IMG/VR virus record: IMGVR_UViG_3300031784_000006
Source: a virus
Lineage: Duplodnaviria > Caudoviricetes
Length of the DNA: 64,000 nt
Reading direction: 5' to 3' (one strand)
Every line of letters starts with the position of its first letter. The stretch's first letter is position 1. Position numbers and translations under genes: made by a program. Shown here one piece after another: positions 1 through 64,000 of the stretch. The notes under the pieces were generated by a model. That model was given only the letters and a program-made list of their open reading frames with translations. It had not been told where the DNA came from and did not search any database.

Positions 1-59
1 GTGAACATCGTGACAAATGTTATTACATATGCTGTTTCCATTTTTCTTCTCCAGAGAGT

Positions 60-299
60 TTATTTTTTCTTGATATCAAAATGAAATTCTATAAAAAAAT
101 GAAACTCTCTGCGGAAGAGAGAAATCATTTTACCAAACTTCATTTTAAAAGTTTTTGGTTTTTCTGATTTCTTCCTCCTATTGCGTAGCAATAACTCAAC
201 ACCCCTGTTAATTTGGGGTTCTGACTTATTTAGTTTTCTTCTTTCTCCTTCCTGGCCTTTTGTCATGACTATATCTCCAGGCATCCTCAAGAATACCAT
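60..299 (-). CDS. hypothetical protein
   Basis: ORF track; overlaps the end of the upstream gene in the same direction. Confidence 0.5.
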   Translation of the reverse strand: MVFLRMPGDIVMTKGQEGERRKLNKSEPQINRGVELLLRNRRKKSEKPKTFKMKFGKMISLFRREFHFFIEFHFDIKKK

Positions 300-585
300 G
301 TAGGTAATTTCTTATTTTTCTTGCTTGTGGTTTTGGAATATGACCATATCCCTCTCGAAGTTGTTTATGAATTTCATCCGATCCCCCCTCAAGATAATCA
401 TCAAGATCCATTACAAGATTACTCAACTCATGTGCTGTGTTACTTTCAATAAACTCTTCAACTTCAACTCTTTTTGTCCCACGAACTTTCAAATAATCAT
501 AAAATCCTAAAACAAATTGACCATTGAAAGCATAGTCAATTGCTTTTTCTACGTCATTGCAAACTTCATGCAGATTATTATCCAT
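226..585 (-). CDS. hypothetical cyanophage protein (start moved to MDNNLHEV)
   Basis: ATG at 585 overlaps the glutaredoxin stop (TAATG coupling). Confidence 0.7.
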   Translation of the reverse strand: MDNNLHEVCNDVEKAIDYAFNGQFVLGFYDYLKVRGTKRVEVEEFIESNTAHELSNLVMDLDDYLEGGSDEIHKQLREGYGHIPKPQARKIRNYLHGILEDAWRYSHDKRPGRRKKKTK

Positions 586-821
586 TAAACTAGATTTTGC
601 TCCTTTAAATATTGAACTGTATCTGTACACCCACCAATGTGTTGGTCATTTACAATCACTTGAGGAAAAGTAGAACCCTCCCCAAATTCTGCGTAGAATT
701 CATTACGATTGAAATCTACTCCAAGTTTATAGACTACATACTGTAGTTCTGCCAACTCTAGCACCTGTTGGACTTTTGTGCAATATGGACAACCATCTTT
801 TGAATAAACTGTAAACTTCAT
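585..821 (-). CDS. grx: glutaredoxin
   Basis: CPYC active site; TFPQV and IGGC motifs. Confidence 0.93.
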   Translation of the reverse strand: MKFTVYSKDGCPYCTKVQQVLELAELQYVVYKLGVDFNRNEFYAEFGEGSTFPQVIVNDQHIGGCTDTVQYLKEQNLV

Positions 822-842
822 AATTCTTTATAAAACTGAAAG

Positions 843-1136
843 TTATTTAGCGTTAACTGGAATTCCTTGACCTTCGGGCAACCACACTTGTTGCTGAAGT
901 TCTATATGAGGTAGTTCTTCTTTTGCTGCAGGTAGTCCTTGTTGTCCAGGAAGTTGTTTATCTGTTGTTGATTTTACTGTAATCACCTGGTCCATAATGA
1001 ACTTTTGTTTTCTATAAGTTCTTCTATCTGGTTGTAACTCAAAGAGCATTATTGCATCTCCTTCACTTCCACAATGAGCAATGACTTTACCAGTGATTTT
1101 ATCCGTCACCACCCAATAATCAATAATCATATACAT
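843..1136 (-). CDS. hypothetical protein
   Basis: ORF track; co-oriented with neighbours. Confidence 0.55.
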   Translation of the reverse strand: MYMIIDYWVVTDKITGKVIAHCGSEGDAIMLFELQPDRRTYRKQKFIMDQVITVKSTTDKQLPGQQGLPAAKEELPHIELQQQVWLPEGQGIPVNAK

Positions 1137-1248
1137 TCTTTTTTTGTTCTTTTGATTTATTATAATTCCTTACTGGCGGTCTGTAAAGGTTAGGCCAAGT
1201 GTCTCTGATGATTTCAGAAAGTTTATATGATGTTTCTGAAGTAATCAT
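1120..1248 (-). CDS. small hypothetical protein (42 aa, MITSETSYKLSEIIRDTWPNLY...)
   Basis: Translated by hand; ATG overlaps the upstream TAA. Confidence 0.55.
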   Translation of the reverse strand: MITSETSYKLSEIIRDTWPNLYRPPVRNYNKSKEQKKNVYDY

Positions 1249-1409
1249 TAAAATCTACCAGGAGTATAATTCATTCCTTCAAGGAGTTCATCTAACATTG
1301 TACCATACTCTTTAAATCTTTTGTCACCAGCAATGAAACATCTCTGACGCATCCAAAGAGCATCTGCCAAAAGTTTAATTTGGTCTTCTGAAAGTGTTAG
1401 GTTTTTCAT
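1248..1409 (-). CDS. small hypothetical protein (53 aa, MKNLTLSEDQIKLL...)
   Basis: Translated by hand; coupled stop/start. Confidence 0.55.
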   Translation of the reverse strand: MKNLTLSEDQIKLLADALWMRQRCFIAGDKRFKEYGTMLDELLEGMNYTPGRF

Positions 1410-1527
1410 GATTGTTAGGGTAGTGATAGTGGTCTGTCATTGACATTAGAAACATAAAGATTCCAAAGAGTTGGAATAGTATGAGAATAAGAAGCATAAA
1501 AAAAGGAGTTCAGAGAACTCCTTGTAT

Positions 1528-1974
1528 TTATTTTAACCTCTGTAGATTCTCCACTAAAGTTTTAAGTTCTGTTAGAGTTGCATCATTTTTAAGAGTATTG
1601 GCTCTGTTGCTGATTACCCACACATTACCTTTGATATATCCTTTGGAAGAATCAATACGATCTAATGATGGTGATTCCATAGGAGTGCCTAACAAAGGGC
1701 AGGTGTCTGGAATAACAATATCTTCTTTTGTGATATTAAAATCCAGACCCTTTTGCTTTGCTCTATATTTTGCTCGAGACCACATAGGTGATCTTGGATC
1801 TTGTCCTGTCTTACGAAGTGATTTGGCATAACATCCACAAGATACTGTTTGTCCAGGTTTCATAGATGATCTACGAACTGTTTTTATAGTTCCACAATCA
1901 CATTGAACTTTACAATATCTGTGAAGTTTATCAGACCATTCATCAAGAACAGTAAGCATTCCTATCTTTTCCAT
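1528..1974 (-). CDS. HNH-type (His-Me finger) homing endonuclease downstream of psbD
   Basis: N-terminal CDCG/SCGC Zn module; CPLLG...SLDRIDSSKGYIKGNVWVISNRANTLK nuclease motif. Confidence 0.8.
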   Translation of the reverse strand: MEKIGMLTVLDEWSDKLHRYCKVQCDCGTIKTVRRSSMKPGQTVSCGCYAKSLRKTGQDPRSPMWSRAKYRAKQKGLDFNITKEDIVIPDTCPLLGTPMESPSLDRIDSSKGYIKGNVWVISNRANTLKNDATLTELKTLVENLQRLK

Positions 1975-2003
1975 AATTCTACCACACGATAGAATTATTT
2001 ATA

Positions 2004-3065
2004 TTATAATGCATTTCCGCGAGGTAAAACTTCTTCTGGAAATACAAATTGCTCGTGAGGTTGGTCTACTGGTGCCATCCAAGCACGAAGACCTTCATTA
2101 AGAAGTATATTTTTTGTGTAAAATGTCTCAAATTCCGGATCTTCTGCTGCTCTGATTTCCTGACTTACAAAGTCGTAAGCACGCAGATTAAGAGCAAGAC
2201 CGATGATACCGATACTGGAAGTCCAAAGACCCATAACAGGGACGAAAAGCATAAAGAAATGCAACCAACGCTTATTACTGAAAGCAATACCAAAAATCTG
2301 CGACCAGAATCGGTTTGCAGTAACCATTGAATAGGTTTCCTCTTCTTGAGTTGGTTCAAATCCTTTAAATGTGTTTGCTTGGTCTCCATCTTCATACAGC
2401 GTGTTTTCTACAGTTGCTCCATGAATCGCACAGAGCAGTGCTCCACCCAGTATACCAGCAACTCCCATCATATGGAAGGGGTTAAGGGTCCAGTTGTGGA
2501 AACCTTGTAGGAAGAGCAGGAACCTGAAGATGGCAGCAACCCCAAAGGAAGGGGCGAAGAACCAACTGGATTGACCCAGAGGATACATCAGGAACACAGA
2601 AACGAATACTGCAATAGGACCAGAGAATGCAATTGCGTTGTAAGGACGGATGCCTACAAGACGGGCAATCTCAAACTGGCGAAGCATGAATCCAATTAGG
2701 CTGAAAGCCCCGTGGAGCGCCACAAAAGTCCAGAGTCCCCCAAGTTGGCACCACCTGATGAAATCCCCTTGAGACTCAGGACCCCAAAGTAGAAGAAGAG
2801 AATGACCCATAGAATCTGCAGGCGTTGACACAGCAGCCGTAAGGAAATTAGCCCCCTCAAGGTAACTAGACGCCAACCCGTGGGTGTACCAACTCGTAAC
2901 AAACGTTGTGCCAGTAAGCCAGCCACCAAGGGCAAGATAAGCAGTGGGAAAAAGTAGTAATCCAGACCAACCCACAAATACAAAGCGATCTCGTTTAAGC
3001 CAGTCATCCAAGACATCGAACCATCCTCGTTGTTGAATTGGTTGTGAAAGTGTTGAAGAAGTCAT
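2004..3065 (-). CDS. psbD: photosystem II D2 protein
   Basis: Canonical D2 sequence ([15 protein letters not shown]...[10 protein letters not shown]); start at MTSS after GGAGG RBS. Confidence 0.99.
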
Positions 3066-3090
3066 AACCTCCCATGTATTTCTCATATTT

Positions 3091-3119
3091 AGTTTACATT
3101 AGTTTACAAAAGAAGTCAA
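3091..3119 (-). promoter_or_regulatory. sigma70-type psbD promoter overlapped by an HLR1 direct repeat
   Basis: TTGACT-N17-TAAACT on minus; TTTACATT-AG-TTTACAAA at 3093-3110 on plus. Confidence 0.65.
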
Positions 3120-3125
3120 TGAGTA

Positions 3126-3638
3126 TTAGTTCTTATAGCACCAATGATGCTTTCCATAATGCTCAACTGCTTTTCTAGTGTTTTGTCTTGGAGTAACATA
3201 TTCCAGATTATCCAATCTATTATTCGTAAAGTCGTGGTCTTTATGGTTTATATAGATACACTCTCTTACTATTTGTTTTATACTTTCAGGAGTTCTTTCC
3301 CATTCTTCAATTGGAACTGGCGGATTTTCATCAATGGGACAAAAAGTTTCCATTACCAATTGATGAACTCTTCTATCTCTTGTAATGCTATTTTTACTGG
3401 ATGCAGTTAATCTATATTCATAATCAAAAAAACCTTTCGGAAAAGTCAAAGATATACTCATTCCCCTATTTTGTTTTCTTGCTTTTTTAATCTTTCTAAA
3501 ATTGGGGTCAAAAATCCAACCAATATTTCCTCCACATTGTTTTTTATGAGTAACTATATTCCCATAATTTGATACAGAATATCCTTCATAAACTTTTCCA
3601 TCAACTACAATGTTTTTCCATTCTTCTTTCATAATCAA
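3126..3638 (-). CDS. NUMOD4-HNH homing endonuclease
   Basis: YSVSNYGNI NUMOD4-like start; VHQLVMETF; INHKDHDFTNNRLDNLEYVTPRQN HNH motif. Confidence 0.85.
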   Translation of the reverse strand: MIMKEEWKNIVVDGKVYEGYSVSNYGNIVTHKKQCGGNIGWIFDPNFRKIKKARKQNRGMSISLTFPKGFFDYEYRLTASSKNSITRDRRVHQLVMETFCPIDENPPVPIEEWERTPESIKQIVRECIYINHKDHDFTNNRLDNLEYVTPRQNTRKAVEHYGKHHWCYKN

Positions 3639-4222
3639 TTAGTTTTTAATTTCAGATTTGCGTAATCTATAACTTCTTGTATCGGTAGTTCTTTTACAAA
3701 ATGCTCTGAACCACCTATTATACCATCAATTTTATTTTGATGATGTTTGTATGTATCTAGGATATATCTTTCACAATCAAATACCTCCTTATGAGATGCT
3801 TTCCATTCACCAAGTTCTTTTACAGTTTCTGTGAACCTATATTTTATTCCGTGAAAAGACCTACCTATCTTATAAGTTCCATAGATTGTTTCTATAAAAT
3901 AAAGGTAATCTTCTCTGTCTGCCCATTCTTCCTTAAAACCAAAAAATCCATAACTCTTTGATACACCAACAGTTCCAGCATTCCAAGTTGGTTTTCCAAA
4001 TGCAGGATTATTTTTTCCAACTTTTGATTTCCTCTTACAACAGAATGCTTCTCCACCTTTTTCATAAGTAACAATAAAGTTTCTTATACTCATATTTCGT
4101 TGACCTGTGCAGGGACAACTTACAATCACATCAGCAGAACGACGAACAAGTTTTTCGGGAAGATGAATTAGTTCCAATCCTCTTCTATCACATTCAGATA
4201 TTACTAGTTGGTGCAAATCCAT
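3635..4222 (-). CDS. putative homing endonuclease (N-terminal Cys/NUMOD3-like DNA-binding part, C-terminal GIY-YIG-like domain)
   Basis: GKNNPAFGK motif; YLYFI...YKIGRS...E...GGSEHF; late promoter upstream. Confidence 0.65.
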   Translation of the reverse strand: MDLHQLVISECDRRGLELIHLPEKLVRRSADVIVSCPCTGQRNMSIRNFIVTYEKGGEAFCCKRKSKVGKNNPAFGKPTWNAGTVGVSKSYGFFGFKEEWADREDYLYFIETIYGTYKIGRSFHGIKYRFTETVKELGEWKASHKEVFDCERYILDTYKHHQNKIDGIIGGSEHFVKELPIQEVIDYANLKLKTN

Positions 4223-4248
4223 AAAGGTTGCTCATAACTTTCCATAAC

Positions 4249-4256
4249 TATTTATA
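4249..4256 (-). promoter_or_regulatory. T4-type late promoter TATAAATA
   Basis: Exact consensus 27 nt upstream of the endonuclease ATG. Confidence 0.65.
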
Positions 4257-4267
4257 CATTATACCAT

Positions 4268-4295
4268 AAAAAAAGAGACCCGTAAAGGGTCTCTC
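4268..4295 (-). terminator. intrinsic terminator after psbA
   Basis: GAGACCC-TTTAC-GGGTCTC stem followed by a T run. Confidence 0.8.
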
Positions 4296-4301
4296 GTTTT
4301 A

Positions 4302-5639
4302 TCAACCGATTGCGGGAGCAGTTAGAGCAACAGGAGTTGCTTCTGCGGCAGCAAGGTCAAGTGGGAAGTTGTGCAATTGTGTTATCGTAGTGGTTCTTTA
4401 TCCTCTACTTCTTACTGTCGCCAGTAAGTTCAGACTATCTCTTCATCCTTATGTTTATTAAGGAGTCGGGCATTCGTGGGTAGATTATTGTTGGGACTCA
4501 CTACCTAGTCGTTAGACCTTTCAGAAAACTTAAACCCTTTCTGACTTGGTACGGGATTGTCTCATAGAGAGTTTCCCCGTTTAACCCGATTTTACTAATG
4601 CCTATTACTAGGCAAGAACACCAACAAATCTAGCGTTCCTTTCGTGCATTACCTCCATGCCCAGACCAGCACGGTTAAGTACATCAGCCCAGGTATTAAC
4701 AACACGGCTCTGACTATCCAGAATACTCTGGTTAAAATTCAGACCGTTGAGATTAAAAGCCATCGTAGAAACACCAAGAGCGGTGAACCAGATGCCTACA
4801 ACAGGCCAGGCAGCAAGGAAGAAGTGCAGCGAACGTGAGTTATTAAAGGAAGCATATTGGAAAATAAGGCGTCCGAAATAACCGTGAGCAGCAACGATGT
4901 TGTATGTCTCTTCTTCTTGTCCGAACTTATAACCGTAGTTCTGTGACTCATTCTCGGTGGTTTCACGAACCAGTGAAGAAGTAACCAGAGAACCGTGCAT
5001 CGCAGAGAACAGTGAACCACCGAAGACACCAGCAACTCCAAGCATGTGGAAGGGGTGCATCAGAATGTTATGTTCTGCCTGGAACACAAGCATGTAGTTG
5101 AAAGTACCAGAGATACCCAGGGGCATCGCATCAGAGAAAGAACCTTGACCAAAAGGATACACCAGGAACACTGCAGAAGCAGCAGCAACAGGTGCGCTGT
5201 AAGCAACACAGATCCAAGGACGCATTCCAAGACGATAGGAAAGTTCCCACTCACGACCCATATAAGCATAGATACCGATCAGAAAGTGGAAGACGACCAG
5301 TTGGAAAGGTCCTCCATTATATAGCCACTCATCCAGAGAAGCAGCTTCCCAAATTGGGTAAAAGTGCAGTCCAATAGCATTGGACGAAGGGATAACAGCA
5401 CCAGAGATGATGTTGTTTCCATACATAAGTGAACCAGCAACGGGTTCACGGATACCATCAATGTCCACAGGAGGAGCACCGATGAAGGCGATGATGAAAC
5501 AAGTTGTAGCAGCAAGTAGGCAAGGAATCATAAGGACTCCGAACCAACCGACATACAGACGATTATCGGTTGAAGTAACCCAGTTGCAGAATTGTTCCCA
5601 AGTATTTGATTGTCGTTGACGTGAAATTGTAGCAGTCAT
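4302..5639 (-). CDS. psbA: photosystem II D1 protein, two exons (5639-4632 and 4373-4302), 359 aa spliced
   Basis: Canonical D1 to ...HERNA; exon 2 encodes [23 protein letters not shown]. Confidence 0.98.
4374..4631 (-). mobile_element. 258-nt ORF-less group I intron in psbA between Ala336 and His337
   Basis: Exon 1 ends in U, intron ends in G; P1 GAACGCU/GGUGUUC with U-G at the splice site; ACGACUAG and GAGAUAGUC P7 (R/S) elements. Confidence 0.93.
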
Positions 5640-5651
5640 TTGTTTAAAAGA

Positions 5652-5755
5652 GTAGTAAGACCATCAGGGAAATGGTGGAGTTACTATGCTCCCGCCACCC
5701 TCAGGCGGGATATGAGAGACGTACTTTATACTCCCCATAGGTCTCGGTTAATGGG
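5652..5755 (-). ncRNA. PhotoRC-II-like structured psbA 5' leader
   Basis: ACCGAGACC...GUCUCUCAUAUCCCGCC-UGAGGGU-GGCGGGA...ACCAUUUCCCUGAUGGU, directly 5' of psbA; recognised from memory of the motif, not scanned. Confidence 0.7.
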
Positions 5756-5801
5756 AGTTGCAATGTAACGAATTATGAGGAATCCGTAACATTTGTTTAC
5801 C

Positions 5802-5835
5802 TATTTATCATACTACGGTCTGTTACGCCTGTCAA
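5802..5835 (-). promoter_or_regulatory. psbA promoter: sigma70 plus an overlapping late-type ATAAATA
   Basis: TTGACA(5830-5835)-N17-TATGAT(5807-5812), then ATAAATA. Confidence 0.65.
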
Positions 5836-5881
5836 GCCCTTTCTGCTAAATACTTCCAGTGTTCATTCACAATAAAAGAAA

Positions 5882-6343
5882 ATGAAAAGACTTCTATTAG
5901 CCTTTTCGTTATTCTTCGCTATCCCAGTTAATGCTGCTGAAATCACATCAAAAATCACTGACTCCGTACAATTGAAAGTTGATGGTGCTGCAGTTCAATC
6001 AACCCGAATCGGTGCTTCATATTCCGCATCAGGAACCAATATCCAATCCACATCCTTTGGTGGTGTAGGTGGTGCTGGAACCTACGATATCAATACTCCA
6101 GGTCAAGCATTTACTTTCTCAGAAAGTATCAATGCTGCTGACACTCCCGTTACTACTCAAACAGTTACAAATGGTGTGATTGGAACACCAAATCTCTATG
6201 GAGATAGTGTAACTCAAGTTGGTGGTGAGAAAGGAACTCTTGCAGGTACTCTTTCCCCAACTGGTGTTCCTACTGTTACTGCTGGTGGTGCAGGAACAAG
6301 TGCTACTGCTCAAAGATCCATTGAGTTAAGTGTATTCAAATGA
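5882..6343 (+). CDS. exported hypothetical protein with signal peptide
   Basis: MKRLLLAFSLFFAIPVNA signal-like N-terminus; G/T/S-rich; CTAAATA late-like box upstream. Confidence 0.75.
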   Translation: MKRLLLAFSLFFAIPVNAAEITSKITDSVQLKVDGAAVQSTRIGASYSASGTNIQSTSFGGVGGAGTYDINTPGQAFTFSESINAADTPVTTQTVTNGVIGTPNLYGDSVTQVGGEKGTLAGTLSPTGVPTVTAGGAGTSATAQRSIELSVFK

Positions 6344-6705
6344 GACATTTAACTCCCGCTTTGCTTTTAGCAACGGGAGTCATTTGTACTCCCGTTTATG
6401 CTGAGAGTGTTGTGCCTAATTTTACTAGAGGTACAATCAATGCAACCACAGAATCTACAACAAGAATTGTAGAAGCAATTCGTCAAGTTGAATATACTAC
6501 TGGCGAATCTTATACTGTAACTGGTACGAACATCAACATTCCTGGAAATCCTCAAAGGGGTGCTGGTTATTCGATTATGACGCAAGGTGCTCCATTCCAG
6601 TTCAGCGAAACCTATCTCGGACCTGGAGTGGCCAAAGAAACATGGATAGACAGAACTACAGAAACAGAATCAACCACTACATCAATCTCTGTCTTTACGC
6701 AGTAA
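6340..6705 (+). CDS. exported hypothetical protein with signal peptide
   Basis: MRHLTPALLLATGVICTPVYA; ATGA coupling to previous gene. Confidence 0.75.
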   Translation: MRHLTPALLLATGVICTPVYAESVVPNFTRGTINATTESTTRIVEAIRQVEYTTGESYTVTGTNINIPGNPQRGAGYSIMTQGAPFQFSETYLGPGVAKETWIDRTTETESTTTSISVFTQ

Positions 6706-7226
6706 TTTCGACAGGGACTGCATTTGCTCAAAGTGCTCCTGCACCTAGCAATACGAACATTGCTGGACCAAGTGCAAGTGCTACAGGAAATGTAACGAAC
6801 CAAGCAGTTCAAGTTCTTCAAGGACCATATGCCCTCAACACTTATGGTGGTGGAGTAAGTTGCCAAGGTGCAACATTTTCATTCTCCCCATTTGCTATGA
6901 GTGGCAACAATTCAAGTGAGGACCCAGAATCTTTTGCATCCAGCAGTGGAAACTGGGGACTTTCTGCAGGATTTAATATCCCATTAGATAGAAATCTAAT
7001 GAACTTATGTAGAAGAAGAGCAGAGACTGAAATTGCTAGACAGCAAGCAGAGACCGATAAAGCAAGATTAGATTTTGAGCTTGTTAGATTAATTAAATGT
7101 GGTGAAGCATATAAGAATGGAGTGATGTTCCATCCAGATAGTCCTTACTACAAAGTTTGTGCCGATGTTGTTGTGAAATACCCAAGAGTTGAGGATGTGG
7201 TCAATGGAACCAATACAACTAATTGA
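6642..7226 (+). CDS. hypothetical protein, probably exported, Cys-containing (start uncertain)
   Basis: Hydrophobic stretch ending AFA-QS; coiled-coil segment. Confidence 0.65.
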   Translation: MDRQNYRNRINHYINLCLYAVISTGTAFAQSAPAPSNTNIAGPSASATGNVTNQAVQVLQGPYALNTYGGGVSCQGATFSFSPFAMSGNNSSEDPESFASSSGNWGLSAGFNIPLDRNLMNLCRRRAETEIARQQAETDKARLDFELVRLIKCGEAYKNGVMFHPDSPYYKVCADVVVKYPRVEDVVNGTNTTN

Positions 7227-8088
7227 TAATCCAAATCTAAGACCTATAATCGGAAATAATCCGATTAATGTCCCAAATGCAAACATCAATCGAATATCTG
7301 GTCCATCTGTAATTTCAACTATAGATAGACCAAATGTTCGTGGTGTTGAGCAACCTGTTGTTCGTGGATTGGAAGTTCCTGTTGTTGATGTTCCAAATAC
7401 TGCAATCAAGTATCCAGTTATTAATGTTCCAACTCAAGCAGAGTTTGATGCTGCAGTAAATGCAGAGCGTCAAAAACAAGCAGCAGAAGAGCAACAAAAA
7501 ACCAGAGGTCTTCCAGATACTACCCCCCCTCCTCAACTGCCTCAAGTCGTTCAAACCCCCCCTACTCAAACTCCTGTTCCTACTCCAATATCAGAAGTTC
7601 CAGCAGATAAACCACAACCTACTTTTACTGCTTATGGAGTCGATATTAATTTACCTGATCCTTCTCTTGTTGCTACGGCTGGTGCTGTCGCAGTAGTCAC
7701 AACTGCTGCGACAATGGCATCATCAGCGGTTCTCAATATATTAAAGAACGCTGCAGAACCATTTATAAAAGAAGCAACAAAGAATAAGTTCAAAATTAAA
7801 ATCAAACAGGTCAAACCTGTTCTACATTATGTAATGGCAGAAGCAGGTCACATTGATATCTTCGAATACTCTGCGGAGGGAACAAGACTAGTTGCACAAA
7901 CAGATAATGTGGAACAGTATATTCGTGATGAAATTGAAAAGAATACTTTATATGAAATAGAAAATAAAGTTATTATCGACGAACCAGTAAAAGATAAATT
8001 CACAAAAGAGGGGCAAGAAAGATTTAAATCTCTCTATGCCGCTCCTAAGAAAATTGCTAAAAAATTATCTGCTCGCTTGTCTTTTTGA
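7204..8088 (+). CDS. Pro-rich, membrane-anchored hypothetical protein
   Basis: P/T/V-rich linker followed by hydrophobic AGAVAVVTTAATMASSAVL segment. Confidence 0.7.
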   Translation: MEPIQLIDNPNLRPIIGNNPINVPNANINRISGPSVISTIDRPNVRGVEQPVVRGLEVPVVDVPNTAIKYPVINVPTQAEFDAAVNAERQKQAAEEQQKTRGLPDTTPPPQLPQVVQTPPTQTPVPTPISEVPADKPQPTFTAYGVDINLPDPSLVATAGAVAVVTTAATMASSAVLNILKNAAEPFIKEATKNKFKIKIKQVKPVLHYVMAEAGHIDIFEYSAEGTRLVAQTDNVEQYIRDEIEKNTLYEIENKVIIDEPVKDKFTKEGQERFKSLYAAPKKIAKKLSARLSF

Positions 8089-8505
8089 TTCCAGTAAAGC
8101 AAAATCTTTTTTCTTTGTGCCACCAGAATATTCCCAAGCAAATCCCTCATCAATCATCATTTGATTGACTGATTTCTTTTTATTGACTGCGGATACTTCC
8201 TTATCACCAATAAACAAATGTCCCAGAATTCTTCCGTACTTTTCGGTAGAATCTGGGAGTTCTGTTTTAACAATAATATCTTCCTGACCTTCTAACTTTT
8301 TCTTGAGCCATTCTTTAACTTCAAGACCAAGTGTTTTCTCTTTGAGATCAGTTGTTCTGCTCTCTGGGGTATCGACACCAGCAAGACGAATTCGCTTAGT
8401 AAGGGAGATATCAAAACCAAGATCAATAGCAGCGTCAATAGTATCACCATCTACGACTTTAAGAACTGACTTGATTCTATAAATGTACGGATCTTTGTCT
8501 GCCAT
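8065..8505 (-). CDS. thermonuclease (SNase-like)
   Basis: VVDGDTI, IRLAGVDTPE, KYGRILG motifs. Confidence 0.88.
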   Translation of the reverse strand: MADKDPYIYRIKSVLKVVDGDTIDAAIDLGFDISLTKRIRLAGVDTPESRTTDLKEKTLGLEVKEWLKKKLEGQEDIIVKTELPDSTEKYGRILGHLFIGDKEVSAVNKKKSVNQMMIDEGFAWEYSGGTKKKDFALLESKRQASR

Positions 8506-8717
8506 TAGAAAGGAAACTTAATACTCCCTGTATTTAGTTTAGGAATAGGTAGTTTCTCAAATGCTTTATTGACTTGATTTTCAACAACCTTACCAACAAA
8601 CTGTTCTGGATTGTTGAGGATTGCTTCTGCTTTCTTATAAGTCACATAAGCACCATAACAAAGTGCTCCACTAATGAGAAGACTTGTCGTTGATAGAATG
8701 ATTGCTAAATTTTTCAT
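8505..8717 (-). CDS. small membrane-anchored hypothetical protein
   Basis: N-terminal hydrophobic helix; coupled to the next gene. Confidence 0.6.
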   Translation of the reverse strand: MKNLAIILSTTSLLISGALCYGAYVTYKKAEAILNNPEQFVGKVVENQVNKAFEKLPIPKLNTGSIKFPF

Positions 8718-8819
8718 CTTTCATTTCCTCGTGTGCTAATCGTAATATGTAGTAAATCACATATAAAGTAAAAATAAGACCACAACCTAATATTGTAATC
8801 ACTCCCCAAGGCAATTCCA

Positions 8820-9566
8820 TCAATATTTACCTTCAGTGCAATACTCCACTTTCTTGTTTGGGTAATAAGGATATTTACCTTCTTGTGGTTTCATCCATCC
8901 ACACCCAATCAACCAATCCATAGTCATTGGTGTTGGACGAATTTGATCCCACAGAGGACCTTTGGAACACATCTCTAACTTTTCAGCAGTTACATTTGAT
9001 TGTTCTTCTGCCCAGTTAGCATCTGCTTCCCAAGGGACTGCACGACTTTGCATCATAGACTCATAAGTTAGTCTTGTAGTCTTCATAATCCAAGCAGGAA
9101 TTTCACTATCCTGATGCACTTGTGCCATAAATGAAGTTTGCAATCCACCACCCATACAATCTTGAACTACGTGCCATCCCTCATGTCTCATTGTTCCAAG
9201 AAACTCTCTTGGATCTTTGAGAAGAGTTTCATTCACAAAGAAACGATTGTAGTTTGGTTTATATAATCCTACTGTTCTTGGAGTAAAGTATCTTTCTGGT
9301 GCAACATACACAGGAACATTTACACCATCAAGAGCAGTAATAATTTTTTTTAGTTCTTCTCTAAATGGATCAAAGTCTGGATCTTTTAATAACTCAGAAT
9401 CTACTGTGAGTTTTTCTACACCCTCAGTACATTCTAGAAGTATCATACAACCCATTGCAGCAGCACTGTATGGTTTTACTGTTGGTTGTGTTGGTGCTAA
9501 AGAACTAGCAATAGCCGGAAATGTTAAGGTTAACGATAAACCAATTGTTGTTAGGATTTTCTTCAT
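8820..9566 (-). CDS. exported putative zinc metallopeptidase
   Basis: Signal peptide; HEGWH (HExxH) motif. Confidence 0.55.
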   Translation of the reverse strand: MKKILTTIGLSLTLTFPAIASSLAPTQPTVKPYSAAAMGCMILLECTEGVEKLTVDSELLKDPDFDPFREELKKIITALDGVNVPVYVAPERYFTPRTVGLYKPNYNRFFVNETLLKDPREFLGTMRHEGWHVVQDCMGGGLQTSFMAQVHQDSEIPAWIMKTTRLTYESMMQSRAVPWEADANWAEEQSNVTAEKLEMCSKGPLWDQIRPTPMTMDWLIGCGWMKPQEGKYPYYPNKKVEYCTEGKY

Positions 9567-9763
9567 TCATCCCACCATCCTTCTTGTTTATGTATCCAGA
9601 CTTTCAAATCTTTTACATACTTTCTCAAAATCTGGGCTTGTTCTTCATGCCAAAAATCACCCGTCTCCATAAAAAGACGGGTGTGATTATCTATAGCTTT
9701 GAGTATTTGGTGGATGGGAGCATTCCAACACTCTCGTTTAGGAGTGTTCCATTCTCTTGGCAT
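9563..9763 (-). CDS. hypothetical protein
   Basis: ORF track. Confidence 0.55.
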   Translation of the reverse strand: MPREWNTPKRECWNAPIHQILKAIDNHTRLFMETGDFWHEEQAQILRKYVKDLKVWIHKQEGWWDE

Positions 9764-9866
9764 TGGTATGTAAATGTGTAAATTTGTTTATTATCTAAAA
9801 AATCAGTTTGGCATAAATCAGGACCAACTATCATATGTCCCACAACAGTCAAAGTCACAAATTCAA

Positions 9867-9983
9867 TCATTTTTTCTTGCCACCATTTTTTGCCTTTTTA
9901 GCATTGGCATTCCCAGAGTTCTGCTTTTTATTATTAGCAGAACCTGCGCTACCTTTTTTACCTTTGTTTGCTGACTTTGACAT
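9867..9983 (-). CDS. 38-aa basic K/G/N-rich peptide (MSKSANKGKKGSAG...)
   Basis: Translated by hand; ATG overlaps the upstream TAA. Confidence 0.55.
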   Translation of the reverse strand: MSKSANKGKKGSAGSANNKKQNSGNANAKKAKNGGKKK

Positions 9984-10330
9984 TATGCTCCTGTGCGAGG
10001 TGTGACTTGACCCTCTTCAAGTGCCTCAACTCTCTCTTCAAGGGTTGGTTCTGGTGCAGCAACTTCGGGTGCTGGTGGTTCTGGTGGTGCTTCTGCAACC
10101 ACTTCTCTACGTGGTTCTTCTTTTTTTTCATCTTCATCATCACCCTTATTCTTCAATGTATTAATACCAAAGGTAGCAGCAGATGCGGTGAAAACAGTAG
10201 CAATAAAAGTGGGGTCCATCTTAGCGAGGGCCCCAGCATAACTAGCAGTAAGAAGAGCGGCAGACCAACCCAAAATCGCAATACGAATAACAGTACTCAT
10301 ACATTTTTCCTTTTTGTTTGGTGTTTCCAT
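9983..10330 (-). CDS. membrane protein with two TM helices and a Pro/Glu-rich tail (holin-like position)
   Basis: Two hydrophobic segments; adjacent to endolysin. Confidence 0.55.
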   Translation of the reverse strand: METPNKKEKCMSTVIRIAILGWSAALLTASYAGALAKMDPTFIATVFTASAATFGINTLKNKGDDEDEKKEEPRREVVAEAPPEPPAPEVAAPEPTLEERVEALEEGQVTPRTGA

Positions 10331-10347
10331 TTGTTCCTAGTGTGAGG

Positions 10348-11019
10348 TTAACCTTTTTTCCAAGCTTCACCTTCTGCTTTTCTTCTACGTGCTAGTCCTG
10401 CTTCTACGTTAGAACCAGGGTTGCGGTAGAGATAAAGCGCATCGGGAACTAAATCCCATTCTTTATTCTTCAGGCGTTTAGTAATAGTATTAAAGTTATC
10501 GCCACCGTAAAAACCGGCACCAAGATTATAAGCAAAGCTGAGCAGAGCGCCTCTTTTTCCATCTGACATTTCATTCCAATGTGGGATTTTACGAAGTGCA
10601 GGAAGGAACTCATTTTTACACTGCTCAATGAGAAGTGCATCTGCTTCCTGTTGAGTTAGAGTATCTCCAAGTTTAAAGTGTGAACCATCCTTCTTGCGAG
10701 TTGATCCCCAACCAATTGTGATTGGGAGTCCACCTGTGAGAGGATCGGGGTATGCTTTGAGATGACATCCCTCAAACTCTTTGATGAGTTTTAATCCCAT
10801 CATTGGCACATCATCACCACCTGTTACAGGAGCTGCAGCAGCGGGAGCGGATGCCGGTGCAGCACTATTCTTTTTTCCCCTATAGATCTCCGCCCAATCA
10901 ATATTATCTTCTAGATATTTGACTGGGAGGTTATCTTCTAACCACTGAACTGCTTTAACGTGGTTTGGATTCTTCTCATCATAGAATTTGAAGAAGTTAT
11001 GTAGATCTATTCTTGCCAT
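10348..11019 (-). CDS. GH24 lysozyme/endolysin
   Basis: IKEFEGCHLKAYPD...TIGWG; SFAYNLG; GLARRRKAE motifs. Confidence 0.92.
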   Translation of the reverse strand: MARIDLHNFFKFYDEKNPNHVKAVQWLEDNLPVKYLEDNIDWAEIYRGKKNSAAPASAPAAAAPVTGGDDVPMMGLKLIKEFEGCHLKAYPDPLTGGLPITIGWGSTRKKDGSHFKLGDTLTQQEADALLIEQCKNEFLPALRKIPHWNEMSDGKRGALLSFAYNLGAGFYGGDNFNTITKRLKNKEWDLVPDALYLYRNPGSNVEAGLARRRKAEGEAWKKG

Positions 11020-11117
11020 TGTTGTCTCCGAAATAACGTTGATAAAGTTCGTTTGCTTCTATATGCTTACCATGATTTGTAAGTTCTCTAATCACTTTAA
11101 GCATTTTTGCTTTAAAT

Positions 11118-11789
11118 CTAGTCGAAGATTCTTCCCCACCCATCGTTTCCTCCTGGACACCAGCGGTGCTTAAGAACTGCTTTGGTATAGATCGTTTTCT
11201 TACCGTTAGTCACAGGACCAGTATAGTTATCGTTCAGAGAACCATATGGATCGTTGACATAGTATCCTTTACCATCTGGAGTCTTACCAATCACAACACA
11301 CATGTGTCCACCAGTGGGCGAAGTTAAAGAACCTCTGTGGAGAATGCCAATAACAACTGGTTTACCTCTATCAAGGCTTTTATCAATATCACTAAAACTA
11401 AGATTATAACTAAAGTGAGATTTAATACCATAACCAGACAGAACTTTTGTCTGTACCGCATGGTCGGTTGTATCACCGATGGCAAATACTTTCTTAACAT
11501 ATTCATCATCACCTTTAATGCTACCTGGCTTGAGGAAAGCAAGACACATAGCACATGATGAACTGTTACAAGTTCTTTGTGCGTCTCTATAGTTGTCTAC
11601 TTGATTGAAATATGGAACATCAAGTACTGCAGGAGTTGGTGGTTTGGTTCTGAACATACCAATCCAATCTGTTTCTGCATCATCTAAAAATTGAGCGGGA
11701 AGATTATCTTCTAACCACTGAACCGCAGATACATGGTTCGTATTACTATCATCATAAAATTTAAAAAAGTTATGAAGATCTAGGGTCAT
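11118..11789 (-). CDS. C39-like cysteine peptidase
   Basis: VPYFNQ...TCNSSSCAM; GGHMCVVIG; VNDPYG. Confidence 0.85.
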   Translation of the reverse strand: MTLDLHNFFKFYDDSNTNHVSAVQWLEDNLPAQFLDDAETDWIGMFRTKPPTPAVLDVPYFNQVDNYRDAQRTCNSSSCAMCLAFLKPGSIKGDDEYVKKVFAIGDTTDHAVQTKVLSGYGIKSHFSYNLSFSDIDKSLDRGKPVVIGILHRGSLTSPTGGHMCVVIGKTPDGKGYYVNDPYGSLNDNYTGPVTNGKKTIYTKAVLKHRWCPGGNDGWGRIFD

Positions 11790-11821
11790 GGATTATCTCT
11801 ATAAACACTAACGTATTTATA

Positions 11822-11845
11822 AAAAAAGCGCCCTTTTGGGCGCTT
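11822..11845 (-). terminator. intrinsic terminator
   Basis: AAAGCGCCC-AAAA-GGGCGCTTT followed by Ts. Confidence 0.7.
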
Positions 11846-11854
11846 TGATTATTT

Positions 11855-12382
11855 TCAAGCAGTAACAGTTTCTCGCACTGTAGATTTTACATAATCGAGA
11901 ACCATTTCTGGAGTAGTCGCTTCATAAGGGTCGGTGTCTGCGTTGTCCCGTTGCCCCACCTCAACGAATAGTTTTTCGATGATTCCGTTATCCACGACCG
12001 CAGCATAACGCCAAGAGCGATCACCGAAACCAAGGTTAGACTTGCTGACGAGCATACCCATAGAACGTGTGAAATATGCATTTCCGTCTGGAATGAGTTT
12101 TACATTCTTGATGTTCTGATCCTGGGCCCAGGCATTCATCACAAACCCATCATTAACAGAGATGCAGTAAATAGCGTCGATGCCACTACCAATAAAGTCA
12201 TCGTATTTCTCTTCGAATCCAGGAAGCTGATAGGCACTGCAAGTAGGAGTGAAAGCACCAGGCAGACTAAACAAGACCACACGCTTTCCATTGAATAGTT
12301 CTGAAGTGGTACGAGTTACAAATTCCCCATTCTCACGAAATACAAATTGTACTTGTGGGACTTCGTATTGTTCTTTACGCAT
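11855..12382 (-). CDS. peroxiredoxin (Prx5/type II)
   Basis: FSLPGAFTPTCS; SVNDGFVMNAW; start MRKEQY after GGAGG. Confidence 0.93.
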   Translation of the reverse strand: MRKEQYEVPQVQFVFRENGEFVTRTTSELFNGKRVVLFSLPGAFTPTCSAYQLPGFEEKYDDFIGSGIDAIYCISVNDGFVMNAWAQDQNIKNVKLIPDGNAYFTRSMGMLVSKSNLGFGDRSWRYAAVVDNGIIEKLFVEVGQRDNADTDPYEATTPEMVLDYVKSTVRETVTA

Positions 12383-12393
12383 TTTAACCTCCA

Positions 12394-12501
12394 TCACCAA
12401 ATACCAGGAATAATTTGACCAGTAAGGGCATAAGAACCCATTGCGGCAACAATACCAATCATTGCTGCCCAACCATTAATACGTTCTGCGCGTTCGTTCA
12501 T
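12394..12501 (-). CDS. hli: high-light-inducible protein (35 aa)
   Basis: MNERAERINGWAAMIG: AExxNGRxAMIG-type motif; not in ORF track. Confidence 0.88.
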   Translation of the reverse strand: MNERAERINGWAAMIGIVAAMGSYALTGQIIPGIW

Positions 12502-12513
12502 TGTTTTTCTCCT

Positions 12514-12696
12514 TTATTTTACTTTAGAATAGATAGATGTTTCACCATAGTCACGGTGAATTTTGTAACCAACAACTGCACCCTTAGTATTCATCAGGGC
12601 AGGCATAAAAACAATTGTAAAGAATACTGCTGGTGCTCCAATAAAGAGAGCAGCAACAATTACATAATAAGTCAGCAGTTCAATCAAGTCAGGCAT
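12514..12696 (-). CDS. small membrane hypothetical protein
   Basis: Hydrophobic helix; start set to MPDLIE. Confidence 0.55.
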   Translation of the reverse strand: MPDLIELLTYYVIVAALFIGAPAVFFTIVFMPALMNTKGAVVGYKIHRDYGETSIYSKVK

Positions 12697-12958
12697 TGTA
12701 AGGATGTTGTTGTTTAAGTTCAGGATTTGGTTGTGAAGGAACAACTGGGTTCCTTGACTTGTTTTTGATTACGATGAAAGCATCGTTTTGGTAGGATACT
12801 GTTCCGAATGGTTTTGCCCATTTGGGATTTGCATCTGGGTGGGTTGCAGTTCCTGTTACTGCCACACCACCAATCTCTACAGAGAGTTCATCATTAGCAT
12901 CCCACCCAAGTTCTTGAAGGGCAAGAGAAAATTGCCCAAGCATTCCAGGAGTGCTCAC
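12689..12958 (-). CDS. hypothetical protein
   Basis: ORF track; coupled to petF. Confidence 0.65.
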
Positions 12959-13248
12959 AGGTTTTCTTCCTGCTCAGTAAGAATTACACAATCACTGGTT
13001 GGATATGCTACACAAGTAAGAACCCAACCATCAGCAATCTGGTCATCATCAAGAAACGATTGTTCTTCATTGTCTACAGTTCCCGAAATAAGTTTACCTG
13101 CACAGGCACTACAAGCACCTGCTTTACAAGATGAGGGAAGATCTACCCCTGCTTCTTCTGCTGCTTCAAGAATGTATTGGTCATCTTGACATTCAATTGT
13201 AGTTTCAGTGCCATCAGGGGATTGGAGAGTGACATTAAAAACGGTCAT
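12955..13248 (-). CDS. petF: plant-type 2Fe-2S ferredoxin
   Basis: [13 protein letters not shown]...[14 protein letters not shown]. Confidence 0.97.
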
Positions 13249-13334
13249 TAGTAAGTCTCACAAAGTTTTTCTACGGATGCTGCCAACAGAACGAAGAAGG
13301 CAACTGAAGTCATTGTAAAGATAATTGAAGTCAT
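13248..13334 (-). CDS. 28-aa single-helix membrane peptide
   Basis: [28 protein letters not shown]; stop overlaps the petF ATG. Confidence 0.5.
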
Positions 13335-13343
13335 TGTCAACCC

Positions 13344-13553
13344 TCAGAGGATCCCGAAGAAAAGTTTTCCTGTCAATGCATATGAAATAATTGCCGACAA
13401 AAATCCAATCATCGCAGTGCGTCCATTTAAACGCTCAGCTTTCTCAGCATAAGGTTCGATACCATAACGCTCAAGGTCTTCCTTGGTCATATACATTGCA
13501 GGTTCTTTAGCAAACATATTCATTTGCCCGAACTCATTTTTGGTTACAGTCAT
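13344..13553 (-). CDS. hli: high-light-inducible protein
   Basis: AERLNGRTAMIG motif; NEFGQMNMFAKEP phage HLIP extension. Confidence 0.9.
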   Translation of the reverse strand: MTVTKNEFGQMNMFAKEPAMYMTKEDLERYGIEPYAEKAERLNGRTAMIGFLSAIISYALTGKLFFGIL

Positions 13554-13677
13554 TTTTCGTTTTATTACGAATTATTACACAATTATATAGGAAATCTTAA
13601 GAGGTGTCAAGTCACTGTGTCAGGAAGTCAAAAAAAGACCACCCTAAGGTGGTCTGATTTAATTTATGAGTGAATTA

Positions 13678-15144
13678 TCAGAACTTGAAGGTAGTCTGGA
13701 CTACACCACCCCAGTTAGAGGAGTTATCAGCAAGGCGCTGATTATCGCTAGCATAGAAGATAGCAGGGGTGACGCTGATGTTATCAGACACTTGATACTT
13801 ATAGAAAATCTCAAGCATCGTGGACTTCTCAAGGTTTTCGCCAGTAGGTGCCTGACCGACAGCAACGCCAGCGGTGTTACCCTTAGCAAATACATCTGCC
13901 CACTGGAGACCAGCGAACCAGGACTGACTATCAGTAGCATCGCTAGCAGTTCCACTCACGGTGTTCCAACCATAACCAGCAGAGATAGCAGGGATAATAC
14001 CAGACTTCTCAGGCTCCCAATATGCGTTCAGAGCATAACCGTTGGAGGTTTGACCAGGGACCAGAGTACCCGAAGCACCATCAATACCGTTGTAGGTGCG
14101 AACACGAGTGCCTTCAGTACCATAACGATAACCGAATGCAACACCGTAGTTCTTACCACGATAACCGATTTGTGTAAGAGTATTCAGAGCACCAGTCTCA
14201 TCAAATACACCAGTCTCACTATCGCTACCATTTTGAGCAACGTAGTTTACACCAGCAACAAGACCTTTCTTACCATACTGAACACCGAAACCAGCACCAG
14301 TTGCCTTGTTATAGACACCAGGAGTACCAGCAACAGCAAAGAAATCAAGAATACCAGACTTATAAGCAGAAGGAACCCAGGCAATCTCAGTGTTACGAAC
14401 TGCAGCACCAGCAGTCAGAGTTGCTTTGTTATTGAAAGCAGGGAACTGATAGAACAGACGGTCGATAACTACATTGTTACCAACTTCACTGGTGGTGTTA
14501 TCTGCCTTATCCAGTTTGAACAGGGAAGAGCTGGAACCAAAAGGATTGCTACTAAAGTTAGAAGAACGCAGACGAGTGCGAAGTAGATCTTGACCAGTAA
14601 ACGAAGTATCTAGGTTCAGGCGCAGATCATAATTAAATGCTGCGTGGGTTACAGTACCGTCTTTGGCTTGATAACCATCGACATTACCGAGTACAAAGTT
14701 TGTTTCACCACGCAGTTTAGTAGTGGTGGAGAATTGAGTTGCTCCAAGAGAACCAACAACGCTCTCCAGTCCATCTACACGACCTTGAAGAGTAGTGAGC
14801 TCATTGCGGAATTCATCAGCAAGACGCTTGAGTTCATCAGTATTTTCAGTTACACGGTCAAGACAAGCATTCAGAAGTGCTGCTGCCTCATAACGGGTCA
14901 TTGCACGACTACCACCAAAGGTGCCGTTTGCATAACCAGCAACGCAACCATAACGCTCTACAAGGTTGCTGAGTGCCTGATATGCCCAATCAGTGGGTTG
15001 CACATCAGAAAGTTGATTGACGCTTGTAACTTGCTCAGAGGAATATTGGTTGACTGCTGCCATGTTAAGGTCTGCCGCATTCGCAGCAACAGGAGCAACC
15101 ATTCCCAGAGCAACAGGTGCAAGCATCAGTTGTTTGAGTTTCAT
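13678..15144 (-). CDS. cyanobacterial SomA-type porin (SLH domain plus beta-barrel)
   Basis: Signal peptide; SDVQPTDWAYQAL...RYEAAALLNACL SLH; C-terminal TTFKF. Confidence 0.92.
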   Translation of the reverse strand: MKLKQLMLAPVALGMVAPVAANAADLNMAAVNQYSSEQVTSVNQLSDVQPTDWAYQALSNLVERYGCVAGYANGTFGGSRAMTRYEAAALLNACLDRVTENTDELKRLADEFRNELTTLQGRVDGLESVVGSLGATQFSTTTKLRGETNFVLGNVDGYQAKDGTVTHAAFNYDLRLNLDTSFTGQDLLRTRLRSSNFSSNPFGSSSSLFKLDKADNTTSEVGNNVVIDRLFYQFPAFNNKATLTAGAAVRNTEIAWVPSAYKSGILDFFAVAGTPGVYNKATGAGFGVQYGKKGLVAGVNYVAQNGSDSETGVFDETGALNTLTQIGYRGKNYGVAFGYRYGTEGTRVRTYNGIDGASGTLVPGQTSNGYALNAYWEPEKSGIIPAISAGYGWNTVSGTASDATDSQSWFAGLQWADVFAKGNTAGVAVGQAPTGENLEKSTMLEIFYKYQVSDNISVTPAIFYASDNQRLADNSSNWGGVVQTTFKF

Positions 15145-15234
15145 AAAAATTGTTTATGTACTATAGGACGAATGTTAAGAATTACAACTGAATTCTTAAG
15201 TACTTATTTAGTGTACTGATTTTTTTTAGATTTG

Positions 15235-16032
15235 TCAAGTATTTTGTTGAGATGAAGAATTTTCAACTACTCGACCTAAGTAAGGATTATAATCCATAAG
15301 TTCATCGATTGTTATATCAGAACCTTTTTGGCTCCAATGATTATATTGGCCTTCATAATTCCCCCTATGGAAAGCATCAATATGATCTGGATGAATAGAA
15401 GATCCCAGTTCAATTCTATAAAGAAGAAGTGGTAGAGAATACGTATTACCCGAATTATAAATCAAATCATCGGCAACAGGGCGAGGTTTAACTCCATTAT
15501 CAAGTTTATACTTGTTATCTCTTACATGGAACTTAAGTAGTTTTTCTGCATGATGACGAGTTATAAGATAACAAGCTGTAGAAAATTCATTTACAAATCT
15601 TTTATGTACTTTTATGTGAACGTCACCCGTACATATAATAGCTATTTGCATCACATCCCAATCATATGGAATTCTGCAGTAAAAATCATTCCAAGTAAAA
15701 TTCCAAAACTTGACAAGATCTAAATTACAATCATCTTCCATAATGACTGCATATGGACTATTTGATGTTTCATACCAATGTTTAATGGCTTTTAGATGAG
15801 AAGTTACGCACCCAATTTCACCAGAAGACATCATCTCAGGGTATCTTCCTTTAATAATGCCACTCAAATCATCTTCTCTACCATCATAGGCAGAAATGCG
15901 AGTATAGTTTTCGATTTCCCAATATTTAAATTGGTCTTCCATATACTGACGCCTTTCTGGTTGACCATCGAGATTCAAGTAATAAATCGGACCAATTCCA
16001 TTTAATTTATATGCTGATTTGTTTTTATCCAT
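15235..16032 (-). CDS. glycosyltransferase family 25
   Basis: YYLNLD...RR; GEIGCVTSH; IMEDD. Confidence 0.85.
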   Translation of the reverse strand: MDKNKSAYKLNGIGPIYYLNLDGQPERRQYMEDQFKYWEIENYTRISAYDGREDDLSGIIKGRYPEMMSSGEIGCVTSHLKAIKHWYETSNSPYAVIMEDDCNLDLVKFWNFTWNDFYCRIPYDWDVMQIAIICTGDVHIKVHKRFVNEFSTACYLITRHHAEKLLKFHVRDNKYKLDNGVKPRPVADDLIYNSGNTYSLPLLLYRIELGSSIHPDHIDAFHRGNYEGQYNHWSQKGSDITIDELMDYNPYLGRVVENSSSQQNT

Positions 16033-16820
16033 TATACCGTATAAACTGCGCCATGTTGATATGTAAAACCTTTCACAGGAATAATATGTTTCTGTTCCAT
16101 AAGAAGATTTATACCAAGATATTTAATTGGAGCGTCACCCCATCTCTTAGTATAGAAACCACCAGTTTTATCCAATTCATTATAAAATCTCATATATTCA
16201 CTTGTCAAGAACCACGATACTTTTCCAAGTTCAAAGTTGGTATAAAACATCATACCGTCTTCAATAAAGTTTTCGGGGATTAATTCATTTACCTTTTCCC
16301 ATAAACCTTCAATCACTTTTGGATTATCTTTCTGGATGGCTGGGGCAATAAATCCATAATAACATTCATTATCTTCCGCCCACTTAAAGATATCGTAATT
16401 AAGTGGAGTATGAATAAAGGAATCAGTATCAAGTCTCAAGTAATAATCATACTCTTTTATAACATCATTGTTATAAAGTTCTCCTGAGAAAAATCTACAC
16501 ATATGACGATATCCTATTGAAAATCCAGGATCACCCCATGCTATTGGACCATTTCCATGAGTTGGGTGAGGAAAAAACTCAGGAATTTTATCTAATATTT
16601 CTTGAGGGTAATTGGGAATATTAAATTCAATAGTTTCATATCTAAGGTTCAAGTTTGTTTGAACCTTAGATTTATATTCATCAAACGATTTTTCACAAAA
16701 TACCAAGACATCAGTATTGAAAGTATATGGTATGAGATTTTCTTCTATCAATTTTAATGACTTATTAAAATCATCTACATCTTGATCGGAAGATCTAACT
16801 AGATAAAGAATACAATTCAT
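16032..16820 (-). CDS. GT15 (KRE2/KTR-like) mannosyltransferase-like protein
   Basis: GYRHMCRFFSG, YDYYLRLD, FYTNFELG, GGFYTKRWGDAPI. Confidence 0.75.
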   Translation of the reverse strand: MNCILYLVRSSDQDVDDFNKSLKLIEENLIPYTFNTDVLVFCEKSFDEYKSKVQTNLNLRYETIEFNIPNYPQEILDKIPEFFPHPTHGNGPIAWGDPGFSIGYRHMCRFFSGELYNNDVIKEYDYYLRLDTDSFIHTPLNYDIFKWAEDNECYYGFIAPAIQKDNPKVIEGLWEKVNELIPENFIEDGMMFYTNFELGKVSWFLTSEYMRFYNELDKTGGFYTKRWGDAPIKYLGINLLMEQKHIIPVKGFTYQHGAVYTV

Positions 16821-16864
16821 AAAATTTTCCCCTACAAATTTATAGTATTACTATATTTTTTCAT

Positions 16865-17497
16865 TTATAAAACCCACACTATTTGATATCCCTCATAAAC
16901 AAGAGTTGCTCCAATATCATCCATGAAGTCTTTTACATAATTTCCTTTACCAATTTTAAATTCAGTAAAGAAAGCATCATGATCGTCAACGGCAACTATA
17001 GAACCACTCTTGAGTTTATCTATAGAGGCGCATAATTCTTTCACATGATGAAGTTGCGATGGATGAGGATTGTCTTTTTCAATATCGTAAGAATCCAGAT
17101 ATAAGAAATCAATTTTTCTATCTTTAGGGAGATTCCACAAAAACTTCACGGAATCAGAGCAGAAAACTTTTGTTTTTTCGGAAACAAGGTTGCGACAATA
17201 AGAGACATTATTGATATTAATATCAACAGAATTAACTTCCCCATCATAATGATTAATGAACTGATCGAAAATGTATGTCGATGCGCCATCATCACCAAAT
17301 GCAAGATGTCCGTGGTCTGATCTTGTTGTACCAGTTTCTACAAGATAAAAAGTCTTATCATCTTTTTGTTCTAACAATTCAAATATTTTTAGAAAACTAT
17401 CTGCTCGGTTACGTACAGGATTATTGCCTGCGGGAGATAGCATTTTTTGGTAGAATTCGTTTTTAAAAATTTCAGAGAACTTCATATTATTATCCAT
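16865..17497 (-). CDS. class I SAM-dependent methyltransferase
   Basis: LVETGT motif I; IDFLYLDSYD; VAVDD. Confidence 0.75.
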   Translation of the reverse strand: MDNNMKFSEIFKNEFYQKMLSPAGNNPVRNRADSFLKIFELLEQKDDKTFYLVETGTTRSDHGHLAFGDDGASTYIFDQFINHYDGEVNSVDININNVSYCRNLVSEKTKVFCSDSVKFLWNLPKDRKIDFLYLDSYDIEKDNPHPSQLHHVKELCASIDKLKSGSIVAVDDHDAFFTEFKIGKGNYVKDFMDDIGATLVYEGYQIVWVL

Positions 17498-18291
17498 TTG
17501 TCTGGGTATAAATCTTTTGTATTTTTGTCGGCATTATTTGGACCAAACCACTTAGAAGGAGCAATAACTTGTTCACTATTAGATAACCAAGCGCCCCACC
17601 AACTGAAGGTGCTATTTGCAATTATATGATATTTACAAAGAGACATCAAGCACATATCAATATAACTACTATTCTTTTCAGAAATCAAAAAACGTTCGCC
17701 AACAAATAGTTCTTGAGAACTACACCATTCTGGGTCATCCGAAAATACAATAACATCCAGATTACTATCAAAATGATCTAGGGCTTTCTTATAATAATCC
17801 ATGCCAAGATTATAGTGATTCCCAGAATTTATAAGAAAATCACCTCTCCGAATATGAAGGGATATGGGAGTTTTCATATTTTCCATAATTTCTTTACATG
17901 GTTTGAGAATATTTTGTTTGAATGTAAAATCCTCTCTTATCTGCTCTCCTATTGCAGAAAACCACTTCTCGGACTGAAAAAATCCATACAAAGAAACCTC
18001 ATTAGAACAATGATTATATAAATCGGCATCAAAATGAAATTGCTTTTCGATTACTAAAGGTGCGTGTCCTTGGTCTAATATAAAAATATTTTTTGCATTC
18101 AAACCACAAAGTTCAAAGCAATCAAACAATTCAATTCTTAATTTATTTCCCAAAGAATCCACAACTACTTCATTATGGTTTGGTATGCACCACTCATAAT
18201 TTTTATTTGCTGCTATACCACGCAAAGCTGCATATTGAAACATTTGATTTCCAAGTTGCCCCAATTTACCCAAATGATTAAATGCTAACAT
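17482..18291 (-). CDS. GT11 alpha-1,2-fucosyltransferase-like
   Basis: GQLGNQMFQYA; SLHIRRGD; IANSTFSWWGAWL. Confidence 0.9.
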   Translation of the reverse strand: MLAFNHLGKLGQLGNQMFQYAALRGIAANKNYEWCIPNHNEVVVDSLGNKLRIELFDCFELCGLNAKNIFILDQGHAPLVIEKQFHFDADLYNHCSNEVSLYGFFQSEKWFSAIGEQIREDFTFKQNILKPCKEIMENMKTPISLHIRRGDFLINSGNHYNLGMDYYKKALDHFDSNLDVIVFSDDPEWCSSQELFVGERFLISEKNSSYIDMCLMSLCKYHIIANSTFSWWGAWLSNSEQVIAPSKWFGPNNADKNTKDLYPDKWIII

Positions 18292-18292
18292 T

Positions 18293-19087
18293 TTACATTC
18301 TTTCCCTCAAATAATTTTGACTTAAATAATAATTTTTCAAAGTATCTTTATCCTGTCTTCGAATCCACTGCCAAAGATCGTGATTATCATGATACTTTGG
18401 ATTGTGATAATGGGAATTGTGAGTTCTTTCATGTTCAAAGTGATAGATATAATCTAAAACTCTCTGTATTCTATACCCAAATAAACTAAAACGAAAATAA
18501 AATTCAGAATCTTCTTCGCCCCAAGATAAAAAATTTTCATTCCATAATCCACCGGATATTACTGCTTTTTTAGAATAAAACTGAGTCCACCCAATGCTAG
18601 ATGCTTGCAATTTGCGATTGTTAGTCAATTTAGAAATATCAAAAGATTTAGTAAAATCTTCATATAATTCTTGAGAATAATCAACCTGATATTGAAAAGC
18701 ACCGCAACCATATGGATATACAATATCTGCTTCATCATTACTAATTAAGTCATATGCAGCTTGATGACTCTCTTTAGAATAAACAACATCAATATCATGA
18801 CTACAAATTACATCAGTATCTGCATTAATAATTGAATCATTTAAAATTTTTGTTTTATGGAAAATTGGATCATCATTCTTTTCAAAAATATGAGTAAGAT
18901 TATTGATAGAAACAAGTTCCCTAATCTTGGGCAATGCTTGTTGAGAAAAGACAGACTCAGAATCTACTTCATTTACCAAGACAGTTGCATCTGGAAAATT
19001 GTGAAGTAAATACGAGACTGATGTAATTATATTTTTAAGCCTATCATTAGACTCAATTCTGGTAGGTAAAATATATGTTAGATTCAT
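18293..19087 (-). CDS. GT-A glycosyltransferase (GT2/GT7 C-terminal type)
   Basis: HDID DxD motif; NENFLSWGEED; HFEH. Confidence 0.75.
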   Translation of the reverse strand: MNLTYILPTRIESNDRLKNIITSVSYLLHNFPDATVLVNEVDSESVFSQQALPKIRELVSINNLTHIFEKNDDPIFHKTKILNDSIINADTDVICSHDIDVVYSKESHQAAYDLISNDEADIVYPYGCGAFQYQVDYSQELYEDFTKSFDISKLTNNRKLQASSIGWTQFYSKKAVISGGLWNENFLSWGEEDSEFYFRFSLFGYRIQRVLDYIYHFEHERTHNSHYHNPKYHDNHDLWQWIRRQDKDTLKNYYLSQNYLRERM

Positions 19088-19929
19088 TTTAATACTCTAT
19101 TTTGGTTATGATTTTCTCCAAGAAGAATATCTTGATGCCTTTCAAAAACGATTCTAGTATTCTTATGATGTGCTTTCAATAACCAAGATGCGGGATTTCT
19201 TCCATCTGGGCGAGTGCTTCCCCATGTATTATCAGACTCATAATCAATCCAATAAGCACCTACAACTTTACCAAGTTGTTTAAACGCTCTATAACATAAG
19301 TCTGCATCATCTTGGTCTTGAGGAGCAAACACTTCATCAAAATAATTTAATTTTATTAAATCTGCATGGTCCAACATTAAAGGACCACGACAGACATTAT
19401 TTCTTACAGCAAAAATATTTCTACTTAAACCTTCATCTCTGTTTGTATGAGATTCATATCCAAATATATCACTCCAACAATTATCAATTTGCAAATCATC
19501 TTCTTTATTCATTCTAATATGAATACTATTTTGGTTTATCCTATAATTAAATGCAGAACGAGAAGTGACACCAAAAACATCAATAAATTCTTCAAATGGT
19601 TTTTCAAGTCTCTTGTTCCATCCAGATTCTTTAACAATCATATCATCTTGAACGATGATTACTTTATCACCTTCACATTCTTTTAGTCCTGCATTATTAG
19701 CCTTGGTTTCAAAAACATCAGGAGTGCATACTGTTTTTGTTTTTATATTAGGATTTGAATCAACAAAATTTTGCCATATAGATTCAGACTCATCCGAGCA
19801 TCCATCAAGAACTACAACCAGTTCATAATTTTCTACAGTATTTTCTTTTATACCATTAAGAACATTTGGTAACAACCACCCTTTATTATGAACTGTCAAT
19901 ACTATACTATGCATCCACTTTCTCCCCAA
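19084..19929 (-). CDS. glycosyltransferase family 2
   Basis: IVLTVHN...VVLDGCSD; VQDD; DDADLC. Confidence 0.8.
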   Translation of the reverse strand: MGRKWMHSIVLTVHNKGWLLPNVLNGIKENTVENYELVVVLDGCSDESESIWQNFVDSNPNIKTKTVCTPDVFETKANNAGLKECEGDKVIIVQDDMIVKESGWNKRLEKPFEEFIDVFGVTSRSAFNYRINQNSIHIRMNKEDDLQIDNCWSDIFGYESHTNRDEGLSRNIFAVRNNVCRGPLMLDHADLIKLNYFDEVFAPQDQDDADLCYRAFKQLGKVVGAYWIDYESDNTWGSTRPDGRNPASWLLKAHHKNTRIVFERHQDILLGENHNQNRVLK

Positions 19930-21470
19930 TTGTAAACGCCATTAGAATACTCTACGCCATCTTTATGCTCTAAAACATTCCATTGAATGTAGTGTCTAAC
20001 ACCAGTATGACCCATAACACATGGAAGATTATATTTGAGTTGCAAATTTGTCACAATACTTTGGTCGTGTCTGTGGTCTACAAACCCATCGAAATTTTCC
20101 AATCCACACTGATTTGGAATATCAGTAACAACTCTTTCATCACGACAATACTCTAACCATTCATTTAGAAAATCAATATTTTTTTGCGTTTTTCTAAATG
20201 CTAAAAACCCATCCTCAAGTTGAATAGAATTCCAATACTTTTCTTCATCACAACCCATATAGTAAAAGCAGTCTCTTTTAGTAAACCACTTATTGACTCC
20301 AGTGTGATTTTGAGAGACAAAATATTGGTCATAGTCTTTCATATATTCGATTATACATTCTTTGATTCCTTTTAGAGGAATATCTCCACAATCCATGTAA
20401 GCGACAATATCACCATATTCAACATCATCTAAAGCCTTTAGAAGGATAAAAGGTTTCCAAAGAGCGTATCCAGATAATCTATCTTTATTCAATATAGATT
20501 TATTTTGAGTATAGAAGTCAGTAGTTTCCAACCACTCTCTAGTAAAGGTTCGAGTAAAATCAAAGATTTCGTTATCAGTGACGTGCTTAATCAAAAACTC
20601 CCTATGCTCTTGATAATTGGCATCAGAGTAATTAATATAGGTAATTTTTGATTGAGAATTCATTCTTTTAATATAGTAAGTCTGATTTTTATAATACTCA
20701 ACTATATCATCTCTTGACATAGTTTTAATTTTTTCCCATTCTGCATTATTGTTTTGCATATAGGGATTGGTAAAGTAAGAGTTTGAAGTTCTCTTATGCT
20801 CCAAATGATATACTTTATCATTTATCCTGGAAACTTTATAACCTAGGGTATTAAACCGATAAAACCTTTCTACATCTTCTGGAGCATATGAAACAAAGTT
20901 TTCATTTTCCAATCCACCTTCAATATATACTTTTCTATTGAAAAATTGACAAAAACCATACTTAGCATCATAGTTCCTAGATTTTGATTCTAGGATACTA
21001 AATTTAAAATCGTCATTCAAGAAATCAGAAACTAATTCATCGTCAGCAAATACTTGCTTCTGATACATTCCATCACCATAAGGATAAACTACATCAGAAC
21101 TTCCATCAAGAATCAAATTATAAGCACTCGCATAAGATTGAATTGGAAGAAGAATATCGCAATCATAGTTAACTACAATTTCTGTAGTTGATTCCATTAT
21201 CATGTCATTTAAAATTCTTTGACGATGAAATTCTGGAGACTGTGATTGTTCGAAGATGTGTTTTAAATCAGAGATATCTTCACAAAACTCTTCAATTTGG
21301 GGAAGAACTTGATCTAAAAATACCGAAGAAGAATCAACTTCCTTTACTACAATGTTCGTTTTAAAATTTGACAACAAAAAACAGAGTGAGGTGATTGCGT
21401 TCCTCACTCTATCATCAGTTTCAAGTCTGATTGGAATTATGAATGTAGATTTGGATAAATCAATTTTCAT
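19902..21470 (-). CDS. two-domain glycosyltransferase (GT2/GT7-like plus second GT-like domain)
   Basis: N-half paralogous to 18293-19087 (YDCD; ENENFVSYAPED); C-half LWKPF...YMDCG...HRHDQS. Confidence 0.75.
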   Translation of the reverse strand: MKIDLSKSTFIIPIRLETDDRVRNAITSLCFLLSNFKTNIVVKEVDSSSVFLDQVLPQIEEFCEDISDLKHIFEQSQSPEFHRQRILNDMIMESTTEIVVNYDCDILLPIQSYASAYNLILDGSSDVVYPYGDGMYQKQVFADDELVSDFLNDDFKFSILESKSRNYDAKYGFCQFFNRKVYIEGGLENENFVSYAPEDVERFYRFNTLGYKVSRINDKVYHLEHKRTSNSYFTNPYMQNNNAEWEKIKTMSRDDIVEYYKNQTYYIKRMNSQSKITYINYSDANYQEHREFLIKHVTDNEIFDFTRTFTREWLETTDFYTQNKSILNKDRLSGYALWKPFILLKALDDVEYGDIVAYMDCGDIPLKGIKECIIEYMKDYDQYFVSQNHTGVNKWFTKRDCFYYMGCDEEKYWNSIQLEDGFLAFRKTQKNIDFLNEWLEYCRDERVVTDIPNQCGLENFDGFVDHRHDQSIVTNLQLKYNLPCVMGHTGVRHYIQWNVLEHKDGVEYSNGVYNWGESGCIV

Positions 21471-22371
21471 CTATGCGAACCCATTTTTCAGGAATAATAT
21501 CTGAAGTATCATTGAAAGATAACTTAGGACCAAACCAATTAGTCGGTGCTACAACTGTTTTATCTTTGGACTTTTGAAGCCAAGCGCCCCACCAACCAAG
21601 ACTACTTGGAGATAGAATTGCGCCGTTACAGAGTGACATTAAACATAGGTCCGTGTATGGAACTAAAGAATTTCTATACTGTCCATCACCCTCCTGACAT
21701 TTATGAGAATATTTTTCTACACCATCGTTCATCAAGAATCTATCATCAGAGAAAAATTCTTGTTGACGACACCACTCAATGTCATCAGAGCAAACAAGAA
21801 CATTAACATTCGAATCAAAGTTCTCTAGTGCTCTATTATAATAATCAAAACTCAAAATAGGGTGATAGTCTTCTCTACCAACATTATCACCTCTTCGTAC
21901 ATGTAGAAAAATAACATCCCCTACAGATGAAATAAATTCTTGGCATGGATTTAAAATGTCATCAATAAATTCAAAATCTTCTCTAATTTCATCTTCAATA
22001 TGAAGAAAATACTTTTCAGTTTGTAGGAATCCATCAACGTTTGTATTGTCTGCAATGTTATTGAAAAGGTCTTCATCAAATGCAAAAGTGCTTTCTGTTA
22101 CATTTTTAGTATCAGGATTATTTTTACACAGACTCTCGAAACTATAACAATCATTGACTGTTACTCTTTCATTAATAAATCCAATATTATTTTCTCTCAA
22201 ATTTTTGAGTTTAAATGGATGATGGATTCCATAATTAGCAAGAGTCTGCTGTTCGTCTGGAGGAATACACCAATCAAATCCACGGTTAGCAGCTATTCCC
22301 CTAAGAGATGCATACTGAAAAAGTTGATTTCCAAATCGACCATTTGTTCCTAGTCTATCGTATCCAATCAT
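21460..22371 (-). CDS. GT11 alpha-1,2-fucosyltransferase-like (second copy)
   Basis: GRFGNQLFQYA; HVRRGD; SSLGWWGAWL. Confidence 0.9.
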   Translation of the reverse strand: MIGYDRLGTNGRFGNQLFQYASLRGIAANRGFDWCIPPDEQQTLANYGIHHPFKLKNLRENNIGFINERVTVNDCYSFESLCKNNPDTKNVTESTFAFDEDLFNNIADNTNVDGFLQTEKYFLHIEDEIREDFEFIDDILNPCQEFISSVGDVIFLHVRRGDNVGREDYHPILSFDYYNRALENFDSNVNVLVCSDDIEWCRQQEFFSDDRFLMNDGVEKYSHKCQEGDGQYRNSLVPYTDLCLMSLCNGAILSPSSLGWWGAWLQKSKDKTVVAPTNWFGPKLSFNDTSDIIPEKWVRIDEN

Positions 22372-23531
22372 AAATTTACAATAAAAATTGGTTCTGTAAT
22401 GTTATCGCTATTATCTACAAACTTAACTCTATCATCATATTTTTCATTTAAGTAATCATATACTTCATTAAAAATACGAGTATCATTGTGAATATAAACT
22501 CTATGTCCTCTATCTAGTAAATCAATACAAAGTCTATATTGTTGACTTTCTGTTAGAATATCTGTTCCTTTTTTATACGTAATATAATCAAAGTAAAATG
22601 GGTTTTTATTCTTGTTTATTTTGTCATAAAAATCACAGACAAATTTAGCATGTTGGTTATTAATCTCATCCGTGACTGTTCCCAAATTATACTCTAATCC
22701 AACATTTTTTGCAAACGTAGCAAATGCTCTGTTGTCCCTAGGAAGACAAGGACCACCATACCCTAAACCATAATTTAAGTATTTTCTACCAATTCGCGAG
22801 TCAGTTCCAACTGCAGAAAGAACTCCAATTACTTCATCACCACATCCTGACAGGTGAAGAACATCACCTAGCATGTTTGCATAACTGATTTTTGTAGTCA
22901 AATAACAATTAATTGCTATCTTTGTTATTTCTGCTGCTGTTGTAGACATGGTGCAAATGATTGCTCTTGAAGTTTGAATCTTTTGATACAAACTTCTAAT
23001 ATCTGAGATGATTTTTTCATCAGTATTATCCCAAGAATCAACTCCCAAAAGAACCATATCAGCATTGCGAAGGTCATTTACAATGGACCCCTGTGCTATG
23101 AATTCTGGATTGTAAAAAACTTTAATGTTATTTGGAAGTTGTTTTCTAAAATTATCACAATCACCAGGATTTACAGTACATCCAACTACAAAATATTTTC
23201 GACTGGTTATACTTTCTTCTTTGAAGTTTTCTACGATATTCCAAACAGATGAAATATCATAAGAACCATCCTCAAGAGAGGGTGTTGCAACTAAAGTATA
23301 AATTAGATCACACTCACGGATGACTTCTTTATTATCCGTGGTTGCTCTAAAATTTTTAGAAGACTTTAAAAGACTTTGAACCTCAGGTTCATTTGTTACT
23401 ATTTCTCTATTGTTAAGATTCTGAACATAATCTTCTCTAATGTCAGAGACAATAACATCGTATCCAGCTTGTTCGCAAAGAAGAGCAAAGCAAATTCCAA
23501 GTCTTCCCGCACCGATTACTCCAATTTTCAT
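22368..23531 (-). CDS. UDP-glucose/GDP-mannose 6-dehydrogenase family protein
   Basis: IGVIGAGRLG; YNPEFIAQG; GYGGPCLPRD. Confidence 0.9.
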   Translation of the reverse strand: MKIGVIGAGRLGICFALLCEQAGYDVIVSDIREDYVQNLNNREIVTNEPEVQSLLKSSKNFRATTDNKEVIRECDLIYTLVATPSLEDGSYDISSVWNIVENFKEESITSRKYFVVGCTVNPGDCDNFRKQLPNNIKVFYNPEFIAQGSIVNDLRNADMVLLGVDSWDNTDEKIISDIRSLYQKIQTSRAIICTMSTTAAEITKIAINCYLTTKISYANMLGDVLHLSGCGDEVIGVLSAVGTDSRIGRKYLNYGLGYGGPCLPRDNRAFATFAKNVGLEYNLGTVTDEINNQHAKFVCDFYDKINKNKNPFYFDYITYKKGTDILTESQQYRLCIDLLDRGHRVYIHNDTRIFNEVYDYLNEKYDDRVKFVDNSDNITEPIFIVNL

Positions 23532-24283
23532 AGTTTAAATGTAGGTATTGGTTCCATTTTATGTTTATTTTGGGCGTTGAATTTCTTAAGAATTTCTAGA
23601 GCAGGTCCAGTACCATACTCCATAGCTTCTTCTAGTTCTGCATAAGAAGCGCCAATTTGGTCTTCATCAGATCTACTATCCTCCCAAAGCCCGTCGGTTG
23701 GAGGAGCATCAATAATACGTTGGTCTACGCCAAGATATTTTCCCAGTTCCCATACTTCAGTCTTATAAAGATCTGCAATAGGGGCGATATCAACTCCACC
23801 GTCACCATATTTAGTATAAAATCCTACACCATAATCTTCAACTTTGTTTCCAGTACCAACAACAATACCACTTACAGAACCCGCAACTTGATATAGTGTA
23901 ACCATGCGAATACGAGACTTTGTATTCGCATTTGCCAATTGATTTGAAACAAACTGAGAATTAATTGATTCGAAAGAATTTACGAGTTGGTCATATGTAC
24001 TCGTTAAATCAATTCTAATCTTAGTAACATTATCATACTTATCTTCCAGTAAAGAACTATACTCATCAGACAAAGTATCATTCTTAGCACTAGAATGGAG
24101 TGGCATAGAAAGAACATAAGTTGGAAGACCGGTTTCTGCACAAAGAGTTGCTACAACAGCAGAATCAATTCCACCAGAAACTCCAACAACAAAAGACTTA
24201 ATAGTTGGATATTCTATGGCATAATCACCCAACCACTTAACAATATCAGTCTTTACCTTATTATAATCAGTAATTCTATTCAT
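23528..24283 (-). CDS. nadE: NH3-dependent NAD+ synthetase
   Basis: VGVSGGIDS; NTKSRIRM; GTGNKVE; GFYTKYGDG; PTDGLW. Confidence 0.93.
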   Translation of the reverse strand: MNRITDYNKVKTDIVKWLGDYAIEYPTIKSFVVGVSGGIDSAVVATLCAETGLPTYVLSMPLHSSAKNDTLSDEYSSLLEDKYDNVTKIRIDLTSTYDQLVNSFESINSQFVSNQLANANTKSRIRMVTLYQVAGSVSGIVVGTGNKVEDYGVGFYTKYGDGGVDIAPIADLYKTEVWELGKYLGVDQRIIDAPPTDGLWEDSRSDEDQIGASYAELEEAMEYGTGPALEILKKFNAQNKHKMEPIPTFKL

Positions 24284-25212
24284 GACTCATTGTAAATTTT
24301 ATTGATCGTTTTTAAGAAGTTTTCAATAACACTATAATATGTTCCTTTAGATTTTGCAAACAACTTTCCTTGTTTTTGTTTTTCTAAACGTGCTTCTTCA
24401 TTGTTTAGATAATACTCCACTTTTTTTTCCAAGTCAGTATAATCCGAAACATAAACTGCAACACCATCAGTTGCATCTACAGCCATTTCACAATCAGTTA
24501 AAACTACACAACCGTAAGCAATGCCCTCAAATACTCTTTCTGTAGGTAGACCATTTTTAATATTATCGTCGGAGTTAAACCCTAGACAAATTTTAGAACC
24601 TAGAAAAGCGTTTCGGATACGTTCAGATTCATCAAGAAATGGAGGCCAATAATGAATAAAGCAATTATATTTTTGTTCTAACTTACGAGACCATTCCTCC
24701 TTATAGTTGCATCCCGAAAATCCACAATCATACTCATCAGTTCTTTGGGATAGAATATAATCAATATCATTTGGATTAATACTGGCAGCAAAAGGAAGAG
24801 AAACATAATTTGGATGATTTACATATTCCCTGAAGTGCTCTCCAAAATATGAAAAATCAGGATCTCTATAATACTCTCCAGTAAAAATATACTTTTTGAA
24901 TGGAAAGTCTTTTTCTTTATAGTGATTATTCAATACATTATGGAAAGTCCAAAAAATCCAAGTAGTTTTTTGAAACTTATTTGCCAAATAATCAAAGTAG
25001 TCCATCCAATTAGAACTTCTTTGATCATAAAAGTTATCACACATCAAGAATATTTGATCTTCAGAATCTTCGATTTCTTCAAAGTTTTTTAAATCATATG
25101 CTTCAAGACCATATAAAGAAAAACCATTCACAAATTTCATACTCATCAAATAGTGAGTACCCTTTGTCGGATACTCACTTGTATTAACAAGGTATATTTT
25201 TTTCATTATCAA
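24280..25212 (-). CDS. CgeB-like GT-B glycosyltransferase
   Basis: SKICLGFN...TERVFEGIAYGCVVLTD. Confidence 0.7.
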   Translation of the reverse strand: MIMKKIYLVNTSEYPTKGTHYLMSMKFVNGFSLYGLEAYDLKNFEEIEDSEDQIFLMCDNFYDQRSSNWMDYFDYLANKFQKTTWIFWTFHNVLNNHYKEKDFPFKKYIFTGEYYRDPDFSYFGEHFREYVNHPNYVSLPFAASINPNDIDYILSQRTDEYDCGFSGCNYKEEWSRKLEQKYNCFIHYWPPFLDESERIRNAFLGSKICLGFNSDDNIKNGLPTERVFEGIAYGCVVLTDCEMAVDATDGVAVYVSDYTDLEKKVEYYLNNEEARLEKQKQGKLFAKSKGTYYSVIENFLKTINKIYNES

Positions 25213-26276
25213 GAAGAAGTTTTGGAGTCTTTTTTCAGAATTTGATTTTTAATCCAAGAATAAGTTTTAGCAATTCCATCTTCAAGTGCCTGAGAATAAT
25301 CCCATCCCAGTTTTTCACGAATCAAATCATTATTTGAATTACGTCCACGAACTCCAAGAGGGGCATCTAAAATATGTTCTTTACCTACCACTTTATCAGC
25401 AACTTTGGCAGCAGTATCAACAAGTTGATTGATAGTTACCATTTCTTCAGAACCAATATTAACTGGTCCCATAAAATCACTATCCATCAATCTGCGGGTT
25501 GCTTCAATGCATTCATCAATATACAAGAAGGAACGAGTTTGTAGGCCATCTCCCCACACTTCGATGGTTCCACCTTCCTCAGGAAGATAGGCAACTTTAC
25601 GGCAGATTGCTGCTGGCGCTTTTTCTCTACCTCCTTCCCAAGTTCCCTCTGGTCCAAAGATATTATGATACCTAGCAACCCGAACAGGGATCCTATAATT
25701 ACGATTATAAGCGAAAAACAACCGCTCTGAGAACAACTTCTCCCAACCATATTCAGAATCTGGATTTGCGGGGTATGCTGAATCTTCACGGCAATCTGGA
25801 TTATCTGGGTCTAATTGATTGTGTTCTGGATACATACAAGCAGAACTAGAGTAAAAAATCTTAGTTTTGTTTACTCCCTTAAAGTCATTCAACTGTCTCT
25901 GAGACTCAAGGACATTCAAATTAATACTTGCAGAATTATGCATAATGTCAGCATCATTCTCACCAGAAAAAACAAATCCTGCACCACCCATATCAGCAGC
26001 AAACTGATAGATTTCATCAAAAGTATCAATATATTGAGATGCTACAAAGTGATAGAAATTGCCGAGATATCCTTTAAACTGAAGCACTCTTTCCACAAAA
26101 TTAGCGTCTCTCAAATCCCCCTGAACAAACTCATTTGCCTCAGAAATTGAAAATTCAGGATATTTAAGATCTACACCACGGACCCAATACCCTTCTGCCC
26201 GCAGTCTTTTTACCATGTGGCTTCCAATAAAACCACCAGCACCAAGAACAAGTGCTGTTTTCTTATAGTCACTCAT
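25209..26276 (-). CDS. NAD-dependent epimerase, GDP-mannose 3,5-epimerase-like
   Basis: LGAGGFIGSH; QFAADMGGAGF; YSSSACMYP; YGWEK; EKAPAAICRK; LGVRGRNS. Confidence 0.88.
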   Translation of the reverse strand: MSDYKKTALVLGAGGFIGSHMVKRLRAEGYWVRGVDLKYPEFSISEANEFVQGDLRDANFVERVLQFKGYLGNFYHFVASQYIDTFDEIYQFAADMGGAGFVFSGENDADIMHNSASINLNVLESQRQLNDFKGVNKTKIFYSSSACMYPEHNQLDPDNPDCREDSAYPANPDSEYGWEKLFSERLFFAYNRNYRIPVRVARYHNIFGPEGTWEGGREKAPAAICRKVAYLPEEGGTIEVWGDGLQTRSFLYIDECIEATRRLMDSDFMGPVNIGSEEMVTINQLVDTAAKVADKVVGKEHILDAPLGVRGRNSNNDLIREKLGWDYSQALEDGIAKTYSWIKNQILKKDSKTSS

Positions 26277-26302
26277 AGATGAATAAATTACTCTTAGTAT
26301 AT

Positions 26303-26340
26303 ATTATATAAAAAAAGGTGGGTTTATGCAACCCACCTTC
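26303..26340 (-). terminator. terminator hairpin containing an embedded sigma70 promoter
   Basis: AAGGTGGGTT-GCATA-AACCCACCTT-TTTTT; TTGCAT-N17-TATAAT. Confidence 0.6.
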
Positions 26341-26342
26341 GC

Positions 26343-26414
26343 AATTCAGGCTCGCCACCAATTCTTTGACTGGAAATTGGAAACCAGGCGGGAGAGAGTC
26401 CCATCCGCACCACT
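26343..26414 (-). ncRNA. wcaG-like RNA motif
   Basis: GUGGUGCGGAUGGG...CCCGCCUGGUUUCCAAUUUCCAG...AAUUGGUGGCGAGCC upstream of a sugar epimerase; recognised from memory. Confidence 0.65.
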
Positions 26415-26464
26415 TGCTCTTGAGAGAAGCAAGAAACTCATAGGGGTCATTTTGACTCCACCAC

Positions 26465-26698
26465 TTAGTTTTGTGAAACTAAGAAAATTTGGGTTAACTT
26501 TGATATCTCGGTAATACCAAAGAATGCACATAAGAATAGTACATCCCAAAGTTTAAGTTTAATAGCAAAGGGTACTGTGAGTAATCCTCCAACAACCTTT
26601 ATCATTAAACCATATTTAAATTCTCCCCATAACATAGTTTGATAACCAATGATGAGGAGAATATTCCCAATCCACCGAAGCAAATCAGATTTAGACAT
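26465..26698 (-). CDS. small membrane hypothetical protein
   Basis: Multiple hydrophobic segments. Confidence 0.6.
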   Translation of the reverse strand: MSKSDLLRWIGNILLIIGYQTMLWGEFKYGLMIKVVGGLLTVPFAIKLKLWDVLFLCAFFGITEISKLTQIFLVSQN

Positions 26699-26746
26699 AA
26701 GGGGTTTTGCTCCCGACCAGTGCTGTTAAAGTCCATCCGTGACTAT

Positions 26747-26995
26747 TTACTCATCATCGTCTCTCACATAACAAGGGACCCTATCAGGGTCTAACCATTT
26801 CGCATATTCAATGTCTTCCATAGCAGTAGAACATTGTAGAACATTATCAAAAAGATAAATGTCATTCCAGCGTTTGGTGTATTCGTTTTGCTTTTGCATA
26901 CGATAATCAGGTTTACCGTTGATTTCAAGAATACCAACTTCTACAAATCGATATCCTTCACGTTCTAAAAGGACTTTAGGAAGTCGTGTTGTCAT
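26747..26995 (-). CDS. hypothetical protein
   Basis: ORF track; coupled. Confidence 0.65.
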   Translation of the reverse strand: MTTRLPKVLLEREGYRFVEVGILEINGKPDYRMQKQNEYTKRWNDIYLFDNVLQCSTAMEDIEYAKWLDPDRVPCYVRDDDE

Positions 26996-27207
26996 GCAAC
27001 CTCAACGGATTCAAGATCTGCAAGAACATATTCCATAAGCATTTCATAGTCATCAAGGGGATCACCAGAGAATACTACACCTTCATTCTCATAAAAACGA
27101 CGAACCTTTTTGTAGAGTTTCGGATTCTTTACATCAAGATAGAAATCGCCGTTTGCTGCACCACGAAGGGTTTGAACGTCTTTCTTGAATTTTGCTGTGA
27201 GAGTCAT
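26992..27207 (-). CDS. hypothetical protein (start MTLTAKF)
   Basis: TTGACT-N17-TATAAT promoter upstream. Confidence 0.65.
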   Translation of the reverse strand: MTLTAKFKKDVQTLRGAANGDFYLDVKNPKLYKKVRRFYENEGVVFSGDPLDDYEMLMEYVLADLESVEVA

Positions 27208-27283
27208 TGTTTTGAATGTTGACCTTAGTATTATAAGGGTTTGACTTGGAGAAGTCAAGGTGGACAGATTTGTTTCTGTCCTA

Positions 27284-27356
27284 TGCTCCTTGCGTGGATC
27301 GAACACGCCTCGGGCGAATTATGAGTTCGCTGCATTCACCAGATTGCTAAAGGAGC
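27284..27356 (-). tRNA. tRNA-CAU (Met or Ile2)
   Basis: Cloverleaf; GCGAA-CTCATAA-TTCGC. Confidence 0.88.
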
Positions 27357-27358
27357 GA

Positions 27359-27430
27359 TGGGAATACTGGGAGTTGAACCCAGACTAAGCCCTTATAAGG
27401 AGCCCGCTCTAACCATTAAGCTATACTCCC
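27359..27430 (-). tRNA. tRNA-Ile(UAU)
   Basis: Cloverleaf; loop CTTATAA. Confidence 0.85.
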
Positions 27431-27431
27431 G

Positions 27432-27506
27432 TGGTAGGACTGCTGAGACTTGAACTCAGTTCACACCGTTATAAGCAGTGGGCCTTAACCCATAGGCGAC
27501 AGTCCC
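27432..27506 (-). tRNA. tRNA-Ile(UAU), second unrelated copy, CCA encoded
   Basis: CACTG-CTTATAA-CGGTG. Confidence 0.88.
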
Positions 27507-27545
27507 ATAAGACCAGATCTATTGTAGAGGACCTGGAACTCTTCG

Positions 27546-27776
27546 TCAAGAACCTTCTTCGTGGTCGGTATGTATTCGTATTACATCAGCATCCACTTTA
27601 GATTCTACTGCAAACTTTATGGTTTCGTTATATGGAACTATCACTGCGTTTCTTTCTCCATCAGTAATAATAAATGATTCGCCATTTTCTACTCTTTCTA
27701 TTAGATTATCAAAATCTTCTTGAAACTCTTCGACTGTAAACTTTTGGAGATCTGAAAGTTCTGGATACATTTTCAT
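27546..27776 (-). CDS. Phd/YefM-like antitoxin-fold protein
   Basis: FTVEEFQEDFDNLIERVENGESFIITDGERNAVIVP resembles the Phd N-terminal pattern; start MKMYP. Confidence 0.5.
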   Translation of the reverse strand: MKMYPELSDLQKFTVEEFQEDFDNLIERVENGESFIITDGERNAVIVPYNETIKFAVESKVDADVIRIHTDHEEGS

Positions 27777-27793
27777 AAAGTGAAGTTTTATGA

Positions 27794-27868
27794 GTCGGAA
27801 TGACAGGATTCGAACCTGCGACATCTCGCTCCCAAAGCGAGTGCTCTACCAAACTGAGCTACATTCCG
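27794..27868 (-). tRNA. tRNA-Pro(UGG)
   Basis: CTCGC-TTTGGGA-GCGAG. Confidence 0.92.
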
Positions 27869-27981
27869 TTACTTGTTTTTGTGTATAAACATAATACCAG
27901 CAAATGGTATGATTGTCAACCCACATCCACATAAGAAAAGAAAGAAAGGACTTGCTGCTAGTGTCTCAACTAAGTGGAAAA

Positions 27982-28182
27982 TCATCTTCCTCTCCAGTTC
28001 TTGTATTCATAGTACATGTATTGGTCCACTTCGTCAAGTCCTTGTAATGGTGCATTATCTGTTCTAGTAGACCATTCTTTGCAAAACTGTTTAATATCTA
28101 TATTGTTTGCAATACCGTGTCCATACATTCTCACAAAAGCAGACATTGCAAAATTATACTTTTGCTTATTGGGGATATGCAT
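27982..28182 (-). CDS. hypothetical protein
   Basis: Start set to MHIPNK. Confidence 0.55.
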   Translation of the reverse strand: MHIPNKQKYNFAMSAFVRMYGHGIANNIDIKQFCKEWSTRTDNAPLQGLDEVDQYMYYEYKNWRGR

Positions 28183-28360
28183 TATTGAGTCCCCATACAA
28201 TAAACAATCCAACAATACCAATGATAGTCATTGCTGTAAAAATTGTATTACTCATCTTCTTCGTCCTCGTAAGTTGATGGTTCTTCGAAGAGTTCATCCA
28301 TTTTTTGTTGAAAAACTCTTTGATTTAATTTTTGCAAATCTTCTTCTGTAATTGATACCA

Positions 28361-28564
28361 TTAGTTTAAAGTAATTTTAAGAAATGGAAGTAAAGGTGGA
28401 ATAACCCCAACCAATCTCAAAAGTCCCTCAGCAAATAAAGCAAGAACCACCCAACCGACGCACATACTAATGATAGAAGCATTACGGTTGTGTCTTCGTA
28501 TAGCAGCATCGATCATCTCCTGAACTTCAGAACGTGTGATAAATTCTTCTTGTTCGTGCATCAT
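28361..28564 (-). CDS. small membrane hypothetical protein
   Basis: ORF track; C-terminal hydrophobic helix. Confidence 0.6.
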   Translation of the reverse strand: MMHEQEEFITRSEVQEMIDAAIRRHNRNASIISMCVGWVVLALFAEGLLRLVGVIPPLLPFLKITLN

Positions 28565-28825
28565 TTCTCATCTCCAAGAAACTTTGCAAGAGGATCTTTT
28601 TTAGTCTTCACGATTTCACATGACCTATAATAAAACATATTATTGGTGTTACCAGAGGCTTCAAAAGTTGCCTTGATCTTCACCCAATTATCATAGGTGT
28701 GTTGATCCATAGGTTTGTTCCTGTGATACTACTATATAATAATCACAGACATTTTAAAGTCAACTCTTTGTGTTCATATCGTAACACTGTTGAAGAAATT
28801 GTTAAATTTGTAACTATTCTTAAAA

Positions 28826-28911
28826 CGGAAGCGGTAGGATTTGAACCCACGAACGCTATTAACGTTGGTTGTTTTCAAGACAACTGCCATAAACCACTCG
28901 GCCACGCTTCC
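28826..28911 (-). tRNA. tRNA-Ser(UGA)
   Basis: GTTGT-CTTGAAA-ACAAC; long variable arm. Confidence 0.92.
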
Positions 28912-28923
28912 AATATTAGAGGT

Positions 28924-29175
28924 TCAACGAACCTCAAAATCCAAACGCTTTACTTTACGTTGGCGTCTTGCTTCCTGAAAAGCAAGATCTTGTGAAGAGA
29001 GAAAATTTGATTTTTGTTCTCTCTGAATAGAGTTTAACATAACAATGCGAGATAAGTCAACAGCTGAAACTTTATCTCCACGAATTGTTGCCATATTTGG
29101 ACAACCACAAGTAACTGTTTTAGTTTGGTGTCCTATTAATTCTTTATTACAATCTTTACATCTTATTGAAATCAT
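28924..29175 (-). CDS. hypothetical Zn-ribbon protein
   Basis: CKDC...CGC. Confidence 0.65.
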   Translation of the reverse strand: MISIRCKDCNKELIGHQTKTVTCGCPNMATIRGDKVSAVDLSRIVMLNSIQREQKSNFLSSQDLAFQEARRQRKVKRLDFEVR

Positions 29176-29190
29176 TGTTCTTCATCCTAT

Positions 29191-29625
29191 TCATTGTAAG
29201 TGCGATCTTAACATCCAAACAAATTTGCCATGAGACTCCATTAAATCTTGAACTAGATTGGCAGTAGCATATGACTTTTGATTTTCAGACTCTTCCGAAA
29301 TCTCTTGCATCAGTTCACAAAACTTGGTATTGTTATCAAGAAGTTCTTGAAGCATTTCTTTTGCTCCTGTTGAACTTGCTGCTTCTTTGATTTGAGTTAC
29401 CTCAAGCATTCTCGAAAGAGAACTGAGAGGTTTTACGTTCAAATAACGCATATGCTCTGAGAGACGATCAATCTCTTCAAACATAGTTTCATATTGACCA
29501 CCGAAGAGTTGGTGGAGTTGGGTGAAATCTTCGCCAACAACATTCCAATGAAAAGCCCAGGTTTTATGGAATAAAACAAAAAGTGATGACTGAGCATCAC
29601 TTAAGAGTTTATAAAGTTTTTCCAT
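29191..29625 (-). CDS. dps: Dps/ferritin-like DNA starvation protein
   Basis: KTWAFHWNVVG..FTQLHQLF..QY...EEIDRLSEH; KFVWMLRS. Confidence 0.92.
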   Translation of the reverse strand: MEKLYKLLSDAQSSLFVLFHKTWAFHWNVVGEDFTQLHQLFGGQYETMFEEIDRLSEHMRYLNVKPLSSLSRMLEVTQIKEAASSTGAKEMLQELLDNNTKFCELMQEISEESENQKSYATANLVQDLMESHGKFVWMLRSHLQ

Positions 29626-29652
29626 TATACTCTTTTTGAAATATTTATGCAA

Positions 29653-29982
29653 CTATCTTCCATAGTCATCTTGCAATCTTACTATATCATCTTCATCACA
29701 CTTACCAACCTGAACTTCAATAAAGGTCAGACCATCACTGTCGGCAGATGCTCTATGAACGGATTGTTTTTGTATATAATATGAAGTCTTTGAAGAAGTT
29801 GAGTATTCAGTTCCATCAATAATTACTTTTCCAGATCCATCAACAATAGTCCAGTACTCATCTCTATGATTGTGATACTGTAGAGAGAACTGCTGATAAG
29901 GATTAACTACGATTCTTTTAACTTTATAATTTTCCTCTTCTAGAAGAATTTCATAAGTTCCCCAAGGTCTTTTGTATATCAT
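29653..29982 (-). CDS. cupin mannose-6-phosphate isomerase-like
   Basis: RPWGTY; VKRIVV; SLQYHNHRDEYW; IEVQVG..DEDDIVRLQDDYGR. Confidence 0.85.
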   Translation of the reverse strand: MIYKRPWGTYEILLEEENYKVKRIVVNPYQQFSLQYHNHRDEYWTIVDGSGKVIIDGTEYSTSSKTSYYIQKQSVHRASADSDGLTFIEVQVGKCDEDDIVRLQDDYGR

Positions 29983-29999
29983 ATTTTTTACTTTATATA

Positions 30000-30071
30000 T
30001 GGGCGATGACGGATTCGAACCGCCGACCTACTCCGTGTAAAGGAGGCACTCTACCGCTGAGTTAATCGCCC
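30000..30071 (-). tRNA. tRNA-Val(UAC)
   Basis: Loop TTTACAC. Confidence 0.92.
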
Positions 30072-30074
30072 TCT

Positions 30075-30170
30075 AACGGGGGTGATCAAGTCCCCGACCT
30101 AAGCAAACTTAGGATTTAGTGAATCGGATATGATAGTCCCGATTCTTATGAAAGAACCTAAGTCCTTTCA
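30075..30170 (-). ncRNA. candidate structured RNA between tRNA-Asn and tRNA-Val
   Basis: Four hairpins (TGAAAG/CTTTCA, GAATCGG/CCGATTC, CCTAAG/CTTAGG, CGGGG/CCCCG). Confidence 0.45.
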
Positions 30171-30171
30171 A

Positions 30172-30244
30172 CTGGGGCGGCAGGGATCGAACCTGCGACC
30201 TAGATGTTAACAGCATCCCGCTACTACCGCTGAGCTACACCCCA
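30172..30244 (-). tRNA. tRNA-Asn(GUU)
   Basis: GGATG-CTGTTAA-CATCT; U1-A72, G73. Confidence 0.9.
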
Positions 30245-30249
30245 TTATA

Positions 30250-30319
30250 AGGAAGTTACTGGACTTACACCAGTTCAAAGGGCATTGTCTGCTTGTCTCG
30301 TTTCTTTGACTTAACTTCC
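30250..30319 (-). ncRNA. 70-nt tRNA-shaped RNA lacking a normal anticodon arm
   Basis: GGAAGTT/AACTTCC 7-bp acceptor; ACTGG-TGTAAGT-CCAGT T-like arm. Confidence 0.5.
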
Positions 30320-30357
30320 TTTGGCGTCTACCTAGTTAATCGCTAGGGACTACCAAG

Positions 30358-30429
30358 AGCGGAGTATCGGAATCGAACCGACGACATCTAACTTGGAAGG
30401 ATAGCGTTCTACCGCTGAACTAACTCCGC
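30358..30429 (-). tRNA. tRNA-Gly(UCC)
   Basis: Loop CTTCCAA. Confidence 0.92.
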
Positions 30430-30433
30430 AGGA

Positions 30434-30585
30434 GGAAAACACAAAACGTGGCGGTGTTTTGTGTTTTCCAAGTTATAGCAACTTCAGAATGGCGGTTCTT
30501 TAGTTGCTAGGTTTGGCATCTACAGAATGGCCGTTCCATAGATACCGATTTGGCAATTATAAAGTGGCGGTTCTATAATTGCCAA
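30434..30585 (-). ncRNA. array of four hairpins with conserved AC(C/G)GCCAY loops
   Basis: Stems of 12-14 bp; loops recur at 41, 38 and 37 nt intervals; G-U pairs favour the minus strand. Confidence 0.7.
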
Positions 30586-30643
30586 TTCCCAAAGTAGGAT
30601 TCGAACCTACAAGTTATAAACTTCTACCTTTTAGATTTTAGGA
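30586..30643 (-). ncRNA. 58-nt mini-tRNA/tRNA mimic
   Basis: TCCTAAA/TTTGGGA acceptor; TCTA-AAAGG-TAGA; short arm with TTTATAA; GTAGG-TTCGAAT-CCTAC. Confidence 0.6.
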
Positions 30644-30655
30644 TTTGTTTTTTAT

Positions 30656-30684
30656 ATAGTAACAAACTTTTGATAGTTTGTCAA
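30656..30684 (-). promoter_or_regulatory. sigma70 promoter driving the mini-tRNA/hairpin array
   Basis: TTGACA-N17-TACTAT; spacer contains the inverted repeat ACAAACT/AGTTTGT. Confidence 0.7.
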
Positions 30685-30685
30685 G

Positions 30686-30767
30686 TGTCGATGAGAGGAC
30701 TTGAACCTCCACAGATTAATCTACTGGAACCTAAACCCAGCGCGTCTACCAATTCCGCCACATCGAC
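30686..30767 (-). tRNA. tRNA-Leu(UAG)
   Basis: CTGGG-TTTAGGT-TCCAG; variable arm. Confidence 0.9.
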
Positions 30768-30819
30768 TTGATGGAGTAAGTGTGATATATCTCATAAGGA
30801 TATAACAGTGACTTACCCT

Positions 30820-30863
30820 CTATCACTTTTATATAGTAACAGACTCTAAAGAATCAGTCAAGC
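30820..30863 (-). repeat. 44-bp direct repeat copy A (contains a sigma70 promoter)
   Basis: 43/44 identical to 32201-32244; TTGACT-N17-TACTAT. Confidence 0.9.
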
Positions 30864-31110
30864 ATCTAAAGGAAAGAAGCATTCTGAAGAAACTAAAAGA
30901 AAAATGCGAGAAGCAGCACAATCTTATAGAACTCCAGAATATAGGAAAAAAATATCAGATAGAATGACTGGAAGAAAAATATCAGATGAAACTAGAGAAA
31001 GACAAAAAATTGCTGCTAAAAAAAGATGCGAAATGCAAAAACTTGATAGAATGGTAAAGCAATCAAATCAAGTAAATTTTTTAATTTGTTTATGGGAATC
31101 TGATTTTTAA
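30850..31110 (+). pseudogene. NUMOD3 homing-endonuclease remnant lacking a nuclease domain
   Basis: KGKKHSEETKRKM and GRKISDETRERQ motifs; in-frame stop at 30847-30849 within repeat A. Confidence 0.6.
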
Positions 31111-31692
31111 TCACCACGCCCAACTTACGGCTGAAAATCGACGACCACGAGTTGCTTCAGTTACGCCGTGTGGGTAGAGAAAAAGGCTGGGAAACATTAT
31201 GATGTCGCCTTTACCAAGAGGCACAATGTAGTCGTCCCAAAAATATAAATCTGCTCCTTCATAGTCATCATTCAAATTTAGAATGAATGAAAGCACTGGA
31301 ATTCCAGCGTCTTGTGTATTCCAGAGACTGTGAATGTGGTCGTGATGTTGTCTCATAATCTGACCAGGACTATAACGATTGAAACGAATCGCAGAGAACT
31401 TGTTCATAATCTGCATCGTTCGTTCACATTCAAAGTGATACTTGGCATTATATGCAGCACCTGCCTGAATCATAAAAGGCGTCAAGAGCGATTGATGTTC
31501 CGCAGTAATATTCTGAACATCAAGTTCCATTGTTTCTTCTGAACCAAATGTTCCCTGCACGGCATTATACCAACTATGAGGTCTCCATTCTTTCTTTTCA
31601 ATCTCATCTACGAGATAATCACATAGATTTGGCGGAATAATACCACGCTCTACGTGAATAAGGTCTTTCAGTTGTGTATTAGGATTGTTCAT
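31111..31692 (-). CDS. 2OG-Fe(II) oxygenase (prolyl-4-hydroxylase-like)
   Basis: RY..GQ.MRQHHD; LNLNDDYEGADL; KGDIIMFPS...HGV...G.R. Confidence 0.88.
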   Translation of the reverse strand: MNNPNTQLKDLIHVERGIIPPNLCDYLVDEIEKKEWRPHSWYNAVQGTFGSEETMELDVQNITAEHQSLLTPFMIQAGAAYNAKYHFECERTMQIMNKFSAIRFNRYSPGQIMRQHHDHIHSLWNTQDAGIPVLSFILNLNDDYEGADLYFWDDYIVPLGKGDIIMFPSLFLYPHGVTEATRGRRFSAVSWAW

Positions 31693-32201
31693 ACGCACCT
31701 CTCAAGTGGAAGATAAGTTAAAGAATTTATATCACCAAGACTACCCTTTGCCCAAGTATTAAAGGACAAACTGATTCGTTCTGTTTCTGATTGATTAGCA
31801 GGAACACTATGAGTCAGATTACTAGGGAAGATAATCAGTTCTCCTGCTTTCATTGGCAACAGAAATGTAGCACTATTAAAGTTATTGAACTTCTCACATT
31901 GAAGACTCACATCTCTTTGTGATTTACTACGAAACTGAATGGGTGGTAGTTGTTCATTAATCACAGGATACCATACTCCACTCACCAAACTATTTGGGTG
32001 AACGTGTTCGTGATGAGATTCTCCTTTACCAGACTTGTTAATCCACGATTGAGTAATTACAAGTTCATCAGTAGAGTTCATAATCTCTTTGACGAACTTA
32101 TAAATCTTGGATTGAATAAATGCTCTGATATTATTCAACTCTGGTTTATCAAGTACAAAAGTATCTTCTGACTGGCGATTGTAGTGAATCACATTACCCA
32201 C
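31689..32201 (-). CDS. putative 2OG-Fe(II) oxygenase, apparently 5'-truncated at repeat B (possible GTG start)
   Basis: QSWINK...HHEHVHPNSLVSGVWY; GELIIFPS.L.HSV..N..E.RISLSFN; no ATG before residue M(NSTD). Confidence 0.75.
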   Translation of the reverse strand: MGNVIHYNRQSEDTFVLDKPELNNIRAFIQSKIYKFVKEIMNSTDELVITQSWINKSGKGESHHEHVHPNSLVSGVWYPVINEQLPPIQFRSKSQRDVSLQCEKFNNFNSATFLLPMKAGELIIFPSNLTHSVPANQSETERISLSFNTWAKGSLGDINSLTYLPLERCV

Positions 32202-32244
32202 TATCACTTTTATATAGTAACAGACTCTAAAGAATCTGTCAAGC
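32201..32244 (-). repeat. 44-bp direct repeat copy B (contains a sigma70 promoter)
   Basis: TTGACA-N17-TACTAT; matches copy A. Confidence 0.9.
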
Positions 32245-32317
32245 GTCCTTTGAGAGATTCGAACTCCCGACACATAGGTTCGTAGCCTACTGCTCTGTTC
32301 CACTGAGCTAAAAGGAC
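32244..32317 (-). tRNA. tRNA-Arg(ACG)
   Basis: Loop CTACGAA. Confidence 0.92.
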
Positions 32318-32320
32318 AAG

Positions 32321-32392
32321 TTCTGAGAGTAGGATTCGAACCCACGAATGGCGGGACCAAAACCCGCTGCCTTACCACTTGGCGACCTCAGA
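32321..32392 (-). tRNA. tRNA-Gln(UUG)
   Basis: GCGGG-TTTTGGT-CCCGC. Confidence 0.9.
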
Positions 32393-32464
32393 AGCCCTCA
32401 GTCGGATTTGAACCAACGACCTACTCATTACTAGTGAGTTGCTCTACCACTGAGCTATAAGGGC
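32393..32464 (-). tRNA. tRNA-Thr(AGU)
   Basis: ACTCA-CTAGTAA-TGAGT. Confidence 0.9.
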
Positions 32465-32466
32465 GG

Positions 32467-32537
32467 GGTGCCGTGAGGGAATCGAACCCTCATATAGAGA
32501 ACCACAATCTCCTGTCTTACCATTAGACTAACGACAC
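32467..32537 (-). tRNA. tRNA-His(GUG)
   Basis: Loop TTGTGGT; C73; no encoded G-1. Confidence 0.85.
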
Positions 32538-32538
32538 A

Positions 32539-32612
32539 AGGCAGTAGATAGATTTGAACTATCGACCATAGGCATATGAGACCCGTGCTCTGCCAGACTG
32601 AGCTATACTGCC
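32539..32612 (-). tRNA. tRNA-CAU (Met-type), weak anticodon stem
   Basis: Loop CTCATAT; good acceptor, D and T arms. Confidence 0.75.
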
Positions 32613-32615
32613 AAA

Positions 32616-32704
32616 CGGAAGTGGTTGGATTCGAACCAACGGATGCCTATAAAGACATCGGCGGATTAGCAATCCACTGCATTAGACCTCTCTGCCACAC
32701 TTCC
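32616..32704 (-). tRNA. tRNA-Ser(GCU)
   Basis: Loop TTGCTAA; long variable arm. Confidence 0.92.
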
Positions 32705-32758
32705 TTAATGTTGCCTTCAATTAACCTAAGTGCGATTTAGGTTGCCTCAAGACAACAA

Positions 32759-32831
32759 TGGAAACAACTGGACTCGAACCAGTGGTCTTTCGATTATCAG
32801 TCGAATGCTTTACCAACTAAGCTATGTTTCC
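32759..32831 (-). tRNA. tRNA-Ile(GAU)
   Basis: TTCGA-CTGATAA-TCGAA. Confidence 0.92.
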
Positions 32832-32832
32832 T

Positions 32833-32907
32833 TGGTATTCCTAACGGGATTCGAACCCGTGCTGCCACCTTGAAAGGGTGGTGACCTAACCGCTAGTCGA
32901 TAGGAAC
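32833..32907 (-). tRNA. tRNA-Glu(UUC), CCA encoded
   Basis: CCACC-CTTTCAA-GGTGG. Confidence 0.92.
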
Positions 32908-32955
32908 TTAATGCTGACGGCATTCTGGATTATCAGCTCCAGCGCAAATCAGCAA

Positions 32956-33029
32956 CGACCCATACGGGATTTGAACCCGTGTTCTCCACCGTGACAGGGT
33001 GGCGTGATAGACCGCTACACTAATGGGTC
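32956..33029 (-). tRNA. tRNA-Asp(GUC)
   Basis: CCACC-CTGTCAC-GGTGG. Confidence 0.92.
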
Positions 33030-33033
33030 AAGG

Positions 33034-33105
33034 TGGGACATCTCGGATTCGAACCGAGGACTAATCGGTTAAAAGCCGAATACTCTACCGCTGAGTTAAT
33101 GTCCC
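33034..33105 (-). tRNA. tRNA-Lys(UUU)
   Basis: Loop CTTTTAA. Confidence 0.92.
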
Positions 33106-33127
33106 AATAATGTGATAGATATTCAGT

Positions 33128-33365
33128 TGTCGATGTGCTGGTGGTCTCTCAACCACCCTTTAAGAATACCACCTTTTGGGCTCTGGGGGGAGATTGGTGG
33201 ACGCTTAGGAAACTGGTCCAAGCAACAAAAAAGGGGAGGAAACTTTTGGTTTCTCTCCCCTGTCTTTTGCTTTTATGGATTACATCTTACATATGTCTTT
33301 CCATTTCAGCAAACAGGGGAGTACCCTCAATATGCCATTCGCGGCAATCGAGATTACTAATCTGT
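33128..33365 (-). ncRNA. candidate ~240-nt structured RNA (possibly manA-like)
   Basis: Multiple stems (CTCCCTGT-TTGCT/AGCAA-ACAGGGGAG; GGTGGT/ACCACC); no credible ORF; late promoter at 33410-33417. Confidence 0.45.
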
Positions 33366-33440
33366 TTGATGGTGATTTGGAAAGACATTGTTTTCGACCT
33401 AAGTGTGTTTATTTATAAGACTTTTATTTAAAAAAGTCAA

Positions 33441-33512
33441 CAGGCTCACCTGGAATCGAACCAGGGACGACCGCTTAGAAGGCGGTAGTTATATCCGCTT
33501 AACTATGAGCCC
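33441..33512 (-). tRNA. tRNA-Arg(UCU)
   Basis: ACCGC-CTTCTAA-GCGGT. Confidence 0.92.
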
Positions 33513-33537
33513 TTAATTTGTTTACCTGTTTATTCTA

Positions 33538-33948
33538 CTACTCCTTTTTACAGGTGTCAAGCCATGGAGCACATATCCTCATTTCTCCTCCAAGTTTCTT
33601 GCACTCTTCAGTATAACACTTAGAAGTATCTAAAGGCCTCTCTATCAACCTCGACAAAGGTACTCTAGGTGGATCAGAGTCTCTTGTCAAGCGTTCATAC
33701 TCTACGATTGCTCTGTCCACATCTCTCCAGACTCTCCTATCCACCACACCAGGGTCCTGAAGCAGCACATCGTTGATTACGGTGCCTGGGAACAGAACCC
33801 TCTGAACCTCGTCTAGGAGGTCCCAGAGGCGCTCCTGGGGCGCTCCTGTGCATTGGGAGAGGGTTGCTACGATACCGCTGAGTATGACGCCTATAAGGAT
33901 TATCTGCTTCTTATCTGGTTTCTTCTTTCCGAAGTTAAAATTAAACAT
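33538..33948 (-). CDS. hypothetical protein with N-terminal TM/lipoprotein-like segment
   Basis: IILIGVILSGIVATLSQC. Confidence 0.65.
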   Translation of the reverse strand: MFNFNFGKKKPDKKQIILIGVILSGIVATLSQCTGAPQERLWDLLDEVQRVLFPGTVINDVLLQDPGVVDRRVWRDVDRAIVEYERLTRDSDPPRVPLSRLIERPLDTSKCYTEECKKLGGEMRICAPWLDTCKKE

Positions 33949-34009
33949 AAAAAAAGAGGAGTAGCAACCGCTCTCCTCTATTTATTATTCAGTTTTATAT
34001 TCTATTGTA

Positions 34010-34663
34010 TCAAACTTCTACCGTGATCAGTTTGGAAGCATACTCATGAGCATACGAAGTGCGGGCACCATGAATGCCCCAACCAATCCAACTATACGCA
34101 TAGTCCATGTAACGATTGATAGGTTTCCCAGGAGTTTTCATCCTGTTCTCAATACGTTGCCATTGAACTTCAGTCGTCAGATAACGAAGCTGCGTGTGAA
34201 GTTCTGATGGAGAACCACCATACTTCTTAGCAAAATCACCCAATCCATAATATCTGTTGGCAGATGTCCATTGAATCAGTCCGTAACCGCCTCCGCAGTT
34301 ACTCCAACTGGTTCTGCTACCACCTTCGCAGATATTAGGCACGAATGTGGATTCCTGTCTAATATTGCCCATGATGGTAGCAAGGGCGTTTCTGTCTCTA
34401 ATACCACGATCCTGGAAAAATGCCAGGGTGACATTCTCTTGTTCATTACACCCTTTACAAATTAACCTTTTCTCTTTTGGCTTTGGTGGTGCAACCTCTA
34501 GGATTGCTGTCTTCTCAGGTTCAAACTCTTTAATAATAGAATAAGGTTTTGCATCCACTGGTGGAGGCGGACCTTGCAGTTTATAACTAGAGAATGGCAG
34601 TGTTGCCGTATTGGTTGTAACCATCGCTACTAGAGGAACGGCTACAGTAAAGAAGTTAAGCAT
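34010..34663 (-). CDS. phage tail-type lysozyme/cell-wall hydrolase
   Basis: ALATIMGNIRQES; GYGLIQWT..RY..L; QLRY. Confidence 0.8.
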   Translation of the reverse strand: MLNFFTVAVPLVAMVTTNTATLPFSSYKLQGPPPPVDAKPYSIIKEFEPEKTAILEVAPPKPKEKRLICKGCNEQENVTLAFFQDRGIRDRNALATIMGNIRQESTFVPNICEGGSRTSWSNCGGGYGLIQWTSANRYYGLGDFAKKYGGSPSELHTQLRYLTTEVQWQRIENRMKTPGKPINRYMDYAYSWIGWGIHGARTSYAHEYASKLITVEV

Positions 34664-34816
34664 TAAAATTAATTGAACTCTACATCCGTATAGAAAGGGG
34701 GTACACCCTTTTCTCAAAGGGCACTTTCCACGGCTCTAATTTTCATTCAAAGTCTCATTACGAAGAAACCCACCTTAGGTGGGTTATAAGCATTATAAGT
34801 TTTTATTTAGATTTTG

Positions 34817-34990
34817 TCAATCTTCTGGTTCTAGGGAAACAATTTCCAATTCATCAGTTTCTGGTTCAATCCACTCATAGAACTCAGCAAGAATAGCACG
34901 AGCATCCTCTTTATCTACATCCATATTCGCAGCACGATCAAGGGACCAAGACCTTACATGAGCGACAATATCTTCAGTCGTTGCGTTCAT
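34817..34990 (-). CDS. hypothetical protein (start MNATTE)
   Basis: Shortened to minimise overlap. Confidence 0.5.
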   Translation of the reverse strand: MNATTEDIVAHVRSWSLDRAANMDVDKEDARAILAEFYEWIEPETDELEIVSLEPED

Positions 34991-35417
34991 AATAGTCCTT
35001 TCGGAAGTACCTGTTGAGGATGTTGCTATTGTAGTACCTTGGGATTCCACTGTCAAGGGATTCTGTAAGGACATTGTTGAAGAAGAGTTGTCTTGTTTCT
35101 TCGAAGTTAGTTTTGCCCTTTGTTTTATGTAATGATAAAATAGTGCGCGTAAAATTCTCCCTACCATATTTGTCTACATCTTCTTTGAGTTCTGGGCATG
35201 ATCCGTAATATTTTTTCCAATCAGACTCTGATTTAACTTTTCTAGATTTTCCCTTCGGTGTGCGGAAACTCCAGAAATATTTTCTACCAATATAGTCCCT
35301 ATTAGTTTTGTTGCAATGAATATGGTATACAAAACCAAAATAATCTTGAATATCACTTGAACCAAACACCTTTCCATTGTAGGTCCAAGGATTTTCATAG
35401 TCAATATCTGTACTCAT
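34974..35417 (-). CDS. GIY-YIG (Seg-like) nuclease family protein
   Basis: FGFVY...YIGRK...YYGS. Confidence 0.75.
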   Translation of the reverse strand: MSTDIDYENPWTYNGKVFGSSDIQDYFGFVYHIHCNKTNRDYIGRKYFWSFRTPKGKSRKVKSESDWKKYYGSCPELKEDVDKYGRENFTRTILSLHKTKGKTNFEETRQLFFNNVLTESLDSGIPRYYNSNILNRYFRKDYYERND

Positions 35418-35770
35418 CAATAATATCAAGAACTTCGTTCAGATATTTATTGGCAAGACCCTTCATATCCATTTCGGGTCTAATATGATCTTTGTGAAGA
35501 TTATTTTTTAACTTTAAGACTCTAACTTTAATTTCTTCTTTAGTCAGTTGATTTTTGGGCATAAAAAAAGAGGAGTGTGATCTCCCCCTATCTATATGAG
35601 ATTAGTTATTTGTGCCTAACCATTCTTTACAATAGTCATAGTCACCAAACATAAACTCATCACATTCTGCTGCTTGTTTATATGCGTTCAGGATTTCCTG
35701 TTCGCACCATTCATCATAGTTTGAATCCTGAGAAAGTATTTTTGGTAACATAACAAATCAAAAAAACAAA

Positions 35771-36175
35771 TTAACCGATAATGGAGTCTCTCCACTCTTC
35801 ACTCATATTCACCATAATTGCTTCTGCTGCTTCTGGGGTTTCAGCATATCCTTCATCAAGTAAATGTGAAAGGATGATGTCGTAGTAATCATAATTTTCA
35901 TTTTTTTGTGCTGACTTCAGTGCTCCCATCATTTTTCTTACTTCTCCAGTTTTCTTGGCAGCACTTTGTTTTAATTTATCTCGGATACCTTTTGGCATAA
36001 ATCCTGATCCAGAAGCACTAATCTCCGTTGATATACTATGAGCTCTTTTTCCAATTTGTCTGCCAATTCTAGTTCTTCTTTCTTTATCTAATGGCATTTT
36101 ACCCTCATCAAGTTGCTGATTTTCAACAACTTCCATATATGCTTCTTGAAGACTACGAAAATCTTGTGCGTCCAT
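35771..36175 (-). CDS. modular hypothetical protein (LQEAY...HLLDEGYAET module)
   Basis: Shares modules with 48661-49680. Confidence 0.7.
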   Translation of the reverse strand: MDAQDFRSLQEAYMEVVENQQLDEGKMPLDKERRTRIGRQIGKRAHSISTEISASGSGFMPKGIRDKLKQSAAKKTGEVRKMMGALKSAQKNENYDYYDIILSHLLDEGYAETPEAAEAIMVNMSEEWRDSIIG

Positions 36176-36213
36176 TTTTACGAATACTTTTTAGGTATTT
36201 ATATTGTTTTGAT

Positions 36214-36420
36214 TTAAAAAGGTAAGTCTCTTCTTTTTACTTTATCTCTCATTGCTCTATATCTTTCATCGTGCCTAACTTCTGCTTCAATATCACCACT
36301 TTGAGATGCTTTCTTTGCCGACTTTTTAGCAGCAGTCATTTGTTTTTTAATTCTATTTTCCTTTTCTCTACTCATTCCTTGGTAGGACATTTCAAAAATA
36401 AACTCCCTAAAAGTTTTCAT
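36214..36420 (-). CDS. hypothetical protein (MKTFREF family)
   Basis: ORF track. Confidence 0.6.
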   Translation of the reverse strand: MKTFREFIFEMSYQGMSREKENRIKKQMTAAKKSAKKASQSGDIEAEVRHDERYRAMRDKVKRRDLPF

Positions 36421-36435
36421 TTGTATTGATTATTT

Positions 36436-36954
36436 TTAGGTATTTATGATAGTCCAACCTTTTGTATTCTTACTTTTCTTTCCCAAAACCGCATCATAAG
36501 TTATTCCTATTTCCTTACAGAACTTCTTAACACCACCTTCTATAATATGTTTTTTACCCTCTGGAGAAATAAAGATATATTTTTTTGCTTTTGGATTATT
36601 TTTACCAGAAACTTTTAATGAGGTTTTCTTTTTACTTTCTTCACTATGTTTTCTACCACTAAATCCCTTCGTTTTTTGTCCTCCTGGTTTTCCTTCTCCA
36701 CCAAGATTTTGATTTAATAAAACTCCTCCATCACATTCTCTTTTCCAGAGTGCTATGTGTTTTATTTCAAGTTCTATTGCTTCTTCTTTAGTTAATCCAG
36801 ATTTTACAATCCACCTTCTTTCTCTTGATGGTAATAAATTTGCTCCATTACTCCTCAAATGTTTTGCGTGTATTCTTCTTGGTTTTCCATAACCAACATA
36901 AAAGGGAGAACTAAAGTCCTCCCTTAAGTAATAGTAAAGAATATAGTTATTCAT
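36436..36954 (-). CDS. GIY-YIG-like/NUMOD3 homing endonuclease downstream of nrdB
   Basis: YILYYY...FYVGYG; LLNQNLGGEG; GRKHSEESKKK. Confidence 0.8.
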   Translation of the reverse strand: MNNYILYYYLREDFSSPFYVGYGKPRRIHAKHLRSNGANLLPSRERRWIVKSGLTKEEAIELEIKHIALWKRECDGGVLLNQNLGGEGKPGGQKTKGFSGRKHSEESKKKTSLKVSGKNNPKAKKYIFISPEGKKHIIEGGVKKFCKEIGITYDAVLGKKSKNTKGWTIINT

Positions 36955-37010
36955 TTTAAGACTGAAGTTGAGTTATATTTATTTATACAACATTCAACTT
37001 CAGTCTTAAA
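36955..37010 (-). promoter_or_regulatory. 17-bp translational-repression hairpin with a late promoter in its loop
   Basis: TTTAAGACTGAAGTTGA/TCAACTTCAGTCTTAAA; TATAAATA at 36980-36987. Confidence 0.8.
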
Positions 37011-38198
37011 TCATAGTTTAAATCCACTAAATGTGTCTTTTTTCATATCTTGCTTCAAACCACCTACAATATATGTTTCCTGCTCCGTTTCCTGGGGTGC
37101 CACCTGAAGACCTTTAGAGGAGATCCAGTGCTGAGTCCAAGGTAGTGGATTATTGTTTGCTGAAATATCGTATTGGGGCTTTAACCCAATTGCTTTAAGT
37201 CTTCTATTTGCAATCCATTCTACGTACTGTTGAAGAAGTTTGTCGTTTAGTCCAATCATGCTGCCATCTTTGAACAGATAATCTGCCCATTTCTTTTCTT
37301 CGTTTACAGCACGATCAAACATTTTATACGTCCACTCTTCTTCCTCTTTCATAATCTTTTGCATTTCAGGATCATCACCTTCCCTCCACTTATTCAGAAT
37401 ATTCTGAGTAAGTGCTAGGTGTTGATTTTCGTCTCTTGCAATAAGAGAGATAATCTTAGCGGATCCTTCCATGAGTTTAAGTTCGCCAAAGGCGAAACTG
37501 CAAGCAAAACTAACGTAGAAGCGAATACCTTCAAGAATATTAACGTTTGCGACTGCTCGATAGAGTTTTCGTTTAACGTCATTGAGTGTTTCCTTTGCGT
37601 TTGTGACACCTTCAAGTCTATACATCCAATCATTAGATGTACCATAATTTTGTGCTGATTGAATAAAGTCATCATATGACTCTGTGACGGTTTTAGCACG
37701 TTCCAGAATACGCTCATCTCCAATGATAGTATCAAAGACCTCAGAAGGGTCAGAATAGATATTTTTGATGATGTAAGTATATGAGCGACTATGAATCATC
37801 TCCATAAATCCCCATACTTCCATACATGCCTCAAGTTCAGGAAGTGAGCAATAAGGAATGAATGCCATACCAGGACCACGACCTTGAACAGAGTCAAGCA
37901 TAATCTGATACTTCAAATTAGAAGTATAGATATGCTTCTGTTCGGGACGCAGCGTTTGATAATCTCCACGATCCTTCTGAAGAGAGACCTCTTCGGGTCT
38001 CCAGAAGTATCCAAGTTGTTGAGTGGTAAGTTTATCAAAGATTGGGTATTTGTATGAATCATATCTTTGAACCCCAAGGGGTTTTCCAAAAAACATTGGT
38101 TGTTTTTTAGTATCTACTTTTTCAGTATTAAAAACAGTCATTCCTTTAATATTTGTAGTCTCTTCTGTTGAAGAAATTTTAAACTGCACAGGATTCAC
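37011..38198 (-). CDS. nrdB: ribonucleotide reductase class Ia beta subunit
   Basis: FWRPEEV; EMIHSRSY; EGIRFY; RDENQH; VAPQE. Confidence 0.97.
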   Translation of the reverse strand: MNPVQFKISSTEETTNIKGMTVFNTEKVDTKKQPMFFGKPLGVQRYDSYKYPIFDKLTTQQLGYFWRPEEVSLQKDRGDYQTLRPEQKHIYTSNLKYQIMLDSVQGRGPGMAFIPYCSLPELEACMEVWGFMEMIHSRSYTYIIKNIYSDPSEVFDTIIGDERILERAKTVTESYDDFIQSAQNYGTSNDWMYRLEGVTNAKETLNDVKRKLYRAVANVNILEGIRFYVSFACSFAFGELKLMEGSAKIISLIARDENQHLALTQNILNKWREGDDPEMQKIMKEEEEWTYKMFDRAVNEEKKWADYLFKDGSMIGLNDKLLQQYVEWIANRRLKAIGLKPQYDISANNNPLPWTQHWISSKGLQVAPQETEQETYIVGGLKQDMKKDTFSGFKL

Positions 38199-40476
38199 AC
38201 TCTCCCTCCTCTACTGAACTTAACTCACTTAGCAAATCTTGAAGATTGGGTTTTTCTTCTACTACCTCATCAGTCTTAATATCATAAGTATTTTGATAGT
38301 AAGAAGTTTTCCACCCGTACTTGTATGTAGTCAAAAAGTCATTTGCCATAACTGAAACTGGAACTTCATTATCGTCATAATTTTCTGGATTATAACTCCA
38401 GTTACCAGAAATTGCTTGGTCAAAGAACTTTTGCATTACAGCAACAACATTAATATAACCACGATTAGACTTCATATCCCAAAGAAGCGTGTAATTATTC
38501 TTAAGAGATTGATATTGTGGAACAATTTGCTTAAGTGGTCCCTTTTTACTTTTCTTAATGGACAAGAATCCGCGAGGAGGTTCGATTCCATTTGTTGCAT
38601 TTGACACAACGGAACTGCTCTCCGATGGCATCTGTGCGGACAGTGTTGAGTGCCTGAGGCCATGTTCCAAGATAGATGCTCTAAGAGTTTCCCAATCATG
38701 CTGAAGGTCAATAGATGAAATTTCGTCTACATCTTTTTTATAAGTATCGATTGGAAGAATTCCATCAGCATACTTAGTACGTCCAAAATATTCACAATAT
38801 CCCTTTTCTTTAGCAAGTTGATTAGATGCCTTTAGAAGATAATATTGGAATGATTCAGAAAGTCCATGAACAGCGTCCCATGCTTCCTGAGAATCATAAT
38901 TGAATCCAAGTTTAGCTAAATAATGAGCAAGACCAATAAACCCTACACCAAGAGAACGACGTGCCTTAGTGGCGATTTCTGCCGCCTCTACGGGGTATTT
39001 CTGATAGTCAATCAACTCATCAAGTCCACGGACAGAAAGATCACAAAGTTCCTCAAGTTCTTCATCAGACTTTACCTTTCCAACATTAATAGCAGAAAGA
39101 ATGCAAAGTGCAATCTCTCCCATATTATCATCAATGTGCTGAATAGGATCTGTAGGTAGAGTAATCTCTTGACAGAGATTACTCATGTTTACCTTATCCT
39201 TAAATGATGAGTGAGAATTGCAATGGTCAATGTTCATAATGTAGACACGACCCGTTTCTGCACGTTCCTTAAGAAGACTAAGGATGAGTTCTTGTGCTTT
39301 AATAGTTTTTTTCTTAATGGACGGATCGTTTTCATATTGTAGGTAGAGATTCTCAAACTCAGGGAGTCCAAAGCTATCATAAAGTCCAGGGACATCATGT
39401 GGAGAGAAAAGCGTGATCTCACCGTCTTGAATAAATCTTTCATAGAACAACTTGCTAATTTGGATGGAATAATCAAGTTTACGAACACGATTATCTTCCG
39501 TTCCCTTATTATTCTTGAGGACTAGAATATCTTCTATTTCTTGGTGCCAGATTGGGAAGTGGACTGTCGCGGATCCACCTCGTATGCCATTTTGCGTGCA
39601 ACATCTGACAGTTGCTTCAAACTTCTTGAGAAATGGTACAACACCCGTGTGTTGAACTTCTCCCCCTCGGATTTTGCTGTTGATGCCACGGATCCTACCA
39701 GCGTTGATGCCGATTCCCGCCCTCTGTGCAACGTATCGACCAATAGCCATATCACTGCTAAAGATAGAATCGAGGGTGTCATCAACATCAACAAGAACAC
39801 AACTAGCAAATTGTCTAAGTGGCGTTCTAACTCCTGCCATGATGGGGGTTGGAATGTTGATTTTGTGTTTTGAGATTGCGTCATAATACTTCTTTACATA
39901 GGAAAGACGTGTTTCTTTAGGATACTCTGCAAAGATAGTCAGAGCAATCATCATGTACATAAATTGTGGAGTTTCATATACTCCACCACCGCTTCTATCC
40001 TGCACGAGGTACTTGTCAACGACTTGACGTAGACCTGCATAAGTGAAAAGATAGTCACGGTCATGATCAATAAAACTATTAACTTTTGCAATCTCTTCCT
40101 GAGAATACTTGTTAAAGACATCATTATCATAAACTTCATGATTAACACACTGATAAATGTGTTGTTCTAAGGTGGGAAGTTCTTTCATCTTCCCATATAG
40201 TTGCTTACGAACAGCAAAGAGAAGTAACCTTGCGGCAACATATTGGTAGTTTGGGTGGTCCAGATCAATCAAATCTGAAGCAGAACGAATCAGAATCTCT
40301 TGAATTTCTGCAGTGGTAATTCCGTCATAAAATTGAATACCAGAGGTCATTTCAACTTGACTTGCAGAAACTCCTGCAAGACCATTACATGCCTCTTCAA
40401 CCATCAAATGCATTTTGTCTAGGTCAAGAGATTCAATTCGACCATCGCGCTTTTTAACCTTTGTACCATTGCTCAT
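38179..40476 (-). CDS. nrdA: ribonucleotide reductase class Ia alpha subunit
   Basis: ATP cone; PTPIMAG; SNLCQEI; MPSESSS; no intein-size insertion. Confidence 0.97.
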   Translation of the reverse strand: MSNGTKVKKRDGRIESLDLDKMHLMVEEACNGLAGVSASQVEMTSGIQFYDGITTAEIQEILIRSASDLIDLDHPNYQYVAARLLLFAVRKQLYGKMKELPTLEQHIYQCVNHEVYDNDVFNKYSQEEIAKVNSFIDHDRDYLFTYAGLRQVVDKYLVQDRSGGGVYETPQFMYMMIALTIFAEYPKETRLSYVKKYYDAISKHKINIPTPIMAGVRTPLRQFASCVLVDVDDTLDSIFSSDMAIGRYVAQRAGIGINAGRIRGINSKIRGGEVQHTGVVPFLKKFEATVRCCTQNGIRGGSATVHFPIWHQEIEDILVLKNNKGTEDNRVRKLDYSIQISKLFYERFIQDGEITLFSPHDVPGLYDSFGLPEFENLYLQYENDPSIKKKTIKAQELILSLLKERAETGRVYIMNIDHCNSHSSFKDKVNMSNLCQEITLPTDPIQHIDDNMGEIALCILSAINVGKVKSDEELEELCDLSVRGLDELIDYQKYPVEAAEIATKARRSLGVGFIGLAHYLAKLGFNYDSQEAWDAVHGLSESFQYYLLKASNQLAKEKGYCEYFGRTKYADGILPIDTYKKDVDEISSIDLQHDWETLRASILEHGLRHSTLSAQMPSESSSVVSNATNGIEPPRGFLSIKKSKKGPLKQIVPQYQSLKNNYTLLWDMKSNRGYINVVAVMQKFFDQAISGNWSYNPENYDDNEVPVSVMANDFLTTYKYGWKTSYYQNTYDIKTDEVVEEKPNLQDLLSELSSVEEGECESCAV

Positions 40477-41441
40477 ATTTTCTTCCAGGTAGTAAATTTA
40501 AGTTTTGCTTCTAAACCAGAGTAAGTATTAGATTCTATCACAGATTGAACATCAAGTCCAGATAATGTCATTTCATTAATGTCCTTTTCTTTTATTGTTG
40601 AAGGCCAGATAACAACTTTTTGTCCGTCTCCGATAACACGGGAAATTCTTGATAGGATTTCTGGATTACGTGGTTCGTTATCGTATATCCAAACACAATC
40701 GCAAATACCCCACTTAGTAACATCACCATCAGCTCCACAAAGAGCAATCGCGTTGCGAATGAAGGAAGAATCAAATGGACCTTCTGTAATGTAGACAGTT
40801 TCACTTTTTTGGACTTCATCGAGACCATAAATTTTTGGTGCATCATCGTTGAGCATTACTGTAATGTATTTTACCTTACTGGGACCAAGTGCTCTACCCT
40901 GAAATCCGACTAAAGTATTTTGATAAAACAAGGGTATTATAATCCTTGGTTCATCTTTATCTGTATTGTCGAATGTTAGTTGAAGAGAATTAGTCCACTC
41001 CTTGAATTTTTCGGCGTAATAATAGTTATCTGGGTTTAATTTTCTACTTTCCAAATAACTTTTTGCATTGGGATTTGTTGACGCTTTAGGCAAATCCAAT
41101 TTTTGTTTGAATTTTGGCGTCTCAAATTGAAATACTGGTTCTTCTACTGAAAAATTTTTTCCAGTATGACCTTCTTTAAATTTTTCAAAAGTATACTGCT
41201 TATGAATTGTAGTATCAATTTGTTTTAAAAAATTATTAAAGGATACATTAACACCACAATTATGGCACTTAAAATTTGTATTATTTTTTACTTGATAAAG
41301 ATATCCCCTTGCCTTATTCTTATTCTTTTGGGAATCTCCACAAATCGGACAACGAAAATTATACAGATTATTTTTTACCTTTTTAAACTTTTGAAATCTG
41401 GAAGAAATCAAATTGATGTATTTAACATCAACAAAATCCAT
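40473..41441 (-). CDS. gp61: DNA primase (T4 gp61)
   Basis: FRCPICGDS Zn finger; ITEGPFDS; WIYDNEPRN. Confidence 0.95.
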   Translation of the reverse strand: MDFVDVKYINLISSRFQKFKKVKNNLYNFRCPICGDSQKNKNKARGYLYQVKNNTNFKCHNCGVNVSFNNFLKQIDTTIHKQYTFEKFKEGHTGKNFSVEEPVFQFETPKFKQKLDLPKASTNPNAKSYLESRKLNPDNYYYAEKFKEWTNSLQLTFDNTDKDEPRIIIPLFYQNTLVGFQGRALGPSKVKYITVMLNDDAPKIYGLDEVQKSETVYITEGPFDSSFIRNAIALCGADGDVTKWGICDCVWIYDNEPRNPEILSRISRVIGDGQKVVIWPSTIKEKDINEMTLSGLDVQSVIESNTYSGLEAKLKFTTWKKI

Positions 41442-41607
41442 GACAATACATTGAGGAGTCTACTTATTCTACCAGACTACTGGGTTTTGTCAATACACAA
41501 AACCGTCATAATTGCAGTCCACTTTATAACTGAATTTGTAATTTTTTGCAGTGAATAAATCGTTGTCTTATTTTTAGTTTTCACTGGCATCTTGTGCCAA
41601 CACTCAA

Positions 41608-41955
41608 TTATTTATTTCTTACTTGTTCTGATAATGAATTTACAGAAGAAGTTATAAAATCTGTTACAACTGGGACAAATAATAAAGCAATTGCAACTAC
41701 GCCCGCTACCATCCATTTAAATTTTGATATTTCATCAACTTTAACTTCCAACTTACCAATTTTCTCATTAATATCTTCATCACTTCTGGCACAGTTAAAA
41801 ATTCTTTCGTCGTGAACCGCAAGCATCTTACAAATGTTCTGATTAGTCTCACTTAAGGTTTGAATGGCAGCATCTACACGCTCTACCATTTCTTCATGAA
41901 TTTTCACTCTTTCTTCAAGAACAGCAACCTTAATTTTTGAGTCTTGACCGAACAT
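41608..41955 (-). CDS. coiled-coil protein with C-terminal TM
   Basis: ORF track; composition. Confidence 0.65.
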   Translation of the reverse strand: MFGQDSKIKVAVLEERVKIHEEMVERVDAAIQTLSETNQNICKMLAVHDERIFNCARSDEDINEKIGKLEVKVDEISKFKWMVAGVVAIALLFVPVVTDFITSSVNSLSEQVRNK

Positions 41956-41959
41956 TTGT

Positions 41960-42175
41960 TTACTGCGATGGTTTATTTTTCATCCAGCGTTTGCGGGATC
42001 CCGTTCCTAAAGACGCATATTTCTTTCTTCTTGATAATCCCATAACAGGGTCAAATCCAGCGACTGGACCTTTTGAATCTGCAGAACCAGAAAAACCACC
42101 TTGAGCTCCTGGAGCATTGGCAACCATTTGCTCTCTTATTATTGAAATGATTCTATCAATCTTCTTCTTTTCCAT
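41960..42175 (-). CDS. hypothetical protein
   Basis: ORF track. Confidence 0.6.
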   Translation of the reverse strand: MEKKKIDRIISIIREQMVANAPGAQGGFSGSADSKGPVAGFDPVMGLSRRKKYASLGTGSRKRWMKNKPSQ

Positions 42176-42548
42176 TATAGATTTTATAGAGTTCTCCTAG
42201 ACAGTAAAGATCGACTTGAATGTTATGAATACCGGATTTTGGATATTCCGGTAACCTATTCAAAAATATTATAAAAGATTTTAAACAAGGCCAAAGTTCT
42301 TTTTCTATTTTAAAAAACAGCATTGGTGTTGCTGCCTCAGAAAAAATATTATATAGAATAATAAAATGGTTTAAAATCAGGTGAGTTTTAAGTTCACCTG
42401 ATTTTTTATACCTTTTCAAAAGTCTTTTGATATATTTAAAATGATTTAAATCTTTTTCAAAATCTTCTTTAGTTACAGCTTGAGGGTTTTCATAATTTTT
42501 TATAGCAAATAAAATAAAATTATCCTCATTCAAATCATTAAAAATCAT
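42156..42548 (-). CDS. conserved T4-like phage hypothetical protein
   Basis: YENP...F..DL..FKYIKRLL..Y...GEL..HLILNH. Confidence 0.75.
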   Translation of the reverse strand: MIFNDLNEDNFILFAIKNYENPQAVTKEDFEKDLNHFKYIKRLLKRYKKSGELKTHLILNHFIILYNIFSEAATPMLFFKIEKELWPCLKSFIIFLNRLPEYPKSGIHNIQVDLYCLGELYKIYNGKEED

Positions 42549-42554
42549 ATTTTA

Positions 42555-43079
42555 TCAAACAGGCGTTGGATAAAGAATTCCGTCAGCGCCAGTTGTGATT
42601 CCAGACATTGCAACTAATACTTCACTCTTAACTCTGAAGTTTCCATCACAATCAATATAAGTTGTTACACCAACCCAACCCTGATGTGTAAATCCACCAT
42701 ACGTTGAAGGAGCACCATCCGTAGAAATACCATAAACTTGCTTATCAATTACGCCGTAAGATGCTTCACTATAAGTACTATCAAGAACGGTATATTTTGG
42801 AAGCTCGCTAATGTAGAAACTTGTTGCTGCAATAGCGGATCCACTTAGACCAGCAGTTGAAGCAATTGAAAGGGAAGTTGTGCTAGCAATACCAACGATT
42901 ACAGCATCTCCAAAGTAAGTACCACCACTACCACGAATACCAAATCTGATAACATCGCCAGTTGCGGCTGCGCCAACCTGACCGAATGTAGTTGCGGTTC
43001 CGATTACTTCAAGCGTAGTATAATTTAATGATACTGTGCCTCCAGAACCTTTGTTGTCATTATTTCCCCAGAGTGCCAT
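42555..43079 (-). CDS. hypothetical, probable virion protein
   Basis: G/T/S-rich; late promoter upstream. Confidence 0.6.
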   Translation of the reverse strand: MALWGNNDNKGSGGTVSLNYTTLEVIGTATTFGQVGAAATGDVIRFGIRGSGGTYFGDAVIVGIASTTSLSIASTAGLSGSAIAATSFYISELPKYTVLDSTYSEASYGVIDKQVYGISTDGAPSTYGGFTHQGWVGVTTYIDCDGNFRVKSEVLVAMSGITTGADGILYPTPV

Positions 43080-43131
43080 GTTCTTTTCCGTAAAGTTATT
43101 TGCTAAAAATTATTTATAAAAAAAAGAGACC

Positions 43132-43296
43132 TTACTTTTGGTCTCCTTTACGTAAAACAACTCTCAAAAAACTAGTTGTTAAATCAAGTAACCCATTCTC
43201 TTCAAATCTTTTTGTTTTTGCTAACCACTCGGAAGCGGTTAGTAATAGACCAAGAACAATGGTTACTCCCCAGTTAGTTACAAAGCAAGTAATCAT
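43132..43296 (-). CDS. small membrane protein (54 aa)
   Basis: MITCFVTNWGVTIVLGLLL...; translated by hand. Confidence 0.55.
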   Translation of the reverse strand: MITCFVTNWGVTIVLGLLLTASEWLAKTKRFEENGLLDLTTSFLRVVLRKGDQK

Positions 43297-43466
43297 GCTT
43301 GTGGTGTAAAGAGTTTATCCTTAACCAAAGCAACAACTACATCATCAATGGTATTATCAGTTGTCTTTACATATTTCTCAAGAAGCTCAACAACAAGTTT
43401 TTTCACTGCTGGATGAGTTGCAATTGAAATTACAAGTGGTTTTACCACTGCGACTACTGCTCCCAT
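43293..43466 (-). CDS. small hypothetical protein (57 aa)
   Basis: MGAVVAVVKPLV...TDNTIDD; GGAGG RBS. Confidence 0.6.
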   Translation of the reverse strand: MGAVVAVVKPLVISIATHPAVKKLVVELLEKYVKTTDNTIDDVVVALVKDKLFTPQA

Positions 43467-43506
43467 GATGTCCTCCTATACAGGGTATCCATAGATATTT
43501 AGGATT

Positions 43507-46044
43507 TTACTTTGCAATTTTTTTGGCAAGTTTTGTAGCAGTAGCATACATTACTTCCTTACCACGACCAGGATATCTCTTTTCAAAATCAGATGCTTTA
43601 TCTTTCATAGACTTTACAATTCTTTCTTTTTCTTTAGTCTCTTTAGAAGATAAAGTTTTTTCGTCAATTTGGTTTCCTTCTAGTTCGTAAGAATTTTGAA
43701 GACCCATCATCCTTCTTAATTCAGGTGGTTGATTTCTATAATTACTTCTTTCATCATATTTGTTTGCAATATTTGCTACACCACTTAAAGGAGTTCCCTT
43801 AAATGCTTTAGCCATAGCTGCAGATGCAGTTTGGGGTTTGGGTGCAACTGGTTTTGCTGGAGTTGTAGATGCAACAGTTGGTTTTGATTTTGGAATGCTA
43901 ATATGCCTATTTGCTAATGGACCAGAACCCATTTTTTCCAAAGTACTTGGCGCACTTGCGCTGCGATTATATCTATCTACAGAAGATTGGGAATAAGTCT
44001 TACTTAGTGGAAGTTCCTGTCTTGGACCAACATTCATTCCTAAAAATTTGTTCTGAAAACCAAGGGACATTCCTTTGGGTGCCATCACTCTACCAGTTCC
44101 TGGTAATGAGAGTTCTTCAAGATTTTCACCATCTACCTCATAAGATTGCTTGAGAAGTCCACCAATAGTTCCTTTTGCCTTATCATACATTTGTCCTCCT
44201 TTTTGTCTACCAAGAAGTCCACCAACAGTTCCTCCACCAGGAATACCAGTTTTTTGTCCTTGGTTTCTACCAATAGTACCACCAACAGTCTGTGCTGTGC
44301 CTCTCGCTAATTTGTCAAGTGAAGTAAGAGGATTTTCGCTCAGTTCTTTACCTCTTGGTTCATAAGAATTTGCAAGTGGGAGACTAATTCCAGAACCACC
44401 AAGTCTCTTTACAGCAGAACTTGCAGCACTTGATTCTGCACCTTTAGTTGCCTGTTGCAATTTAGTTGCTTTTTCAATTCTTTGCTGCTGTCTATGCCCT
44501 GCAGGACTAATATCAAAACTTTGTTCGCCAAAATGAATATTCTCACTGCGGACTGATGCAAGAAGGTCATCTAATTTAGACTTTCTTTTTCTCTTTGGAG
44601 TTGCTGCAGGAGTTTTTGCTTTAGGTGCTGCTGCTTTTTTAGTTTTTGCTTTTGGTTTTGCTGGAGTTGTTGCACTTCCTTCCCAAGGATCGGCGGGTTT
44701 TTCTGCTTTCTTTTTAGTTGCACTTGGTGCTTGATAAGAACCGCTACTTACTCTTTCTTTTTGACCTGCTCCAGCACCACGATATGTAGATGCGCTTCTT
44801 GTTTTAGTGTGTGCTGCACTTGGTTTTGCATCTCCACCCTCTGCTTTTCTGGCAACACTCAATGCACCTTTAGCAACCTTTCTTGCACCTCTAGCAACTG
44901 CTGCACCTGCTGCTTTTTTAGCACTACGAACTTTGCTAGAAAGTTTTTGTCTTGCAAGTCTACCGACCGCTGCAACTAAATTACCTCTTTTCTTTTGGCT
45001 GCTGGGAGTATCATGGCCGAAAGTTACTTTTGCTTCAGTAAGTGCAAATTCGATTGCCTCTTCAATCTCATCTTCATCATAACCTTCATCTAAAAGTTCG
45101 TCATATACACTTTCAACAACATAATCAACTTCATCAACTTCTACCATCTCAAGTAGAGTGCCACCAAGATTTTCAACCGCTTCTTTAATATCAGGATTAA
45201 TCTTAATAGTATTGTTTACTTTTTTTTCTGATATTTTATCTTCTTTTTTATCTTTAGCAACTTCACCAATTACTTCAGAAAGGTCTTGTCTCCAATTTGA
45301 ATACTCTTCCTTGGTTACTTTTTTCTTTTTACCACCTAGTTGGTCTTTTCCTAGAGCACCTGCAATAACATCACCTCTAGTTACTTTGTCGTATGGGGGA
45401 TAATTATTTGCCAAGTTTCCATCATTCGCTTCTTCTACTTTATTTTTTGCTTTATCTTTTAAAGCTTTTTTCATAGATTCTTTTTCATTCCCATCTTTAT
45501 CAAAATCCAAATAATCTGGTTTTGCTGCTTCTTTAATCCCCTTTTTTTCTCGCATTGCTTTTGCTTTTGCAAGTAACCTCTCTCTTGCAGCATCTCTCTC
45601 TTTCTTTGGAATGGTAGTTACTGCACCAAGTCTTTCTGCAGGTTTTCCTGGAACTGCAGACTCTCCCATTGCTTTTTGCTTACGGAGTTTCTTAGGATTC
45701 TTTGTCTTGTCTGCAGAGTAGTTATTATCATTATCATCATCGGGGTCTACAGCACTACGATGTCTTGTGCGTCTTTCTTCATCATCCATATTTGCACGAC
45801 TTCTCTTTGCTTCATCTGGAGAATATGTTCTTCCACTGTTATACCATTCTTTACCTTCGTGCCCTCTTGCTCTTGCCTCAGCACTTTTTTCTTTTCCAGC
45901 AAGACTTCTTCTACGCTTTTTGAATGTTGCTTTATCAAGAGGAGTTTCAACATTTCCAGGACGTACACCTTCTTCAACAGTAGCGACCTGCTCCAAATAA
46001 ACCTTGGAAATATCATTCAGAGGATTAGTAGACATCTTTATCAA
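43507..46044 (-). CDS. 845-aa basic modular hypothetical protein
   Basis: Long ORF; recurrent SYE..G...E junction motifs. Confidence 0.8.
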   Translation of the reverse strand: MIKMSTNPLNDISKVYLEQVATVEEGVRPGNVETPLDKATFKKRRRSLAGKEKSAEARARGHEGKEWYNSGRTYSPDEAKRSRANMDDEERRTRHRSAVDPDDDNDNNYSADKTKNPKKLRKQKAMGESAVPGKPAERLGAVTTIPKKERDAARERLLAKAKAMREKKGIKEAAKPDYLDFDKDGNEKESMKKALKDKAKNKVEEANDGNLANNYPPYDKVTRGDVIAGALGKDQLGGKKKKVTKEEYSNWRQDLSEVIGEVAKDKKEDKISEKKVNNTIKINPDIKEAVENLGGTLLEMVEVDEVDYVVESVYDELLDEGYDEDEIEEAIEFALTEAKVTFGHDTPSSQKKRGNLVAAVGRLARQKLSSKVRSAKKAAGAAVARGARKVAKGALSVARKAEGGDAKPSAAHTKTRSASTYRGAGAGQKERVSSGSYQAPSATKKKAEKPADPWEGSATTPAKPKAKTKKAAAPKAKTPAATPKRKRKSKLDDLLASVRSENIHFGEQSFDISPAGHRQQQRIEKATKLQQATKGAESSAASSAVKRLGGSGISLPLANSYEPRGKELSENPLTSLDKLARGTAQTVGGTIGRNQGQKTGIPGGGTVGGLLGRQKGGQMYDKAKGTIGGLLKQSYEVDGENLEELSLPGTGRVMAPKGMSLGFQNKFLGMNVGPRQELPLSKTYSQSSVDRYNRSASAPSTLEKMGSGPLANRHISIPKSKPTVASTTPAKPVAPKPQTASAAMAKAFKGTPLSGVANIANKYDERSNYRNQPPELRRMMGLQNSYELEGNQIDEKTLSSKETKEKERIVKSMKDKASDFEKRYPGRGKEVMYATATKLAKKIAK

Positions 46045-47330
46045 GCACGTACTTTTTGTTTCTTATACTTATTTATGAAATTCAAGAATGCTTTACCGCC
46101 TGGTTGGATATTTTCTTTCCCAAATTTAGAACCAGGTGTTTGTTCGAATGCATATTTAAGATATCCAGCAGTTCCAACAAGCGTATTTGGTTTTCCTGGA
46201 GTTCTATACATACGATCCATCTTAACTTCAGTATATTCCATTAAATCTTTGATCCAAGACTTAAACATATAACCTTCTTCGGTTACACAAATTAAATGAT
46301 TAGTTCCTCTACGCATCACTTCACCAATCAAACCAGTATTTAAATTCTGAACTTTATCGCCAAGATTGAATATTTTTCCTCTTATATAATTTTCTCGAAG
46401 ATTTTTCATATCATACTTTGGAGCAATCTGCCATAAAGCAAAACTTTCTTTCTTGACTTTTGATTTCTTTGCTCCCATTCCTTGGCGAACGGCATTAAAA
46501 AGTGATTGAGTTTCTGCATCATCAAGTGTCTTTGGAGTTCCTCTACGAAATGATTTAAAATCATCATCTACTACAGCCTTTCTCATCTTAGATGCAGACA
46601 TTCCTTCAACACCCTCAGCATCTGCATCTCTTACACCAGCGGAAACTACACGAATTAAGTCAAAGTTATAAAGGTCCCCATTATACTTTTGAGCAAGGTT
46701 TTCAAACTCAGCTTGACGGTCAGAACCAACAACAATATTGACATTAGTATATCCATCTTCATTTGCAGTCACTAGAACATTAAAAATGGTTTTCATTTCT
46801 TCATCATTAATAATGTTCTCTTCAAATTCGGGGAACATTTTTTTCATATAAGAAACCTTAGTATTAGGATCTAAAGGATTCTTTTTAGGGTCTTGAGACC
46901 TTGAAGGGTAAATCTTAATATCTCCACCAGTAGCAATTCTCTTTGCCGACTTGAGAAGTTTTTCGTGTCCTACTGTTGGTGGATTGAAGCGACCAAACAC
47001 AACGGTAAGTGGTGGCAGTTCTTCTGCAGGTTGCTCTTCTGGTGCTTGTCCTGGTGCTGCTTGAGGTTGTGGCGCAGGTGCTTGTCCTGCTTGAGTTGGT
47101 TGTGCAGTTGGAGCAGCACCAGCGGGTTGTCTTCCTGCTGCTGGTTGTTCTGCACCTTTTGGTTTTCTTCCATCAGTAAATTTTAACTTTCCCTTTTCAG
47201 TTCTTGCAACAAGTTTACCGGAGCGGTCAATCCATCCACCATGGCCGTCCCCAGAGTATCCAAGTTTCTTCGCTTGCATTGCTGCTTGCGATTCTTTTGC
47301 TTCAGTTAGAAAATTGAGAAAACTTTTCAT
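46041..47330 (-). CDS. cytidylyltransferase-like (HxGH nucleotidyltransferase) protein
   Basis: FGRFNPPTVGH; VVGSDR; MSASKMR. Confidence 0.85.
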   Translation of the reverse strand: MKSFLNFLTEAKESQAAMQAKKLGYSGDGHGGWIDRSGKLVARTEKGKLKFTDGRKPKGAEQPAAGRQPAGAAPTAQPTQAGQAPAPQPQAAPGQAPEEQPAEELPPLTVVFGRFNPPTVGHEKLLKSAKRIATGGDIKIYPSRSQDPKKNPLDPNTKVSYMKKMFPEFEENIINDEEMKTIFNVLVTANEDGYTNVNIVVGSDRQAEFENLAQKYNGDLYNFDLIRVVSAGVRDADAEGVEGMSASKMRKAVVDDDFKSFRRGTPKTLDDAETQSLFNAVRQGMGAKKSKVKKESFALWQIAPKYDMKNLRENYIRGKIFNLGDKVQNLNTGLIGEVMRRGTNHLICVTEEGYMFKSWIKDLMEYTEVKMDRMYRTPGKPNTLVGTAGYLKYAFEQTPGSKFGKENIQPGGKAFLNFINKYKKQKVRA

Positions 47331-47353
47331 ATTTCGTGTTGATATACTTATAT

Positions 47354-48490
47354 TTAGATTAAGAACATTCCTGCCTGTGCTTCCAGATAGTTTCTTGGAT
47401 AAAATCTATAGACTTTACTTCCGCCAGAAGTTCCGCTGGCAACTTCTAATTTATACCTTATCTGCATAACAAAATAATCTTTACCGCTTCTTTTCTTGCC
47501 ATTCTCGTCGGCAAGATATATTTCTATTTTAGGGTCTCCAGTTTTTTTAATTTCAACGGAATATCTATTTGAAACTAAAACATTTCTGAACTGCCTATCA
47601 GCAACTCTGGTTTTTACTTTTCCACTACCAGCAAACTTAACAAGTTCAGTTCTAACTCCCCTAGACAAACCATAGATGATATAATCGGCAAATTTTATTT
47701 TTACAGAATTTTGTCCTTCTGCATTCAAACCTTCCTGCAGAACTTTTGCTGCGTATTCATAAACTACTCTGGCACTTTTCTTTAGATTATCTCCACCACC
47801 AGTAGATTGTGCCTGCTCTCTACTTGAATATTTTTTAGTATAAACTTCAACATCAAAAAAGTCACTTAAACTCTTCTCATATGCACCTGAAACTGGAGAT
47901 ACATTTATTCCCATCTGACCGAATATATCTAAAAACTTGTCAAATCCCAATCCAGAAACTTGGTGGAACTGTTCTCCTCCAGTAACTTTTAGAGAGTAAT
48001 CAACATTTCTAAATTTTTTGTCTGGATTGGTTGGAGAGTTTACTTCAACCTTAACATCCGCCTTTGTTCCCTTCTGGTCTTCTGTTCCAGCAGCAGTTAC
48101 TTTAATAATATCTTGCCTTTCATTTATAGATAGTCCTCTCGCTTGTGCGTTAAGTCTTGAATGAGAGTTTGCAAAGTTTACTGCACCAGTTCTCAAGTCA
48201 GAAACTTTAGCCCAATTAGACCTATCCTGTAAGAAAGACAATGCTTTTTTGGGAATTGATACATTTACACTTACAGTATCAATTACCGCACTACCAACAT
48301 CGTTTACATTTTTAGTATATCCTTTTTTCATCATCTCAGTTAAAACACCATCCACATCATTGGATGATATCTTGGGGAGTACTTTTGCACTTTTTGTTTT
48401 TGCTCTTTTAACAAATCTTGCAGCAACAGCTGCAGCAAAAAATGCTTCAAACAAATCCCCTCTATTGGCGTCTATTTTTTCTGCTGCCAT
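47354..48490 (-). CDS. putative PD-(D/E)xK restriction-endonuclease-fold protein
   Basis: GDLFE helix; KADV...YSLK pattern. Confidence 0.45.
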   Translation of the reverse strand: MAAEKIDANRGDLFEAFFAAAVAARFVKRAKTKSAKVLPKISSNDVDGVLTEMMKKGYTKNVNDVGSAVIDTVSVNVSIPKKALSFLQDRSNWAKVSDLRTGAVNFANSHSRLNAQARGLSINERQDIIKVTAAGTEDQKGTKADVKVEVNSPTNPDKKFRNVDYSLKVTGGEQFHQVSGLGFDKFLDIFGQMGINVSPVSGAYEKSLSDFFDVEVYTKKYSSREQAQSTGGGDNLKKSARVVYEYAAKVLQEGLNAEGQNSVKIKFADYIIYGLSRGVRTELVKFAGSGKVKTRVADRQFRNVLVSNRYSVEIKKTGDPKIEIYLADENGKKRSGKDYFVMQIRYKLEVASGTSGGSKVYRFYPRNYLEAQAGMFLI

Positions 48491-48517
48491 TATAATACTT
48501 TTTACAAGTATTTAGAA

Positions 48518-48590
48518 TGGAGATAAGGAGACTCGAACTCCTGACATCAGCCTTGCAAAGACCGCGCTCTACCAACTGAGCTATATCCCC
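48518..48590 (-). tRNA. tRNA-Ala(UGC)
   Basis: Loop TTTGCAA; G3-U70. Confidence 0.92.
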
Positions 48591-48660
48591 GAATATAAAG
48601 ATTATAAAACCCACTCAACTAAAAGTCAAGTGGGTTAGAGCAACCTTCCGTGGTTATTTA

Positions 48661-49680
48661 TCAGTCGTGCTCACCCATTGCTTTTTGCTTACGCAGTTTC
48701 TTAGGATTCTTAGTTACAGTACCAGAACCAGGTTTGTGTCCACCAGAAGTATACTCAACAGCACTATCTCTTGCATAATCTCTACTATCTTGGTCAAGTT
48801 TACCCCTACCAGATTTACCTAACATCCCAGAGTATCTTGGTTTAGTAGATTTCTTACCACGATTTCCTACATCAGGACCATTATCAATCCTACGAGTGTG
48901 CTTTTCAATTTCTTTTACTTTCTTAGTCTTTTCACCTTTCTGTGAATACTCACTTGCTGGTTTCTCACGTCTTGCGATAGCAAGTTTACCCATTGCTTGT
49001 CTTGCTTTAGGTGTCTGTCCGTATGAACCTTCTGCTTCAAGGATTGCATCGATGTCTTCAGCATCCAATTCATTTGCCATAATCCACTCTGCTTCTTCCA
49101 GAGTTTCTGCGTATCCTTCTACTTGGAGGAACTCAAGGACAATATCAAAGATATCAAAATCTTCTTCGAGTTGATTTCCTTGTGGTTCGTATGACATAGT
49201 TAATCCGCCCTTTAGAGTTGCTTTAAGGGGAGTTCCAGAACCACCATGAGAAAATTCTCTACTTCTAGGTTGTGGTTTTATTGCAGCAGAACCTGCTGAT
49301 GATTTTGCTGCTGGTTTAGCTCCATGGGTCAATTCAGAACCTCTCATGCCAGCAGCATTTTGCGCTGACCTCTGCGATGCCATTGCCGATTTAATTCTAC
49401 CGAGAGTTGGTTCTTCGTCAATCTTCCCAACCTCTTCATGCGTCATACCAACAACTGAAGGTCTTGTTTTTTTAGTAACCTTATCGTAGAACTTAATATC
49501 TCTTTCCATTTTATCAGCATTTGCTTTTCCTGCTGATGGAGAAAGACGCTTATCTCCACGCTTTCTTTCGCGAGACGCTTCTCTTCTTTCTCCAGTATCT
49601 TGTCCCTTTACTGCTTCATCAACAGATACATGAACCTGCTGATAAGCTTCAAATAAACCTCTAAGTTCTCTGGTATCCAT
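48661..49680 (-). CDS. modular hypothetical protein
   Basis: LFEAY start; EGYAETLEEAE module; shares TKNPKKLRKQKAMGE with the 845-aa ORF. Confidence 0.75.
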   Translation of the reverse strand: MDTRELRGLFEAYQQVHVSVDEAVKGQDTGERREASRERKRGDKRLSPSAGKANADKMERDIKFYDKVTKKTRPSVVGMTHEEVGKIDEEPTLGRIKSAMASQRSAQNAAGMRGSELTHGAKPAAKSSAGSAAIKPQPRSREFSHGGSGTPLKATLKGGLTMSYEPQGNQLEEDFDIFDIVLEFLQVEGYAETLEEAEWIMANELDAEDIDAILEAEGSYGQTPKARQAMGKLAIARREKPASEYSQKGEKTKKVKEIEKHTRRIDNGPDVGNRGKKSTKPRYSGMLGKSGRGKLDQDSRDYARDSAVEYTSGGHKPGSGTVTKNPKKLRKQKAMGEHD

Positions 49681-49727
49681 CTTTACAAATAGTTTTTTAT
49701 TTATTTATAAAAAAAGACCCCGAAGGG

Positions 49728-49913
49728 TCAAACACCAAGAACAGCGCCAATATTATCATCAAGGTCTCGAATGACTCCACGAATATCAGAAACCCGAGGA
49801 GGAACACTCATTTCATCATAAGTGTATCCTTTTTGTGCGTCAAACAGAACTTGACGAACTGCTGCTGCTGTACGAGCATCCATTTTAACTGTTACTTGTT
49901 TTTCTTTAGTCAC
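49728..49913 (-). CDS. hypothetical protein
   Basis: ORF track; coupled to mazG. Confidence 0.65.
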   Translation of the reverse strand: MTKEKQVTVKMDARTAAAVRQVLFDAQKGYTYDEMSVPPRVSDIRGVIRDLDDNIGAVLGV

Positions 49914-50314
49914 AGGTCTCCCTCCACACGATTTTCAGAACGTTCAATAGTAAAAGCACCTTCAGGATAACGAGCATTCAGTTTCTCAAAGTTCATCTGA
50001 ATAATTTCTTCAAGTGAAACATCAAGTCCAAGACACGCTTGAGCAACATACCACATAATGTCTCCAAGTTCACGCTTCAAATGGAAAAGATTTTCTTGAT
50101 TTACTGGTTTACCTTGAAAGATAATCTTCTTTACAATCTCAGTGAACTCACCAGCTTCAGCAGACATTCCTACAGCAGCAGTAAGAATTCGTTCAGTAGG
50201 AAACTCTTCTTGGCGAAGTTCCATTAGACGATCAATAAATGGTGTATGCTCTTTACTTTGTTTTGAGGTTGTTGTATTAACAAACTCAATATACTTATTA
50301 AGATCAATAGTCAT
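49910..50314 (-). CDS. mazG: MazG-like nucleotide pyrophosphohydrolase
   Basis: EAGEFTEIVKK; ELGDIMWY; KLNARYP. Confidence 0.9.
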   Translation of the reverse strand: MTIDLNKYIEFVNTTTSKQSKEHTPFIDRLMELRQEEFPTERILTAAVGMSAEAGEFTEIVKKIIFQGKPVNQENLFHLKRELGDIMWYVAQACLGLDVSLEEIIQMNFEKLNARYPEGAFTIERSENRVEGDL

Positions 50315-50315
50315 A

Positions 50316-51692
50316 TCAGAATTTAAATCCTTCGAATGATTTTTTAGGTTTCTTTTCTTCATAATCATACTCTTCATCCTTTCCATTGTCAAGGATATCT
50401 TGTTGAGCAGATTGTTCGCAATCATAAAGACGCATCTTAGCACGGTCAATACCAACAACAAAACGTTTATGAATGGTAGGATCATTATAACGATTCTTAA
50501 GTTGCTTGACTAGAATCTGACCAAGACCTTCCAAATCTTCTGTAGAAATCAATGCAAACATCAAGTCAGCAGTTGCAGGAAGACCGAAAGACTCTGAAGT
50601 ATCAGTTAGTTCAACATCAGAAGAACCATAACCACTACGAGTAGTTTGAGTAGCACTGACGATTGGAACATTAAACTCCACAGCAAGACCACGAAGTTCT
50701 TCTGCAATTGCTTTTACAAAGGTATAAGAGTTAATGTTACTATTCCCTTTATATCGGGAGGAAGCACAGATATTTAAGTAATCTACAAAAATAATATCGG
50801 GTTTAAATGATTTTTTAAGAGAAAGTTCATTTAATAAAGACTTAAAATGCCCAGAATGAGCAGATGCAGTCGGATACTCCTTAATAATTAAGGTCCCTTG
50901 TGTTTTCTTTGAAAGGTTGGTTACCTTGTTTTCAAACATCTGCTTTGACAAATTAGTGATGTCCTGAATAGGAACATTCAGGAGGTTTGCATCAATTCTT
51001 TCAGCAATGCGTTCTTCTGCCATTTCCAACGTAATGTACAGAACGTTCCGCCCTTGGAGCAAGACGGAGCTAGCCACATGGCACATGAATAGAGATTTGC
51101 CGACGCCCGTACCAGCAAGAGCGATGTTAAGAGTTTTGTTAGGGAGACCACCTTTCGTGATTTTGTTAAAGTATTCAAGATCAAATTCAATTTTATCCTC
51201 CTTTTTGTGATAAGACTCATATCTTTGTTCATAATCTTGCAGGTAATCATGACCTACGTGGTTATCAAAACTTACAGCAAGGGCATCAGAAAGAATAGAA
51301 GGGATACTATCGCGATTTTTGTTTTCATCATTACCATCAGCAATATGAATCGATTCCATCAGAGCAATATAAATTGCCCTATCCCTACACCATTTTTCAG
51401 TGGTATTGACTAACCATTGAAATTCAGTAGGTACACTTTCCAAACAAGAAATTAAATGAACAATCTCCTTAAAAGATTGCTCATTAATGTCTGTTCTTTT
51501 CTCCACCTCAATACAAAGAACTTCTTTGGTTGCTGGTTGATTGTATTCTTGAACGAAAGATAGTATTTCATCAAATACTATTCTTTGATTTTGATCTTCA
51601 AAATATTCAGATTTAATAAAGGGTATTACTTTTCTAATATATTCTTCATTATGTAACAGGTTTCTAAGAATTAGAAACTCAACCTTCTCCAT
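50316..51692 (-). CDS. gp41: replicative DNA helicase (T4 gp41)
   Basis: AGTGVGKS; ITLEMAEE; VDYLNI; SESFGLPATAD. Confidence 0.97.
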   Translation of the reverse strand: MEKVEFLILRNLLHNEEYIRKVIPFIKSEYFEDQNQRIVFDEILSFVQEYNQPATKEVLCIEVEKRTDINEQSFKEIVHLISCLESVPTEFQWLVNTTEKWCRDRAIYIALMESIHIADGNDENKNRDSIPSILSDALAVSFDNHVGHDYLQDYEQRYESYHKKEDKIEFDLEYFNKITKGGLPNKTLNIALAGTGVGKSLFMCHVASSVLLQGRNVLYITLEMAEERIAERIDANLLNVPIQDITNLSKQMFENKVTNLSKKTQGTLIIKEYPTASAHSGHFKSLLNELSLKKSFKPDIIFVDYLNICASSRYKGNSNINSYTFVKAIAEELRGLAVEFNVPIVSATQTTRSGYGSSDVELTDTSESFGLPATADLMFALISTEDLEGLGQILVKQLKNRYNDPTIHKRFVVGIDRAKMRLYDCEQSAQQDILDNGKDEEYDYEEKKPKKSFEGFKF

Positions 51693-52689
51693 AACTAAAT
51701 TCCTTACGTGCGATTTCGTCCAATTGTTGCATTACTTCTTCTGTGAAATATACCTCAGGTTCTTTTAGAATCTGCTTAGCATAAATCTTTTTACCATCAA
51801 TTTCATAACGACCTGCTACATTCTTCCAAAGTCCACCAATCTCACCGAGTTCAAGAAGACCATAGTAACGATCAAGACCACGTTCATCGTAATAAAGACG
51901 AATTTCAACATCTTTATTCTCTTTACTCAAACGCGATTTAGCAGTCTTAGCCTTGATAATATTTCCAACCACTTCCGTTCCATCCTTTTCTTTCTTTTTG
52001 CTGAGATAAATGATCGTACTTGCTGCGTATTTGAGTCCAGAACCTCCTCCCATTTCTTTAGTTGGTACGTAAGCTCCGATGACATCGTATGTGTGATTTG
52101 TGACAAGAAGTGGAACATTTGCTTGACCTAGTTTGAGTGTGAGCATTCGGAATGCACCTTTGACCAGTTGGGATTTGGTCATATCACGAACTTGTTTGTC
52201 GTTGAGTGCGTCAGTGATTTCTTTCTCAGTGGAAAGCATACCAAGAGAGTCTAGCACAAACATGCAGGGTTTGCGCTCTCCTTCAGGTTTTTTTAAGTAT
52301 AAGTCTACTGCCTTTAGTGCTTTACTACGAAACTCTTCGATAGTAACAACATTAACAACAACCAAACGAGAAGTATCAATTCCACGGGATTCTACAAGCG
52401 ATTTAGTAATAGCAGCCTCAGTATCAAAGTAGAGACAATAACCATCGGGGTTAGAATCAAGAAAATTCTTAACCACAGCGAGAGAAAAGAAAGTTTTTCC
52501 AGTAGAAGACTCTCCAGCAATAGCAGTAATCTTGTTCCCAGATACGCCGCCAAATATGCTACCTGAAACCAGTGCATTAAAAATGTACGAACCTGTGTCA
52601 ACATACTTTTCAGTTTCATCAATATCTGAGGCAAGTTGGGTGTACTCACCACCAATTTCTTTTACAATATCTTTAAGGAAGTCCATCAA
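51679..52689 (-). CDS. uvsX: RecA-like recombinase
   Basis: AGESSTGKT; FVLDSLG; MGGGSG. Confidence 0.96.
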   Translation of the reverse strand: MMDFLKDIVKEIGGEYTQLASDIDETEKYVDTGSYIFNALVSGSIFGGVSGNKITAIAGESSTGKTFFSLAVVKNFLDSNPDGYCLYFDTEAAITKSLVESRGIDTSRLVVVNVVTIEEFRSKALKAVDLYLKKPEGERKPCMFVLDSLGMLSTEKEITDALNDKQVRDMTKSQLVKGAFRMLTLKLGQANVPLLVTNHTYDVIGAYVPTKEMGGGSGLKYAASTIIYLSKKKEKDGTEVVGNIIKAKTAKSRLSKENKDVEIRLYYDERGLDRYYGLLELGEIGGLWKNVAGRYEIDGKKIYAKQILKEPEVYFTEEVMQQLDEIARKEFSYGEG

Positions 52690-55187
52690 GAGAAAAATGA
52701 TTCAAGGTTTACTTTTTTTTCCACACTCCACCCAATAGCATCAAGGATAATTTTGAGTGGTTCTAGAAATGCTTTCTCAAATTGTAGGTCATAGTCTATG
52801 TATCTGTCAAGGTTAAGTTCCTTAGGAAACTCTTGGATGAAAGAGATAATATTCTCATGAATACTATTTGGTTTTTTCAAATAGATAAACTTTATCTTTT
52901 CGCCATTCTGAATGAGGGAGTATTTGTTTGTTAGTTTATTCTGTTTAATATAATGATTGAAGAGAAGTGCTCCACGAATATGAATAGGAGTCCCCTTGAT
53001 ATAGATATTCGAAGATGATTGGTACTTAACTACATCAGAAGCTGACCTTGGGAAAGAGATAGTTTCTGGAGCAAGTGTCTTAAATTCAAGGCGACATTTC
53101 TCAATAAAATCGATTACCTCATCTTCAGTCCCACTCATCATTAATTTAAGAGCATCTTTAATCATCTTGCGACAAGGAGCAGGAGTTGAAGATTTAACTG
53201 CTTCAATGCCCATCATCTTCAGTTTAGGTTCTTTATATCGAACCCCTTCACTATCCCAAACATTAAGAATATATCGTTTCTTGGCAGTCCAGATTCCACG
53301 GTCGGCAATATTCTCCCGTTTCATCTGCATCTTTTGGTCATATGCATTCACATATGTCGCCAGTTCTTGATAAGAACTTTCAATATACTTTTCAAGTTCC
53401 ATCGAAGCGACCTTATCAAGGAACGAAACAACGCTTTCAGTAGTTTTCTCTCTTCCTTTGTATACACTTTCAACCAAAGGGCCCATATTAAGATAAATGG
53501 AATCAGTGTCAGAAGCAATGACATAATCAACATCCTGGGTCTTAAGAATCTTATTGAGGTATGTATTCATTTTACCTTCAATCCATCGGATAGAAACTTG
53601 ACCACTCAAAGTGATTGCTTCAGCATTCTCAAGTTTGTAATAACGAAAATACTGATTACCAATAGCACCATAAGCAGAGTTTAGAGAAATTTTCTTAGCC
53701 ATCTGAATGTTATTACATCGAGCAATCTCTTTCACAAGTTCCTTGTTCTTGGTCTTCTCATATTCTTTTTTTGCTTCAATCATCTTCTTTTTGAAGATGA
53801 CACGATCCTGATACATTTTTTCCATCAGTTCTGGAAGAAATCCACGAACATCTTTGCGGAACATTGCGCCATTAGCACATACAGCATAATCACTATACAT
53901 TTCAAAACTAATGTCTTGATTTAGAATCTTATCTACAGTAACAGTTGGGTGCCTCTCTTCCATAAGAGTTTCTGGTGAAATATTATATTGCATAATCAAA
54001 TGTGGATATAGACTATTCAAGTCAAAGTTTACAACCCAGTCATACTTTCCTGGTTTTGGCTCTTTTACATACGCACCAGCATACTTTTCATTCTTCTGAG
54101 ACTTATTTCTTGGAGGAATAACAATGTTACGTTTCTTGAGATAATTGTAGATGATATTATCCCACATCCGAACTTGGTAAAACACATCAGCATAATTTAC
54201 TTTAGCATCATATGCCATCGTAAGTGCAAGTTCAATCAACTTCATCTTGTCTTCCAGACGGTCAACAAGTTCTACGTCAACGATGTTATACTCAATAAAC
54301 TTCTGCCACCCCTTCGTATAAAAGTCCTTAAATGTATCAAACTCAGAGTGGTCCAGTTTTTTCTGACCGAGTTCTACTTCAGCAATGTAATCGAGACGAT
54401 AAGATTCCTGGGCTTTATAAGTAAACTTTTTATAAAGATCGAGATAATCAAGTTGAGTTAATCCACCAACGTCAAATGTAGTGTGCTTACGTCCATTAAT
54501 AAACACTTCACCTTCAGTCACTAGTCCCCAGTTTGAAAATCTCTTCATGAGTTTCTCGCCAAGAACACGATTTAGTCTCTTACAAATATATGGAATATCA
54601 TACATTTGAATATTCCATCCAGTCACAACATCTGGAACGTCAATCATCCAATAGTTGATGAAATGATTAAGAAGTTCATGCTCACTGGGACAGTAGTGAT
54701 ACGTCACATTACTCTGTTTGTTATTGAATGGTTTAACTCCCCAAGTAACAATTTCTTTAGTCGTATAGTCCTGAATTGTAATTGCAAGGATTTCTTCCGA
54801 ACAAGATTCCACATCAGGGAATCCTTGTTCAGATGCAACCTCAATATCCAAAGTTACAAGTTTGATTTTACTAATATCAAACTTGATTTCATCTTCTGGA
54901 TATTTTTCCGAGATGTATTGATAGATATATCTATCATTTCCGTAAATTTCGAATCCATCAATTTCATCATACTTTTTGTAGAACTCACGACAATCCTTTA
55001 CTGTTCCAGGATTGATTGGTTCTACTGCTTCTCCGCTTAGTGTTCTATACTTAGAATCTTTTTTAGTTTTTACAAAGAGAGTTGGGAAAAACTCATCCCT
55101 AGTTTCAAATCTTTTGCCATTATCTACTCCACGAACCAAAAATTGATTCCCAATCAACTGAATATTAGTATAGAACTTTTGTGTCAT
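52686..55187 (-). CDS. gp43: family B DNA polymerase (T4 gp43)
   Basis: LDIEV exonuclease; FDLNSLYP; KISLNSAYG; SDTDS. Confidence 0.98.
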   Translation of the reverse strand: MTQKFYTNIQLIGNQFLVRGVDNGKRFETRDEFFPTLFVKTKKDSKYRTLSGEAVEPINPGTVKDCREFYKKYDEIDGFEIYGNDRYIYQYISEKYPEDEIKFDISKIKLVTLDIEVASEQGFPDVESCSEEILAITIQDYTTKEIVTWGVKPFNNKQSNVTYHYCPSEHELLNHFINYWMIDVPDVVTGWNIQMYDIPYICKRLNRVLGEKLMKRFSNWGLVTEGEVFINGRKHTTFDVGGLTQLDYLDLYKKFTYKAQESYRLDYIAEVELGQKKLDHSEFDTFKDFYTKGWQKFIEYNIVDVELVDRLEDKMKLIELALTMAYDAKVNYADVFYQVRMWDNIIYNYLKKRNIVIPPRNKSQKNEKYAGAYVKEPKPGKYDWVVNFDLNSLYPHLIMQYNISPETLMEERHPTVTVDKILNQDISFEMYSDYAVCANGAMFRKDVRGFLPELMEKMYQDRVIFKKKMIEAKKEYEKTKNKELVKEIARCNNIQMAKKISLNSAYGAIGNQYFRYYKLENAEAITLSGQVSIRWIEGKMNTYLNKILKTQDVDYVIASDTDSIYLNMGPLVESVYKGREKTTESVVSFLDKVASMELEKYIESSYQELATYVNAYDQKMQMKRENIADRGIWTAKKRYILNVWDSEGVRYKEPKLKMMGIEAVKSSTPAPCRKMIKDALKLMMSGTEDEVIDFIEKCRLEFKTLAPETISFPRSASDVVKYQSSSNIYIKGTPIHIRGALLFNHYIKQNKLTNKYSLIQNGEKIKFIYLKKPNSIHENIISFIQEFPKELNLDRYIDYDLQFEKAFLEPLKIILDAIGWSVEKKVNLESFFS

Positions 55188-55447
55188 TCTTTAATCAAAT
55201 CCTCGTATTTTTCAAGTAGAGTTGGAGTTGGGTCAGCAAGTGTAATAATTTTATCCGAACTAATCATAAAATTCTTTTCCTTTGTGTACCCACAAAGAAA
55301 AGGTTCCATAGTATAATCACTCCTAATAACAAATGGACTGACTAATTTACAATCAGGTTCTCCAATATCGGCACCAACTTCTTTAATTTCACTTATTAAA
55401 ATTAAGTTGTTCAATAATGCAATAATTTTTACTAGGGGTTTTTCCAT
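55184..55447 (-). CDS. conserved hypothetical protein upstream of gp43
   Basis: ORF track; typical position. Confidence 0.7.
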   Translation of the reverse strand: MEKPLVKIIALLNNLILISEIKEVGADIGEPDCKLVSPFVIRSDYTMEPFLCGYTKEKNFMISSDKIITLADPTPTLLEKYEDLIKE

Positions 55448-55544
55448 CTTACATCACAAGTTTCCCTTATTCTACCAACAAAAAAAGGAGGAGTCAACCT
55501 GGATTTTGCCAGGTGCTCCTCGCGCCGACGATATTCAGTTGTAT

Positions 55545-55985
55545 TTATAGATAATCTTTACGAGTATGGTGTTCTGGAACGATCTTGCCAAGTTTTACTG
55601 TAAGTAGTCCATCCTCAAATAAGACTTCTCGTACTTCCGTATCGTCTGATAGTGTCCATGCTCTCTTGAAACTTCTTTGAGCCAGTCCCTTATGGACGTA
55701 ATTGGTATCAGACTCTTTATCTTCTTTTTGTCCTTCGATAAAAAGTTTTCCATACTCTGTGTATACATGTACTTCCTCATTTTTAAATCCAGCGAGTGCA
55801 AGTTCAAGTCGAGATTCTACATTACTAATATGAATCAAATTATATGGTGGGTAATTAGAAGTAGTTTCATGAATGTTAAAAATTCGGTCAAAGTATTCAT
55901 CCATTCCAATACTATTGCGAGCAATCCTATCCATCAGACCAGGAAGATCCGCAGAGGTAAACCTAGAAGTTGCAAGGTTAGTCAT
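55545..55985 (-). CDS. hsp20: small heat-shock protein
   Basis: YPPYNL; ELALAGF; HKGLAQRSF; DGLL.V. Confidence 0.93.
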   Translation of the reverse strand: MTNLATSRFTSADLPGLMDRIARNSIGMDEYFDRIFNIHETTSNYPPYNLIHISNVESRLELALAGFKNEEVHVYTEYGKLFIEGQKEDKESDTNYVHKGLAQRSFKRAWTLSDDTEVREVLFEDGLLTVKLGKIVPEHHTRKDYL

Positions 55986-56144
55986 TATGGTAGCTCCTTT
56001 AAAAGCGAGTTTGTGTTGTGTGGACCCTTTTGGCATCCATTATTAATTATACAAGATACGAAAAAAAGAGGAACGGTAATAACCGAACCTCTTTTTAGGG
56101 TGTTCCGACTTTTGTAGAGTGCCGCACGAATGGCACACCACTAT

Positions 56145-56582
56145 TTATTCGGTTTCTACTGCTTTTCCTTTCTTACCAATGTTATACTTTTGCTCCAGAA
56201 TCCAATCTCCTTTGTCCTTATATGCAAGAACTTTAATTTGATTTAGTGGTGCAATATCAAGTACAGAGTCTGGATTAACAACAGTAATTAGACCCCAATC
56301 AGTTAAAAGACGAACAATACGATTGCGTCTCTGAACGTCATTTACTGTAAGATTTGCATGTTTACCATCAAGAGCAAACAATTCTTTAAAGTGAACGATG
56401 AAATATCTACCTTGCTTATGTAGAATATGGCAAGATTGATAGAGTTTTTTCTCCTTACGTGAAGCAACTCCGATACGGGTCAGGGTTTCACGAACTTTAA
56501 GGAAGTCGTCAGGTTCATTAAGAATTACTTCTACCATTTGGTCTTGAGACCATTCAACAGTAGGTTCTACCGTAGTAGTCAT
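56145..56582 (-). CDS. regA: translational repressor RegA
   Basis: DDFLKVRETLTRIG; CHILHKQGRY; VHFKE. Confidence 0.96.
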   Translation of the reverse strand: MTTTVEPTVEWSQDQMVEVILNEPDDFLKVRETLTRIGVASRKEKKLYQSCHILHKQGRYFIVHFKELFALDGKHANLTVNDVQRRNRIVRLLTDWGLITVVNPDSVLDIAPLNQIKVLAYKDKGDWILEQKYNIGKKGKAVETE

Positions 56583-56965
56583 TTTTTTCCTCCAATATCA
56601 AGTCGTTTTTTGATGAAAGTTAGTTGTTCTTTTGTCAGGATTTTCAGTGCTTGGGATGCTTTTTCATTACTATAACCATAGTATTGTTTTATACATTCTA
56701 AGTCTGTAACCTTATCCTTTCGGAGCCAGGGAGAAAATCTCTTCTTTTTCCTCAAACTATTTAGATAAAATGAATATTGCATACGTTTATCGAGATGGTG
56801 ATTCATATTCATTTCATTAGCAAAAAGAATCGTGTCAATCTGACCCGATAAACATTTATTGATAATGTAAGGTGCATATTCTTTTATGCTTGTCTCATCA
56901 TCTTTCATCAAATCTTCTTTTGTGAAGTTGATAGAATTCAACCAATCTTTAAGTTCGTAAGTCAT
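56579..56965 (-). CDS. gp62: clamp loader small subunit (T4 gp62)
   Basis: Y.PYIIN..LS; KKKRFSPW; YYGYSNEKA. Confidence 0.93.
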   Translation of the reverse strand: MTYELKDWLNSINFTKEDLMKDDETSIKEYAPYIINKCLSGQIDTILFANEMNMNHHLDKRMQYSFYLNSLRKKKRFSPWLRKDKVTDLECIKQYYGYSNEKASQALKILTKEQLTFIKKRLDIGGKK

Positions 56966-58077
56966 CGTATAATCTGAATATCGTCATCATCGGTCCAAAG
57001 TTCAACTTTTGTTCGGAACCTATTTTCTTCTTTTAGTTTTTCATATCTCTTCGACGCTTTTTTCTTCCACCAAGAAATAATGTTTTCTAGATAAAATTTA
57101 TCCCAGTTTGAACCACGAAGAAGTTGGGTATGTTCGCCAAGTATCACTTCACGAACATTTGAATATCCATAATCAGAAATATAAAATCTCTTCTTTTGAG
57201 TGAGATTAAATGCAACATCAATTACACGATTAAACTCATCAAGTTTTTTCTTATCTTGAAGAGAATTTTTTATGATCGAAATCATTTTTGTCTGACGCTT
57301 CATCTTTTTAGATGATGCCTTATTATCAGTCAAAGGTGTATTGTTATTGAGATAGGTAAATCTATCGTGAAGTTTATGAAACACATCATCATGAAGAAGA
57401 GGTAAGAACTTACTCTCAGTCAAACCTTTATATCGCATGAATGGTTTTAGACCATCATACTGAGATGCATCTGTAGTTGAACCATACAGAGAAGTTGTTT
57501 CAAAGAGAGCAATATCTTTTTCAAACACTTTGTTTAGTGTTTCTCTTGCGTAGTGAGAGCAGCAAAGTAGAGCAAGGAGTTTTCCACCAAGGTAATTGTA
57601 TCCAAAAGGTTGAGAAGGAACAATTACAAATCCCATAGCAGCATGACGATTGAAAATAGAAAGGTCTGGAGTTTTTCCCAACCATTCATTTCTTGGTTTA
57701 GAATTAATAGTTGGAGAACCAAAACGAATAAATCCAACTACCTTTCCAGTATTCTTTTCATACACCATCCACCGCAATTCTCTACCAGGAATATTCGATT
57801 CATTATTGTGGGAGGATACAACCTTCAAAAGAGTGTTGTAGTGTTCTTGTGGTAATGATTGCTGAAAACGGTCGCCAATAAACTTAATATCAAACTCCAT
57901 ATCTTCCGGATGAATATCTTCATTCAGAAATTCATCATGAAGTGGCGCAAGTGTATTAGAACTCTTAATAACTTCTTTCTTCACAAAACGCAAATAATCC
58001 TCAATATTTCCCATTTGAGAGAAATAATTGATAAATTCACCAGCAGCCCATTGAGCGTCTTGTTCGGAAATAATCAT
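56962..58077 (-). CDS. DUF4338/DruA-like protein
   Basis: VPSQPFGYNYLGGKLLAL; ETTSLYG; recalled family resemblance. Confidence 0.6.
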   Translation of the reverse strand: MIISEQDAQWAAGEFINYFSQMGNIEDYLRFVKKEVIKSSNTLAPLHDEFLNEDIHPEDMEFDIKFIGDRFQQSLPQEHYNTLLKVVSSHNNESNIPGRELRWMVYEKNTGKVVGFIRFGSPTINSKPRNEWLGKTPDLSIFNRHAAMGFVIVPSQPFGYNYLGGKLLALLCCSHYARETLNKVFEKDIALFETTSLYGSTTDASQYDGLKPFMRYKGLTESKFLPLLHDDVFHKLHDRFTYLNNNTPLTDNKASSKKMKRQTKMISIIKNSLQDKKKLDEFNRVIDVAFNLTQKKRFYISDYGYSNVREVILGEHTQLLRGSNWDKFYLENIISWWKKKASKRYEKLKEENRFRTKVELWTDDDDIQIIR

Positions 58078-59030
58078 TTAAATTCACACTCACACATAAT
58101 TTCAGTAAGAGCAGCAAGAAGATTTACTTCCTGGTCAGCCACAAACGCACATTGGTATTGGTACTTAGCAACAACAAGAACGGCAGCAGGGATAGATGAG
58201 GGTGAAAGACAATCAAAAGCGGCGTCATAAACCCTGCGAAGTAGACTAGAAGCATCGTTATCCAAGTTGGAGACCACCCACTTTCGGACTTCAGTAAAGT
58301 TTTTATCTTTGAGGTTTTTGATGAGTTCATTTACAGAAACGTCTGAGAAAGATGCAAGAATGCCCGAGTCGATTTTTCCTCCTGTAGAATACCTCTGGCA
58401 TTCGTTGAGGACCCTACGAAAATCTGGGAAGTGTTTTGATACAAGTTCCGCAACGACTTTTTGATCGTACTCAATCTTTTCCGCATCCAAGATTGATTGA
58501 AGTCGTTGAAAGAAACTACCTGCGAGTTGTACACGCTGTTTCCCTTTGATGGTGAAGTCGATGACAGCACATCGGGAGTGAAGAGGTTCAATAATCTTGT
58601 TCTTGTAGTTGCAGGTGAAGATGAATCGGCAGTTGTTATAAAATGCCTCAATATTCGCCCGTAGTAGGAGTTGAACATCATTTCCCGTGTTGTCAGCTTC
58701 GTCAATAATGATGACCTTGTGTTTAGAAGATCCCGTAAGTGAGACGGTCGAAGCGAAGTTCTTTGCTTGGTTCCGCACAGTATCCAAGAAACGTCCTTCG
58801 TCGGATCCATTGATGACATAATAATCTGCCCCCAACTCATTGCATAATGCTTTTGCGATTGTAGTTTTACCGATACCAGGAGGTCCAGCAAGAAGGAGAT
58901 TAGGAATCTCCCCCTTCGCTACAAACTCCTTAAAGGTTTTTTTAGTATCATCAGGAAGAATACAGTCATCAATTACTTGAGGACGATATCGTTCCACGAA
59001 GAGGAAATCACTGCTCATAATTAAATCCAT
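58074..59030 (-). CDS. gp44: clamp loader large subunit (T4 gp44)
   Basis: ERYRP; GPPGIGKTT; IIDEAD; LHSRC. Confidence 0.96.
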   Translation of the reverse strand: MDLIMSSDFLFVERYRPQVIDDCILPDDTKKTFKEFVAKGEIPNLLLAGPPGIGKTTIAKALCNELGADYYVINGSDEGRFLDTVRNQAKNFASTVSLTGSSKHKVIIIDEADNTGNDVQLLLRANIEAFYNNCRFIFTCNYKNKIIEPLHSRCAVIDFTIKGKQRVQLAGSFFQRLQSILDAEKIEYDQKVVAELVSKHFPDFRRVLNECQRYSTGGKIDSGILASFSDVSVNELIKNLKDKNFTEVRKWVVSNLDNDASSLLRRVYDAAFDCLSPSSIPAAVLVVAKYQYQCAFVADQEVNLLAALTEIMCECEFK

Positions 59031-59536
59031 TCAGGTTTTCGTTGAGGCATACGAAGATAATTATCAGCAACCCAAGGTTTGGATGCGATGTATTTTTTGT
59101 ATGCTTCAAATGTATCAATAGTGTCGTCAAACTTCCATTCCTCGGGCATAGCACGAGCAAATGGACTTACTTCTGTAATCTTACCCTTGGGGAACAAGTA
59201 GTATGCATCTACAAGGGTTTTATAGCAGGAGTGAGTTTTATTATACCTCAGGCAGTATTCATCAGACAAGTTCAATCCCCACTTAATTAACCAGTAGGCA
59301 TTATGGATACTCTCCATTGCCCACTTGGTGCAGGGATGATTGCGGAATGCTCCTTTCTCGGTCTTGTAGGGGGTCCCATCTGCCTTAGGGAGAGTGCCAT
59401 ATCCATGCCCCCACTTGTCAGAAGCAACGATAGAGAGCATCTGACAGCACTCTAGGGGCATTTTGACAATATGTTTGTCGGGGAGGCAAATGGCACTCTC
59501 AGCAGGCCAAGGAGAAGTAACAAAGATGTTCATCAA
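59021..59536 (-). CDS. pyrimidine-dimer DNA glycosylase-like protein
   Basis: MNIF...DKHIVKMPLECCQMLS; HPCTKW; FARAMP. Confidence 0.7.
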   Translation of the reverse strand: MMNIFVTSPWPAESAICLPDKHIVKMPLECCQMLSIVASDKWGHGYGTLPKADGTPYKTEKGAFRNHPCTKWAMESIHNAYWLIKWGLNLSDEYCLRYNKTHSCYKTLVDAYYLFPKGKITEVSPFARAMPEEWKFDDTIDTFEAYKKYIASKPWVADNYLRMPQRKPEWI

Positions 59537-60201
59537 CCAAATGTAGAATCAGGCTCCAGAGCAATATGATAAGTCACATCAAACCCAGTATTCTTGAATC
59601 GTGACAAAAGTTTACTGGAGATTACGACCTCATAGTTTCCAGGAATAATCTTGATGTTCTCTACCTTGAAGTTAAAAGTGAATACTTCATCGGTTTCACC
59701 GACAACCACAGAGAAATCGTTAGAGGTATCGTTCTTCTTATCACGAACTACCAGTTTCACCACACCTGCTTCACCAACCACAGACAGGTCAGGAAGTTGA
59801 TACACAGCAGCAGCCTTAAGGAGTTTGTCAAGTTCTTTGGTATCAAGAAGGAAACAAACATCTTCACTAGGCAAAACAATATCTTTGTCTGGAGGAGTGA
59901 TGATTACATTGGGATCAGCAAAGAAATACTTAGAGCGAGACTTACCTTCTTTGATTACAACATAACCATCATTCTGAAAATCTAGTTCAGCATTTTGGTG
60001 AAGATTGAGTCCATTAAGAAACTGGTTTAGATCATAGATACCAAAATCCTTAGGCAGTTCTTCTTCAATTGTTGCCTCTGCAAGAATGTTCTTCATTACA
60101 GAAATAGTGCGAAGACTGCTCCCTTCCTTAAACAGAATGGATTGATTAATGGAAGAAAAGTTCTTCAGCAGAGTCAGAGTTTTATCAGAGAGTTTCATCA
60201 C
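59533..60201 (-). CDS. gp45: sliding clamp (T4 gp45)
   Basis: LKNFSSINQSI; FGIYDLNQFL; IALEPDS. Confidence 0.95.
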   Translation of the reverse strand: MMKLSDKTLTLLKNFSSINQSILFKEGSSLRTISVMKNILAEATIEEELPKDFGIYDLNQFLNGLNLHQNAELDFQNDGYVVIKEGKSRSKYFFADPNVIITPPDKDIVLPSEDVCFLLDTKELDKLLKAAAVYQLPDLSVVGEAGVVKLVVRDKKNDTSNDFSVVVGETDEVFTFNFKVENIKIIPGNYEVVISSKLLSRFKNTGFDVTYHIALEPDSTFG

Positions 60202-60686
60202 TTATTTTCAACAAGGTTAAGGTGGTTAATCAAAAGAATAGTATAGTGCAGAACCTTGAATAGATCAGCACGAGGAGTACCTTTAGTATCATAACGATCT
60301 GTGTACTTGGTAATATTACCAGCACAGAAACCTTCACGACGATTGTGCTTAATCTTGTCTAGTGTTTGCTCAGTTCCACCACCAGTCCTATCTACATAAT
60401 GCTGACTATAAGTGCCAGCAATATACTCCTCAAGTTGCTTTAGGATTTTGTCTTCATTGTATTTCCAAAATCCATTTTTGTTTGTATCTTCAGTCATAGG
60501 CGAATTAAAAGTAATCGTATCAGAGGCAGCATAAGGATTTCCAGTTAAACTAATTCCATCCTCATACAAATAATCTTGAGATGGTTGAATAGTACCAAAA
60601 TTAATGATGTCAGTTCCACATCCACCAGAAATCATATTATCTCCAAGAATAAAATCTTTATAAGTGCTCTCAAAGTTTTCAGACAT
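60198..60686 (-). CDS. conserved hypothetical protein (DUF3310-like C-terminus)
   Basis: YSQHY...GFCAGNITKY..RY..K....DL.K..HY. Confidence 0.65.
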   Translation of the reverse strand: MSENFESTYKDFILGDNMISGGCGTDIINFGTIQPSQDYLYEDGISLTGNPYAASDTITFNSPMTEDTNKNGFWKYNEDKILKQLEEYIAGTYSQHYVDRTGGGTEQTLDKIKHNRREGFCAGNITKYTDRYDTKGTPRADLFKVLHYTILLINHLNLVENK

Positions 60687-60741
60687 TGTGTTTCATAGTA
60701 AAGGATAAAAAGAGGAGGCACATTGACCTCCAAATATTCTA

Positions 60742-61860
60742 TCAGTTTGCTTGTTGTTCGTCAACAGGCATCTGAAAGTCAGCATCCACTTTATCATACA
60801 GTTCCAGGAAAGCCTGTTTGGTTTCGTCATCAAAGCGATTCACACACACTTGGATTGCCTTTGCCTTATCTTGGAAGATGCTGTAAGCACGGATGATGTG
60901 GACTAGACGACGGGTGCTGATGATTTCCTCAATACCACCGTCATAGAAGGTCTTGCGGATGATATCCGCCCAATCCACCATGCGCTTGCAGAAGTCACGG
61001 TCTTCCACACCAAGGTCCAGAGCGATGCCTTCCAGAATCTTTTGCTCAGTAGCAGGAGCAGGATATGACTGCTCAAAGGTAACGGGGAAACGCTCAAGGA
61101 ATGCCTCGTTGAGAACGTTGGTGCCAATGAAACGGCCGTCATCAGAACCCTTACCCTTGGTATTGGCAGTAGCAATCACATTGAAACCAGTAGCAGGTTT
61201 TACCCAGCGACCAATCTTTTTCAGGAAGACACCTTTTCCTTCAAGAATGGATTGGAGGCACAGAATTTTGTTGCTAGCGAGGTCGATTTCGTCAAGAAGT
61301 AGGATTGCTCCTCGCTCCAGTGCCTCAATGACGGGACCGTTGTGCCAAGCAGTATTCCCATCAACAAGGCGGAAACCACCAATCAAGTCGTCTTCATCAG
61401 TCTCAATCGTAATGTTTACACGAATCAGTTCACGCTTCAGTTGAGCACAAGCTTGCTCCACACTGAACGTTTTACCATTACCCGAAAGACCCGTAATGAA
61501 CGTTGGATAAAAAAGACGGGACTGAATAATTTTTTTAATATCGTTAAAGTTACCAAACTTGACGAAGGTATCATCTTTATCAGGAATGAGGTTTTGTTCG
61601 ATAGGAGGAACCACAGAGGGTGCTTGGAAAGTACGTTCGATTTCTTCTACTTTTTGTTGAGTCACTTCAAGATTCCATTTGCCACGACCAACTTTGAATT
61701 GATCAAGTTTCTTAGTTACGGTTTGATAGTTAGCATCGTTCAGATTACACCAGGCACGAATATCAGCACCAGTTACGGTGTTTCCATAGAGGTTTTGAAG
61801 AGAAGTGCGGATGTAGTCGGAGGAGAGTGCCATTCGTTTGCTTTGTTTCAACCTAGTCAT
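60742..61860 (-). CDS. cobS: MoxR/CobS-like AAA+ ATPase
   Basis: GLSGNGKT; LLDEID; ATANTKG; LERF. Confidence 0.9.
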   Translation of the reverse strand: MTRLKQSKRMALSSDYIRTSLQNLYGNTVTGADIRAWCNLNDANYQTVTKKLDQFKVGRGKWNLEVTQQKVEEIERTFQAPSVVPPIEQNLIPDKDDTFVKFGNFNDIKKIIQSRLFYPTFITGLSGNGKTFSVEQACAQLKRELIRVNITIETDEDDLIGGFRLVDGNTAWHNGPVIEALERGAILLLDEIDLASNKILCLQSILEGKGVFLKKIGRWVKPATGFNVIATANTKGKGSDDGRFIGTNVLNEAFLERFPVTFEQSYPAPATEQKILEGIALDLGVEDRDFCKRMVDWADIIRKTFYDGGIEEIISTRRLVHIIRAYSIFQDKAKAIQVCVNRFDDETKQAFLELYDKVDADFQMPVDEQQAN

Positions 61861-61897
61861 TATAAACCAAAAAAGGGTCCGCTTGGGACCCCGGTGG

Positions 61898-62122
61898 TCA
61901 GTTTGCCAACTGGTTCTTGAGTTCTTTTAGGTACTCCTCACTGGCAATATGTCCGGTATAACCTGGGTAATATTTTTTTACAAGTGCAGGAATGCCCATA
62001 GCAGTTGTACTACTATTACACTTAATCCATATTTCTTTAGTGTCGTATTTTACTACGTGTTCAAATGGAAATTTAGTCTTCATAAGTAAATGTTTTGTTT
62101 TTAACTTTTGTATCGAATTCAC
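61898..62122 (-). CDS. hypothetical protein
   Basis: ORF track. Confidence 0.5.
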   Translation of the reverse strand: MNSIQKLKTKHLLMKTKFPFEHVVKYDTKEIWIKCNSSTTAMGIPALVKKYYPGYTGHIASEEYLKELKNQLAN

Positions 62123-62582
62123 CAGTTCTACCTGGTTTCATTTTACCAACTTTAACACGCTTACCTTCTCCAGGCCAAGACTTATTAGTTCCAACAAGTT
62201 GAGCACCACCTTTTGGTTTCTTTTGAATTAAAACAGAATCTTGATTATATTTCTTACCAAGTTTAGTGATTGCTTTCTTAAAAGTTCTTTTACCCTTTTT
62301 ACCAGAAGAAATTACGTGTGATTTCTCACCAACTTTCTTCTCTTGAGGAGTTCCTGGGTTTTCGGTATATCTTCCAGAAACTTTAGTAGGTCCCGGAAGA
62401 CCAGCACCTCTAATGTCTTTCTCTAGTTGCTTAGAACGAGACTTATTTTCCGTCTTTGACTTATCACCTCTTTGGGCAGACATAATTGCCATGCCACCTT
62501 TTTGTGATTTTGAGCGAACTCTATTCAAAGAGGTTTCTTGAATAGAGCAGCACTCTACCATAAATTCTTGGAATGTCTTCAT
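62073..62582 (-). CDS. hypothetical protein (MKTFQEF family)
   Basis: ORF track; KYNQDSVL motif. Confidence 0.7.
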   Translation of the reverse strand: MKTFQEFMVECCSIQETSLNRVRSKSQKGGMAIMSAQRGDKSKTENKSRSKQLEKDIRGAGLPGPTKVSGRYTENPGTPQEKKVGEKSHVISSGKKGKRTFKKAITKLGKKYNQDSVLIQKKPKGGAQLVGTNKSWPGEGKRVKVGKMKPGRTGEFDTKVKNKTFTYED

Positions 62583-64000
62583 GCTACCAAAGAAATAAAT
62601 TCTCCTAATACTTTTTTATTTAGTTTTTTAGTCTTCAAAGACTTTACAAAAGCGGACTTGATTTGAGACTTTGTTGCATCTTCAGCAACTTCAAACTCAG
62701 ATTCCTGAGAAAGTGCGGTTGCAGACAACCCAAAATATGCATCATAACCAGACTTAGTAATAGTGAAGCTTTTCACTTTCTTCCAATCATTCTGGATTTT
62801 TTCATACTGATTATCATTATGAGAATGGTAGAGTTGAATAAATCGGTTTGCATTGCGAGGTTCAAGAACACGAATACCAATAAAGTTTGTAGAAGAGAAC
62901 TTGTCCTTCAGATTCCTTAGAAGAGTATCGGTAAAATCATGATACCCATAACCAATCTTATATGTAGTTCCAAGTTTACGATCGCGAATAAAAGTATTAT
63001 GTGGATTAATATATCCAGTTCCAAGAAAGGGGGTTTTTTCCCAATGCCTTTTAACTTCTCGATGATAAACTAATTGACTTGCTTCACCATCAGTCAGAAC
63101 AATACACTGAACTTTTTGCAGTTTGTTCTCTTTCTGAAACCTAGGAAGAATTTGATGAAGGGTAATCAGTGCTTCATTTAGAGGAGTTCCCGAAAGACTA
63201 AGACGATTAGAGTATGTATAAGGAGAACTATAAGTCCTACCAAAACAATAAGCAAGACGCCAAATGTTAAGAATCTGATGTTCTAACTCTTTACCAGAAA
63301 CTTTGCTAGTAAGCATATTCATCATGGAGAAAGTTTCATCCACAACCAAAAGACCATCTTTCTTCTCATAATGAGGAGTACGGTCTGCAGCAAAATAACG
63401 GTCATTCTCATAATCATACTCACCACGACGCCACTCATTGGTGAAAGCATAAACCTCAAAAGGAATGGAAATTTTCTTGCAGAACCAAACAAGATTAAAG
63501 AGTTGCTTGCAAGTATCAAGCATCACTTCAGCCATAGAACCACTCCAGTCCAGAACAAATACCAGACCATGATTCTTACCATCAGGAATCACAGAAACTT
63601 TCTTGAACAGGTCTTCATTGTACTTGTAGGTATGAAGACGAGTAGTATCAAGAACACCAGTTCGAGCAGTTGAAGAACGAGCGTACTGGTCTGCTGCTTT
63701 GCGACATTCAAACTCTTTCACCAGATAGTTGACCTCTTTTTGAGCAGAAGACTTAAACTTCTTAAACTCAATATCAACTTCTTTATAAAGATTTACTGGA
63801 GCATATCCTCTATCTTTTGCATGTTCATTATGAAGTTTCTGTTGATGAGAAAAAGAGTCATCAATATCCTTATGAACATCATAGTTCTTACCAATAATAG
63901 TTTCAAGATTTACTTTAGGAATCTCAATGTACGTATTCTCATAGTCATCGTTTCCAACAAGATCACGAATCTTATCTTCCAGAGATTCTGCAGTGCGAAC
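62579..64000 (-). CDS. CobT-like vWA protein, 5'-partial (open to the window edge)
   Basis: LDWSGSM MIDAS; SGTPLNE; LTDGE; frame stays open from 63721 to 64000. Confidence 0.88.
   Translation of the reverse strand, partial: VRTAESLEDKIRDLVGNDDYENTYIEIPKVNLETIIGKNYDVHKDIDDSFSHQQKLHNEHAKDRGYAPVNLYKEVDIEFKKFKSSAQKEVNYLVKEFECRKAADQYARSSTARTGVLDTTRLHTYKYNEDLFKKVSVIPDGKNHGLVFVLDWSGSMAEVMLDTCKQLFNLVWFCKKISIPFEVYAFTNEWRRGEYDYENDRYFAADRTPHYEKKDGLLVVDETFSMMNMLTSKVSGKELEHQILNIWRLAYCFGRTYSSPYTYSNRLSLSGTPLNEALITLHQILPRFQKENKLQKVQCIVLTDGEASQLVYHREVKRHWEKTPFLGTGYINPHNTFIRDRKLGTTYKIGYGYHDFTDTLLRNLKDKFSSTNFIGIRVLEPRNANRFIQLYHSHNDNQYEKIQNDWKKVKSFTITKSGYDAYFGLSATALSQESEFEVAEDATKSQIKSAFVKSLKTKKLNKKVLGEFISLVA

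What the first reader, a model, noticed from the sequence alone, without database searches (positions are those of the whole stretch)
30434..30585. Four-hairpin RNA with divergent stems but an invariant GCCA loop, bracketed by tRNA-like processing sites
Seen: four consecutive hairpins with a period of about 37-41 nt. On the minus strand the loops read ACCGCCAC, ACGGCCAU, ACCGCCAU, ACCGCCAC. The stems (e.g. the perfect 14-bp GGAAAACACAAAAC/GTTTTGTGTTTTCC and 12-bp TTGGCAATTATA/TATAATTGCCAA) differ in sequence but all pair. Hairpins 3 and 4 close through G-U pairs only on the minus strand. The array starts right after the 3' end of the mini-tRNA and ends 4 nt before tRNA-Gly, so tRNA end-processing would release a ~155-nt RNA. 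It has its own sigma70 promoter. Inference: a multivalent decoy or sponge sRNA. The loops could mimic the tRNA NCCA end (titrating a tRNA-end-binding protein, RNase P or a tRNA-targeting toxin), act as repeat-type antitoxin mimics as in type III TA systems, or base-pair with UGGCGG/UGGCCG targets as modular C-rich-loop sRNAs do. I know no described cyanophage RNA of this form.
Basis: partly seen in the sequence, partly recalled or inferred. Interest (0 to 1): 0.85.

Follow-up and report, generated by a model that had tools for sequence, protein, structure and literature searches.

The report
Four-hairpin RNA in cyanophage tRNA operon
A freshwater cyanobacterial virus encodes, inside its tRNA gene cluster, a roughly 156-base RNA made of four hairpins that all display the same C-rich loop. 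It matches no catalogued RNA family and most likely serves as a four-fold bait for some host or phage factor, but nothing yet shows what it binds.

Summary
On the minus strand, 30585-30434 holds four abutting 36-nt hairpins (about 13-14 bp stems; 37/38/41-nt period) whose loops read A-C(C/G)GCCA-(C/U). Folding is far beyond chance, and G·U pairs favour the tRNA strand. Hairpins 1-3 are diverged paralogues with compensatory stem changes. Hairpin 4 has unrelated arms but the same loop, so the loop and the stem length are what is kept.

The array lies between a 58-nt tRNA-like element and tRNA-Gly. A TTGACA-17-TACTAT promoter lies upstream. tRNA processing should release about 156 nt; this is inferred, with no RNA data.

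No Rfam family matches. No homologue was found in five related cyanophage genomes, 100 cyanophage contigs sharing the same tRNA-Gly, or 307 cyanobacterial genomes. Only near-identical copies exist: one IMG/VR contig and freshwater metagenome runs. There the array is invariant while flanks are 88-92% identical. One relative lacks the cassette.

In two other cyanophages the same slot, 4 nt before tRNA-Gly, holds an abiF-motif hairpin, a known RNA antitoxin.

Best reading: an early, processed, stable phage RNA acting as a multivalent bait, probably for a protein. Function is untested. This scan had noted the same stretch in an overlapping window, not on other DNA.

The parts
30685..30767 (-). tRNA-Leu(UAG), upstream neighbour; its 3' end abuts the -35 box of the cassette promoter
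   Evidence: ARAGORN; Rfam tRNA 54.3 bits
30656..30684 (-). sigma70-type promoter TTGACA-17-TACTAT with TG extension; its spacer is itself a small palindrome
   Evidence: Consensus scan, 10 of 12 matches; the spacer hairpin appears in the fold. Function is inferred.
30586..30643 (-). 58-nt tRNA-like element with acceptor stem, short D region, collapsed anticodon arm and perfect T arm; the presumed RNase P/RNase Z handle that defines the 5' end of the hairpin RNA
   Evidence: Rfam tRNA model 23.5 bits, E 0.015, below the 29-bit cut-off; not called by ARAGORN; cloverleaf-like fold
30550..30585 (-). hairpin 1: 14-bp stem including one G·U pair, loop ACCGCCAC
   Evidence: R1 model 48.0 bits
30513..30548 (-). 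hairpin 2: 13-bp stem with three G·U pairs, loop (A)CGGCCA(U)
   Evidence: -16.4 kcal/mol on minus versus -8.9 on plus; R1 43.1 bits
30475..30510 (-). hairpin 3: 8 bp + AA/GA internal loop + 4 bp, loop (A)CCGCCA(U)
   Evidence: R1 44.6 bits
30434..30469 (-). hairpin 4: perfect 14-bp stem unrelated in sequence to hairpins 1-3, loop ACCGCCAC
   Evidence: R1 45.1 bits
30430..30433 (-). 4-nt linker UCCU; the predicted 3' tail after RNase P cuts at the 5' end of tRNA-Gly
   Evidence: sequence; processing is inferred
30357..30429 (-). tRNA-Gly(UCC), the downstream processing signal
   Evidence: ARAGORN; Rfam 66.5 bits

Best explanation
The element is a phage-encoded small stable RNA of about 156 nt (30585-30430, minus strand).

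Proposed steps:
1. It is transcribed early by host RNA polymerase. Transcription starts at the promoter at 30684-30656, and also comes by read-through from the tRNA-Leu promoter upstream.
2. RNase Z cuts after the discriminator of the 58-nt tRNA-like element.
3. RNase P cuts at the 5' end of tRNA-Gly.
4. The product is four stiff 13-14-bp stalks packed 1-5 nt apart. The 5' end is flush and the 3' tail is 4 nt, which should resist exonucleases.
5. Each stalk displays the same single-stranded loop, A-C(C/G)GCCA-(C/U).
6. The RNA acts in trans as a four-valent bait for a factor that reads this loop on a helix. Most likely this is a protein, which the RNA titrates during infection. The favoured sub-case is a host RNA-binding defence or toxin protein, as RNA antitoxins and their phage mimics do.

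Shown here: the structure, the strand, selection on the loop and on stem pairing, the cassette boundaries, the patchy distribution and the absence from Rfam.

Inferred: transcription, processing, stability, action in trans and the identity of the partner.
For: Structure and strand:
- Fold z = -9.1 on the minus strand.
- Four G·U pairs make hp1 and hp2 markedly weaker on the plus strand.

Selection:
- 92.9% of stem positions pair and 11 of 14 pairs show compensatory changes among the four units.
- hp4 shares only 2-5 of 14 arm bases with the others, but 6-8 of 8 loop bases and the same stem length.

Conservation against flanks:
- The array is 100% identical in IMG/VR contig L134, where neighbouring segments are 88-92% identical.
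- The 311-nt unitig 30401-30711 has 0 differences in two metagenome runs and 2 in two others. Neither difference touches a loop or a stem pair.

Uniqueness:
- A motif-blind scan of about 1.06 Mb of cyanophage DNA looked for three or more neighbouring hairpins sharing a loop 6-mer. Apart from a tRNA T-loop cluster and one hit in L675 that I judged a chance match, it found only this array and its L134 copy.

Expression context:
- A near-consensus promoter lies upstream, and there is no terminator in 29900-31000.
- The tRNA-like element and tRNA-Gly abut the array.

Accessory character:
- Relative L659 joins the leader (30835-30769) directly to tRNA-Gly and lacks tRNA-Leu, the promoter, the tRNA-like element and the array.
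- The slot upstream of this tRNA-Gly has 94 distinct upstream sequences among 119 contigs.

Precedent for decoy hairpins in this slot:
- S-CREM1 and contig L635 carry an abiF-motif hairpin (52.2 and 50.7 bits) ending 4 nt before the orthologous tRNA-Gly.
- abiF-motif hairpins of 33-35 nt, in tandem, neutralise the AbiF toxin by direct binding. Stem structure matters there, not stem sequence (PMC12373285).
- Phage-borne RNA antitoxin mimics are known (pseudo-ToxI, PMC3475682).
Against: - No partner is identified.
- No hairpin with this loop was found in 5 + 151 host-family genomes or in 150 further cyanobacterial genomes. This test has little power: the genuine abiF motif also reached its cut-off in none of 151 host-family genomes.
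- No homologue exists outside one closely related phage population. All covariation therefore comes from four paralogues in one genome.
- There is no transcript evidence.
- High identity between phages could reflect recent cassette transfer rather than purifying selection.
- A conserved loop on a helix would equally suit a processing nuclease acting in cis.
Confidence: 0.4

Rival explanations
1. Base-pairing sponge or regulator. The four C-rich loops pair with UGGCGG or UGGCCG in a host or phage RNA. The target could be a host small RNA, a messenger, or unfolded or cleaved class II tRNA. [quoted passage not shown]
For: - The loops are 6-8 nt, single-stranded and present four times.
- A spacer released from a tRNA precursor acting as a small-RNA sponge is an established precedent (Lalaouna et al. 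2015, as cited and used in PMC6191717).
- On minus-strand RNAs of the window, the complement (A/G)UGGC(G/C)G occurs only three times. Two of these are at the same place (positions 7-13, D arm) of tRNA-Leu, matching the CCGCCA loops, and tRNA-Ser(UGA), matching the CGGCCA loop.
Against: - No target is identified.
- The D-arm sites are buried in folded tRNA.
- tRNAs are the G+C-rich part of an A+T-rich genome, so a 7-mer hit there is not surprising.
- Long perfect stems and strict stem length are not needed for a seed-pairing sponge.
- No host RNA with the motif was examined.
Confidence: 0.2
2. Purely cis-acting operon furniture. The hairpins punctuate, insulate or stabilise the polycistronic tRNA precursor. 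The loop is kept because a processing enzyme recognises it. The RNA has no function after release.
For: - The array sits exactly between two tRNA-type structures in a long operon without terminators.
- Several other structured spacers lie between neighbouring tRNAs.
- Other cyanophages have single hairpins in the same slot.
Against: - Four copies of a sequence-specific loop are not needed for exonuclease blocks.
- Most of the other 119 contigs manage with a promoter, a tRNA or one unrelated hairpin in this slot.
- A relative lacks the cassette altogether.
- The unrelated hp4 has kept the same loop.
Confidence: 0.2
3. DNA-level element. The palindromes act as extruded or single-stranded DNA hairpins, for example as a recombination hotspot, a replication signal or a hairpin promoter. 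Alternatively the 8-bp core is a repeated protein-binding site on duplex DNA.
For: - The cassette is an insertion/deletion unit flanked by repeated promoters, as in the promoter-stem-loop cassettes of T4-type phages (PMC2839356, PMC4122927).
- hp1 also reads as TTGGCA-18-TATAAT on both strands.
Against: - G·U pairs make hp2 and hp1 much weaker on the other strand.
- Compensatory stem changes are not explained by duplex-DNA binding.
- In those T4-type cassettes the stem is conserved and the loop is free (PMC4122927), the reverse of what is seen here.
- Only hp1 looks like a promoter.
Confidence: 0.05

Closest known systems
Phage T4 stable RNAs 'species I and II' (RNA C and RNA D) in the T4 tRNA gene region
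   Same: [quoted passage not shown] From my own knowledge, they are co-transcribed with the tRNAs, cut out by tRNA-processing enzymes, and have no known function.
   Different: No sequence similarity: blastn of the cassette against 50,697 phage records gave only chance hits, none to T4-like coliphages. The four-hairpin shared-loop design is not described for the T4 RNAs. The T4 sequences themselves were not compared structurally here.
abiF-motif RNA antitoxin (Rfam RF03085; RCd22 of C. difficile) and other type III antitoxins (ToxI), with phage mimics (pseudo-ToxI)
   Same: Units are 33-37 nt and arranged in tandem. They bind and neutralise a toxic RNA-binding protein, and stem structure rather than stem sequence matters (PMC12373285). 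Phages carry mimics (PMC3475682). An abiF hairpin occupies the same position, 4 nt before the orthologous tRNA-Gly, in S-CREM1 and L635.
   Different: There is no RF03085 hit even at E <= 10. Here the loop is conserved and the stems are free; abiF keeps stem and internal-loop bases, and ToxI repeats are near-identical pseudoknots. No toxin gene is adjacent, and no host counterpart was found.
Multi-hairpin protein sponges (CsrB/RsmZ with GGA loops) and tandem iron-responsive elements
   Same: Several hairpins with divergent stems present one short loop motif to titrate or recruit a protein.
   Different: The loop motif differs (C(C/G)GCCA, not GGA or CAGUGN). To my knowledge cyanobacteria lack CsrA (not checked here). 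No protein partner is known.
3' external transcribed spacer of glyW-cysT-leuZ (E. coli), a tRNA-precursor spacer that sponges small RNAs
   Same: It is a by-product of tRNA-operon processing with a trans-acting titrating role.
   Different: That spacer pairs through a linear stretch and needs Hfq. Here there are four loop motifs on long stems, and no target RNA is known.
Promoter-stem-loop cassettes (PeSLs) of T4-type phages
   Same: Repeated early promoters next to stem-loops lie in a plastic region and are associated with insertions and deletions between relatives (PMC2839356, PMC4122927).
   Different: In those cassettes the stem sequence is conserved and the loop is free, and there is one stem-loop per promoter. 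The four hairpins are therefore cargo, not the shuffling motif.

Membership tests
Any Rfam 15 family | Covariance-model score at or above the family's gathering cut-off | tested here: not met
   Gathering scan of the whole window and a permissive scan of 30300-30800 at E <= 10. Over the hairpins there was only a 17-bit mir-290 chance hit and a 16.5-bit snR50 chance hit partly overlapping hp1.
abiF RNA (RF03085) | Match to the 37-position model at 37 bits or more | tested here: not met
   No hit at E <= 10. The same search scores the S-CREM1 and L635 hairpins at 52.2 and 50.7 bits.
abiF RNA (RF03085) | Lies upstream of an Abi_2/AbiF toxin gene (in cellular and prophage loci) | tested here: not met
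   The neighbours are tRNAs. The ten largest nearby ORFs, scanned against Pfam, are 2OG-Fe(II) oxygenases, a cupin, a ferritin-like protein, a tail lysozyme and similar. Smaller ORFs were not scanned.
Type III antitoxin of the ToxI kind | Near-identical direct repeats (36-45 nt) | tested here: not met
   Arms are 14-71% identical between units. The units are plain hairpins.
Type III antitoxin of the ToxI kind | Cut into units by, and assembled with, a cognate endoribonuclease toxin | not testable with these tools
   Needs biochemistry. No toxN/abiQ-like gene is among the scanned neighbours.
T4-type 'species I/II' stable RNAs | Encoded within the phage tRNA cluster and flanked by tRNA-type processing sites | tested here: met
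   a tRNA-like element directly 5', and tRNA-Gly 4 nt 3'
T4-type 'species I/II' stable RNAs | Sequence or structure homology to T4 rnaC/rnaD | tested here: not met
   blastn against all phage records at E <= 10 gave no T4-group hit. No structural comparison was done.
T4-type 'species I/II' stable RNAs | Accumulates as a discrete stable RNA in infected cells | not testable with these tools
   No RNA run holding the array was listed.
CsrB/RsmZ-type sponge | Repeated GGA motifs in hairpin loops | tested here: not met
   The loops read A-C(C/G)GCCA-Y.
PeSL promoter-stem-loop cassette | Conserved stem sequence with a free loop, paired with an early promoter | tested here: not met
   Here the stems vary and the loop is fixed. 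PeSL description from PMC4122927.
tRNA (RF00005), for the hairpins themselves | Cloverleaf match | tested here: not met
   Only the element at 30586-30643 gives a weak tRNA hit (23.5 bits). The hairpins give none.

The most novel reading that the evidence does not exclude
The array is an RNA-based anti-defence device. It would be a four-valent mimic of the RNA ligand (antitoxin hairpin or target loop) of a host RNA-binding immune effector. It would be made early and cut out of the phage tRNA operon by the host's own RNase P and RNase Z. Solitary abiF hairpins sit in the same slot in other cyanophages. Together these would make the position just upstream of tRNA-Gly a swap-in site for RNA decoys in T4-like cyanophages.
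Probability: 0.15. Interest if true: 0.8.

Novelty: new variant of a known kind. Interest (0 to 1): 0.5.

Why it matters
Phage tRNA clusters are usually annotated as tRNAs only. The non-tRNA RNAs embedded in them have remained without function since the T4 species I/II RNAs.

This element is a clean case for study:
- It is short and has sharply defined predicted ends.
- Its design (four rigid stalks, one fixed loop) points to a multivalent binding function.
- It can be tested with simple loop-swap mutants.

If the partner is a host defence protein, this would be, as far as I know, the first RNA anti-defence described for cyanophages. It would also show that tRNA-processing enzymes are used as a delivery system for such RNAs. 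If the partner is an RNA, it would extend the 'tRNA spacer as sponge' idea to viruses. Either way, the slot in front of tRNA-Gly(UCC) is a natural place to look for further phage RNAs.

Tried and rejected
Searches for copies elsewhere:
- Loop-pair and loop-triplet patterns in IMG/VR returned mostly Gly/Ser-rich coding repeats. Only L134 is a true copy.
It returned satellites and coding repeats with a similar 11-mer, and none is a hairpin array of this kind.
- A scan for the T arm of the tRNA-like element found ordinary tRNAs only.
- No whole genome is held for the window.

Model R1:
- It found nothing else in the window (next best 15 bits).
- It found nothing in five related cyanophage genomes or in 100 contigs sharing tRNA-Gly.
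- It gave only single chance-level hits in GC-rich coding DNA of 307 cyanobacterial genomes.

RNA evidence:
- No RNA holder of the array was listed.
- Six RNA runs hold 0.12-0.15 of the words of the wider 451-nt stretch, probably the tRNAs.

Weak or failed items:
- One contig in run X3 that skips 30432 to 30688 is a single low-depth record with unknown letters between. I treat it as a hint only.
- Host rRNA could not be retrieved from the four draft host-family genomes tried.

Loop look-alikes that I judge to be at chance level:
- The 8-mer ACACCGCC of hp4 also occurs in host RNase P RNA. From memory, it also occurs in the 16S decoding-site strand.
- CCGCCA equals the mature 3' end of tRNAs with G1G2 and G73 (from memory).
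- CCGCCA is also part of the abiF consensus stem.

Readings rejected:
- Intrinsic terminators: none in 29900-31000.
- CRISPR repeats or RNA anti-CRISPRs: the stems differ between units.
- ToxI-type repeats: the units are not near-identical.
- A plus-strand AGGAGG followed by a 20-codon GTG frame through hp4 and hp3: this does not explain the compensatory pairing.
- The TerD/Y-RNA-like hairpin family noted elsewhere in this scan: it has a different conserved internal-loop handle, and I did not look for such a protein gene here.

Full report
**What is there.** The window is part of a T4-like cyanomyovirus. It carries 21 tRNA genes, the wcaG and PhotoRC-II RNAs, and a group I intron. It resembles freshwater and estuarine Synechococcus phages only in patches. 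All tRNAs are on the minus strand.

Read on that strand, 30585-30434 consists of four abutting hairpins: hp1 30585-30550, hp2 30548-30513, hp3 30510-30475 and hp4 30469-30434. All four fit one register of 14 nt + 8 nt + 14 nt without gaps. Linkers are 1, 2 and 5 nt, giving a period of 37/38/41. The loops read ACCGCCAC, ACGGCCAU, ACCGCCAU and ACCGCCAC.

**More than chance, and on which strand.**
- The 255 nt from the promoter to tRNA-Gly fold at -83.8 kcal/mol, z = -9.1. The four hairpins are independent in both the MFE and the centroid structure. The opposite strand gives z = -5.9 and does not keep four separate hairpins.
- Two loop motifs at this spacing occur twice, against 0.02 expected.
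- There are four G·U pairs, three in hp2 and one in hp1. They make these hairpins clearly weaker on the plus strand: -16.4 versus -8.9 and -14.9 versus -11.8 kcal/mol. hp3 and hp4 are neutral.
- A motif-blind scan covered about 1.06 Mb of cyanophage DNA on both strands. It looked for three or more local hairpins within 220 nt that share a loop 6-mer. Besides a cluster of tRNA T loops and one hit in L675 that I judged a chance match, it found only this array and its copy in L134.

**What is conserved.**
- On the alignment of the four units, 92.9% of stem positions pair, against 35-46% when partners are slid by 1-3 columns. Eleven of 14 pairs carry changes on both sides, reached by 0 of 500 shuffles.
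- The structure was derived from these same sequences and there are only four, so this is supportive rather than proof.
- The arms of hp1-3 are 50-71% identical. They are diverged tandem duplicates that kept pairing through compensatory and G·U changes.
- The arms of hp4 are at chance identity (2-5 of 14). Yet hp4 has the same stem length and 6-8 of 8 loop bases.
- So the loop sequence and the stalk geometry are kept, and the stem sequence is not.

**Context and predicted RNA.**
- A TTGACA-17-TACTAT promoter with a TG extension lies at 30684-30656, directly after tRNA-Leu. A second, similar promoter lies at 30861-30833. There is no terminator-like site in 29900-31000.
- A 58-nt element at 30643-30586 has a 7-bp acceptor stem, a perfect T arm and a collapsed anticodon arm. 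It scores 23.5 bits on the tRNA model, below the 29-bit cut-off, and ARAGORN does not call it.
- hp1 begins at the next base. hp4 ends 4 nt (UCCU) before tRNA-Gly.
- RNase P and RNase Z accept acceptor/T-arm substrates. This is established knowledge and was not tested here. By inference they would release a 156-nt RNA (30585-30430) with a flush 5' end and a 4-nt 3' tail.
- No RNA run holding the array was listed, so transcription and processing remain inferred.

**Known families.** No Rfam 15 family matches the hairpins, either at gathering thresholds or at E <= 10. blastn of the cassette against 50,697 phage records gives only chance hits.

**Distribution.**
- A covariance model of the unit (R1) scores the four units at 43-48 bits. 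The next hit in the window scores 15 bits.
- R1 finds nothing in the complete genomes of Sf-FS3, S-CREM1, DSL-LC02, DSL-LC03 and S-SRM01.
- It finds nothing in 100 IMG/VR contigs that share the same tRNA-Gly.
- It gives only single chance-level hits in 5 + 151 genomes of the presumed host family and 150 further cyanobacteria. The host family was chosen because the phage PsbA is 92-94% identical to Cyanobium and Synechococcus proteins.
- The only true copies are near-identical. In IMG/VR contig L134, 30249-30774 is 98.3% identical and the array is 100% identical, while neighbouring segments are 88-92% identical.
- Fourteen DNA runs, labelled freshwater, lake-water or 'fungus' metagenomes, hold at least 0.63 of the sampled words.
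- In four runs from four studies, a 309- or 311-nt unitig within 30401-30711 has 0 differences (two runs) or 2 differences (two runs). One difference is in the unpaired foot of hp2 and one in the tRNA-like element.
- This fits purifying selection. Recent spread of a cassette would look the same.

**The cassette is accessory.**
- Relative L659 is 84-90% identical in coding regions. It joins the leader 30835-30769 (100% identical) directly to tRNA-Gly. It lacks tRNA-Leu, the second promoter, the tRNA-like element and the array.
- Among 119 IMG/VR contigs with this tRNA-Gly, the 40 nt upstream take 94 different forms: promoters, other tRNAs and assorted hairpins.
- Repeated early promoters beside variable cargo recall the promoter-stem-loop cassettes of T4-type phages (PMC2839356, PMC4122927). 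In those cassettes the stem is conserved and the loop is free, the reverse of what is seen here.

**A telling neighbour case.**
- In S-CREM1 (annotated; 52.2 bits) and in contig L635 (50.7 bits), an abiF-motif hairpin (RF03085) ends 4 nt before the orthologous tRNA-Gly. hp4 ends at the same distance from tRNA-Gly in this window.
- The abiF motif is now known to be the RNA antitoxin of the HEPN toxin AbiF. Two 33-35-nt hairpins in tandem bind the toxin dimer, and compensatory stem mutations keep activity (PMC12373285).
- Phages are known to carry RNA antitoxin mimics (pseudo-ToxI, PMC3475682).
- The four hairpins are not abiF motifs. The parallel is in unit size, tandem hairpin design, irrelevance of stem sequence, patchy occurrence, early expression and genomic slot. 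That is why I favour a protein-bait reading.
- The failure to find a host counterpart carries little weight. The genuine abiF motif also reached its cut-off in none of 151 host-family genomes.

**Alternatives.**
- A base-pairing sponge is plausible. Processed tRNA-operon spacers can sponge small RNAs (3'ETS of leuZ). On minus-strand RNAs of the window, the loop complement (A/G)UGGC(G/C)G occurs only in the D arm of tRNA-Leu (matching the CCGCCA loops), in the D arm of tRNA-Ser(UGA) (matching the CGGCCA loop) and in PhotoRC-II. These sites are buried in folded tRNA. tRNAs are also the G+C-rich islands of this genome, so I rate this as a lead only.
- A purely cis role in processing or stability does not explain four copies of a fixed loop, or the cassette's absence from relatives.
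- A DNA-level role is disfavoured by the G·U asymmetry and the compensatory changes. hp1 does also read as TTGGCA-18-TATAAT on both strands.
Proteins that act on the CCA end need a free 3' end, and the phage tRNAs do not encode CCA.

**Verdict.**
- It is a structured RNA element with selection on a loop motif and on stalk geometry. It is embedded in a phage tRNA operon, belongs to no described family, and so far occurs in one freshwater cyanophage population.
- In kind, the closest known things are the T4 tRNA-region stable RNAs (PMC2330249) and multi-hairpin RNA baits or antitoxins.
- My best mechanism is an early, processed, stable, four-valent bait, probably for a protein. I hold this at about 0.4. 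Its anti-defence version stands at about 0.15.
- Interest is moderate. The element is clean and testable, but it is narrowly distributed and has no functional evidence.

Noticed in passing
L002:1900-1936 (S-CREM1) and L635:11169-11205: A solitary abiF-motif hairpin (RF03085, 52.2 and 50.7 bits) ends 4 nt before the orthologous tRNA-Gly(UCC) in two other cyanophages. It has no abiF gene beside it, so it is a candidate phage decoy of an RNA antitoxin. The motif reached its cut-off in none of 151 host-family genomes; there was one 33-bit hit, in G055.
   Followed up: partly
window 30550-30585, both strands: Hairpin 1 also reads as a near-consensus sigma70 promoter (TTGGCA-18-TATAAT, 11 of 12) on both strands, because it is an A+T-rich palindrome. 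On the minus strand it would start transcription at about the first base of hairpin 2.
   Followed up: no
window 30755-30761 (tRNA-Leu) and 28899-28905 (tRNA-Ser UGA): The only minus-strand 7-mers complementary to the hairpin loops, apart from one in PhotoRC-II at about 5698, lie at positions 7-13 (D arm) of the two class II tRNAs. GUGGCGG is in tRNA-Leu and GUGGCCG in tRNA-Ser, matching the two loop variants.
   Followed up: partly
L659:5816-5931 versus window 30835-30384: A related IMG/VR phage joins the leader that precedes tRNA-Leu in the window directly to tRNA-Gly. It lacks 30768-30431. It also replaces about 2.7 kb (30835-33562, holding tRNAs and two 2OG-Fe(II) oxygenase genes) with about 300 nt.
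   Followed up: partly
window 30250-30356 and 30075-30170, minus strand: Two further structured non-tRNA spacers lie between tRNA-Gly and tRNA-Asn and between tRNA-Asn and tRNA-Val. The first is closed by a GGAAGUU/AACUUCC helix. Neither has an Rfam match at gathering thresholds.
   Followed up: no
window 27546-27824, minus strand: A 92-aa ORF inside the tRNA cluster has a sub-threshold Phd/YefM antitoxin hit (24.6 bits, cut-off 29.8). Related phages annotate Phd-like antitoxins in the same region.
   Followed up: no
window 30714-30727 versus L134 (alignment A1, columns 64-78): The variable arm of tRNA-Leu differs between the window and L134 at several positions on both sides of its stem, apparently compensatory. 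The rest of the 430 nt is almost invariant.
   Followed up: no
window 30430-30495, plus strand: AGGAGG followed after 12 nt by a GTG-initiated 20-codon frame runs antisense through hairpins 4 and 3. It is probably fortuitous.
   Followed up: no
window, 3' flanks of tRNA-Leu (30684), tRNA-Arg ACG (32242), tRNA-Lys (33031) and tRNA-Arg UCU (33440): Several tRNAs are followed at once by TTGAC(A/C/T). This suggests that promoters begin directly after the tRNA 3' ends, so the cluster would be a chain of short promoter-tRNA units.
   Followed up: no
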